Below, one piece after another: positions 1 through 64,000 of a stretch of DNA of 64,000 nucleotides. The notes under the pieces were generated by a model that was given only the letters and a program-made list of their open reading frames with translations, made no database searches and was not told the DNA's origin. Numbering within the stretch: position 1 is the first letter of the stretch; every line of letters begins with the position of its first letter. A program made the position numbers and the translations under genes. Source of the stretch: Eledone cirrhosa (Eukaryota); NCBI GenBank assembly GCA_964016885.1, contig OZ024742.1, positions 217,310,001 to 217,374,000 on the forward strand, given 5' to 3'.

Positions 1-13
1 CTATTTAAGACTT

Positions 14-300
14 TTAATATCTCAAGCCAGTTTCATTCCCTACAATAACCTTGCCACATTTGAATGCTCTGGTGACCTCAACCTCTGAAAGGTTAGTCAA
101 CCCTTGGTATACTTCTTGTACATTAGATGCTGTAGTGATCAAATTTAGGAGATTAGCAAAATATTCTCTCCATCTTGTAAGGATGCAACTCTCTCCAGAA
201 AGAACTCCAGACGAGTTCATGATAGCAGGTGTGGAGGAAGACTTATTATGAAGTTTGTGGATGGTCAACAAGAATACTTTATTTGCTGATCTACACCCAA
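14..300 (-). mobile_element. Old LINE ORF2 fragment (APE-RT linker)
   Basis: ILTRWREYFANLLN...EVEVTRAFKCGK resembles the RTE-type linker RWxEYFxxLLN...EV..A. Confidence 0.6.
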
Positions 301-902
301 CGTTTCATTATTGTCTAAATATTTTTTGTCAAATACATTTTAAAGTTTTTATTGTTGACAGTGTTCTAGATATATAGCACCACCTAGTGTCACACAGCAT
401 TGGACTGCTGATATTAAAGATTCTTTTCCTCTATGTACTTGAAGATATGTTACCAATCAATCTGTTCATTTCATATCTGATTTGAGACAAAGTAACTAAC
501 TATTTTAGTTTTCAGTAGAGGAGCAGGTCAGCCTAGTTTAATAATTTCTCACTTTTCAGCAATATTCCTCTGCTGAAATGATTTTTCTCTTAGATCCAGC
601 CTCTTATCCTAATTTAAATTCATTTCATCAACAATCTAGGTAATTTTTTGATGGGGAATGTGTTCATAAAAAATGCACAAAACATTTAAATCATTAATTT
701 AATATCTTAAAGAAAATTGACTGACTAAAAAAAATCATTGAATAACAAATCATTTTACTGGTTTGAGAGCTGATGAGGGTGAAGATGTGTGTGTTTAATC
801 GAAATTTTATTTTGGGGTTTTTTTGTTTTTTAAGGATTAATGCAAAATAGAATATAGAACGTATTTGTTGATATTTGAAAAATGTCAGATTCCTAAATGC
901 AG

Positions 903-1143
903 AAAATAATTGTAATAACAGTTGATTACTATAGATAATATTTGAGAAAATGGATAAATTACCTCTAGAGATGGAAAAAGTGAACAGAGATGCCTACAAG
1001 GAATTGAACCCCCATATCTCTTGAATACAGGGTTTGATTCCACATAAGCACCACTATCCACTTTTTTCCATCTCTAAGAGTAATTTACACCCATTTTTCT
1101 TAAATATTATCTATAGTGATCAGCAGTTATAAAAATTATTTTA
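903..1143. repeat. Long imperfect inverted repeat (fold-back, MITE-like)
   Basis: actatagataatattt / aaatattatctatagt, aaattac..tagagatggaaaaagtg / cacttttttccatctctaagagtaattt. Confidence 0.85.
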
Positions 1144-1391
1144 TGTATCACAGATTTTCAAATTTCAAATATTCCCAGGGCTTTGATAATTCATAAGGTT
1201 TATTTGATTATATTTTTCATCTCTGTACAGTTATAGATATTGCGATAACATGAAAGGTGAAAAAGTGAGTATCTATTTAATACTTTCAAGTGTCCTATGC
1301 ATCTGTACCTGTACTCACTTTAAAGAATTCAAAAATTTACAAAAACGTAAATATAAAGTAGAAAATAAATAATTTTATAAAGTCTACTAAC

Positions 1392-1574
1392 CTCAGGAGC
1401 AGATTCAACAGTAACAGTAACTAGTCCTTGTGCAATCCCTTGCCAATTAGCAGCACTCTTTCCAACAGCTATAGCAATAGCTAAGTAACCTGACCAGGGC
1501 CACAAGGTTTGAGAATATGAAAATGCCACATCAATGTAGTTTCCAAACTGAGGAGCATAGGGTTGCCAAAGTGG
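1392..1574 (-). CDS. MBTPS1: Site-1 protease coding exon 17 (gene continues past the window start)
   Basis: [61 protein letters not shown]; cag/GTTAGT. Confidence 0.96.
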
Positions 1575-2849
1575 CTGGAAAGAGAAATATGAAACAAGCA
1601 AAATAACAAAAGGTTAACTGCATAAGAAAGAATGAATATCAGCAGTAACATCATAGTAAAGTTATTAAAAGGTAAATAATATTCAATTAGTGTTATATCT
1701 CTGGTTAGTCTTGAGTAAAGCTCAGAACCTCTCTTTCTTCATACTTGCTTCACGATACACCATTATTCAGGTTTTCATGCGATTGAGTTTTACAATTTAA
1801 ACTCTTAACTGTAGAATGATACCATGCATCATTGAACTATTTAACATAATGAATCAAATTTGGGTGTTATACTTTAAACAGCCTTAATTATGGAAGAAAA
1901 TTGAAGAGCATCAACATTTTTAACAAGGTTGATTTCATCAAAATAGATATAAAAACACTTATAAAATGTTGAACATTTATAAATTTTCACAGGTCCAGCT
2001 AGTATTTATAAAAAAAGAAGAGCAGAACCTCACAACAAAACTTTGGTAACCACTGATACAACATAGCTATAACATAAGATTCTTCTTGTAAACTAACATT
2101 TGGCCATATGTTCAATATGGGTGGCTTTGCAGAATAACAGAATAGCAGCATCTTCAAAAACCTTCTCTTCTGGGGAAATTAATAACCAAATAGAGAAATA
2201 CTGCTTTCCCATTACTATATACAAACAGGACCTGAAATGATCCAGTTAAAAAAAACACAAACACTTAAAGGAAGTTCTTTTTTCTTTAATAAAACTTGAA
2301 AGAAGAGAAAAAATCTCAGATTTTGGAATGCAAACACCACACCTAATGCAAGTATTGGTAATAATCATCGACATTATTTTAAATCATTGTTTTCCATGCT
2401 AGCATGGAATGGATAGGTCTACCACAGAGCAAACTACAAGTCATTTGAATCTTTTGTCAACAAGCATTACAGAGAATTAGAAATAGCAGCCTAACATTCC
2501 TCAAAACATCCTATCATCTTTAAAAAGGAAAAATACATTGGGCAATGTAATTCTAAAGCATTTTGCTTTAATTAAAAGGTAGTGAGGTCATCATTGGTTT
2601 ATGTGTACTATCAAGTCTAACCTAGGTAGGTATAAAAAAAATAACCACCTATATGCAGTCAGTAAGTGTTAAGTATTTTGATCATGAATACTGTTCAATA
2701 CCAGTGACAGAATATGAATTATCAGCCTACTATCTTATAGTCAGGCACCCTATTAACTTGACCATATATCACACTTTGACATACAAAATAGATTTGAAAC
2801 ATATTTACAAATATATAAAAAATGGAAATCCCTGAATCAAAATACTCAC

Positions 2850-2897
2850 TTTGTCCATTATTCGTCCAGTTACACCCATCCCATTCAATATGGTCAC
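2850..2897 (-). CDS. MBTPS1: Site-1 protease coding exon 16
   Basis: VTILNGMGVTGRIMDK; tag/GTGAGT. Confidence 0.95.
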
Positions 2898-4843
2898 CTA
2901 AAGAAAATTAAATCAACAAATACATTTTCACTATTTGCATATGTCTTCATTCATCATTGTTTAACATCTTTCTCCATGGTAGCATAAGATGGATGGGTCG
3001 TCACAGACTAAGTCAGTACTCAGTCAAATGAACCGGAGGCAACATCTTGCTTACATATGCTCTTCCACTTTAGAGTATACTGGGTACATTTTACCATAGC
3101 ACTAACACTAGGGAGGTTGTTGTGCCCTTGACACAACTGGAGAGTCCTTTAAATCCCATATTTGGCAGGTTTTCTACAGCTGGAAGCTCTTCCTATCAGC
3201 ATGGATTGAAACAACATAAAAAAAGTGTCTTGCTCAAGGACAACATACTGCCAAGAATCTAACTCACAACCTCACGATGGGAGGCTGAACACCCTAACCA
3301 CATAGCCAGGTGCAGGTATCTGTGGTTAAGGAGATCACTTTGCAACCATGTGGTTCTGGATTCAGTCCCACCAAATAATTTCTACTATAGCTTCAAGGTC
3401 ACCAATGCCTTGTGAGAGGAATTTGGTTGATGGAAACTGTGGATGTATAAATATATAACAATAGTTTTCCTTGCTAGCAAGGGTTGGCCGAGTTGTCACA
3501 GACCAAATCACTACTCAAGCAGAGCCACTCACCTTTCAGATGGGCTGGGGGACTACATCTTGCTTAAATACCTTTCCACACTCCGAGTATTTAGATGTGC
3601 GGAGATTATTTGGGGGCAACATCTCATTTCATATGTACCATGTCTCACTGCCATATAGCATTGCAGTTTGCACGCATGATCACATGTGTGTCTGTGTTTA
3701 TTATCCATAACATGGCAGTTGAACAAATAAAAGTGACTGATAGAATTAATACTAGACTTGAAATAATAAGTACTGAGATCAATATGATCGAGTAAATAAA
3801 GGTGGTACCCCCAACACAGTTGCAATCTAATGAATGAAATTAGTAAAAAAATAAAATATAACAATATTTTATCATCATCACCATTTGACATCTATTTTTC
3901 CACACTTGCACGGGTTAGAGAGGTTGTCACATTATGAGACCATTCAGATCAGGTGAACATATGTATCTGTATTTTGGCTTGGTTTCTACAGCTGAATGCC
4001 CTTCCTAACACCAACCACATTACAGTGTGGACTGGATTATTTTTATCGTGGTACCGAATTGACCATCTAACAGAGTGGATTGGGTGCTTTTTCATCTTAT
4101 CACCAGCACGACCACCTTACAGAATGGACTAGGTGCTTTTTCGTGTTTCCAATACAACCGTCTTACAGGAATGAGGGACTGAGTGCTTTGTTGTTTTAAT
4201 ACCAGATCGCCATATGTAATTGAACAGTTTTATATATACAAATATCCATAGCATCTCATCTGCAAGTATTATTCAAATGTAACATATCATTATCATCATC
4301 ACTATTTAATGTCTATTGTCCATGCTAAGGCTGGACCAATAAGGTGACTAGGTCCTGCTAACACTTTTTATTTCGGCTTGGTTTCTACAGCAGGATGCCC
4401 TTCCTAACACCAACAACTTTACATGCACTGAAAGCATTTTATTGTGACTCTGGCACACCTTACAAGGTGGACCGAGTGCTTTTCATTGTAGCCCCAATAA
4501 TATCACCTTCCAGTACTTTTCATCATGATACTGGCACTACCATTTTACAAAGTGGGCTAGGTGCCTTTTGTGGTGGAACCAGCACCACCTCATTACAACA
4601 TAAGGGTACTCAGTGTCCTTGGTATAACTAGGGAAGCATTGGTAGATGTTATGGTAGGGTGATTTTTACAAACATTGCACTATAGTGTGGGAGTGTCAGG
4701 TCATAGGGTGGTGTTTGTGGAGGTATGCCTGGCTTCCCTTAGTCTAAATGGGAAGGGCGTTTATATGCTACTGGGTGGGGGTGCAGGTCAAGGTGGTGTC
4801 ATTGGAGCAAGTGGGTGTAAACAAAAAACTTTGAAATACTCAC

Positions 4844-4940
4844 ATTAATAATGACTGCCATCCCACCATGGTATATTGGTTGAGTGCAATAGGGCCACAT
4901 GTAAGGGCATTCGGTTAAATCAATGTAACTGGGACTCAAA
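4844..4940 (-). CDS. MBTPS1: Site-1 protease coding exon 15
   Basis: [33 protein letters not shown]; tag/GTGAGT. Confidence 0.97.
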
Positions 4941-5110
4941 CTAAATGAAACAAATACAAAATGTAAACATTACAGTATAGAGAAATAAATGTACAACAGA
5001 ATAAAATTATGATTTTAAATGTATTTTGTAAATGTAGGATAGGACTGTTCCACAAGGTGGTACTTTTTTTCTAAACTGAAGACCTGAATAAAGCCAGATT
5101 AAAGTATATA

Positions 5111-5141
<31 letters not shown>

Positions 5142-5301
5142 TTTGGGGAAATATTGCCAGAAATAATAATAAAACACACTCACTGTTTGGTTTGGATTAC
5201 TGAACCGTTTTTTGTCTTTTTAGTTCCCCCCAATGTTGGTCTATTCTCTCTCCTGTGCTTCGAGCTGTCTCATCTATGTATGTCGTCATGTTTCTGCAAG
5301 T

Positions 5302-5401
5302 ACCCTCTGTACATCTTATGTTATAGACATTTCTAGTTTTACAACCTCAAATACATTGTAAAACTAGAAATGTAGTCTATAGTATAAGATGTACAGAGGG
5401 T
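5302..5401. repeat. Inverted repeat with arms of about 43 bp
   Basis: accctctgtacatcttat..catttctagttttacaa / ttgtaaaactagaaatg..ataagatgtacagagggt. Confidence 0.9.
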
Positions 5402-5793
5402 TCATGCAATGAACCTTTCTCAATATGAAACCACAGCACTCTCCACATGAACCCTTCACAAGATCACATTTACTTCTGGAGCCCCACACTGGATGGCCGC
5501 GATGAAACTCACGTGGGCCTGCCATCGACCTTGCTGGCTATGTGGGGCTGGGCACCATTTCAACCCATGTCCAACGTTGAGTTGTCAGAACAGGTGTTTT
5601 GTTGAACATTGTAGCGCCAAAGGACTCAGTCCTGTGTCATCCCCATTGTGACATCCCATGTCTTCCTGCAACTTTTAAAGCCCTACACCTCTTCAATATT
5701 ATATATCATCATCATCATCATCATCATCAGGTTTAGCGTCCGTGTTCCACGCTTGCATGGGTTTGGACGGGGGTTTTCCCACTTGAGGCAAGA

Positions 5794-5794
5794 G

Positions 5795-5837
<43 letters not shown>

Positions 5838-6034
5838 ATATATATATATAACGAAGGAAATGTGGTAAGGAACCAGGTGGACCATAACGCACCAAAGTAC
5901 TCAATACTTAGGGTAGTAGAGTGGGTAATAGGAACCAGTAAGACCCCGACGGCTGAGCTCAAGCCGTTTCGATGGCTTGAGCTCAGCTGTCGGGGTCTTA
6001 CTGGTTCCTATATATATTTATATATATATATATT

Positions 6035-6071
<37 letters not shown>

Positions 6072-6094
6072 ATTTATTTATATATATATATATA
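5794..6094. repeat. (TA)n microsatellites (5794-5850, 6009-6094); others at 41435, 46237 and 51480-51600; (TG)n at 25197 and 35762
   Basis: Direct reading. Confidence 0.95.
5928..6011. repeat. 40-bp inverted repeat hairpin with TTCG loop
   Basis: Arms 5928-5967 and 5972-6011 are complementary except for two G-T pairs. Confidence 0.95.
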
Positions 6095-6310
6095 ATATTG
6101 AAGATAGTTTAGACTAGTAAGACCATATTCAGTTAAGTACTCAATACTTGGGAAAGTAGAGTATGTATATAGTGAATAGATATCAAGAAATGTACTTTGC
6201 CTCATGGAACAACAGAATGTCTTAAGCAGAATCAAATTCTTGACCTAACAAACTATCAATAGTAGTTCATAAATTAACAACTTCATTAATGCAAATGCAT
6301 TGATGCTTAC

Positions 6311-6475
6311 CTTGCTTGAGGCTTGTATGTCTGTAAAGTTTGGTATGTACGGATGAGATCAAGCTTGCCATGACCTTGTTCAAACATATTGACACCAGGT
6401 AACCTCTTTGCTGACACCATCAACGCCTGCTTCATACTCGCAGGGTTGATTACATTGGCCCTGTCTGTTACTGCA
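6311..6475 (-). CDS. MBTPS1: Site-1 protease coding exon 14
   Basis: [55 protein letters not shown]; cag/GTAAGC. Confidence 0.97.
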
Positions 6476-6509
6476 CTGTAATTATATAGAGTGAAAATGT
6501 TGCTTCATG

Positions 6510-6851
6510 TAAAGGGTAATAAAGGTAAAGGATAAAGACCCCCTTCAGTCACAAATGACAATGGGTTTTACACCTAAAAAGTTCTTCTCCAAGGCACAAG
6601 CCCAGGCAATGTGTTTTTGTCAAAGACTAACAGTCGCCCAAGCATACCAGTCTCCCCTCTCCATGCCACCAATGTTGACCAAGGAAAAGGCAAAGTCTGA
6701 TCCAGCTTGGCACCAGTGACATCACAACTTATTTCTACAGCTGAGTGAACTGGAGCAACATGCTCAAGAACATAACACATTGCCCGGTCAGGAATCAAAC
6801 TTAGAGCCTCACAATTGTGAATCCAACTTTCTAACCACTAAGCCATGCACC
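6510..6851 (-). mobile_element. tRNA-derived SINE
   Basis: A box tggcttagtgg, B-box-like gtttgattcc, core cttgagca...cactcagctgtagaaat, tail (cctttac)n. Confidence 0.75.
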
Positions 6852-7312
6852 TTTATGGAAATCTTTAGTAAAAGGTAAAAGATTTATCTGCTTGGGCTGA
6901 GGAGAAACTTTATGCTTTATGTACAATGTAATTAATATGGCATAAGAAAGGCAGTTCAATAAATTCAAACAATATATTCTTTTACTGGTTTCAGAAACTG
7001 GACGACAGCGCTGCTGAACACAAGCCAGAACCACTTGGTGTCACAGTCAGGTTTATACTTTCCACTATACATATATATATACATCATCATCATCATCGTT
7101 TTAACACCTGCTGGAAAAGGTTGGACAGGTCCATACAGATCAAGCCAGCACTGAAGCAGAGTCACTAGTCTTGGAGGCAGGCCAAGGATCTGTGTCTCGT
7201 TTATGTACAGTCCCACGTTCCATCATGGTTTCAGGAGAGGTTATGCATTTAACACAACTGAGGGTCCTCCCAGCCCTTTGTTTGGTAGGCATTCTTCTGG
7301 CTGGATGCCCTG

Positions 7313-8471
7313 AGAGCAGTGCAAGCCATGTACAGAGGAGTTGTGAGTAAAGTGAGAATAGGAAGTAAGTTTAGTGAGAATTCAAGGTACAGGTAGGAGT
7401 TCATTAGGGTTCAGTTCTTAGCCCACTGCTATTCATCATAGTTCTGCAAACTATAAAAGAGGAGTTTAAAACTGGCTGTCTATGGGAAATTCTCTATGCA
7501 GATGATCTGGTCGTTATAACTCAATACATAAAAGAACTAGAGAAGTTCTGACTATGGAAATAGAATTTAGAATCAAAAGGTCTGAGAGTAGACTTAACCA
7601 AAACTAAAGTACTAGTAAGCACAGAAGAAGATAGGACCCTGATTCCTTCAGAGAAGTGACCCTGCCCAATCTGTAGAAAATGGGTAGGCATAAACTCTAT
7701 CTAATGTACACAATGTAAATCTTGGGTACACAAGAGATGTAGTGGGATAACAGGAAGACTAACAGGAAGGGAAGACTTTGTATGTAAAAGATACACAAGG
7801 GTAATCAAGGGAAGAGCATCAGTGACATAAAGCTTTTCCAATCATACGAAGGATCCATAGAAGTGGTTGATAGCTTCTGTTATCTAGGTAACTAAATTTT
7901 CAGTGGAGGAGGGTGCTCCGAGAGCATAATAGCAAGAATAAGGATAGAATGGAAGAGGTTTAGCAAGCTACTCCCACTGTTCACAACAAAAGGTTTCTCC
8001 CTACATACAAAAAGATGGCTGTATGACGCCTGTGTGCGAAGAGTGATGCTGCATGATAGTGAAATATGGGCAGTAACTGAAGAAAACATGCGGAAGCTGG
8101 AGAGAAATGAAGCAACCATGCTTTACACTGGTAAATATGAAAGAAAAGCAGAGCTTGGACGAACTGAGGGAGAAACTGGGTTTTAGAGGAATCTGAAGTG
8201 GTGTGCAAGAGAGAAGACTGTGCTAGTACAGACATGTGATGCACATGGATGATGATTGGTGGGTGAAGAAGTGCCAGGAAATCCCAATGAGAGGAAGCCA
8301 CAGTAGAGGCAGACCAAGGAAAACCTGGGCAGACGTAATGAGAGCTAATCTCGAATCACTAAGACTCACAGAGGAGATGACAAAAGAACATAGCAAGTGG
8401 AGAGATGCCGTGCTGAAAAGGACCATCCAACCCATGAGCATGGAAAAACGGATGTAAAATGATGATGATGA
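7313..8471 (+). mobile_element. Degenerate RTE LINE 3' fragment with (TGA)n tail
   Basis: VHxGSVLSPLLFIIVL, YADD and GRPRKTW motifs with stops and frameshifts; ends aacccatgagcatggaaaaacggatgtaaaatgatgatgatg. Confidence 0.88.
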
Positions 8472-8541
8472 CATACACACATATATATATAATGTACAGT
8501 CACTTCAAGTTGCAACTATGCAGCTAATTATTTTAACTTAC

Positions 8542-8616
8542 CTTGCCAAGAGTGTAACTGCTCCTGCTACAACAGGTGACGCTACACTGGTTCCAGACAA
8601 TGAACGACAACCATTT
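8542..8616 (-). CDS. MBTPS1: Site-1 protease coding exon 13 (catalytic Ser)
   Basis: [25 protein letters not shown] contains the subtilase GTSxAxP motif; tag/GTAAGT. Confidence 0.97.
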
Positions 8617-9250
8617 CTATGGAATATAATGAAAATAACAAAAAATTGATACATCTTAACTATAATAAAGGAAGGTCTGCGGGATTGTGTTCAGAATATA
8701 TTTTTTTACCCCGTTTGTAAAATAAGTTGGATTACTTTGAATAAATAATGAATGAATATTACATAATTTATGTGCTAAATTTCGTGGCTGTTGATTAAAT
8801 ATATTTTATAGCTTATTTAAAGATCTTTAAAATTCAATTCTTTAAAATTATCAAATGTCAACACTTCCAGTTAGCGGCCGTTATATTATAACACTTATAA
8901 TCGCATATATTTCCGTCGCTAATTTTCTCCTAATGCAGTTTATATATTATGTCGTCTTTTTTTAATATATCATGGATTACTGATTACAGAAGACAGTGTA
9001 ACATAGACTTTGTTCAATTTCTGTGTATATTGTCAATTACGATTTTATTTGATGTATCATATTTACATGCATATATATTTGTGTATAATATCAATACACA
9101 CACTACACTTGCTAGCAGAAAACCACCCGTAGGGTGGTTTTTCTGCTAGTATACAGCAATTACCACAGACATACTTAATATATATATACTACAGTAACTA
9201 CCACAGCCACACTCAACACACAGTAGTTACACGGTAACACTCCATACATC

Positions 9251-12200
9251 ATCGGAACTCAGCACAAGATGAAAGTTTCAGTCTGCGTGATGATGGGCAG
9301 ATCTGGAGGTTTGTCAAGGCTGGTGAAACGTGGAAGAGAGATACCAGCTGGTCTGAGTGTGATCTACCCACAATAACTGGCAATGTAAAAACTGCTACAA
9401 CTCTGGGAAACTAAACCAGAACAACCTGCCACCCTCTACACACCATCATAAACTGCGAGCAGGGTACAAATTGTTGTCCTTAAATGCTCGCAGTTTATGC
9501 AACAAGATACATCTGTTCGAATCCTACGTCAGAAGCATCGACCCTGACTTCATCACAGTCACGGAAACATGGGCACATTCCTTACTCTGTGATGGGGTTT
9601 TCACCATTACTGGGTACAACCTTTTCCGCAAGGACCGCATTAACCGCCGTGGTGGTGGTGTGATGGTCTACGTTCGTTCAAACTTTTCGGTAATTCCTTG
9701 CGTTGATTTGAACGAATCACAGGAAGAAGTTTTTTTCTGTGACATACGTATGACCATGTCAACACTTCTGCTTGGTGTTGTTTATCGCCCCCCAAACTAC
9801 CATCAGGACACACAGCTTTGCGATATCCTCAGAGTTGCTGCCAAGAAAACAGCCACTTATGTGTTTATTGCAGGTGACTTCAATCATCCTGAGATCGATT
9901 GGGAAACCTTTCGTTGGCCACGGGGTGCAAACGATTTCCTTGAACTAGTGCTGGACTCAAACTGGTCACAAGTAGTCACCTCTCCAACAAGAGGTGACAA
10001 CACTTTGGACCTGATCTTCACCACTACTCCTGAAGTGGTTATCAGTTGTACTACTGAGGAACCTCTAGGCGACTCTGATCATGCTATGATCATTGCCAAT
10101 CTGGCACTTGAGGGCAGCAACAAAGACCAGAGCCATCTCCAATCTGCTTGCTTTGATTGGAAGAGGGCGGATTGGAACTTGTACTGCACTGAGCTACAGC
10201 GCCCAAACTGGCATGAGATGTATAACTCTGGAGATGTGAACTCTATACTCCAGAGCATCCTGGACTCAATATGGATAGCGTGTGCAGCATCAGTGCCACG
10301 GAAGCGGAAAAATAACCACCCCAAAAGTGCAATCTGGGAAACTTCAGCAGTCCGACTTGCCAGGAAAGAACGTCGGAACGCTGAACGGGAATATAAACTG
10401 CATAGATCAGATGCCAACAGAAAAAAGCGGAATAAATCTTCTAACCATCTCAAGCAAGTGACAAAGAAGGCAGTGCTTGAATTTGAACAGTGCATCGCAA
10501 CCAATCCTGACAGTAAGGTGTTCTGGAAATATGTTCATTCAAAGCAGAGACCTCACTCTCCAGTTGGTCCTCTTCGCAATCCCCACACAAGCCAGATCAC
10601 TGACGATCCCAAGGAATGCGCAGAACTCATTGCCGAGTGCTATGCAAGTATTTTTACTGTTGAAAACCAGAATGTACCATCTCCACCATCTCTAACATCA
10701 AATTCCATAACAACTATGGAATTTACACCTGCAATGTTGCGACGTCACCTTAAGAATAAGCGCAACTATGCCTCCCCTGGTCTTGATGGTGTGACATACC
10801 TGCTTCTCAAACGTGGCGGGGATTTCCTTTTGCGCCAGCTTTCTTTTTTCTTTCAATACTGTCTCAGCAATGGTGCTACTCCGGAGCAGTGGAAAACTGC
10901 CAGTGTCATTCCCCTGTTCAAAAAGGGCAACCGCATGTCACCTGTCAACTATCGTCCAGTCAGTCTTACTAGCTGTATGGCCAAACTGATGGAATCCTGT
11001 GTCAGAGAAACACTTTGGAACTTCTGGAGCTCTCACAGCCTCATCCGGCCCTCACAGTTTGGATTTATCCCTAACTCCAGCTGCTGTGATCAGCTTATCG
11101 AGTTCCTTGAGGACATCACCCGGATCACTGACAGCGGCTCATGGGTGGATGTTGTTTACCTTGACTTTGCTAAGGCTTTTAATTCTGTGCCACACAAAAG
11201 ACTTATGGCAAAACTCTCTGCAATGGGTGTGAGGGATGATCTTTTCGACTGGCTGAAATCCTTCATTCTCAGCCGAAAGGAAGTAGTCACGGTTCTAGGA
11301 CAGCATTCTTCACCATATGAGATGTCATCTGGTGTACCACAGGGATCTGTTCTTCGTCCTCTTTTGTTTGTGGCATATATTAATGACATAGATGCCAACT
11401 TACAGAATGCCACGGTACTAAAATATGCAGATGACATCAAGCTGTACCTTGAAATCAAAAGGACTGATCCTGAAATTTACAACTCTTTCCTACAATCAGA
11501 CCTGGACACAATGCAGCAATGGATCACAGACTGGCAACTGAAGCTGGCTGTGGACAAGTGTACCACCATGCATTTTGGAAGGAAAAATCCAGCGTCCACA
11601 TACTCCCTCCACAACACTGACATCAAAAAGTCCTCTTGTGAACGTAACCTGGGCATTACTGTCAGCAACGATTTGCGTTGGACAAAGCATGTCTCTAAGA
11701 TTGTCAAGAAGGCCGAGGGTGTCTTGGCATCACTCAGCAAGACCTTTGTTAGCCGCTCTCCAGCCATCTATTTAAAACTGTATACAGCTATGGTGCGACC
11801 ACACTTGGAATTCGCATCATCAGTCTGGAACCCCTATCTTGCTCGGAACATTGACCTCCTGGAAACTGTTCAGAGACGTGCAACCAAGCGCATACCCTCC
11901 ATCAGACACCTACCATACTCTGAACGCCTTGCTTCCCTGGGCATGGATTCATTGAAGCTCCGACGTCTGGCAGTGGACTTGGTGAATACCCACAAAGTTT
12001 TTAACCATCTCGCCAACTGCAACCCTGAGCGCCTCTTTGATCTCCATGTATCTAACACACGTGGACATGCCTACAAGATAAGAAAACAGCACAGCTCCCA
12101 TGACTTTCGCAGACATTTTTTCACGCTCAGAGTTGCTGAAACATGGAACAAACTGCCTGTGTCAATTGTTAGCTGCCGAGACACTGCATCCTTTAAGACA

Positions 12201-12508
12201 CTCATGCTTCCCGAAATACGCCAAAACTACACCTGATGTGCCCCTTCCATACACATGCATACATGTGTGCACTGTTCATTTTATTGATGTTTGTGCATTG
12301 CCCTATGTACTGTACATGCACTTTTTTGATGGGTTGTGGTGCACCTGGGCACTGTGCACAATATTTCATTATTGTTATTGTTATTATATCATGACTCATA
12401 CACTGTTTATTTTCCTGACATTTGTACATTATTCTATGTACTATACATGCACCTTTGATGAGTTGTAGTGCACCAGAGCACTGTACACAATAATTTCATT
12501 ATTATTAT
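9251..12508 (+). mobile_element. CR1-group LINE, 5'-truncated (ORF1 tail, complete ORF2, 3' UTR)
   Basis: The start matches the ORF1 C-terminus of the 21.9-25.9 kb copy (ESFSLRDDGQIW). APE plus RT ORF; 3' end aatttcattattattat; lies in the MBTPS1 exon 12-13 intron, antisense to the host. Confidence 0.93.
9405..12236 (+). CDS. LINE ORF2: apurinic-like endonuclease plus reverse transcriptase (no ATG start)
   Basis: Uninterrupted frame with APE motifs NARSL, ETW, GDFNHP, DLIF, SDH; RT motifs YRPVSLTS, QFGF, DFAKAF, GVPQGS, YADD; CR1-like C-terminus LYTAMVRPHLEF...VQRRATK...TRGH...WNKLP. Confidence 0.93.
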   Translation, partial: GKLNQNNLPPSTHHHKLRAGYKLLSLNARSLCNKIHLFESYVRSIDPDFITVTETWAHSLLCDGVFTITGYNLFRKDRINRRGGGVMVYVRSNFSVIPCVDLNESQEEVFFCDIRMTMSTLLLGVVYRPPNYHQDTQLCDILRVAAKKTATYVFIAGDFNHPEIDWETFRWPRGANDFLELVLDSNWSQVVTSPTRGDNTLDLIFTTTPEVVISCTTEEPLGDSDHAMIIANLALEGSNKDQSHLQSACFDWKRADWNLYCTELQRPNWHEMYNSGDVNSILQSILDSIWIACAASVPRKRKNNHPKSAIWETSAVRLARKERRNAEREYKLHRSDANRKKRNKSSNHLKQVTKKAVLEFEQCIATNPDSKVFWKYVHSKQRPHSPVGPLRNPHTSQITDDPKECAELIAECYASIFTVENQNVPSPPSLTSNSITTMEFTPAMLRRHLKNKRNYASPGLDGVTYLLLKRGGDFLLRQLSFFFQYCLSNGATPEQWKTASVIPLFKKGNRMSPVNYRPVSLTSCMAKLMESCVRETLWNFWSSHSLIRPSQFGFIPNSSCCDQLIEFLEDITRITDSGSWVDVVYLDFAKAFNSVPHKRLMAKLSAMGVRDDLFDWLKSFILSRKEVVTVLGQHSSPYEMSSGVPQGSVLRPLLFVAYINDIDANLQNATVLKYADDIKLYLEIKRTDPEIYNSFLQSDLDTMQQWITDWQLKLAVDKCTTMHFGRKNPASTYSLHNTDIKKSSCERNLGITVSNDLRWTKHVSKIVKKAEGVLASLSKTFVSRSPAIYLKLYTAMVRPHLEFASSVWNPYLARNIDLLETVQRRATKRIPSIRHLPYSERLASLGMDSLKLRRLAVDLVNTHKVFNHLANCNPERLFDLHVSNTRGHAYKIRKQHSSHDFRRHFFTLRVAETWNKLPVSIVSCRDTASFKTLMLPEIRQNYT

Positions 12509-12865
12509 ACACTCACAATAGCGACACAGCCACACTCTATACATAGACAATTGTTACACAGTAACACACTATACATACACACATCAGTTACACAACCACA
12601 CTATGCATATTCATAACAGCTAGTCACACTCAATACATACGCACAACAGTTACACTATACATACACACACACACACAGTAGCTCACTATACATACATACA
12701 TAGACAAAAGTTACACAGTAGCACACTATATACATACACAACAGTTACACACTATACATACACATAATAGTTACACACTATACATACACATAATAGTTAT
12801 ACACTATACATACACATTCAACAGTCATACAGTAATAAATTGTACATACACACACAGTTACACAT
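12505..12865. repeat. CA-rich degenerate minisatellite (acactatacatacaca...agtt), continuing at about 9150-9250 on the other side of the LINE
   Basis: Repeated acactatacatacac units flank the CR1-group insertion. Confidence 0.8.
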
Positions 12866-13118
12866 ATGACTAATTTCCTTCATGGTAAGAATTTTGTCTT
12901 GTTTCTTTTCCAGAATATAAGTTAACTTAAGCACTGATTTGACAGAATATTGTTCAATGGAGAGAGAAAATGTAAGGAAAGAGAAAGAAAAATGGGGGAA
13001 GAGAGATGGATAAAGACTTTTTATATTTATGTTTTATTGATAGCACTGAACCAAATGTGTGTATCAAAAGACAAAATAAAGAAAAGAGAGAGGAGAAAAG
13101 AATGTAAAGAATCCTTAC

Positions 13119-13195
13119 TTGTGACTAGATCCCCTTACAGCTGATCCATATGTAACAATGTCAGGTTTCAGTCGACCATATCCGGCAGGTAACTC
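13119..13195 (-). CDS. MBTPS1: Site-1 protease coding exon 12
   Basis: ELPAGYGRLKPDIVTYGSAVRGSSH; tag/GTAAGG. Confidence 0.96.
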
Positions 13196-13679
13196 CTACA
13201 AAGATTTTAGTTTGACATTACAAATAAATGCAATTTGAAGATATCCTATATAAATACACACTAAAATATACATCAACTAAATCTTTATTCTCAACAAGAA
13301 AATGCCAGAAGGTTCAATCTAGTCATACAAATATCAAAGTTAAAACAACCACAATGTCCAGGCCATGACAGCATGATAATGATATTCCAGTAGGTTTCAA
13401 TCTACTTACACAATTACCAAAATTAAACTAATAACAAAGTCTTTATTTCCAGCTCTAATATTCCAGGAAATCTCATGTTACTTGTACAAATACCAGCTAA
13501 ACATACATCAAATACAGTATATACTCAAACATAAACCAATATTTTATATCTAAGAAATGGATAAACATCCAAACCCCATTCATAAGCCAAGGCAGCTAAT
13601 CAACACATTATGTTTAGATGGCAGTTTTGAAATTCTCATAGTGCAGAATATATTTATGAAGTTTTAATATTTTGATATC

Positions 13680-13935
13680 TATCTCTGATACTATGGGCAA
13701 GTGGTTAGAATGTCTCAAGAAAGAATCACTGGACAGATTATATAGGCAAAACCAACCAGTAGGAGACCCAAGAGTAGACCCCAAGCAAGATGGATAACAT
13801 CCATGAGCTTGGCCGGTCATGTTTGGGGATCCAACTGGATCAGTTAGAGATGGTTGCTTCTGACAGGACTCACTGAAAGGAGTGTTTGAGGACGCTGCCC
13901 CAACAACCCTCTCAGGAATAAGTGGGTGAAGAAGA
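13680..13935 (+). mobile_element. 3' fragment of a second RTE-like family (related copies at about 27680-28020 and 55900-56330 on the minus strand)
   Basis: The three regions share ggcaaaaccaac...ggagaccca...agatggataacatccatgagct...agatggttgcttctgacagga, encoding a GRPRTRW-like C-terminus. Confidence 0.65.
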
Positions 13936-14397
13936 AAATGTTTTAAGTGTTTTTTAGCATATAATTTTTGTTTCACAATTCCATTATGTAAAGATCTTTT
14001 TACCAATTTCCAATCGTTTTGAAAGCTATATTCTTTTAAAACACATAAAATAATAGAAATTTCACCTCCAAGGTGAAATCATATTCACTTCCAAAGTGAA
14101 ACCAGTGCAATATTCACCTCCAAAGCTAAAATATTTTAGTACCTTGTTTACATAGAATTTGAAGTTGGTGAAAATTGGCAAAATATTGACCTTGAATATA
14201 AGTAGCCGTCCCATCCACCCCCACCCATCCCATTTTTACCATCAAATGTTTTGTCACATATTTCTAGACTTATATTCAAGTATATATGGTAAATCTCCTT
14301 ATTCTCAACAAGTTAAACTATTATCAACAAATCTATTACAGTAAGTTCCATTCTATTAATACAAGCATGAAGATGAATTGACAAATATTGATTTCGC

Positions 14398-15515
14398 TTT
14401 TTTTTTTTTTTTTTTTATTTCGGTGGGCTTGCGACTCAGCACCTGGAGAGGCAGGCCCATGTCATCCAACAGCGTTGTCGGGCGCTGGAGGTCTGGTTCT
14501 GTCTGGACCTCCAGACGGATAAAAACTGGGACGAGGTGACGAGCAGGGTGGCCTCTCTCATCCAGAAATGGGCCGAGAGGAAGTTATCCCTGAAAGGTTG
14601 AGGGGAGGTGGCGAACATGTACATGGCGTCCGTCATCTACTAACGACTGACTGTCGTGTCTTGTCCTAAGTCTCACCTGACTGTGCTGGAGCATTTGCGC
14701 TTTCACTTTGTGTGGAAAGGACGCGCTCCAGTGGTCAGACAGTCCATCTGCGGTTAACACCCACTACGTGGAGGGCTGGGCATGCTGTGGCTGATGATGC
14801 GCAGACATGCGCTCAGGCTACGGCATCTGTGCCTCTTCCTCAACGGTAAACTAGTGTGGTCACCGTTTACTAGACACGTTTTTCCCCAGCTCGTCGCCTT
14901 GATGGAGCTGCAGTCCTGGGTCAAGCAAAGACCAAGAGGAAGTGCTTGGAAACTGGAATGCCTTCAAGCGCTCACTGCCCTCGACCAGTCGGGTGATATG
15001 ATTGGTGAAAACTCCACCTTGGCATTCTATAGAGGGTTAGTGCAGGACAAGAGTGACGACGACCTTGGAGAAATTCTGGGTGTCAATGAAAACTAACTAG
15101 CTATTCTCTTCGCGAGGACTTTCGGTCTGGGACAATGGATTACTTCCAGAAGTCCCTGGCCTGGGAGTGTTACCGGGGAGCTTTGCCAGTTCAAGATAAA
15201 CTTGGCATGGAAGTGCCGTCAACTGGGCCTGTCTAGCGTGAGACCGTCCTGCATGCACTCGCCCAGTGTCTCAGCATTGCTAACTTGTGGATTTATGTAA
15301 ACATCTGCTGTCACGTGTAGGATGAATCCGGCTATCAGCTGAGTCCATCGTGATAATTGCCCCGCTGCCCTCTAACCAGGATGGTCAGGCAATTTTTATC
15401 TGCCTGGTGGCCATGGTAAAAGAGGTCGTATGGTGGACACGTCTGAAAGGGTTGAAGTCGGGCACTTTCCTCTTCGGTGACGCCTTCATTAACTTTTTCA
15501 GATTTAACCCGAAAA
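14398..15515 (+). mobile_element. L1/Tx1-type LINE ORF2 C-terminal fragment preceded by poly(T)
   Basis: GC-rich block; translation KNWDEV...KWAERKLSLKG*xEVAN...FVWKG...HPLRGGLG is typical of the post-RT region of L1/Tx1 ORF2; several stops. Confidence 0.75.
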
Positions 15516-17932
15516 TGAAAATCCATAATTTGCAGATGAGTCCTAATCCCTTATACCTAATAAAAATATGTATTTATCTACTATCTAGTGGGCCTTAAAG
15601 AAATTAGACATAGAAGAATGGTGTGTGAGTGCAATATAAGTCATGTACAGAGGAACTGTTGGTAAAGTGAAAATAAGAAATGAGTTTAGTGAGGAATTCA
15701 ATGTACAGGTATGTGTTCATCAGAGCATCATAATATACTTGGGAAATCTAAATTAAATAACATCACAACATTCCCAATTTATTTTCTATATGTTTAAACT
15801 GCTTTAAATGTAAGGTATTTCAATTTGAATTTGAAACTTATTTATTGAATATTATTTTGAGTTAAAAATTCAGTTTCTAAAAGATTTGACTTGCTCACCC
15901 ACCCTATTTTACTTCTAAAATTATCTTACTGTTATCAACATGAATTTCAAAACAAAATCTTTATTAAATTTACTATTCTTAGTTTGGTGCTGTTTAAGCT
16001 CAGATCAGCCTCATTTAATGATCAAAGGTATTCCAACCATGACCATCCTATCTTTTCCTATATGCAGGGAACCTAAGACTAAGTTATCTAACATGTCCTT
16101 AAAGATTATTGGAGATAATTTGAGGGGGTTTTGTTGCTATTTCTAGAAAGATTATGTAGAGGAGTCCTTTGTGTACATGTAGCCAAGGTATATAACTCCA
16201 AGGTATATAACTCCAAATGTAAGCAAAAATAGCCAACATACGCCCAAATTATTCAATATGTAAAAAACAACACTCAAATCCATGCTTGTATGGAAATACA
16301 AAAGAAAAGAATAGCATTGAATATCGAAACTTTTATGTAAGACTACTTCATTTTAACATTAAGAAACTGGATTACTGACCTCCTGATCATTAGTTTAAAT
16401 CATGCTGCAAAATCTATGATGTAGCCATTATATAAAGTACAAAAGACTCTTTATCTCAGTCTTGGTTTCATGATTGAGGGATTAGAGATATGTAGTAACA
16501 ATTGATTTGCTTTCAATGTCAAGAATTCATAGATAACTATCCAACTTTATACAAAACCCATACTACCCAATAAACTAGTGATAGAACAAAACAGATGATG
16601 TGAAACAGTAAAAAATAGTTCATTCTTAAAAAATTAACAGCAAGTTCATCATTTAACATCATTAATGAATTTCAAAGAATCATGTTTTTCCTCTTCATTT
16701 CATAGCTGATCAAGTCATTTAAAATGAATGTTCGTTTTCCCATCTAACAAATGTTGGACATGTCACATATGTGTAGTTTATCGCTAGGGAAGTTGTAATG
16801 TCCTTGGCATAACTGAGGAGTCTTCCCAACCCTTCATTTGGCTGGATCACCAACTACTTTACAAAAATTGCATACAGGGTGATTGTTTATCATGTAGTTC
16901 ACCAATACTAAGGCGATAGTCATGTTTATGGCACAGCTGAAGAGACCTCCCTTCACTAATGTGCTCAGTCTACTTAATAAATAGGGAGCATGGGACCCAC
17001 AATTTACAGAGCTAAGCAGCCAACGTTTAGGGAGTTGATTCAAGAAGACAGATATAAACAGCTGTACAATTATTCAAGATATGCTGCCAATTAAGAGAAC
17101 AAACTTCTAATTAATTTAACTGAGGTAAAGCATTTTGGGGCTATTTTCCCCTGCTAAAGCATGTGTTAGCCTTGTGGGCCCCATGGCGCTCTTTTTAAAA
17201 GAATATTTTAAAGCCAGATTCCAGTACTCATACAACTCACAGCCATATAACGTACCTATTCTAAACTGGATATACACAGCACTGTACTAAATCAATATAG
17301 AGTCAAAAATTTGATTTAAAGACTATAAAATGTTCAACCTTACATTAATTTAGGTTTATTTGGGGAATCAGATAAATAGTACCTTACAGCATGATTACCA
17401 AACAATACATTATGTGAAAACATTTACTGTATAAACATTGGTCCAAAAGTCAGTGCAAGGCAGAAACATTTGAACAAAATACCTTGTGGTATTTAGTTAT
17501 GAGATCAAATTCTGTGCATTCAAGTATTGGGGTCTATACAATCAACTGTATATTTGAATCTGATGTTCCAGCATGGCCTCAGTCCAATGACTGAAGCCAA
17601 TAAAATAAAATATAAGAATATTGGCCTTTTTTTTAAATCTAGCCAGTTTAACCCTTTAACATTTAAACCGGCCATATCCGGCCAGAATTCTTTCACCTCT
17701 TTCTATTCAAACTAGCCGCTCATATTGATGTTCTCAAAATAAATAAGATCAAAAACTTCAGTTCCACGATTCCTTAAAAATCATATATAAGTTCCATAAC
17801 AAAATATGATTGGGAACTACTGTTCTACAGCATTACCAAATATGGTTTTAAATATATTGATGAACTATAAATGTTATGTAGATTTCCACATTCTAAATAA
17901 AGTAATTTTCTATGTGTAAAAATAAACTACTA

Positions 17933-18202
<270 letters not shown>

Positions 18203-19314
18203 TCACAGTAATAATAGTGTAATAGTAATTAGTAACACCATTAAATCTTAACACACAATCATCTGCTAAATAAGTGTGGTACCTCGTATCAGGCAGTCCA
18301 CTGGAATTTAGTGTACATTCAAGATTTTAATATGCTTTTTCTGAAAGGAAGTAAATTGCAAGTATTTATATATGTGGTGTCATATAAGAGTAAATACAGA
18401 GGATCTTGAGTGATTTGGAAAAGAATAAGTTGAATATGAATGACATTTACATTGGCCTGGACATTAAACAAGTAGATGGTTGATACAGGCTGAGTGAAAA
18501 AGTGTTGAAAAAAGGAAAAGTAGTCAGGTCAGACCTAAATACGCAGTTTTTCAGAAAAGCTGTCACTCTATAAGGATATGAAACATGTAAATAAACAAGG
18601 AGAATCGTAATGAAGGTGACAGCAGTAGCAATAGCTTGTGATAGTGTTCTTTCATAATACCAATCATTTAACTATAAGATCATCATTTTTAATGTCTATT
18701 TTCCATGGGTTAGATGGACTGTCATGTTATGAGACCAAACAGGTCAAGTGACCATACCTTGCTCATACAATCTGTTTTGGGCTTTGTTTTCTATGGCTGG
18801 ATGTTCTTAATGCCAACCTCATGACAGTGGATTGGGTGCATTTTTGTTGTGACACAAGCACCTTAAAGGGTAGGTTAGGTGCATTTTTAGGTAGTATCAG
18901 TACAACCACATTACAGAGTAGACATGGTGCTTTTTTGTGGTGGTGGTGGTGGTGGTGGTGGTACCAGCACAACCACCGAACAAGGTGAACTGGGTGCTTC
19001 CACCAGTACAACTGCCTTACAGAGTAGACAGGGTGCTTTCTTTTGTCATGGCACTAGCATGACTACCTTGCAAGATGGACTGAGTGCTTGTTTTGTTGTG
19101 GCACCAGTACAACCACCTTACAGGGTACTTTTTGTCATGGCACTAGTAGAACCAACTTTCACAGCAAAGTTTTAATACATAAAGTAATGTACTATACATT
19201 CAAATAAAATGCAATGACATGGACAATTCAAACTTTTTCAAGAATAGAAGTTTAAAATATAAAAAAAAAAAAAAAACTGAACAATTAGAAAAATAAGCCA
19301 ATAGATATACCTAC

Positions 19315-19382
19315 CCATAAAGTGGTCCATCATTTCCTATAGCAGATATCATAATGACTTTGTTGGCAGTTAATTCCCATAC
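19315..19382 (-). CDS. MBTPS1: Site-1 protease coding exon 10 (oxyanion Asn)
   Basis: [23 protein letters not shown]; cag/GTAGGT. Confidence 0.96.
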
Positions 19383-19968
19383 CTGTAATATATGCAGATT
19401 GAGTGAGATGAAAAAAGAATATTATATCAAAGACCCTCTTTGTTAACTATGCTAGCATTAACTAATCCCAGCAGTGACCACTACTATAAAACTCAATCCC
19501 CTAAAAAGAAGAGATTGAACAATGTAGGAGTGGGGGTAAAAAAAAGATGGGAATGGTCATGGTTGTAATATAAGTATGCTCAAACAAAGCTGACTTGAAC
19601 CTCAGTTTTAACTATCAAAATGGTATCAGCATTTATATATTACCATCGTCATCGTCACTGATTTACATCATTTTTCATGCTTACATAGGTTAGATGTGTT
19701 GTCACATTCTGAGGCTAGATAGGTTAGGTGGCTACATCTCACTCATATGTTTCAGTCTAACAGTTCTACAGCCAGATGCCCTGCCTATGGCCGACCACTT
19801 CATGGCATGTTCCAGGTGCTTTTAGTCGAGGCACCAGCACTACCACTTGACAGGGTGGATTGGGTACTTTTTCATTGCAACACCAGCACTACCACCTTAC
19901 AGGGTGGACTGGATGCTTTTTATGATGGCACCACTTACAAGATGGTTTGAGTGCTATTTAGCATGGTA

Positions 19969-21880
19969 TTAGCAGACAAACTTAAGGATAGGTTTTACGA
20001 GTCCCTAATGCACACTACTGCTCTAACAAACGACAATGACTTCCTAATCATCGCAGGAGATTTTAACGGACACGTAGGTAAACACTGTGACGGATTCAAT
20101 AGAATCCATGGAGGCCACAGGTTTGGCACAAGAAATGAAGAAGGATTCAGACTTCTAGAATTCTGCGACACCAATGACATGTCGATATGTAACACAAACT
20201 TCAAAAAACCCGACAACCACCTGATCACCTATAGATCAGGGGAGCATTCTAGTCAGATAGATTTTATCCTCATCAGAGGACGTGACAAATGGACGGTCGT
20301 AAACACAAAAGCCTACCCTAGTGAGGAATGTACCTCCCAACATAACTTAGTTGTCAGCGACCTCACGGTCAGAACTAGACAAACCTGGAAACAGAGGCCA
20401 ACCTGGAGAAGAAAGCTCTGGAAGCTGAAAGACCCCTCAGCCAGTAACAGATTTAAAGATAGTTTACTCAACGCCTACGACAGTAAAGAAGAACAGATAG
20501 AGACATTCAATGTAGAAGAGCACTGGGAGTTCCTAAAAAATAACTTACTAGAGGCGACGGATGAGGTCTGTGGCTAGAGTAAAACCACAAGCAGGAGGAG
20601 AGTGACTTGGTGGTGGAACAATAAGGTAGATGAGGCAGTTAAGGCCAAGAGACAGGCATGGAAAGAATGGAAGAACGGGGGGAGCAGGGTACATTACATA
20701 GAGACCAAGAGGGAAGCTAGGCGACAAGTATACTTAACTAGGACAGAAGCAGAGGATAGAAAATTCAAGCATGTTTTGCAACGTGAGGACAAGAAACAGG
20801 AGGTGTTCAAGATTGCGAGGCAGTGTGACAGAGAGAATTGTGATGTCATTGGAGAGAAGTGTATCCAGAATGATAAAGGTGAGCTTGCCCTCACAAGTGC
20901 TGAGAAGAAAGATGCATGGAAGAGCCATTATGATAGATTACTAAATTAGGAGAATGCATGGGAAGAAGAGACCCTACTCCAAGTAGACCCTATAGAGGGG
21001 CCAGCAGTACAAGTCAGCAGCAGCGTAGTAAGTAAGGCAATCAAAGATATGGAGATGGGGAAGGCAACTGGTCCATCAGGTATAGCTGACGAGATGCTGA
21101 AAGCATCTGGGTCTGTAGGTCATACTATAACCACACATATTGTTAACAAGGTAATACTAGAAGGTGTCATACCAAAAGATTGGTGCAGTAGCATCATTGT
21201 CAACTGCTACAAAGGTAAAGGTGATGCATTAGATAGAGGAAACTATAGAGTTATAAAGCTGATGGACCAGGTCATGAAAGTAACAGAAAGAGTTATAGCA
21301 CAGCTGATTAGGGACCGGGTGAAACTAGATAAAATGCAATTTGGGTTTGTACCAGGAAGAAGCACCACTGATGCCCTCTTCCTTGTGAGGCAGTTACAGG
21401 AAAAGTACCTAGCTAAAGGTAAGCCACTCTACCTGGCATTTGTCGATCTCGAGAAAGCCTTTGACAGAGTTCCGCGTGCTATAATCTGGTGGGCTCTTAG
21501 AAAACTAGGAGTAGATGAATGGCTTGTGAAAGCTGTACAAGCCATGTATAGGGGAGCAGTCAGCAAAGTTAGGATTAGCAATGAGTATAGCGAGGAATTT
21601 AGCATACAGGTTGGTGTCCACCAGGGCTCTGTTCTTAGCCCTCTCCTATTCATCATAGTCCTGCAGGCAATAACGGAGGAGTTTAAGACCGGATGCCCAT
21701 GGGAACTCCTGTATGCTGATGACCTCGCACTTATAGCTGAATCTATGGTAGAACTAGAGAAGAAATTCCAAACTTGGAAGCAGGGACTAGAAAGAAAGGG
21801 TCTTAAAGTCAACATGCCAAAGACTAAGGTCCTTGTAAGTAGACGAGAAAACACAACCCAGATCCCCTCAGGGAAATGGC
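19969..21880 (+). mobile_element. RTE-clade LINE internal fragment (APE plus RT)
   Basis: ORFs at 19951, 20602 and 21049 share one frame broken by two TAG stops; motifs GDFNGHVG, QIDFIL, TWWWN, QFGFVPGRSTTDA, DLEKAFDRVPR, GVHQGSVLSPLLF, LYADD. Confidence 0.92.
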
Positions 21881-24800
21881 ATCTATGTCATTAATATATT
21901 CCACAAACAAAAGGGGGGGGGGGGGCAAGAACAGATCCCTGTGGTACACCAGATGACATCTCATATGGTGAGGAATGCTGTCCCAGAACCGTGACTACCT
22001 CTCTTCGATTGAGAATGAAGGACTTCAACCAGTTAAAAATATCATCCTTCACACCCATTGCAGAGAGTTTTGCCATAAGCCTTTTGTGTGGCACAGAATT
22101 GAAAGCTTTCGCAAAGTCAAGGTAAACAACATCCACCCATGAGCTACCATCAGTGATCTGGGTGATGTCTTCAAGAAACTCAATAAGTTGATCACAGCAG
22201 CTGGAGTTGGGGATAAATCCAAATTGCGAGGGCCGGATAAGACTGTGACAGTTCCAGAAGTTCCAAAGTGTTTCTCTGACACAGGATTCCATCAGTTTGG
22301 CAATGCAACTAGTAAGACTGACTGGACGATAGTTCACAGGTGATGTGCGGTCACTTTTTTTTAACAGAGGAATGACACTGGCAGTTTTCCACTGTTCTGG
22401 AGTAGCACCGTTGTTCAGACAGAATTGGAAGAAGCGTGATACCTGGTGCAGAAGAAAGTACCCACCACGTTTAAGCAGGTACGTAACACCATCAAGACCA
22501 GGAGAGGCATGGTTGCGTTTATTTTTTAGGTGACGTCGCAGCATTGCAGGTGTAAATTCCATGGTTGTAATAGAATCCGGTGTCATAGATGGTGGAGACG
22601 GTACACTCTGGTCTTCAATGGTGAAAATGCCTGCATAGCATTCAGCAATGAACTCTGCGCATTCCTTGGGGTCGTCAGTAACCTGGCTTGTGTGGGGATT
22701 GTGAAGAGGACCAATTAGAGAGTGAGACTTTGAGTGAACATACTTTCAGAACACCTTACTGTCAGGGCTGGTTGCTATGCGCTGCTCAAATTGAAGCACT
22801 GACTTTTTTGTCACCTGTTTGAGGTGGTTGGACGATTTATTTCGCCTCTTCCTATTGATGTCTGATTTGTGCAGTTTGTACTCACGTTCAGCATTGCAAC
22901 GTTCTTTTCTGGCAAGACAGACTGCTGCAGTCTCCCAAATTGGACTTTTGGGATGTTTTTTCCGCTTACGTGGCACCAATGCTGCACATGCTGTCCATAT
23001 TGAGCTCAGGATGTTCTGGAGTACAGTGTTGACATCTCCAGAGTCGTAGCACTCAAGCCAGTTTGGCCGTTGCAACTCGGTGCAGTAACAGTTCCAGTCT
23101 GCTTTATTCCAGTCAAAGTGAGCGGTTTGGAGATGGTTGTGGTTCTTGTTACTGCCCATGAGGGATAGATTGGCAATGATTATAGCATGATCAGAGTCAC
23201 CTAAAGGTTCCTCAGCAGTAACACTAATGACCGTTTCAGGAGTAGTGTGAAGAGTAGGTCCAAAGTGTTGTCACCTCTTGTTGAAGAGGTGACTACTTGG
23301 GACCAATTCGAGTCCAGCACTAGCTCAAGGAAGTCATTTGCACTTGGCAGCCAACGAAAGGTTTCCCAGTCAATCTCAGGGTGATTGAAGTCCCCTGCAA
23401 TAAAAACATAAGTGGCTGTTTTCCTGGCAGCAGCAGCTGAGGATATCACAAAGTTGAGTGTCCTGATGGTAATTTGGGGGAAGGTAAACGACTCCAAGTA
23501 GCAATGTTGACATGGTCATACGTATGTCGCAGAAAAAAATTCCTGCTGTGATTGGTTCAAATTAACACAAGGAATTGCCGACAAATTTGACCAAACGTAG
23601 ACCATTATACCACCACGACGACGATTAATGCGGTCTTTACGAAACAGGTTGTAGCCAGTTATGCTGAAAATCCCATCACAGAGTAAAGGATGTGCCCAAG
23701 TTTCCGTGACTGTAATGAAGTCAGGGTTGATACTTTTGACGTAGGAGTCAAAAAGATGAATCTTATTGCATAGACTACGTACATTCAAGGACAATAATTT
23801 GTACCTTGATTCCAGTATATGATTATGTGCAGGGGATGGCAGGTTGTTCTGATTTAGTTTCCCAGAGTTTTTTCAGTTTTTTTATTGTCAGTTGTTGTGG
23901 GTACAGTGTTTTCAGACCAGCTGGTACTCTTTTCCATGTTTCACCAGCCTTAACAAACTTCCATATCTGACCATCATCACGTAGGCTGAAGCTTTCATGT
24001 TCTGCCGAGCTGCGGTTTAAGGAAGCTGCAGCACGCAACTTTGGGCGGACATCAGTTGGAAGACCAGGGCGTGTTCGGAAAGCAATCCGACTTTCACGCC
24101 TAGCTTTATCAGAGGCTACAAGGTATGAACGTTCCTCAGTTGAGTTCGAAAACGACAGTCTAATTAACCTGGGTTTCGAGCCTGGTCGGCCAAGGCGTAG
24201 AGCACCCTTTGCGGGAGCACAGCCCAAGTCTTTGGATGAACTGGCAGCAAATGCCTGAAGATCAACTATGTCTTCTGGTACACCAATGGCAATCACTTCG
24301 TGGTTTGCAGATCCAGTGGCATTCTCAATGTGTCTAGGTTCAACATGAGGTACACAGAGATTTTTTAATATGGCACTCCGGTAAGATCCCTCATTGTGAG
24401 CTTCTACACGAACGCTTGATTTTATTCCCGCTATTTCTCGGCTTAAAACGGAAATCATTTGCCGTATTTCCTCAAACTCCGTATTGACGGTCGATTTTTG
24501 TTGTTGTTCTTCTCCTTCAACAGGGGGAGACACAGTTGTTGGTTGTTGTTGTTGAAAAGTAACGGGGGAGGAAGACATGGGTTGCTGTTGTTGAAGTCCT
24601 TCAACGGGGGTAGTAGCAGAACCTACGGTCGTTGGTTTTTGCTGTTGTTCAGGAACAATGGTAGAGGAAGACACGATCTTAGGTTTTTGTTGTTGTTGTT
24701 CGGTAACAATGGTAGAGGAAGACACGATCTTCGGTTTTTGTTGTTGTTGTTGTTCAGCAGCAATGGTAGAGGCAGACATACAGTCCAGGCACTGAAAGGA

Positions 24801-25193
24801 CCAATTTGTTAGCTGGACCATCTCCCAGAGTCCATCCATCATAGCAATATGATGTTTCTTGTTTTGGCCTGGGATCTTCCGGAAGCCTGTGGCGCATTGA
24901 AGGCAGACAGATGCGACAGGTTCCACATTCGACCCAACGATTACGGAACGAGTTTTCGGGTTCCGTACAAATATGGCAGATGTGATTTTCTGGGCAATGT
25001 TCTATTTTGGAACATCGACCAGTTTTGTCACATACTTCATCCATGGATATCACCAAGGCAATCTTGTTATTTCTGCCCATCCGTAAAAAAACACAATGTA
25101 AACAATATAGGTTTAGCGCACTTGATTACAATAGAAATAAAATGTTTGTTTTTTGTTTTGTTTTTTGTGAATTTTGTTTCTGTTTTCCTAAAT

Positions 25194-25228
<35 letters not shown>

Positions 25229-25870
25229 AAAAGAGTCTGCCCATGTAAACAAATAAATATGCTGCATAAGTTAACGAGATAAATGTTTGTTTATGTTTTG
25301 TTTTTGTATTTCTGTTTCTGTTTTCCTATGTATTATGTGTGTGTGTATGCAACAAGATCTGCACAAGAATATATAATTATATATATATAATTAAAATGTG
25401 TATGTGGGTTAGAAGCGAAGTCAATGTTCAGAAATATCTTACAAATGTACGTAAGATTGGCCGGTAGTGTCTCACACGAAATAGTGTGGTTTCTTTTCAC
25501 CTGTGTGTATATGCGTGTGGTATGTATCTGTATATAGATTTGTGTGTATATTGTTGTTTATAGGTTTTGTGGAGTACTTACTGCGATGCTTAAGGGATGT
25601 AGTGATTTGTTTTTTTCCCCCCGTCCATGTCAACACTTGGTTTGTTGGCAAAAATCAAATCAAATATGCTTCGTTAAAATAATTCTATTTTGAAACTGGT
25701 ACTAGTTGTCAGGGAAGAGTCAAAGTATTTGTAATAATGAATATCGTAATCCATTTGACATGTGTGTAGAGGGCTGTTTTTGGTGAAAATATTATATTTT
25801 GTTTGGTCAAGACGTGGTCAAGTGTCCTTCCTTGTCGCCATTTTTTTGTTATGTGACAATGGACTCATTG
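21877..25870 (-). mobile_element. CR1-group LINE, same family: 5' UTR, ORF1 and degenerate ORF2, 3'-deleted
   Basis: Frameshifted ORF2 pieces (23794-21891) are colinear with the 9471-12236 ORF up to the YINDID region; ORF1 spans about 25080-23854; the 5' UTR has (CA)n tracts; 5' boundary approximate. Confidence 0.9.
23854..25080 (-). pseudogene. LINE ORF1 with N-terminal PHD-like Cys cluster and Gln-rich repeats (two apparent frameshifts)
   Basis: CHIC...WVECGTC...C...WSFQCLDC across two frames; QQQQKPKIVSSSTIV repeats; IGVPE and RLGRP..KPRLIRLSF motifs typical of LINE ORF1. Confidence 0.75.
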
Positions 25871-26631
25871 CGGTACCAAAAACCAGTGCAAGGAGCTGTG
25901 GTGATCGGTGTCAGGGTTGTGGGGCTATGCAACAGTTCCAGCTCTCCTGAGAGTCATAGGGGTGCCATGTTGACATAGAACATTCCTTAGGGCATTTTTA
26001 AACATGGCAGAGCCCATCTCATCTCCAGGCTTCAGTACAGATGTCTTCCAGAAAAGGATAGTAAGTCAGAGAAAAGAAGTGAGAAAGAGATATAAAGAAA
26101 GAATTGACCCCAGTACTAGACTGGTACTTTTTTATCAATAACAAATTGGCAGTTGTTAGAACGTTGGATACAGTGCTTTACAGTATTCATTCCAGCTTTC
26201 TGTTCTCTCAGTTCAAATCCCACTGAGGTCAACTTTGCTTTTCATTCATTTGAGTACATATGGCACTTAAATTTAAATATGCCCTTAATTCTAACCCAAA
26301 TCAAGCTCTCCTTCCATGTACATGTTTTGTAGTTATAAAAAGCCAAACTTTGAAAACTGAATTTTGACCACAAATCTAGGACTGTAAAAACATGCAATAT
26401 AAAACTGTTTGTACCTCATTAAATTTTTTTCAGTTGTTCAGATATAAAGAAAAAAACTTGTACTTCTGTATTAACTCGTTCATTATAAAAATGGTTAAAG
26501 ATTAAATAAATGTTTATACAGACACTGAAACATATATTTTTGAAAAATCGTTTAACGTCTATCTTCCACGCTAGCATTACTGAATTCAATACAGAAGAAC
26601 AAATCAAAATTTTAATAAGACTTCCTTGTTA

Positions 26632-26793
<162 letters not shown>

Positions 26794-28353
26794 CTATAAA
26801 GCACAAAAAAATTATTTTAAGTAGGAAATGAGAGAGGGGAAGTAAGGAGGGGATGTGGTTTCTGAATAATGAAAATTATCTGAATAATTTGTGGAAATAG
26901 AAGAAAGCAACAAATACTTCATTTTTAATACATTTTAAAAACATGCAAAAACTATATCTAACACCCCGATGTATTGAAACTTTATTGCTCTAAATTATAA
27001 TTCAAATCTACCAGCCAAAGCCATAGAGTCTTAAATCTTGGTCTTAAATATGTATTACTATTTTAAATAGTGTAAATATTTTGGTAGTTGACTGGTACAT
27101 TGATAAGTAGAATACATTCATAGAAGTTCCCATATTACCATTACTGAATGTCAGCTCCTACACCCAGCAATAAACACTTTCACAAATTATTCCTTCCCTC
27201 AGCTACAGATCGTTATTTTTTTCTATATGTCTCCAACTTACAGAAGTTCAAACTGAACCTCAATTATATCTATCACAGCAGCCAAGGAGAAACATACAAA
27301 GGGTCATTTACAATAATCCTTCTCAATTAATAAATTAAAAAGAAAATTAATATGCTTCAATATACTGACACAAAACACCTACACACACACACACACTTAG
27401 TTCACATACATATCAAACCCAAACCTCTAACATGGGCAAACTAAGTGTAGTTCAATGCCACAATCTATGCTGATTTAAAGTGCCCATGAAAACCTATCTC
27501 AATACAATCATCAAGCTGTGTCCATGAGCACAACCTAAAAGGTTAAACTTGATAGTGTAAGTGGTTGAGTATTCCATAGACATGTGTTCCCTTAATAATC
27601 CTCAAGCAGTATCAGCATGTCTGATAGGGCTTCCTCTTTGCTCACTTATTGCTGAGGTCATGGAGGCAGAGTCCTCAAGCACACCTCCCAGCAGATCCTG
27701 TCAGAAGCAACCATCTCTAATTGATTCGGCTGGATCTCCAAGCAAGACCAACTGAGCACATGAATGTTTTCCAGCTATCTTACTTGGTGTCTACAGCTGG
27801 GTCTCCTGCCAGTTGGTTTTACCCATAAAATCTATCCAGTAATTCTTTTCCGAGATATTTTAACCACATGCCCATAGTATCAGAGCTGTAATCTTTCAAT
27901 TCAAAGAAGTAGCAGCTCTACGCACTCTATTGAGTAACATTACTCCAAAAACCCTTTGGAGGAACCCCATTTTGGTCGCTTGTATTCGCGATTGTATTCT
28001 TTCGGACACTACCCAAGATTAAAGTTACAATCCATCCAATAAGTTTCCTTCTCTCCAATTTCACTTACAAAGCTTAGACTAACCTGACAATATTATAGAA
28101 GACACTTACTCAAGCTGTGGTGCAATGGAATTAAAACCAGCAAACTTCTTAACAATGCCAATACACAGCCATTGTGCTGCATTCAGTTATTTTCCTCATG
28201 GGATTCAATTACTATATACCATGAAAAACTTCAATTTGTTGGGGGTGTAGAGGGGGGGGGGGTCTAAGATTTAAGTTATTTATCTAATTTGAATATATTT
28301 GACTTAAATATAACAGCTTTTTATATTAAAAAAAATCAAATCTAAAAACTTAC

Positions 28354-28463
28354 TTGATTGTTTGTGAACACACGGAATACATAAATATCAGCATCAGGTG
28401 CAAATCCCAGACATTGCTTTGAACTGGCAATAACACCAGCAACAAATGTACCATGTCCAAGAC
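28354..28463 (-). CDS. MBTPS1: Site-1 protease coding exon 8 (catalytic His)
   Basis: [37 protein letters not shown] contains the HGT motif; tag/GTAAGT. Confidence 0.97.
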
Positions 28464-28676
28464 CTAAAACACAAAGTATAAAAATATATTTAGTAAACAG
28501 TATTCAACAAGAATGGAATTAATATTTTTCTTTGTCTATGTTGTCAAGATGCCAATGATTGGATAATTGTCCTATTTTAACAGTAATACCTGATGAGTGA
28601 AAACTAACAGTGAAAGTTTCTTAAAGCCAACACCATAACTACTTAGGCATATGCACTTGAGTGCGCACTTAAATGA

Positions 28677-29052
28677 CATCATCATCATTTAACGTCCATC
28701 TTCCACGCTAGCATAGGTTGGACGGTTTTGTTCCACTTGAGGTGAGATTGGTCGGGAGACTGTCTCGCTCATACAGAACTGTCCCTGGCAGGTTTTCTAT
28801 GGCTGGATGCCCTTCCTAACACCAACCATATTTACAGTGTGGACTGGGAGCCTTTTTACCGTGTCTCCTACACAACCACTTCAGTGTGGACTGGATGTTT
28901 TTTGTTGTCACCGACACAACCACTTCACAATGGACAGAAATGGGAGGATGGAGTAGGGTGTGTGGAGTGCAGTGTATATTGGGTTAAGAGGTGTCTACTG
29001 ATTGTAGGTTTACGTTTGTATGCAAGGGAAGGCAGGTCTTCTGTACAACTGC
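28677..29052 (-). mobile_element. 5'-truncated copy of the long-tail RTE 3' end
   Basis: Colinear by eye with 61043-61485 (ggttaagaggtg.ctact, ggatgcccttcctaacac, catcatcat tail). Confidence 0.7.
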
Positions 29053-29970
29053 ATGATTGTGTAAATAAGAAGTTATGCTTTGTAGTTATGTAATTTTGGA
29101 GGCCAAGCCAAAATGAAAACAAAGTGTATGAACTAGACATGGTCTCCTGTCCTGCTTAGTCTCACAGCCCATCTTTCCTGTCTAACCCATGCATGCATGT
29201 AAAGCCGGACATACTCCATACCTGCTCTCCCCCAGTGCTGATGCCACAACAAAAACCACACAGTCCACTCTCTGAGGTGGTCGTGCTTGAACCACAGCAA
29301 AAATGCACATAGACTACCCTGTAAGGTGATAGTCCTGGTGCCACAAGAAAAAGCACCCATTCCACTATGTAAAGTGATAGTGGTGGTGCAATGTAAAAAG
29401 TTACCAGTACATACTGTAATATGGTTGACATTAGGAAGGGTATTTAATCATAAAAAAACAATCCAAAAATAGATCCATATGTGCAAGACATAGTCAACTG
29501 AACTGGCTAGCCTTATAATATGAGAACCCATCTAACCCATGTAAGCATGGAAAATAGACGTATGATATATTCCACCATGCAACACTGGGCAAAAGGAACC
29601 CAGTAACCAATGACATTATTGTTCCAAAATTGCAATTTAATATAAATGAGTAAAACATTACTGATGACTTTCATCCTTAAATAATTATAATGTAAAACAT
29701 TCTAGTGATGATTTCTCAACCTGGTTTTAATTAGCTTGCTAATTAGCTTGAAGCAATCTTTCTAATTGGCAAACATGTCAAATATATATAATTTGGAAGC
29801 GATTTTAGTATCATTTCATTTTTTTTTTTACTTTTTCTCAGGAGGAAGAGAAGGAGCAAGGCTACATAGTCTTCCTAAGCTTTAAGAATGAGATGCAATT
29901 TAAAGACAAGCAGACCCATACACAGATAGATATGCAGCCATTGAAAAATCGAATATATTTCTTTACAAAC

Positions 29971-30087
29971 CATCATCTAAAGTTTTTTCATGTGTCCAAT
30001 TTGTTCGATCTTTAATTCGACCCTTTTTAAAATGTTGGTGATTTTCATCTAAACCAGTATCAAATATAGCAACTTTCACTCCAGCTC
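29971..30087 (-). CDS. MBTPS1: Site-1 protease coding exon 7 (catalytic Asp)
   Basis: GAGVKVAIFDTGLDENHQHFKKGRIKDRTNWTHEKTLDDG contains the subtilase DTG motif; tag/GT. Confidence 0.96.
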
Positions 30088-31423
30088 CTATAAAAAAAAG
30101 GGTTACAAATAATTCAGAATGTAAATATGTGACTAACAGTTCTGGATTCAAAATCTACTATAGCAACAAAGAAGAATTAAGAGGAAAAATGCTTTCTGGT
30201 AAGGGACACATTTCAGTATTACCATCAAGATGATCAGTTTATAAATGCTTTTCTATGCCAATCTAAGTTAATAAGATACACAATATGCATCTGGAGAAGC
30301 TCTTGTGAATCCTAATGTTGGCAAGTATGTCATAACCAGGTCTTAATTCATCAGTTGACACTTACCAAAAAGTGCCATCACATACTACTACTGATAAAGC
30401 TAACAAATAAGCTTTAATAATTACAGTTGATTGCCAGGAAGAATGATTTGCTGTTAAATACTGAGCTCAAATTTCACCAAGGTTGATGATGCCTTTCATC
30501 CTTGAGATTGATAAAATAGGCACCAGCCAAAAAGAACTACATTTTCTGCTTAAAAAAAATAATCTGTGACTTTGCACTATTAGAAACCACTGCAGGTTCA
30601 ATAGAGTGGTAAATAAAATATCTTGTGTTATTTTTAAATACTTTTCTAGACCAATCTAGGCTGACAGGATACTCAAAAAAAGCTCTTATGTAAATACCAA
30701 TGTTTGTAAGTCTGTGATAACTAGATCTTACACCATCTATCAAAAAGTGCCATCTCCTACTACAACTGATAGAGCCAACAAAAGTCTTTTTACATTTTCA
30801 GATAAAACCATGCCAAGTTTGGCTTGCTTTTCATCCTTCTGTAGCCAATGAATTAATTACTAAAGTTGAATTAATCAACTTTATCCTCTTTCAGAATTTC
30901 GGACCTTGTAAAATGACGATGTACCAGTGTAAGAAATCATTAATCAGTTTCAGGAAGGGGGAAAGTATACTTAGTTCTTATGATACTAATTAGAGAAGAA
31001 ATCAAGCATTTGATTAGCTGAAATAAAACTGGCAGAAGCTGACCACAACCACCACCAAGAAATCTTCTGTGCAATTATTCAACTAGCAAAATTAGCAGTC
31101 AGATCTCCCTCCTACTATCTAGAAAAAAAAAGTAAGACGACACATTAGATAATGTCCTCCCAGATAGAATTATATATGATAAAAAGATAAATTGATCACA
31201 GCTGAAACACAACTAGTGGTCTGCTCAAATAACAACTGCAAAAGTAGATGGTTATAAGTCCATTTAATGTATATTATTTCATGCTGCTATGCACTTTTAT
31301 TCCTTTCAGTGATACAACCATCTGATTTGTAAACTCAATATCTCATATATAACATCATAGTTTACTATAAATAAATGGATGAATAAATATATGAAAAAAA
31401 ATTAATAAATTAGCAGTAATTAC

Positions 31424-31472
31424 CAGTAAAACCCATATTCCATAGTTCTTCAGCCTGCAAAGCATATGTAAT
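31424..31472 (-). CDS. MBTPS1: Site-1 protease coding exon 6
   Basis: ITYALQAEELWNMGFTG matches VAQTLQADVLWQMGYTG; tttcag/GTAATT. Confidence 0.93.
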
Positions 31473-32377
31473 CTGAAAGAGCAAAAAAAAAAAATTAAAC
31501 TAGTGAATTAAATGTAAACCTTTCGTGACTATACGAGTAAATTGCCTAAGTATATTGATTTATTTTCAATGTAATTCTTATCTTTTGGTAGACATGGGCA
31601 TATGGTAAACGTGGGCACAAGGTAGATGGGTGCACAGGGGAGACGTGGGCTCCATATGTCATAGCAAAGGCAATCCATCTAGGCTCATAGATTTCTGTGA
31701 TGTAAATGACCAAACCATTTGCAACATCAACTTCAGTAAAACAGCCAGTTACTTGATCCTACCAATCAAGTCAGATTCAATTTTTATTCAGTAGAAACTA
31801 GGATAGATGGTCATGAATGCTAAGTCTTTTCCCACCAAACATTAGTTTATTAGAAACATCAGAATAAGTAACAGATGAAACTAGAAACACAAGAAAATCT
31901 AAAAAAGAGAGTATGGAAGCTAAAAGATTTCTTATATTCAGAAAAGATCTATTTGGTGCAACGAGAGGTAGAAGTGAGATATAAATGCCATGAAGTAGAA
32001 ATTGGCTCATTGTACACCTGATATGAATTGAATAAATATATGCCATTGATACTAAACACAGTAAGTGTTGAAGCAAGGGTTAACCATGTGGGCCTCATAA
32101 GCTTTTCTATTTTGCCCAATCCCCCATTAACCATTTATTCCTCATCATCTTTATCCATGAATTTTGTGGTCTTCTCCTTCCTCTAATACCTTCCATATTC
32201 ATTCCTATCACTCCTCTCACTAATTCACATCCATCCTTTCTAAACAAATGACACAGCTATTTCATTCATTTTTCTTCACAACGTTTATCACTGGTTCTAT
32301 TCCCTTCATGCACTGTGATTCATAACTTTATATTAAAGATCTTACAAAATTATACATATTATTTCAAAACAACTTAC

Positions 32378-32446
32378 TTGTTTAGGAGCTGCTCTTAGTA
32401 ACTGCCGAGATTTCAAATTATGTTTTGGATAAAATAATGATGTTCC
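32378..32446 (-). CDS. MBTPS1: Site-1 protease coding exon 5 (RQLL site C)
   Basis: GTSLFYPKHNLKSRQLLRAAPKQ matches S1P SSRRLLRAIPRQ; GTAAGT donor. Confidence 0.92.
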
Positions 32447-32761
32447 CTTGAAACAAAATATAAAAAGAAATCATTAAAACAAATGTTCAACTTCAAAAAT
32501 ATAATTGGTAATCCTTAAGTTTTTGATATTAACAATTCAATTCTTCAAAATCTTTCCATGTCATACAGTACACTGGTCCTCCCATACCCATCATATCCTA
32601 TGATTTCTTTAGACAGTTTTGTAGCATGCTAAATGAAAAGAGATTGCTGCCCCTAACTCAACCCCTCTCTAAATACTGTAATGGTAAAAAAAAATAGATA
32701 GAGACATGAAAGTATAAAACAAGAAAACTATGAACCACTTGTATAAATGTGCTTAATAATT

Positions 32762-32946
32762 GTTTCTACGTTAGGCACAAGGCCAGCAATTACCCAGTGC
32801 ATTACTGGTATTTTATTTTATTGACCCCGTGAGGATGAAAGTCAAAGTTAACCTTGGCGGGATTTGAACTCAGAATGGCAAGGGCCGTAACTATGCGTCA
32901 AAGCATGGCGTCCGACCCTCTACCGATTCTGCCAATCCACCGCCCT
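32762..32946 (-). mobile_element. Young tRNA-derived SINE with 18-bp target site duplication
   Basis: tggcagaatcggtaga A box, gagttcaaatccc B box, core actttcatcc...ggggtcaataaaataa; taaatgtgcttaataatt at 32744-32761 and 32947-32964. Older copies near 26150, 43000-43300, 44200 and 59110. Confidence 0.85.
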
Positions 32947-33141
32947 TAAATGTGCTTAATAATTATTTCTAAAATACACACAATGCGAAATATTTTTATC
33001 ATCAAGTACACCAAACCCATTTTTAGATTGGTTCATACTTTATTGACACGAGAATAAAATACAATGTTGAGACCAGCAAAAATTTAAGTCAGAATGTAAA
33101 AGTATCTAAATAAATACAGCAAGGCATATCTAACAACTTAC

Positions 33142-33236
33142 AGACAATCCTTTATGGTGTAATGTTCGTGACATATGAAAGTTTGAAGACCATTCTGAAC
33201 TATTGTTGGTTGAATTATTTGGCTTTTCCCTTTTTA
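33142..33236 (-). CDS. MBTPS1: Site-1 protease coding exon 4 (variable prodomain linker)
   Basis: VKREKPNNSTNNSSEWSSNFHMSRTLHHKGLS; strong polypyrimidine-cag acceptor and GTAAGT donor; phase 1 to 0 bridges exons 3 and 5 exactly; weak similarity to WSQKWQSSRPLRRASLS. Confidence 0.85.
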
Positions 33237-33266
33237 CTGCAAACATAAAGAGAAAGCAATCTCATA

Positions 33267-33450
33267 GTGATGAGCGACAATATATAGGAATATTATTACA
33301 ACAGCAAACAAAGTGATGAGCGACAATATATAGGAATATTATTACAACAGCAAACAAAGTGATGAGCGACAATATATAGGAATATTATTACAACAGCAAA
33401 CAAAGTGATGAGCGACAATATATAGGAATATTATTACAACAGCAAACAAA
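33267..33450. repeat. Minisatellite, four perfect copies of 46 bp
   Basis: gtgatgagcgacaatatataggaatattattacaacagcaaacaaa starts at 33267, 33313, 33359 and 33405. Confidence 0.97.
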
Positions 33451-34420
33451 GCAATAATCACCAGACTTGTTGCTAGCAAGCATCAACACAGCCACTCATT
33501 AAAATATTTTACATATGATCATATGTTTATTTCCATGCTCGGGTTGCAGTCATTTGTCATTTCCAACATAAGGTTCAGACTCCTGAGATCAACTTTCACC
33601 ACTTCTTTCGTGTTTTCCTTGGTCTTCCCCTACCACAGCTTCCTTCCACTTGGATCACTTGGCACTTTTTTTACCCAAATGTCATTCTCAATATGCATAT
33701 GTCCATACCAGCTCAGTCTTCTCTCTTGCTCACTATATCAAATTTCTCATATACTCAGTTCATTTGTGCTCCTTCATGCCCTCTAACATTACACCTCTAG
33801 CAGAACATGCTTGCTTCATCTTTCCAGCCTTTGTACATTCTCCACCTATGTTTTGCCATCATACAATCTGCCCTTCACTTGATAAATATTTTACACATAA
33901 ACTTAATCTTTTATAATAGTAACAGTATTAGATATTTTGACAGTTTCATTATTTCTGTGTAAATTTAAAAAAAAACATTGTTTCCTAGATGATATAGTGG
34001 CTTGTTTTAATTACTAAACATTTGTCTCTATAATTTCTATATTAAATGTTTATAACAGCAATTTTCTTTCACTTCCACATTGAAATGTTAACTGTTGGAC
34101 AGCAAACTAGACAGAAATTAGTTCAAACTTGTTATGGATGTTGTAGTATGCCTTGAACAAGTCATATAATTCTACTTGCCTCAGTGTGCTTGATTGACAA
34201 ACAGATTCCACTCTTACTTCATTATTAAATGGTTTAGAATATAGAAAAGGTATTCAGTTTTAAAACCAGCTGTAACAACAATATTAACAATATGTATGTA
34301 GCATGATAAGACTGAGGCCCCTATCATTAAAACACCCAAGAACCTCCTATGAGAGGCTAAACCCATGTACATATAAGCCATAACAACAACGTACCCAACA
34401 AATATTTTTTTTTTTTTTAC

Positions 34421-34526
34421 CTGGTATAAATTTTAGAGATCGTGTTACCATTTTGTGTGGAGTTACCCTTTTGACAACAGGATGACTCAGCAGAGCATCA
34501 ACACCATTTCTGTTTTTATCATTGAT
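34421..34526 (-). CDS. MBTPS1: Site-1 protease coding exon 3 (prodomain, RSLK cleavage site)
   Basis: Manual translation INDKNRNGVDALLSHPVVKRVTPHKMVTRSLKFIP matches S1P HPNIKRVTPQRKVFRSLK; AG/GT; phase 0 to 1. Confidence 0.93.
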
Positions 34527-36256
34527 CTAAAGCGAAAACAAAGACAATTTTTAAAAAAAGAATGAAAAAAACATACTTAACCCATTTTATACCAAGCCCT
34601 CTTTTATTTTTATAATACAAAATTGCCATATCTAAAAAATTCATACTTAAAACCAATCATAATTTTATGAAAACCTTTTTTAAGTTATGCAGATTAATAT
34701 ACCAAGAAATGAAACGTTATTTTACTAAATTCCGCCAAATTTTTTATGCAAAGATATAACTGACATATCCAACATATGTGAGATGTAGGCTTCCAGTTTA
34801 TCTGAGAGGTCTATAACTCCACTCATGTACTAAGCCAATTTGTTGACGACATGCCCAAACATTACTAGCAGAGAACGTGGACTTTAAATAACAATGTAAT
34901 TGATCATACGGACACAGTTCAATGACTAAAACTAGTAAAAAAAAAATGTACTTCATTAGAAATATGGGCACAAAAAAGTTAAAAGAAAGGGAGAGACAAC
35001 TCTTTTTCTTATATAAATATTTTTCCATTAATTTATAAGTCATCACTCCCTCTCTTCAAAGCCACTTACACTCCCTCTTTCTTTTGTTCTCTGAATAATG
35101 ACTCTCAGCAACAAACAGTTGCCATTGCTCTCCACTCCCCAGTACTACTTTCATCATGCTCTCATCCCACTCTTCTATTACTGCCTCTCCCTCTACCAGG
35201 TTGATGACACGGCAATCACCCTGGTGTTGGTGCCACTATAAAATACTCACTAAAGTAGTAGTTCTGGTGCATTTTAGTTCATGTATTATGCTAGATTAAA
35301 ATAATAGGAGTCTCAAGATTTCCAGTATAAAGCCGTTTGTTAAAATAAAAAATTAAATTAGTTCAAGTGTGAAAATGAAAGAACAGAAGTAGACTGAAGT
35401 ATCTGTGTGGTTTTGGCAGACAAGAGTATAATAGGTGGTGGGCAACTGTTGAGAGTCGAACAAATTAAAATTTTATTATCAATCACCAGAAACAAAAAGA
35501 CAACAGAAGCAGAAACAACAGTGTTTGCTTATCACCTTTAGTCAAGTAGCCAGTTATAAGAGCTTCCAATAAAACTGTTATTGGATAAATCAGAGAGAAA
35601 ATATATGTCACAATGATAATATGTACTAACAAATATAAAAAAAAAAGGTTACTGATTTCTTTGGAATAGGTACAAATAATTTGTAATATGCACTAACAAG
35701 TATAAAATAAGCTTATTGGTTTCTTTGGAATAGGTACAAATAATTTATAAGCTAAATGAAGGTGTGTGTGTGTGTGTGTGTGTGCATCCTTGTGGTCAGG
35801 GTGTTAGTCTCAAGTATCAAGTTGGTTTGATACTCAGTTGCACATTTTGTCCTTCAGTAAGGTACATTTCACATTATGCCAGTCAACTCAGCTGAAAATG
35901 AGTATCAGAAGCAGCTGAGGTTATGATTAATAATAATTGACCTCCCATGAGTACAAGCTGAAGCATATAGACAATATGCCCCCACCCCAAGGTGGTCGTG
36001 GAGGTGCCACGGCAAAAAAGCACCCAAGCCCACACTGTAAAGTGGACGTGTAGACGCCACGAAAAAGCACCCAGCACTCACTGTAAATGAGGTTGGTGTT
36101 AGGAAGGGCATCCAGCTGTAGAAATCAAGCCAAATCAGTTCCTGTATGAGCAAGGCATGGTCAGCCGACCAGACACTGCCCACAACAGGACAACCCGTCT
36201 AACCCATGCTAGCGTGGAAGAACGGACGTAAAACGGTGATGATGATGATGATGATG

Positions 36257-36500
36257 AATGAAATTATTGTGTACAGTGCTCAGGTGCATTACAACTCATC
36301 AAAGGTGCATGTATAGTACATAGAATAATGTACAAATGTCAGAAAAGTGAACAGTGTATGAGTCATGATATACATGTCTGCATGTGTATGGAAGGGATAT
36401 ATCAGATGTAGTGTTGGTGAATTTCAAGAAGCATGGAGGTTTTAAAGGATGCAGTGTCCCGGCAGCTAACAACTGATGCAGGTAGTTTGTTCCAAGCTGT
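36257..36500 (-). mobile_element. CR1-group LINE 3' fragment
   Basis: Reverse complement matches the ORF2 end (WNKLP..VVSCRDTASFKT) and the 3' UTR of the 9.3-12.5 kb copy. Confidence 0.85.
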
Positions 36501-37568
36501 AATGGACTAGCGTACTAACTGAAGAGAACTCTCAGTTACTTATTACATGAAACTGGGATAAACTTCAGCCTTCATCCAGCCTGTGCCAGTATGGAGTAAA
36601 AAAAACGAATGTAAAAATGAGTGATGATGAGAGAATCGAGAGGTTGTGGCATTAATTCATGCTTTTCTCTGAATGTCACAGTAAATTTGGCAAGAGTTTA
36701 CTTCCAGTGATATGGAAATACCACAAAAGGAGAAACATTTAAAAAAATCTTTTACAATATTTCACATAAGATTTGAAATATCAAATAATCAATGAATATG
36801 ATGCTGACAGCTGTAGAAAATTTGCTAAACAATGGGTCAGGTGAACTCTTCAGTTGCGTCAGACAACCTCCCTAATGTTTGTGATCTACATGATAAAGAT
36901 ACCTAATACACTCTGTAAAGTGGTTAGTGATAGGAGGGCATCCAATTGTAGAAAATCTCCTAAGAGGTCGGGAGGACTCTTCAACGGTGTCCAAGACATC
37001 AAAACCTCTCTAATGCTGGTGCCATGACAAAATGCACTTGGTAGAGCATGGGAATATGAGATGCAGGACCCCAGCCAACGTGGGAAGTCAGTAGCTCCGC
37101 TTGAGTACTATCTCTGTGAAAATCCATTCAACCCTTGCTAGCAGGGAAAACAGACATATGATGATGATGAATTGAGTTTGTTCAAGAATGAATTAAGAAT
37201 CATGTTTTTATTTAAAATTTAATGTTAGTGCAAAAACTGGACTACAAGCCACAGATTCAAAAAGCAAGTAGCTAATTATTTTTTTATTCTTTGTTATATA
37301 AATCTTAGAGATGTTTCACAAGTCATCGTTGCTTTTACATCTGTTCTTACATGTTGACATGGGTTGGACAGGACTTTTTGAGACTGTTTTATGGCCTTAA
37401 TGCTAACCTTCTAAGTTGCCTCTTACAACACAATATTGCTAAATTGTAAAATGGAACAACTTGTTCATTGTGGAGTCGAACAATTACATTGATAAAACAA
37501 ACATGCTTCACAAATTCTCCAAGCAGATTAATGAAGTGTTCTAAGAAAAACAAGAAACAATTATGTAC

Positions 37569-37720
37569 CTTAACAACATCAAAATCACTAGGGTATTCAT
37601 GTGCAGGATTATCTCGGGGAAGAATCTTCCAAGAAATCACTCCAGAATCATACAAAGCAGCGTCGATGAACCTTTTCCGGGCCATAAATTTATAATAACC
37701 ATTGAAAGACACAATATACT
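37569..37720 (-). CDS. MBTPS1: Site-1 protease coding exon 2 (prodomain)
   Basis: EYIVSFNGYYKFMARKRFIDAALYDSGVISWKILPRDNPAHEYPSDFDVVK matches S1P EYIVAFNGY...PRNNPSSDYPSDFEV; cag/GT boundaries. Confidence 0.95.
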
Positions 37721-39739
37721 CTGAAAAATAAAATTTTACACAAAATATTTTTTTACAATAAGTATCACTTGCAAGCAGGGAAAAGCGGGCGTAAAATGAT
37801 GATAAAATGATGGGCATGAAAAAAAATGTAATTCTTCCATTTAATGATTATTAAACCAAAAACAGCAAATATTTAAACAAACTAATTTCTAATAACCCTT
37901 TTGATACCAGTACATCTGAAACAGTCTCCGATTCTTAATAGAAAAACTTCCTGCTTTACAGTATTTGTATCTAAATGAGGATTTTACATCAGAATTCTTT
38001 TTAAGCAGCTTTTATGTTCCAAGCACCAGCTCAATAGCAGTTATTTTGCTAAAATTCCTCCAAATTCTTGAATTTTTAAAATAATGAACATACATATCCA
38101 CACCCCTGCCCCTTCATGTACCCCTCTCACCACTTACAAACTACCATCCCTGTTCCTGTAGTAGCTATTCTCAGCACTCTATTCAGGATTATTATGTCAG
38201 GTCACTCTTGAGTGCTACTGGTAGCATGTAACCCAGTACAACCTGTCGCATGGTCAGGTTGTCGGCGACTAAACCAGCAACCCCACCAAGTTTACTTGGT
38301 GATGAAGGTGATTTTGGACACACTGCAGGACAAAAAACACAACCTGACAAAGGACGGAAGAACTCATACGAGTTAACGGCCATCCCCCCACCAAAAAAAA
38401 ATCCTGCCAAATCAATGGGTGGCAGTAGTTCCAGTTGCATGCATTGAAAGACTGGTGTAGTGGTTCTGAGAACAATGTGGCTTTGCAGATGATCAATGCA
38501 AATTGACAATGGAAAGGCACTCCCGATCAAGATAGAAGAGAACTATTGACCTTCAGAAGAATCAAGCGACCCGATTGTATTCAGCAACCGAAACAAATAT
38601 GAAGTACACCAAATCCAATGCTCCTAGGGGCATCCCTGGTTCTTATTTGTGAGTGTAAACTCAGCCAGATTAGATTAGATTATTCAGGATGACATCCACC
38701 CCCACTAAATCCTAACACCCACCCATATACATTATATCCAGGGTCACTACCCATTCTGTAAAGTGGTTAGTGATATGAAGGGTATCCAGCCGTAGAAAAC
38801 TTTTCAGCTGCGCCATAAACATACCAACCTCCCTAATGCTGGTGATTTACACAATAAACAATCGCCCAGTACAGTTCTTTAATCATTGTTGATAGTAAAG
38901 GCATCCAACTACAGAAAAGCTGCCAAACAAAGAGTCAAGAAGAATCTTCAGCTATGCCAAGAACATGACATCTTCCCTAGAATTGGTCCCATAATAAAAT
39001 GCACATGGTCTACATTGGTTCCATAATAAAATGCACATGGTCTATAGAAAATAGATGTTAAACAATGATGATGATGATGACATAAGCAATACATAATACA
39101 TATATGGTCACAAAACAAAATGCTTTCCATTCAATCATAATTGTTACTTTTTTAAATTCAAAATACCTTTTAAAATAGTGAACTCCTCCTACACAAGATA
39201 TATATATTAAAATTAAGTAAAAATAGATGAAGCCAGCAAGAATTGTTTGGGTCAAGAATACATTGCAACAGCTTTGATATACTACAGACACAAACCTAAC
39301 ATCTTTATTGGCCTAGCCAGCTGTATATCCATCAGTGACCATGTGGATAAGAGAGTTATTACATTTAATTTAGGTTCTAGTCAAAATCCAGTTGCCATAA
39401 CAGACATTCTGAAAGTTATTCCCATCATAAGGAATCTTTACATACACTAGCAGAAAAACTGCCTCCTGGGCAGTTTATTTGTTCTATTTTCTCCATTCAT
39501 TACTGCCAACCCTGTTTATCATTAATTAATAATCACGATTGAAGGTAATTGTCATGCTGTGATGATTCATCAGAAAATATCTAAAAATGGATTTCTTAAT
39601 TCAAATTTTTGTAGCATCTTTACTAGTAGACAGATTGTTGTGAACATTTTCAGAAAACTAAAATAAAGATTTCAATGTGATATAGTCATAGTTCGGTTTT
39701 GTACTTTTGAAGAATGTTTTACTAATGTAATTTCATGTG

Positions 39740-40855
39740 GTACAGGAGCAAGGTACCAACCAACTGATAGATGACCTGGTCATGGAATAGACTCATGGAT
39801 AAAACCATTAAAGCTATGAGACATATGGAAAGATTGGGAAAAATGAGGACAGTAATTATCTATACAAAGCTAATACTAAACTACAAAGATCAATATGAAG
39901 TAGCTTAAAAGAGAAGTTAGGCAACAAGTTTACATAGCACCCAACATTCTGAGTCATGGGGATCAGAAGCATGAGGTGTTCCACATTGCAAAGCAGTGTG
40001 CCAGTGTGTATCAGGATGTCATGGGGAAAATGTGCTTGGAATGACACCAGTACAAGCCTATCTCTCATAAGAAGGAGATCTGGAAATGTTATTATGAGAA
40101 GTTGATGGATGTAGAAAATGAGTGGGAGGAAGAGACACTACCCCAAGTAGATACAACAGAAGGTAAAACTACCCAAATTAAGAGTTACAGGGCCAAAAAA
40201 GCAATCTGGGAAATGAAAATTTGAAAAGCTGCTAGACCATTAGAGATATTTACTGAGATGATGAAATTTGAGAAGTAGAAGTCAAAAATAGTCAATCAGG
40301 TAATACATGATGGTGTTGTATGCAATGACTTGCACAGCAGTATAATCATTAATTGTTACAAGGAAAAAGCTGACACTCTAAAAGAGACATAAAAGAGACA
40401 ACTGATAGATCAAGTTATAAAAGTATCAAAAAGAGTTATAGAACAACTATTAGGGAAAGAGTTAAATTAGATGAGATGCAGTTTGGTTTTGTGCCAGGAA
40501 GGAGCAACACAGATGCTCTTAGTAAGACAACAAGAGGTTCCTAGTAAAGTAAGCCATTATATCTAGATTTTGTTGATTTGGAGTAAGCCTTCGACAGAGT
40601 TCTAAAATCTGTTATATATGATCCTTAAGGAAACTGGGAGTAGATGAGTAGCTTGTGAGGGCAGTGCAAGCCATGAGTAGGGGAGTTATCAGTAAAGTGA
40701 GAATAGATAATGAGTTTAATGAGGAATTCAATGTGCAAACAAGTGTTCAGCAAAACTCAGTCCTGAGTTCACTCTTATTTATCATAGTTCTCCAGACCAT
40801 AACAGAAGAGTTTAAGACCAACTACCCATGGGATACTTTGTATGCTGATGATCAC
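39740..40855 (+). mobile_element. Highly degenerate RTE LINE fragment
   Basis: MQFGFVPGRSNTDA, AFDRV, SVLSSLLFIIVLQ and LYADD are recognisable and colinear with the 20-21.9 kb copy. Confidence 0.85.
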
Positions 40856-40859
40856 TCTG

Positions 40860-41432
40860 AATACTGCAGCAAATGTATGGAGATGAGAGGTCATGATCTT
40901 GGTTTTTCAAGTGGCACAAAAGATTCAAAGAGGGACACGAGGACATGGAAGACGACCCACAAAACAGGCCTTCAACAAGCACGGCTGACATTGAGCACGT
41001 GAGGCAAGTGATACATGGCAATTGCTGGCTGACTGTTTGATTGATTGCAAGTGAGCTGGGCATGAACCGCAACAGTGTTTGGAAGATTATCATTAAAGAA
41101 TTTGGCAAGCCACTGAACGATAACCAGAAGGAACAGGACATGTAAGTGTCAGGACATCTTCGAGCATCTTGAAACTAAACCAGACTTGCTGGGGAGAATC
41201 ATCACTGGTGACGAGTCAAGGGGACCAATTTTCTAGACATGAAGGCCATCAAGAGGGCCATGGCAATGGAGCTGCTAAGAATCCTTCCAAGAATGCATGG
41301 AGACATGACGGAGAAGGATGGGAAAGTGCGTTAGACTCGAGGGAGATTATTTCGAAGTGGAAAACTCAGTTTATAGTTTGGATTTGAAATAAGTTTTTCT
41401 GACCCCAGTCTTGTTTCTTTTCTGACACACCT

Positions 41433-41435
<3 letters not shown>
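40860..41435 (+). mobile_element. mariner (Tc1/mariner) transposase relic with right terminal repeat
   Basis: FKWHKRFKEGHEDMEDDP..RPSTS, IASELG, RIITGDES and KCVRLEGDYFE motifs; TIR-like cagtcttgtttcttttctgacacaccttg followed by TA; internally deleted. Confidence 0.85.
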
Positions 41436-41471
<36 letters not shown>

Positions 41472-42252
41472 TAGGCATCTCTAACAAAATACACCCCGTC
41501 CCACCACCCCCTTCTATGTAAAGTTATGTTGGTGCCACGCCATCCAGGCCGAAACAAATGAGATCGTGTAGGTGTCACGACAAAAAAACACAGTCCACGC
41601 TGTAATGTGGCCGTGTAGGCAACATGGTAAAAACCTCCCAGACCCACACTGTAAATGTGGTTGGTGTTAGGAAGGGCATCCAACTGTAGAAAACCTGCCA
41701 GACAGTCCTATGCGAGCAAGACAATCACTCTTGCCTCAAGTGGGAATACCCCCGTCCAAACCCATGCAAGCGTGGAACACGGACGTTAAACGTTGATGAT
41801 GATGATGATGATGATGATATATAGACCATTAACTCACTAGATTAGTAAGACCATCACTGGCAATGTTTCTATCAGTGGTTGTGAGCCCTGCAATGGCTTT
41901 TAAAGCAAGCAAAGGACTTGCATATCTTTTGGCATGAAATGCATTGTATTTACACCTTCCACCATTTGGCTCTTCAGTCTGATCCATCCACTAGCCACAC
42001 ACACTGTTTCCATCTAACAATTTCACTCAAAAGGCTTTCATTAACCAGTACTTATGACAGAAAACACTAACCCAAGGTGCTGTACAACAGTATCAAACCC
42101 AGAACCATATAGCTGCTAAACAAATTTCTTAATCACAATGATATAGACTTAGTTGATACAACTGACTACTCTTTTTAAGAAATTAGCTTTACACCTAGTC
42201 AAAAAAGAAATAAAATACTTTAAAAAAAACAAAATACTTAAAAATGTGTTAC

Positions 42253-42463
42253 CATTTTCAAGGGTAGAAGTGCTGAAATCCACTTTGAGATGATGATGAT
42301 TTGAACTTGATATGTTACACTGATTGTGTTGCAAAATATCAGCAAAATTTTCTTCAGAATGAACCACACAGAGATAGAACAGAAACAGAATCAACCTTCC
42401 ATGCTGAAATCCTTTCTTCCCAAGAAGTGCTGACTGTGAAGATAGACATTGTTTTCTCCCCAT
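42253..42463 (-). CDS. MBTPS1: Site-1 protease coding exon 1 (start Met, signal peptide, start of prodomain)
   Basis: MGRKQ...LILFLFYLCVVHS...HLKVDFSTSTLEN resembles vertebrate S1P LKVEFSSTVVE. Acceptor ttttacttgtag lies 2 nt before the ATG; donor GTAAC; phase 1 joins the next exon to make Glu. Confidence 0.85.
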
Positions 42464-45036
42464 ATCTACAAGTAAAACCTTGCAGTACAAAAGAGTAGCT
42501 AAATGAAGCTTGGTGAACAATAACAAATTAAATAACAAATCGTACCAATAATGGCACAATAATTTTTTTTTTAAGAAGCTGGTTGTGGTTACATAAGAAA
42601 TAAACTATACAATAGGTGAAAATAATATATACATATATATATGTATATGTATGTTTGTATGTATATATAAATATGTGTCTATAAAAGTCTTTGTTAGAAA
42701 TATGTCCACTTAGAAGTTCTTGGCACTATTTGAGAATTCCTCTCCATTCATTTGTTCTGATTATGGTTCGATAATTTTTTTTCCACTGAAATTCCAGCCA
42801 TAAAAATTTGAAGAAAGGATGTTTAAGGTTTCCCATTTTCGGTTTTTGGATTAACTAACTATCCAGCATCAAAAATTTCCATCCTACAAAATAGAGGAAA
42901 AAAAAAAGTTAATATTTATAATTGTTTTTAACATGGTATAAAGTCATAATGTTGAAGAAAGGGTAACAGTTGATTATATTAACGACCCTGGAAACATGAA
43001 AGGTAATGTTGACCTCAGCATGATTTGAATTCAACCCTAGAACAAATATTGTAAAGCATGTTATCCAACACTAAAAATTCTGCCAATCCACTAACGTTAA
43101 CTATAATAGTCTCTAATATAGGTACAAGGTCAACAATTTTGGGGGGGAGGGTAAAGTCGATTATATCGACCCCATTATTTGAATGGTACTTTATTTTATC
43201 AATACCAAAATTGACCTCAGCAGGATTTGAACTTAGAATGTAAAGAGCTGAAACTAAATGCTACAAAGCACTTTGTCTGATGCTCTAATGATTCCGCCAA
43301 TCCACCACTGTCTCTTCCCTTATCATGTCATTCATTCAATCTCCATACCAATAACCAGCATGTAGCAATTTGCCACTGTCTCTCTTCCATGAGTACCTCT
43401 TCTATCACCCTCTCATCCCTATCTATTTTTTCATCTCATCATAATTTCTGTTCTGTCACCCATACACTCCAGTACTCTCTCTTTTATTATTTTTTTTTGT
43501 ATTCACATTGCTTTGAACAGATAGAACTGTTCAGTCTTGTGAAATATATAACAATCTCTCTGGTGCTGGTGCCATGATAAAATAATCAGAAATGGTTCAC
43601 CCCTGCCCCATCTATGAGAGCAGTAATAAAACTAACTTGGACTATGAACATTCAACCAACATGTAACAACATTGAAAACAGATAGATGATGATATTTTCT
43701 CTAGTCATATGGCATAATGCTTAACATTAGTTTCTATATTTCCAAATGGATAGGACACTATTCTATCACAGCTTTCTCTCAGTATCCAGAACTAATTATC
43801 CTGTTCAGAGGCAATAAAAGTATACCAGCAGCAGGTATGAACTCATAATCAGTACAGTCATATCTAATAACTGATGCACAAGCCCCTCTTGCCTGTAATG
43901 GACATTAAAAAAGAAATGAAGCAAGAGGTTGCATAGTTACAAAACAAGAGTTATACTAAACTACAAAGTAACAAAGCAGGGATTAAATGGAAGTTTTTTT
44001 GTTTGTAACTTAAAAAAAACAAGAATTATTTAATATCAAAGATAGTGGATTGTTAGAATTGGTTGAATATTTCATTACATTCTCAGTTCAAATTTCACCA
44101 GGGTCAACTTTTGCTTTTATCCTTCCAGCCTCACTAACATGCACCAGTCATGTGCACACATCCATCAAAAGTTCAGGCTTTGTGCCTCCGTTAGAAATAA
44201 GTATGGTGGATTGGCAGAATCAGTAGAATGTCAGACAAAAGGCCTTACAATATACAGTTATTGTCGCTTAATGTACTGAATTCAAATCCTGCTGGTGTCA
44301 ACTTTGTCTTTCATTCAATAATAAACCTATTGTTCTAAAGTAGTCATATTTAAATAAAAAATAATGTTATGGAAAAATATTTTATTAAGCTATGAACTGA
44401 ATGCCAACTTAATAATATGGTTAGTTATTTTACTAAATCCCTTCAAATTGTTAATTATTCGCAAAATTGATTGAGAAACATAGGTTGTGTATCTCATTAG
44501 AAATATGGCAGTGAAAAGGTTAGTCAGAAAGAAATAGCCAGAAAGTATTTTTTAAAAACTATTCCCATATTAAATTGTTCCCAGAGAAATAAGCTATTTT
44601 CTAGTTTTCTTATCTCTTCTTACAAAAAAATGTTGCTTTTTAATATTTAAGACTGTCAACTGTACTTCCTATTATACTTTCTCATCTCAACCATAATTAC
44701 AGTAGTTGAAAAGAAAGAAATGATAAAATGAACAAAGGAAATTCAATTGAGTAGATGAGATGAGGTTAATAATTCCCACCCCTTTCAACAAATCTGCCTC
44801 ATTTCCTTGTCTACCTATCTTTCTTGACAAAGGACAAATTATTCAAAACTCTCTTCCTTTTCTTCAATGCATAATACATTAACTTGGTATGGTTATATTT
44901 TTCTTGTGACATTTTATAATTAATGAAGATAAGACATGGGTGTGTGGTTGAGAAGGTCTATTTGTAACTATGTGGCAGGGCACATCGGGCTAATGTCTTT
45001 TATAGCTTTGAGAGTGATTTTGATAGATATGTGTGC

Positions 45037-45071
<35 letters not shown>

Positions 45072-46262
45072 AGTATTTCCCTGTTTATGGTAGGACCAGT
45101 AACACTTTTAGAACTCAATGTAGTATGGATATGAATATCTCAATGCTGATGATATGACAAAAAGTGCCCAGTCCTCACTTTAACATGATTGGGGTTAGGA
45201 AGGGCATCCAGCCCTAGAAACCAAGCCAAAATACAGATCTATATGAACAAGACATGGTCATCTGACCTGACTCATCTCATAACACGACAACACGTCTAAC
45301 CAATGCGAGCATGAAAAATGAGGTTCATGTTAGGAAGGGCATCCAGCTGTAGAAATCAAGCCAGAATCAGTTCCCGTCCCACCCTTGCAAGCAGGGAAAA
45401 GCGGACGTAAAATGATGATGAAGATACAGACATCATCATCATCATTTAATGCCTGCTTTCCCTGCTAGCAAGGGGTGGATGGGTTTTCATAGACTGAGTC
45501 AGTACTGAAGTGGGGCGATTGACCTCCCAGCCGGCCAGGTCCTACGTTCTACTAAGTGCACCAGCATAAGAGAGGTTATCATATCTTTGACACAGCTGAA
45601 GGATCCTCCCAACCCTATTTGGCAAGCTTGCTACAGATGGATGCCCTTCCTATTACCAACCACTTTACGTGTACTGGGTACATTTATCATGTAGACCACA
45701 AACACTAGAAAGGCTGTCATGTCCTTAACACAACTAAAGGGTCCACCTAGCTCTTTATTGTAGGAAAACACCATGAATAAGATTTTGACCACATCTAAGC
45801 CACCTACAATCACAGCATTGAATACCAAAGAGAAAAGACGTATGTAACCCAAACCGTAACAGTTTCTGATGTACTATTTGTTGTATAGTGCAAGTGCACC
45901 TAACAGGGATTGTGCAAGCGATTTCAACTGCATCAGCATCTGCAGGCATTTGTTTGATACATCCGACTTCAAACTGGCTAAGATATTGCCAACCACCACA
46001 ATGGTTTTGCTGTATCACACACAGATATATATATATATAAGTATTAAGGGTACTATTTATGGTTATGTATGCAATAAAACCTTTGATGGTAATATATTAT
46101 ATATACACAAACCCTAAATAGTGAGAGATAGTCTTTAATTACTATCCTATTACCAGTAAGTTAAATAGCTCCTCGGTTTGGAGGAAACAATTGTAAGCAA
46201 ATAAATGACTTAAACTGAACTTTGATTACTGTAATCTATATATATATATATATATATATATA

Positions 46263-46519
46263 GAAAGGGCATCCAGCTGTAGAAAACCCGCCAGACAGTC
46301 CACGCTGTAATGTGGCCGTGTAGGCAACACGGTAAAAACCTCCCAGCCCCACACTGTAAATGTGGTTGGTGTTAGGAAGGGCATCCAGCTGTAGAAAACC
46401 CGCCAGACAGTCCTATGCGAGCAAGACAACCACTCTTGCCTCAAGTGGGAAAACCCCCGTCCAAACCCATGCAACCGTGGAACACGGACGCTAAACCTGA
46501 TGATGATGATGATGATGAT
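46263..46519 (+). repeat. Abundant short retroposon 3' module (aggaagggcatccagctgtagaaa ... aacccatgc ... (TGA)n)
   Basis: Tail nearly identical to 5706-5793 (minus) and 41640-41818; related copies at about 3880, 18680, 36000-36255, 45190-45420, 46720-46870, 54090 and 59370. Confidence 0.8.
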
Positions 46520-46531
46520 ATATATATATAT

Positions 46532-46680
46532 GGAGGCACATGGCTTAGTGGTTAGAGCATTGGCCTTGCAATCGAAAGGTTGTGAGTTCACTTCTCAGAC
46601 CAGGTGATGTGTTGTTTCCTTGAGCAAGACACTTTATTTCACATTGCTCCAATTTACTCAGCTGTAGAAATGAGATGATA
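46532..46680 (+). mobile_element. tRNA-derived SINE head and core
   Basis: ggaggcacatggcttagtggttagagc...gtgagttcacttc...ccttgagcaagacacttt; same family as 6510-6851. Confidence 0.75.
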
Positions 46681-49600
46681 GGGACTGGGGTCCATATTAT
46701 TCCACTGCAAAGTGTTCGTGGAGGTGCCACAGCAAAAAAGCACCCAGCATTCACTGTAAATGAGGTTGGTGTTAGGAAGGGCATCCAGTTGTAGAAATCA
46801 AGCCAAAATCAGTTTCCATCCCACCCTTGCAAGCAGGGAAAAGCAGACGTAAAATGAAATGATGATGATATATGGTCTTAAAAAAGGAAGGCCAATTAAC
46901 ATTATTGATGCAGGAATTCATGGTGTGAATAAAATAAAGTGATATTCACTCAGACCTCAAATTAAGCTCCCAAACTAGTTCTCATAAATTATAAAAATTA
47001 TAACTAGGAGAATAATATTTATAGTACATCAAACTTATAATTGCACTGTGGTAGCACAACTGAAATTATCTAATGCACTCAGTGATGCAAGAAATAAATT
47101 CTTTGCATTTTGACTCCATGTATACAATAGCCAAGGGAAAGTATATATATATCAGTTCCCGTCCCACCCTTGCAAGCAGGGAAAAGTGGACGTAAAATGA
47201 AATGATGATATATATATGTGTGTGTGTATGTGTCTGCTTTGTACTTGTCACTGCCAGCATAGGCAGTAATGTTTGCTCATATTCTGCACAAAAAACCAGC
47301 TCATGGTTTTACAGAGATTATCTGTCTTTAAAAAAAAGGGTTGATGCTCAGAAAGGGCATCTGGCCATAAAATACTGCCTTAAAAATGTATTATCTAACC
47401 CAAACTAGCATAGAAAATAGATATAATCACCTATCTTCACCAACCCCCTCATGGAAAAAAACCTCTGAATCCTATTCATGTCCTTAATTTGTTGCTTATA
47501 TATTAAAAGCTTTTTTTTTTCAAAAAATAAATTAGACATACATTCAATCAGGTCACTACCACTAACTTCTGCTTTCTTAATACTTTTATACCATTGAAGG
47601 GACCAACACACTGGAAAGGTTTCTCATTCACTACTCTCATCTAATAGGAAGGATTTAAACACAACCCTGCCAGTAAATAAAAACACCTTTTAATTACTGA
47701 ATTTGTGTAGTTCCAATTGTCAGTTTCTGATTTAGGCACATTGACAGCAATTTTGAAGTATGAAAAAAGTTGATTCCAGCACATGACTGGTACTTTAATT
47801 TACTGGAAGGATAAAAGGCAAAGATGAAATCCAAACCTAAAAGAGCCATAACTAAGTGCCACAACAATTCTGCCAATCCAACACCCTAGTTACAAGATAT
47901 ATTAAAAACAAAAACACACTGAACCATTAACTGAAATCCCAACAACTTATTGGATCGGCCAGCTTCATCTATAGAAGAAACATCGATCATTTGGTAAATT
48001 CTGAACAAATAAAAGATTGCAGTCAAATTAATCTAATACTGAAGTTAACAGTTTGGCCAACTGACCAAGATTCTATTAACTCAACTAGCAACAACTTGCC
48101 TCCCACAAGACTAATTAATTGCACAATCATAACCATTTTACTTATGTACACAGAAATCCTATATCAAATTAAGAAATGAAATAGGTACAAGATCACGAAC
48201 TCAGTAAATCATGGTCATTGAGTGAATAAGGGAATTTCAAAGCAGTCACTCGATCTGCTAGAAATAGCGAAATCATACCTTTGGTGAACCATTAGACTGT
48301 TACTGGAGATATTTTAGGTTTAAGTAAATACTTATAGATAAAATTTTTGCAACATAATATAGCAGGATTGTTTTGTTTTCAAAGTCTACCATAAGTTCGC
48401 TATCATTGCACTAGTCATTGGATATAGAAAATAGACAGGAGTATGGTTCACAAGTCTGCTCAGTCAGGATTAACCTGAGGCTAAACAATAACAACGTATG
48501 CTCCAACAATTTATATATAAATGTCTGTATTTTCAAAATTATCTAACCCCCAGATATCAACCCAAAATATGTCGGGCAAGCCTCTGGACAAATTGCATTT
48601 GTTAAATAAACGTAAAGCCTAAAAATTATGACTGACTTTAATTCGAAATTGTGATTATTACTTTTGTGAGAGTATAATGGTAGTTTTCAGGAAACAAGGA
48701 ATCAAAATAGGTTTGCAGGTTGTTTGCCGATACAAATATCGCCATATAAACAGCAATATTTATCACTTTGGCACACGGTCTCAAAGAGCGTGAATTTGAA
48801 CTCAGCAGCGATGCTGTTGAACCAGACATCATAAACCTATTAAGGTTCTCTCTTTCACTCTCAACCAACAATATTTTCTGCCGTCTTATAACCTAGTAAA
48901 CAGCAGTTGTTGAACCACAGGTAAAACATAATCGAGAAAAACTGGTTGGATGCATTCCAGCCATGACAATCGTGTCTTTCTTTCTTTTTTCTAGTATAGT
49001 ATATCTCGGACATTATCCAATGTCCTTTTTAAGACGATAGAGAGTGAGATTTGACTGCTATTTCCAGCAGATACAGCAGCCAAATAGAGTCTTCTTCGTT
49101 GATAAGTGTCAACAAATACCAAAAACAACCGACTTTGATCATAGGTCTAGGTTGATGCCACTAAACTACAACAAAAAAACAATAAATAAGATAAAACAAA
49201 TTAATGAGATGTAAAAATTCATGAATGAATTTCCTCTTCGTGCGCCATGATTATTGCCTAACACTCACCGTATGTTATGATAACCTACTCCAAAACAGCT
49301 CATTCTCTTTGGCAACATTTTAGGTTCGAAATGCAAAAGCTATAATCAGAAATAATTAAACTGTGCACCTGGTTTTCCATGTTATTATAATGAGGATTAA
49401 AATATTAATACTCTAAACTTTCTAAGCTGCAGACTTTTGATAAAGTTATTTTTAACTATTCGAGTAGTTTACATTCTAAAAATATAAAGGCTTTATCTAT
49501 TTTGTTTTTACAAAGAATGCGCAATACCATATAATAAAAAAATAATTATCTTTGGATAATAAAAAATAAAACAAAACCTTATTTCACACTTCCCAAATAC

Positions 49601-50604
49601 ATGTATATAGATGCTTTCTTTTTCAATAATATGAACTTGTAAATAATAAAGGTAACAAAAAGTTTGATATTAGCGATATAACTAAGAGAAATGAAATTCA
49701 AAGAAACAAAATAAACGTATATTTTTAAATGTTATGATGTGATATGAGCAAATATGCACATGCAAATTGTTATGCATGCATGCATATATATATATATAGG
49801 GCGTGTAAAGTATTTATAGATTGATACGTGTCGACTAAAGGAGTTTTAAATATGAATGAAACACCAAGTTTAGCTGGGTTAGTATCGAATAATGATGGAT
49901 TAAAAATTGATTTCAAATATGTATATAAATGCATCATATAACTTGTAAACCTACTTTTAAAAAATACGTTCTATCATCTCAGCTGTTTAAAAACAGTCGT
50001 TGAATTAAAGAAAAAAAAACATGGTATCTTGAGTCAAAGAAAACATCAGAATTTTAATTAAATTTTACACAATGTCAAACTGTAATTAAAAATCATTAAA
50101 TACCAGTCAAACGATAATAATTTCCACTGTACAAATCATATTTGATGAAACAACGTTTAAGTTATAAACAAATGTAAGTACTTAAGATTCAAATGCATAT
50201 GAAAATATAAACTAGCAGTTATCACAATTTACCATAAAGTTAAAGGTTTACACCTTTCCTTTTCATGCTTGGCATGGGTCATACTTTCCTCTTTTATAAA
50301 ATGTATACATTTAATAATGATTTGTTTCCTTGTATTTTAAGCACCAACAGGAAACTTTAAAAACAAACAACAATGAGAAAGAATTATGTTAAAAAGGAGA
50401 CTTAGATAGACAAGAATTAATGAAGCAACTAAAATAAGTTATAAAGCGAATAACGGAACAGTAATATATGACTAACATACATATATATTATAACATAATT
50501 TAATTTATGGATAAAATTAATGAGAGGAAAAATTATATTAGAGAGAAATTAATTGTAAGGATTGCATTTTTTTGTGTTCTACGTGTTCATTTGTAGCAAC
50601 TTAC

Positions 50605-50869
50605 ATATTTCAGAGTTTACAACGAAAGAAGGCCGAGTGACAGTCTACCATCGTGGCTTTTGTATGGAAGGCTATGATTGGTTGATTGCCGTCACCTATT
50701 GACGTTTCTGAATGGTCAAAAAATAAAACCATAACTCTGCTTTCTGAGAATGGTCTAATATGGTGGCTCGTTCATTGGGACTCACGTCCAAGACGAAATA
50801 TTTCAACCTGTTTGAGGTTTAACATTTTTTTTTGTCCTGCATTTTCAAAGGATTTATCTTGACAGCGAG
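50605..50869. promoter_or_regulatory. Putative bidirectional promoter with two divergent non-coding first exons
   Basis: Minus-strand donor GTAAGT (exon end 50605) and plus-strand donor GAG|GTTAGT (exon end 50869) face outward. Between them are ATTGG/CCAAT boxes (50677, about 50774), TGACG half-sites and locally retained CpG. Confidence 0.5.
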
Positions 50870-51501
50870 GTTAGTATTTGAATTAATATCATTTCATAAG
50901 CGTTGCCATTTATCGTCGCTTCTTAAATAAAAAAAAAAACTTGGCTATCGTCTCTGATTTACTACTGTACCGGAAGCGGTTAAACTGTGCCTATTATGTT
51001 ATTATGATGGATCAGAAAGCGATCTTGAAAAGATTTAAAGCTTTCGCTATGTTTGTTGATTCTAGTTTTTCGTCTCTCTATGTTAACACTCAAAACATCT
51101 TTACACGCTATTTATGTTTATTATTTTGATACACTATAAAGTTAACAAAAGAAAAAAAAACATTAACGTATATAAATTATTATATACATGTATATGTTTT
51201 CGCAACATGCAACATAAACCTTTATGTATACAAATATATATATATAAAACACATACACACGCTCATATATGTATATATGTCCATGTACACACACACACAA
51301 ATATATAATTACACTTTTATCGTCATGTATTTTTTGTACTTTTTATTCTTTTACGTTTGTTTGTTTTAATTTATTTCAAAAAGACAGAGATGAGTGAGTA
51401 AATTATAGAGGCTGTTGCCAAAAATGTTTACACTATTAAATGTAATGTTCCAACTGTATCCACACCCACGTCTTGTTAATATGTATATATGTGTGTGTAT
51501 G

Positions 51502-51533
<32 letters not shown>

Positions 51534-54500
51534 TATAATGTATGTGTATATAATATATATATATAGAGAGAGAGAGATGTATAAATATATGTGTGTGTGC
51601 CTAGAGATTGTCAAAACTTGAGCTTAAGTATTGTGTTAAACCTGGACTGTTCACTTCAGTCTTGACATTTTTTTTTTATATGAAAACACTTCTGGTTTCA
51701 TTTCTGTTTGTAACAGCATTGTTATTACTATTAACAATAGTACTGTAAATTTTTTTTTTTTAATCTTGGCACTCGGTAAGTCTTGTGAAACAAGCACTGT
51801 CAATTTATAGCTTCTCATTAGGCGTTAATCTTATCGGCTTCCGGAATTATGAAATGAAAAGTCGACCATGATAGGATTAGAACCCAAAACGGTAAATTTG
51901 ATACTAGATGCATTTTTCTTTTTTCTGACACACTACACCTCCCCCTATCTGCCTTGGTGGAATTACAATTATAGACATTGCTTTTTATTCTTCCGGTATC
52001 AGTAAAATACAGAACCAGTTAAGTACTGAAGTGAATTTAATCAACTGTGCCTGCCTCTCCAAAATGTTTAAAATCATCATTAATATTATTAATCCTTTTG
52101 TAGTAGTGATTGGCCGAGCCATTTCTTTCCATTTCGATTAAATCGCAGTATTAAATCGCGTATTGACTTTAAAATAATCTTTTAGGACTATTCCAAAAAT
52201 TTCGGTGTATATCACGTACATTTATTATATTTAGTGTGTATTTGTTGCCGTGTTGTTTAGTCCCATGTGATCCTTGATTGAGAAAACCTATCAAATATGT
52301 CATTTCATTTGGGGTTTTTTTAAGACTGTAGGGGTGTGATTTGTGATAGATTTGGATGCTATTTCTAGCAGGCCGAGCGATTTTATATAGAATCCTTCAA
52401 GTTTTTATAATCATTTATCTCCTGTCGTCGCAATTGGTTAATTCAAAAGCGAAAAGACAGCATATAATAGTTATACATGGCTTATTTAGAATTTGCCAGG
52501 TAAAATTAGTCTCTTGTTTCGTTTGAGACTGTTGCTGTGGCAACATCCTTTCAGGACACAACCAGGATTAGTCCTAAATTGATTTGGGCTGTGACTGTCA
52601 CATGACCTCCATACACCTTGTCTATAGCTGTTAAGCTTTACCAGTCTTCGGATATATCGTAAAAATGGTAAATGCTATGAGAAATATCCGGCCCATATTT
52701 GTTTGCTTTTAATTGCTGCTGTACTCAGCCTTATTGAATTCTGTATATATATATATCCGCATGTAGTTGACGTACGAGAAAAGGGAATACTCAATACTGT
52801 GTGTGCGCAGGTGAAACTCCAGAGTAACAAGACTCACTATTTAGCCATAATGAATACATATTATATATATATAAAATATATTATGTATATATATATATAT
52901 GTGTGTGTGTATAGTAGTGTACTAGAGTATGGTTTATCGTACAAAGACGTACAAATACATGCTACTGAAAAGTGTCTAATGTATGTTTTCAGTTAAACAC
53001 ACTGAGTACATACAGGCTACTGGCTTAGTTGTATGGAAACATTTGGTTATGGGTTTGTCATTTTGGGTTTCATACACTGACACGTGTGTGTTAGCGGACA
53101 TAAGACGTTGGCTGATTGCATTTAATTCTATGGTGGACATTCCAGAAGAAAACCTTTCTTTTGTTTCTATTCTTTAAATTTTTGGGGTAATTTATTCATA
53201 TCTCTTCAATTACATTTTAAAAGATTCGACGTTTTTATGTGACGTAAAGCCATATTCAAGTTTTATATTTTTGATTGTGTGTTTTTAAAGTGGAAAGGGC
53301 TATAATACAGGATATTAGTTGCCAATTCGTTCTGTCGTAACTACCCAATGAATGGACCTTCTATACGGGTTTACTTGGTTTGATTGTAAAGAGCAGTAAA
53401 TCTCCTTCAAATTCTACTCTGCTTGATAGGGCACAGATGACCTGTGCTACACAATAACTCTTCCTGTGTTGATTCTCTCTTTGCAAATACAAAAGAAACA
53501 GCGGCTGTCTGTAAAAATACAACAAAAAAATGGCTCCTCCCTCGGTTACGGAGCCTGTACGAAATCGCTCAAACTAGATATGAGAGTCAAATCATAGTAA
53601 TGAAAGTAGAAGTTGGCTTTGGCAGAATTTGAACTCAGAGTATAAGGCGCGTCTGACTTTCTAATATATCTAGGCCAGCAGAGTGTTCAACTTATTCAGT
53701 TGTCCAGCAGAAACAAAAATTGTTTGAACAACTTTGACACAATTAAAACAAACTGCATTTATATTCATTAACACTAAACTCTTATTTTTATTGTTTAATG
53801 CTATTGTTGTTCAGCTCCATGTCAGACTTCAGATCAAAAGCATTCTTCCAGCCATGTCTATCTTATCTTTTTTAGGCATTGTGTATCTAAAACCATCTTT
53901 TTATTTGGCATATCCTCAGGACAGTGCGAGCCTTTAGAGTGAAATTGGTTGGAGGGAAACTGTTACAGCCCGTTGAATAGACTACCTATAATTTAAAGAG
54001 CCAGTTTTGTTGCATTATCATGCTGATTGTGCTTGATGATTGCATTAAGAGTACAAGTAATACTCAACTACTTACACTATAAATTATATATATCATCATC
54101 ATCATCTATTTTCCATGCTTGCATAGGTTAGACAGGTTATCACATTCCCGAAGTAGACAAGCTAGTCAGACGACTGTGTCTTGCTCCTATGTTACATTTT
54201 GGCATTGTTTCTACGATTGGATGCTTTTCCAAATGCCAACCACTACTACCACTTGACAGAGTTGAGTGGATGCTTTCTACATGGCACCACTACTACCACT
54301 TTACAGTGTGGGCTGGTTGCATTTTATCATAGCACCAGCATTATTACATTCTAGTGCAGGTTGAGCATTGAGTGCATTTTATTGTGGTACCATTACTACC
54401 ATATTTCAATACTAGGGCATTTGTATCCATGGTCGGGTTGGGAGGACAGTGATACGGAGTTGTGGTGAGGTGAACAGGGTTTAGGTTGCCTGTTATTAGC

Positions 54501-57500
54501 CCATTGAGGAGTGGAGTGGTCTTAGGGTGAGTGAGTGAGTGGCATCTGGCGTTCTTGTGGGTGTGGGGTGAGCCTAACTTCCCATGCTGGCGTGGTTGGG
54601 CCAGAAGTTGGGAAGGAGATAAATTTGACAGTATGAGTTGTGGGGGGGAAGAGTAAGTGTTGGGTCATAGATTTTGATATGTATCTCTCAATCTATTTTC
54701 TGCATATTTATGTCTTCTGAATTTTTATAGAATTTATACACCATTTTTAATGTTGTGCATTTTCTCCATTAGATAAATTCATATTCACACCAAAATATAT
54801 TTTGATTTGTCTTGAGAATATACCTGTATTTTATAGGCATAGATGTGTGGCTAAGAAATTCTTTTTGCAACCACATTAACTTGAGTTCTAATCCCACTAC
54901 GTGACACCTTGTTTTCAATAATGACCTCAAACCAACCAATGCCTTATGAATGAATTTGGTTGACAGAAACTGTATGGAGCACAAAAGTACCAGTAATGCA
55001 CTGGGATAATTGCTGGCCTTGTGCCAAAAGTAGAAATAATTGTGTGTGTGTGTGTATGCCAATTCTCACAAATGTTGTATCAACACTACCTATAAAACTT
55101 GCTGTGTTGGTCTGTATCCCCTATAATATATATATGTTGGGTTTTAACTTTTTCTTTGTTAAATTATTAAAATTATTGAATTTCTTTGTTTACTGTCGGC
55201 CTAATATGTTCTATTTGGGTATTGCTTTCCTGAGAACATATTGCACTGAATTTGCTCTGTAACAAGCTCTCTCTACATGTGTTATTATTGAGCAGTTCTG
55301 CAGGAAGCAAGGTCGGAATGATTATGATAACTTCTATGCTTTTAGCATTGTATTGATCTAAATCCCTATTATATATATATATATGTCTCCTATAAATAAT
55401 ACAATGAAGAGAGACAAAACCAAGGTATGGGTTAGCATCAGCAAGAGCATCTGGCCATAGGAAACCTACAACAAAAGGATCTCGTCCAACCCATGCAAGA
55501 ATGGAAAAGCAGACATAAAGATAATGGTGTGTTTGTGTGTGTGATCACTGTTTGATATAATTGTTTCAGTAGATTGAAAATTCATTGCATTATTGAGTAG
55601 AATGAATGTAAATAGTCTGTAGAATTTTTCGATTTGTTTGATACTTAACTGTAGTTTGATATAGATACTTACTTTGGTAGAGTGATATCAGCATTCTCTT
55701 GTCATAATTATGTTACCACTAATTTAACTAGAACTCTAAAAAGCCTACTTGGCTCCTTGTTTCTACTCGTAATTTAGGTTTTATTTTGAAAACAAAATCA
55801 TTGGGGGGCTGCTTTTCTTTTACAATTGTTTATCTTATAACTAGAAATAATAACTTGTGAATAAATTTACATGAGAGAGGGAGCTTCTTAGATCTCTTCT
55901 CTTCTTCCACTTATTCTTGAGAGGGTCATGGGAGCAGAGTCCTAAAACGCTCCTTCCAGCATGTCCTGTCAGAAGCAACTGTCTCCAATTGATCTGGCTT
56001 GATCTCCAAGCAAGACCAGCTGAGCTCATGGATGTTATCCAACCATCTTGTTCTGGGTCTCCTGCCAGTTGGTTTTGCCCATGAAATCTATCCAGCAATT
56101 CTTTCCTAAAATATTCTAAAATATCCTAAAATATTCTAACCACATACATGCCTGTAATATTGGAGCTGTGATATCTCAATCCGGAGAAGTGACAGCTCTA
56201 CCTGGAGTGACTCTCTGATCTCCAAGTTACGTTACTCCAAAGACCAGTTGGAGGAACCCCATTTCATCCACATATCATATTTTTTCAGTTGTTACCCAAG
56301 ATTCATGACCAAAGGTAAGGGTTGACACAAATACTGAATGAGTAACAAGTGTTGATTTTGTTCATTTGCATATCAGTGTATTCACTGGCAGTTCATAAAA
56401 TGAAATAACTAAAGTATTGTGTTTGTGTGAATAAATGATAAATTGTAAGTAACTTTAAGCTACTTCCTTTCTTTGTGAAGAAAATACAAAACACTTTTGG
56501 TAAGACAACTATTTAAAACTAGCAACAGTATTCTTGGGTTCATCTTGCAGAGATAGCCCTGTGATTTAACCACACACTTAGCGCTTTAGTTATTTTAAAT
56601 AAGAAGGTTTAGTTCTGATACAATTTTTTATTTCATAATTACTAAAAGCCCTTATTGCTTAACATTTCTTCTATACACACTGATATACTAAATGTTCAAT
56701 TAAATGTGCAGCTGAACTCCAGTTTAACTTCCCTCAATAAACATTTAGTCTAAGTTGAGTCATTTGTGACCTAAATTAGCTGTTTATTTGATAGATACTG
56801 GCTGGTCTGTAAACTACTAATGCCATGTATAAATGAAGCATAAATGATTGAAATTTAATTGATTAATATCAAACAATCATGAGTAATAATAATAATGTAA
56901 AAATGGAAATGAATGTTTCATCCCATTGGAGAGTAACTATATTGCATGTAACAAAAGGGAGAGCAATGATGTGGAAGAAAACATTCATATGAAGCTATGC
57001 CATTCATACTGCCATTGTTGTATATGCAGATGTAATACTGTCTTTACTTTTAAAGTTAATTAAAATAGGCTACATTTTTAGATTGTCCCATATTTCTGGA
57101 CTATATCAAAATGATTTATGCAATGTATCACCTGTTGCTGAATGTTATTGATTCTTCCAGCTGTAACCCACAATAAAGGGAAAAAATAAATAAACAAACT
57201 CAATATATTAGCTGTAAGATGCTAACACTAAGCTTGAATCATTGATTTAGTTGGATATCTCCCAAGCTTTTATAAACCAACCTAAAAGGAGACAGTTACT
57301 CTGCTCTTTTGATTGATCAAGAGTTGATGCTTGATGTACAGTTCACCCTCTTTGCCACTTCTATGGTTGTCTGTTTTTTCTGAATTTGCTAACTGCTCAG
57401 TCTTTAACAAAACTCTACCAATGCAACCATTTTTCTTCATCCTCTCACACTCACTGTATCTCACCTCCTAAAGTGAAAGTAAAGAGATCTATCTCCATTG

Positions 57501-60500
57501 GTTTTGACAATGATTATTCAATTGTTCAATCAACTAACCTAGCTGTTCCTGGATTTAGCATATAGCTGAGTATTCCACTGACATGTGCACTCCTAATGTG
57601 AACCTCAGGCAAAATCAGGTATGATCAGTATCCAACTTGTCCATTCTTCTCATATTTTTCCTTCAAACACTGATCTGCAGATATTTCAACTGAACATCAA
57701 CTGCCTCAAGCTCACCACATTGTATACACTGAGAGAGCAAGGATAGGAACGGGAAAGTTCATAGGCACTATCCCTCATCCTCTGACTTACTTATAAAAAC
57801 ACATATATAATACTTGGTTTAAATCCTGCAAGCATCAAACTAGCTTCTTCATCTTCTTATAGTTAACAAAACAACTGTGACTTGAACTCTGAGATGAAAT
57901 TGCCCTTTGATAAATTCCAAGTATCCTTAGAGCCATTTGCATAGCTCTATCATGTGGAAGACAGACAATTCTCTTGCACAGGATTTGAAAATATTACACA
58001 TAACTTTCTTACAAACAGTATTACCTTTGTTCTCAGGTCTGTAATCTAAAGTTATTGTTTTGCCCCAGGCCAACTTTTTCAATAGCATTCCTACCCGTAA
58101 CCACCCCATCATTTTTTTCAAGCATAGTGTGGAGAGGATTACATTATCTAGTATGTCCTTCCTTTTTTTTTTAAGGTATGGTTTAAGGGTGATTTGACTG
58201 CTGTTTGTATCAGCTGGGACAATCTCAATTAATTAAGTTGAGTCTTGCTCAAATATTAGATTTAAATCCCTTTCACATGTCATTTCTGTTTTGTTTTATT
58301 CAGGTGTAGCTTATCTAGGACTACATTATCCAATGAACACTTGCTTTTTTAAGATGGTAGGGTCTGATATGCAAGAGATTTGGCTGCTATTTGTAGCAGA
58401 GGCTCCCTCTTTCACTATTCTGATTGGTTGCAGTAATTGACACTTATACCTATGTTTATTTTGTTTTCATATGCAGATGAAAAAAAAACATTTTTAACTC
58501 TTACAAATTGTAACTATGATTTAAGGAAGATCAAGTAGTAGTTATGGAATTTGTCTCAAATAAATACAAAAAGCCCAGTCTTCAACAAAGCTATGTGAAC
58601 TGTAGGAAACAGTTGAATTTTAACATTCTTCTTCTGCTTAATGTCGGTGTGTAAAGGTAGAGCTAAATGTTAAAAAGATATCGTAATTTATGAGAGATAG
58701 GTATTTTCACCTATAACATATGTCAATAAAGAAAACTATTTTTTTTTTCATTGGAGATATTTTGGGGGTTATAAGACATTCACCCTTATTTTGAAGAAAA
58801 AAAAGTTGGTAGTTGTAAAAAAAATGTTTATTGAATAAAATTACAAAAAAAAAAAGTATTATTCCAGAGTACGGCTCAAAAGAATTGTTTTCTGCTGTGT
58901 TGAGCAGCAATTACAAATATGTACAAAAGCTTTCTCCACTATTACCTATAATTCATTGTGTGTGTGTGATAGAGGTGCATTAGACAGTAATGTAAATAAT
59001 TATGCTTTTTATAAGGAAAATATCTTGGTGTTACTTAGGTGCTATTAAATTAGACTTGCATGCTTATTTAAATAAACAACTATACTTATGCATGGCTTGT
59101 AGATAGCAGCAGATTGGCTGTATCGGTAGAGCATCGGACACCATGCTTTGTGGTATAGAGTTACAGTCCTTTACATTCTGAGCTCAAATCCCACCGGGGT
59201 CAATAAAATAAAGCACCAATTTAATCAACTTTCCCCTCCCCAAAAATGTCTGGCCTTATGCCTATAGTAGAAATTCATTATTATATTCACACTAAAGGGT
59301 GTTGCTTTGCAATATTTTGTTACGACTTCCTACATTCTGGCTTCAAATCCTGCCAAGATCAACAAAAAGCACCCAGTACTCACTGTAAATGAAGTTGGCA
59401 TTATGAAGGGCATCCCACTGTAGAAACCAAGCCAAAATCAGTTCTGTATGAGCAAGACATGGTCACCTGACTTAGCATTGCCCACAACAGTACTCATCTA
59501 ACCTATGCTAGCATGGAAGAATGGACGTTAAATGGTGATGATGATTTTGAATGCTGTTTCAAGATTGTATTTAGTTTTTCTGTTCACTTCCAATTTTTGA
59601 AATAGGACAGGGCAGGTTTGTTTGTTTTTTTTTTCTCTCAATTTTCTCAATATCTAAGATACATTAATGTCCAACTCTTGCTAGCTAGGAAAGCAGACTT
59701 AAATGATGATAATAAATGTTTTATACAAATTTTGTAACACAACATACACTTGATTACTTCAAAATTAATTTTAGCTTCATTTTTATATCCTTTATTCAAT
59801 TAGATATAACATGCAACTGAAGAATATACATTATACAAGTTTTTTTGTTATGAATATGATTTTTTTTATAAACTTAGTCTGGGTCATCGTGATATGGTGT
59901 CCAACATTAGTTAGCCATTGTACATTCATTCCCAAATCTCCAGTATCATGTTTCTATTGCGTGAATGAATATCTTAAGAGAATGGTTCTCATTGCTTACT
60001 GCACCAAGATTTTCTCATTTTTTATAGGCATCACAGAGGTTCTCAACTCTACATCAATATGCAGGAGACTTAGTTTTCAATAAGAAAATTTTTATGTAAC
60101 CAGGTTTACCAAGCTTTTAATTCTAGTGCCTTGAGGGCTTGTTCAAATTCGATATCTTTTAAAACCCCTCTAATTTGCAGCCCCACAAAATTTTTACTTT
60201 GCTACACTCACATTTGGGAATTTTTCAGAAAGATTCTGCAATCCTCTTGAATTCATTTTATTCATTGCTTTAACAAAATTGTTCATTAAACGCAGTTGAA
60301 TATGGAGAAATGATAGAATATCTTCTTGGGATCAATTAAAGAGACAAATTGAATACTGATCATCCTAAGACATTTGTTGACTTTTGTGGCCAGTTATATT
60401 TAATATAGTGATCTATTGTAGCACAAGAAACAATATTTTGTAAATTCTACTAGCATTCTCATTAGTTTACCAGTAACTTTGAGATCTTCTCAGAGATCAC

Positions 60501-61042
60501 AGTATTGACGTTTATCAAGCAGTATATCCATATAAGTGATGGTGGTGAATGGCTTTACATTCCCATTATGTACAGAACTGCTAACAATCCTCTTTGTAGC
60601 AAATTAATAAAGAGGTGCCAGTCAAATGCTATATTAATCTAAGGCTAGTTTGGCATTGGCAATAGCATAGTGGACATCCATTCTAAAATATTACCAAATT
60701 AAAATTTCATTTTGAATATTGATACATTGAAATGAAATGAAATTTACAGCTCACACTTATGAAAGTTTAGTTGGCATAGTATGAGGTTGTATCTCATTGG
60801 TGGTTTCTTCAGTATTTTAATAATAGACCCCAATTCTATCAAGAGAAGCAGCATAAAATGAAGTGCCTTGTTCAAGAACACAATATACTGCCTGATCCAA
60901 GAATTTAATCCAACATCCTAACGTGCCTTTACTTGTACATGTTAAGTTAATTACCTTCTTTTAGATCAGAATCTCTACTTTCTCTTTAGACATGAGTAAG
61001 TCTCTATCAAGAAAATTTAAATTCTTTTCTTTGGTAAATAAC

Positions 61043-62545
61043 CATCATCATCATCATCATCATTGTTTAACGTCCATCTTCCATGCTAGCATGGGTTAGA
61101 CGGGAGTTGTCCCACTTGAGGCAAGGTTGGTCGGGTGACCGTGTCTCGCTCATATAGGACTATCTGGCAGGTTTTCTATGGCTGGATGCCCTTCCTAACA
61201 CTAACCACATTTACAGTGTGGAACTGGGAACGTTTTACTGTTACCTACACAGCCACATTACAGCGTGGACTGTGTTTTTTTTCTCGTGACACCTACACGA
61301 TCTCGATCTCATTATCTCATTTATTTGAACTGGATGTTGTGGTACCAACTTTACAGAGAGAGGGTGGTGTTGGTGGGAGTGGGAGGATAGGGTAGGGGTA
61401 GTGGATTGGGGTGTATATTTGGTTAAGAGGTGCCTACTGTAGGTTTCGCTTTGTACATAGGCAAGGAGAGCCGTCTGTATTACTGTGTAGTGCCAAAGAT
61501 CTCGGTCCAGTGACATTGTCTTAGAGAGGTGCAAGTGTGTAAGGTCGGAATTTATCAGATCGTCCCAGGTTTTTCTGGGTTTACCTGCTCCATAACTACC
61601 ATCAATTTTGATCACCCTGCACTTTTTTATACAGCTGTCATCTTTCATGTGCATCACGTGGCCATACCAACGTAGTCTTCTCTCAAGTAAACAGCATCTG
61701 ATCCCTCTTATTCCTAATTTCTCACTTAGTTCATTTATGCTTTGCTGTTCACATATATTACTATTACACATCCAACGGAGCATGCATGCTTCATTCCTTT
61801 CCAGTCTGCGCAGGTCCTCTGCACGTAATGCCCATGTCTCACTGCCATGTAGCATTGCTGTTCGTATACAAGCATCATACAATCTGCCTTTCATTTTTAG
61901 AGAGAAACCTTTTGTTGCCAACAGCGGTATAAGCTCTCTGAACTTTTTCCATCCTGTTCTGACTCTGGCTACTGTACTTTCAGAACACCCTCCACCACTG
62001 CTGATTTTGTCACCTATGTAACGGAAAGTGTCTACTATTTCTATAGAACCATCTGGGCAATAGTAGGAGCTAGTATCCTGTGGACACTTGCTACCTATTG
62101 CACCTGAGCATCGGCCACATATAAAGTCTACGTTCTTAGATAGTTTACCTATGGTCCCACTACATCTTTTATGTACTCATACTTTGCATTTGGGACATAA
62201 AATTGAATTTCTGCCTACTCCTTTCCTACACACTGAGCATGGCCATTTCCCTGATGGTACCTGTGCCTTATTTTCCTTTCTACAAACTAGGACTTTAATC
62301 TTAAACAAGTTAACTTTAAGGCTTCTTTTTGATTCTAGGCCATGCTTCCATGTTTGAAATTTCTTCTCTAGTTCAGCTATGAGCGTTAGATCATCTGCGT
62401 ATAGGAGTTCCCATGGGCAGCCGGTCTTGAACTCCTGTTATAGCCTGAAGGGCAATAATAAATAGGAGGGGGATAAGGACAGAGCCTTGGTGAACACCAA
62501 CTTTTACACTAAATTCTTCACAATATTCATTGTTAATTCTAACCA
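61043..62545 (-). mobile_element. RTE LINE 3' part with long 3' UTR and (TGA)n tail
   Basis: VGVHQGSVLSP, PWELLYADD, SGKWPCSVC, LHGSETWA, RRLRWYGHV, GKPRKTW; continues into about 430 nt of 3' sequence ending tgatgatg. Confidence 0.9.
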
Positions 62546-64000
62546 AATTTTCTTTGAGTGTGTTTCTAGAATACTTAGATGGTCTAGCCCTCTACCAATG
62601 CCACAATTCATCACTGTCTATTTCATTGTCTATGGAAACGAGTCCATAATTTGTGGGAAATGAAATCTGTATTATTTCATCATGTTGAATCAGTCTGCAT
62701 GCTGAATGAAGGTTTGGATAAGTAATGTTTGATTATTACAGAAACTTCAATTATGTTAACACAACAAAAATAAGTCAGTATGATCTCTTTATTCTCTCCA
62801 TTGATCATCTATTTTTGTTCCATTAATCATATTATCCAATTCAAAAAGCAAAGTTAATTTAATGTGGCATCCACTGCTATATATTTTTTCATAAGATTTA
62901 TTATGATAGTGTGTCATTGTTATACAAGTAACAGAAACAACAGAAAAAGTCTGGATGGTTTTTACATTCACAAGGCTAATTAAATAACATTGGTTTGAAT
63001 AATTATTCTAAAAAATACAAATATTTCAAATAAAATACTTTCTCAAAATCATATTCAATGGAAATTGGTTTATATTTTTTAATTTTAATTTTTCTTATTT
63101 TCTTAACCCTTTTGGTACCAACCTGCCCAAAACTTCTATATGGTGGTTTAACTGCTAGAAATAGCAGCCAACTTACCCTCAAATTGCACCCTGTTGTCTC
63201 TGATATACAAAAAGTTATAATAGTCATAACTGAAACATCTTTAATCTTAAGTTTACTTTATCAAAGCTTATCTGTAGCTAAACAACAACAATATCATGTA
63301 TTGAATATTAGAATATTTGATATTTATAATATTGATAATCACTTTTGAGTTCCAACCCATGCCAGTATGGAAAGGGAATGTAAAATGATTATGATGAATA
63401 TTGAATGTCTATAGTGAAGTTTCATATGACAATTAAACAACATAATCAGCATATGGTTAATCATTTGAACATCTCATTAGCAATTAGTGGTTTTTGTTGG
63501 GGGGTTTTTAATTGGTTTATTTCTTTTCAATTTGTGATTTGCTTATTAGGTTTTTGCCATTAATGTCTGTGATAGTAAATTTTTGTATTTTGGCATTATT
63601 ACCCTGATTGGTAATTTATTGTTTAACCCCAGGTCAGTTCTGATCCAAGTAGACATAAAGAGAACATTGTCTTTACAACCATGGCTCTTTTTGGGGGGTG
63701 GGGTGTAAACAGGGTATCTAAGACTACAGAGATGGATTTGATTGCTATTTCTTTCTTGTAAGTCATGAAGAAGCGTTCTTATTTTGTTGTTTTATTTTAT
63801 TTTTTCAGTGTTAGCAAGGGTTTAACTGGTCTGGATAAATCTCTTTGTATTTTGTGTGTTATTTTTATCTATAAGACCTACTTAAGCCTTAACTCTTTAG
63901 CATTTACATTACTCTAAATATACTATTGTATTTTCACGGTGTAGGCTTTATCTCACATAATATCAAATCTTTGAGACTTTACCATGAAAATACAATAGTA

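Follow-up and report, generated by a model that had tools for sequence, protein, structure and literature searches.

How is the second protein of a LINE made when its reading frame has no AUG ahead of the catalytic core of its endonuclease? The question arises in a 64,000-nucleotide stretch of the Eledone cirrhosa assembly (contig OZ024742.1, positions 217,310,001 to 217,374,000; this whole stretch is called the window below), where ORF1 and ORF2 of a LINE copy overlap at the heptamer G_GGA_AAC, which we take to be the frameshift site of PEG10/Edr. Translation of ORF2 from bicistronic LINE RNA is an open question, for which the worked cases, L1 and SART1, use reinitiation; a conserved -1 site would be a second answer. 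The reading favoured here, with a probability of roughly 0.87, is that ORF2 is made by -1 programmed ribosomal frameshifting, yielding an ORF1–ORF2 fusion of about 1,400 aa. The relevant features of the window are:

9251-9414, + strand: what is left of ORF1 at its 3' side (the last part of the C-terminal domain plus the tail) in a young, 5'-truncated LINE copy of family A; ends TLGN* and is recognized by comparison with siblings
9360-9362, + strand: stop TGA of the ORF2 frame, bounding the ORF1/ORF2 overlap
9405-9411, + strand: slippery heptamer G_GGA_AAC (letters GGGAAAC), in the phase of ORF1
9405-12236, + strand: ORF2 (APE endonuclease and reverse transcriptase; Pfam PF03372, PF14529, and PF00078), with its first ATG, 9663, inside the endonuclease
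9411-9482, + strand: linker of the -1 frame up to the first endonuclease strand, free of AUG; its CTG at 9426 is the rival start, and none of its AGs has a pyrimidine tract
9412-9414, + strand: ORF1 stop TAA, directly adjoining the heptamer
9447-9499, + strand: long hairpin that begins 35 nt past the heptamer; its strength is high in family A and lower in family B; no Rfam family near threshold
12366-12388 (limits approximate), + strand: (ATT)n-like tail, the 3' end of the element, from sequence
23823-25080, - strand: ORF1 of the inverted family-B copy, interrupted close to either end; comprises a PHD-like Cys/His finger, a Q-rich region, a coiled coil, and an RRM-CTD
23854-23863, - strand: heptamer and stop of this copy, which has decayed: its ORF1 carries a private 1-nt deletion and its ORF2 contains stops

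The ORF1/ORF2 junction in families A and B

The heptamer, the adjoining TAA, and the ORF2-frame stop at 9360, as reported in the initial annotation of this DNA, are confirmed in the sequence. The heptamer is of the X_XXY_YYZ type in the phase of the upstream ORF, and the downstream ORF is open in the -1 frame, from 9363 to 12236 (957 aa). The overlap between the two ORFs, which contains the heptamer, measures 52 nt in family A and 18 nt in family B. The Asn codon of the catalytic motif (NARS) is at 9483, and the first in-frame ATG, 9663, lies 60 codons beyond it. The Asn homologous to it is required for retrotransposition in Zorro3 and L1, according to the part of PMC1965478 consulted; hence, ATG 9663, being downstream of it, cannot be the start of ORF2.

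ORF1 had been annotated as ending directly before the TAA, and it does end TLGN* there, but only its tail is present: homology of the window copy to its siblings ends about 150 nt before the heptamer, marking a 5' truncation. ORF1 was therefore read from full-length young siblings, e.g., L010, which carry an intact ORF1 of 456 aa ending TLGN*. A 15-mer at the junction occurs twice in the window, against 0.21 occurrences expected even with two mismatches. The diverged inverted copy, previously offered as evidence of conservation, indeed keeps the heptamer and the stop, but a 1-nt deletion upstream puts its ORF1 in another frame through the heptamer, and the two copies are too alike around the site for strong evidence, so that the weight rests on distant relatives.

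Two further observations concern the surroundings of these copies. Just upstream of the truncated LINE, window positions 9112-9149 form a near-perfect inverted repeat with a 3-nt loop, possibly one end of a different mobile element. Fragments of a second LINE family, presumably RTE-like judging from its motifs, are found at 19951-21894 (+), 7500-8460 (+), and 61241-62176 (-) of the window; one of them borders the inverted family-B copy near 21890, the point at which the ORF2 of that copy breaks off.

In the 3.0-Gb genome there are 1,282 junction candidates; the best 40 of the 1,282 were scored, all 100% identical. Separately, 170 loci were fetched, of which 169 could be anchored, giving 124 distinct junction contexts. 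GGGAAACTAA is located exactly 78 nt before the Asn codon in 118 of the 124, the remainder being four point mutants and two junctions with linker deletions; the expectation that the heptamer is conserved across the family is thereby borne out, and its phase is kept in distant relatives as well. An AUG before the catalytic Asn is seen in a single distinct junction, a deletion copy, which leaves 123 of 124 without an AUG ahead of NARSL, as had been proposed from the window. With endonuclease-only queries, which involve no selection for the junction, 37 of 39 distinct copies are exact. Over the final 55 codons, 26 of 30 family-B loci remain in the TLGN* frame (exceptions: the window copy, L033, L048, and L056). 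Intact ORF2 frames of 945 aa and 957 aa are each found in at least 20 dispersed copies by hand count, hence, the AUG-less state belongs to recently mobile elements. When two foreign endonucleases served as queries for further diverged families in the same genome, the best 150 matches of each, which were the ones scored, all belonged to family A or B.

On contig C28 of the genome (G000 C28:124.7-126.4 Mb; L251–L254), a 5'-truncated family-A copy with intact ORF2 recurs every 32-40 kb. These identical copies were rejected as independent insertions, since they lie in a tandem unit; the further copies represent one truncated insertion and were left out of the counts. In the one unit that was read, a histone 3' stem-loop is accompanied by other tandem repeats, and the unit is possibly part of a histone gene array.

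Three family-B copies, L100 (G000 C4:367.26 Mb), L114 (C3:19.22 Mb), and L115 (C1:418.41 Mb), have the two ORFs joined into one frame through indels of the A6 run that precedes the heptamer, the open frames of L100 and L114 being 1381 aa. Such fusion is due either to slippage or to assembly error; as proof of a mobile natural fusion these copies were rejected, since they share no private variants.

Junctions of relatives and alternative routes to ORF2

In addition to the Pfam domains listed above, the best PDB match of ORF2 is L1 ORF2p, and no family, RNase H included, is seen on its C-terminal 178 aa. The C-terminal half of ORF1 is modelled (pLDDT 86.7) with the CC-RRM-CTD fold of human L1 ORF1p (Foldseek match to 2ykp, E 7.7e-7). 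The N-terminal PHD-like finger scores 0.89 in Atlas, with no Pfam or PDB sequence match, and a PHD domain here is a lead. We provisionally call these elements CR1-type on the basis of the tail and C-terminal motifs; the tree holds unnamed relatives only.

Among near relatives, P0001 has 69% identity over the ORF1 C-domain and an ORF1 ending in SVGN. In the sister lineage L121 (59% endonuclease identity) the junction reads CAG GGA AAC TAG, the ORF2 frame opens two codons ahead of the heptamer, and an AUG is found two codons before Asn, inside the first strand. In the junction alignment with L121, GGGAAACTA is the sole long invariant block between the ORF1 tail and the endonuclease. A contig end from the run coded X3 reads CAG GGA AAC TAA. 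Families A and B, L121, and P0002 form one clade with support 100/99.

Metagenome search gave 508 matches, of which the best 80 were used; all but L121 are at 32-40% identity. They form 44 clusters at 70% identity, 37 of which have an upstream ORF of at least 100 aa ending in overlap. Excluded before counting were L128 (poor anchor), L206 (no anchor), and the 7 of 44 clusters without a 100-aa ORF1; among these 7, an in-phase heptamer is present in L121, L136, L175, and L182 and absent from L162, L183, and L193. The upstream ORF is in the -1 arrangement in 35 of the 37 clusters with a long upstream ORF, the other 7 of 44 having none.

Expected counts were taken from same-length ORF1 windows. 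The strict X_XXY_YYZ pattern is in phase in 18 of the 37 lineages derived from the best 80 of 508 matches, vs. 1.5 expected, with 2 and 1 in the other two phases. GGA was then allowed as XXX, a class added after the data had been seen; the GGA-first variant is listed in the portion of PMC5009743 consulted. With this class included, an in-phase heptamer lies in the ORF1/ORF2 overlap of 34 of the 37 lineages (again from the best 80 of 508 matches), vs. 2.6 expected, the off-phase counts being 3 and 3, and the highest of 200,000 simulations 12. Three lineages (L161, L184, L200) have none. From the heptamer to the catalytic Asn the ORF2 frame is open over 81-471 nt, which by chance would hold in 0.5 of 34 lineages (best 80 of 508 matches), while upstream of the heptamer it closes at chance distance (median 16.5 nt vs. 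18.4 nt expected). An AUG before the catalytic Asn is found in 11 of the 37 lineages from the best 80 matches of 508. Anchoring on the downstream ORF1 peptide alone, we found GGAAAAC or GGGAAAC in 22 of 24 lineages of the same origin (best 80 of 508 matches); the preceding residue in these varies among Val, Ala, Pro, Met, Thr, and Lys, and the background frequencies are 27% for G3, 53% for GAA, and 40% for AAC. Conservation of the nucleotides exceeds what the protein needs: synonymous letters are fixed, and the letter before the codons is G whatever the residue. At the level of sequence, selection on the heptamer letters across distant lineages is evident.

The type of heptamer follows the tree: UUUAAAC and UUUUUUA occur largely with GDSL-esterase ORF1s, GGAAAAC and AAAAAAC in another clade, and GGGAAAC in the clade of families A and B, plus L177 and L182. 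As the 37 lineages fall in few deep clades, they are not 37 independent events. No relatives were found in the viral contigs searched. Since relatives that are many times more distant keep an in-phase slippery sequence, the second protein is likely made by a -1 slip.

Some lineages have a different arrangement. A relocated shift site is suggested by L141, L167, L179, L187, and L189, in which A_AAA_AAC coincides with an AKNL motif well inside ORF1, the ORF1 stop following 171-219 nt later; a fusion made there would lack the final 57-73 residues of ORF1. CCCH zinc fingers are found together with a weak PHD in the 758-aa ORF1 of L125 (118-2391), whose U_UUA_AAC is 339 nt ahead of the stop. In L161, whose ORF1 is of the PHD kind, the homologous position reads G_GGG_GAA and the catalytic Asn is preceded by an AUG; this lineage may have switched to reinitiation.

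Termination at the ORF1 UAA might also be followed by an AUG-independent restart in the linker, e.g., at CTG 9426, giving free ORF2p as in mammalian L1. This codon is in frame, has A at -3, and is common to families A and B, the strong hairpin, which would help the restart, begins 18 nt beyond it, and for L1 and SART1 the published model is reinitiation that depends on ORF1 (PMC2881922 and PMC1965478, in the parts consulted). However, reinitiation leaves unexplained the single phase of the heptamers, the fixed synonymous letters, and the opening of the ORF2 frame at the heptamer; L121 has no CTG at the position matching 9426; and in 13 of 34 lineages no more than 2-17 nt separate the ORF1 stop from the catalytic Asn codon that follows, which places the stop at the first endonuclease strand or within it. 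Neither layout known for reinitiation is found in families A and B: the TAA is followed by ACC or ATC rather than forming the UAAUG of SART1, and instead of the spacer and AUG before the endonuclease, as in L1, the ORFs overlap and the first ATG lies past Asn. We consider such a restart improbable.

Transcriptional slippage, by which the polymerase would add a base in a run of G or A, so that some RNAs carry a fused frame, is the least probable of the alternatives. Slippage on runs appears to occur here, given the fusion by A6-run indels upstream in 3 of the 39 distinct copies from endonuclease queries (L100, L114, and L115), though no other private variant is common to L114 and L115, and the fusions may stem from assembly error. 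Polymerase slippage needs no codon phase, yet the heptamers are 34 in phase vs. 3 and 3 off; moreover, runs of three are short, and family A lacks the A6 run.

A putative trace of the -1 site is also seen in ORF1 proteins. A profile of the ORF1 C-domain yielded 107 cluster representatives, of which 10 without the terminal W-x-R motif were dropped, leaving 97. GN is present in 75 of the 97 otherwise unconserved tails (shuffle mean 13.1, maximum 26 in 2000 shuffles), while reversed NG is present in 22; GN, EN, or KN is seen in 92 of 97, vs. 33.3 expected, floating 1-36 residues past the terminal motif and 0-25 residues before the protein end. In these protein sequences alone, none of the 75 GN is preceded by a residue lacking a G-ending codon, vs. 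13.4 expected; however, Ser or Gln precedes GN in 59 of the 75 tails, and this dominance of SGN and QGN means that shared ancestry inflates the test. Such tails are consistent with GN being the protein trace of G_GGA_AAC.

Conversely, GN or EN might be a protein motif of the ORF1p tail, the overlap incidental, and ORF2 expressed from a spliced RNA or by another route. In the GGAAAAC group EN does sit in a conserved ORF1 peptide, and protein tails alone cannot prove codons. But where DNA is present, codon choice is fixed so as to give the slippery form, G is the preceding letter whatever the residue, and esterase-type ORF1s have other heptamers (UUUAAAC, UUUUUUA) at the same junction. As to splicing, the linker has no AG with a pyrimidine tract, and none of the 124 junctions is a spliced copy; neither these junctions nor the endonuclease-only queries yielded a splice-like ORF1–ORF2 join. 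No RNA run is among the sequencing-run matches listed; contigs of two runs that may be RNA contain no joint, and two joints in another run lack GT..AG ends, observations too slight to bear on splicing or expression. This alternative we regard as very improbable, slightly less so than polymerase slippage. None of the three (slippage, reinitiation, or protein motif with splicing) explains the phase, the synonymous letters, and the opening of the ORF2 frame at the heptamer.

Sequence and structure downstream of the heptamer

The hairpin at 9447-9499, with fully complementary arms of 15 bp (9447-9461/9485-9499), has z = -5.7, and none of 200 shuffles is as good. The initial annotation, which saw no convincing conserved pseudoknot downstream, overlooked this hairpin. 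Its distance of 35 nt from the heptamer exceeds the 5-9 nt that is usual, and its conservation is limited: in family B it is weaker (z from -2.1 to -4.1), covariation is weak, with one pair varying among A-U, G-U, and G-C, the loose-end letters of one relative would not pair, and Rfam gives a sub-threshold match only. As a conserved stimulator the hairpin was rejected, since older family-B copies break it and the young family-B form breaks an inner pair. Folding without pseudoknots finds no structure 5-9 nt past the heptamer in families A and B (z from -0.3 to +1.7). In the GGAAAAC and AAAAAAC groups, z is -2 or lower in the first 60 nt in 3 of 26 lineages, most of the GGAAAAC group having no hairpin; hairpins within about 10 nt of the heptamer are seen in some relatives (L121, L151, L157, L158, L165, and L178).

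The suggestion that the adjacent stop is the stimulator fits the clade of families A and B, where the stop adjoins the heptamer, but not many relatives, in which the heptamer is kept 57-339 nt from the ORF1 stop (lineages from the best 80 of 508 matches); at the protein level, the stop is 0 residues from the motif in only 21 of 92 tails. A virus in which a stop 3 nt past the shift site is needed is cited in the accessible text of PMC5009743. For families A and B, our guess at the stimulator would be slow termination at the adjacent stop first, and the distal hairpin second.

In 21 of 24 lineages of the GGAAAAC group, L122 included (best 80 of 508 matches), GUGGUAGG follows the heptamer at a distance of exactly 12 nt. 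Within it, GTG GTA is the invariable spelling of the Val codons, while the codon of a later Val is free to vary. An RNA pairing partner within 200 nt is seen for 4 of 21, at different places, and was rejected as inconsistent. GUGGUAGG is thus a candidate non-structural frameshift stimulator. Its 12-nt spacing resembles the protein-triggered shifts of arteriviruses and cardioviruses; shifts of these viruses have 11-14 nt spacers, and protein stimulation is named for arteriviruses (PMC5009743, in the text consulted).

Predicted translation and known systems

Judged from the sequences, the conserved recoding signal at the ORF1/ORF2 junction appears real and strongly conserved, and the -1 frameshift reading holds on the absence of AUG in the family, the conservation and phase of the heptamer, and the absence of splice-like joins. 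A fraction of ribosomes would slip by -1 on G_GGA_AAC, with a tandem slip of tRNA-Gly and tRNA-Asn, joining TLGN to LNQN in a fusion of about 1,400 aa (456 + 941); most ribosomes would stop at the end of ORF1 and release free ORF1p, in a ratio to the fusion like that of Gag to Gag-Pol. The endonuclease–reverse transcriptase would enter the RNP via the ORF1 coiled coil of the fusion, there being no protease to cut it.

Across CR1-type LINEs, -1 frameshifting is probably a general and old route to ORF2, retained while ORF1 types (RRM-CTD, PHD, esterase) were exchanged and the shift site changed position. That this is so and, jointly, that at least one large clade shifts without RNA structure via the invariant GUGGUAGG 12 nt after G_GAA_AAC, is a tentative proposal, which we consider rather doubtful. 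If frameshifting operates as proposed, ORF2p of these LINEs would be the C-terminal part of an ORF1 fusion, the ratio of ORF1p to reverse transcriptase would be set by shift efficiency, as for Gag and Gag-Pol, and annotations that start ORF2 at the first AUG would be wrong; if the route is general, these LINEs would build RNPs from ORF1p and uncut ORF1–ORF2 fusion. The junctions also supply many natural eukaryotic shift sites, some without an evident structural stimulator.

The type of mechanism is known and has been asserted for amoebal LINEs; for CR1-type LINEs, to which these elements would belong, we have not found it in print. No report of a slippery site in CR1/L2 LINEs was found among the titles and abstract beginnings searched, a scope outside which most older subscription papers lie; early CR1 and Anopheles T1 papers reportedly noted overlapping ORFs, and may have proposed a shift. 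LINEs of the CR1/L2 lineage with a type IIC ORF1 (PHD + transposase-22; PMC4120745) resemble the present elements in an L1-like CC-RRM-CTD, in an ORF2 with APE and RT, and putatively in the N-terminal PHD-like finger; the word "frameshift" has 0 occurrences in that paper. The Dictyostelium APE-type LINEs TRE5-A and TRE3-A "require a -1 frameshift" according to a figure legend in PMC5911963; they differ in being amoebal and L1-like, with a zinc finger and an oligo(A) tail, and the legend, the part of the source seen, gives neither shift site nor experiment. For Paramecium LINEs, a +1 shift, reinitiation, or readthrough has been suggested (PMC5405496, part consulted).

The heptamer classes found here match those of the -1 sites of retroviral gag-pol and PEG10/EDR; GGGAAAC is listed with the heptamers most prone to shift, and frameshifting in PEG10 is stimulated by a pseudoknot (PMC5009743, the consulted part of which names no CR1/L2 LINE case of a -1 shift). 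In contrast to these systems, the present one is a non-LTR element with no protease, no capsid, and no structure found 5-9 nt downstream. Mammalian L1 and silkworm SART1 share the bicistronic LINE RNA and the dependence of ORF2 on translation of ORF1 (PMC2881922 and PMC1965478, as far as consulted), and the C-terminal half of ORF1 has a CC-RRM-CTD fold like that of L1 ORF1p; however, L1 and SART1 use reinitiation or UAAUG coupling and make separate proteins, whereas here the ORFs overlap without a stop–start AUG, and a fusion is predicted.
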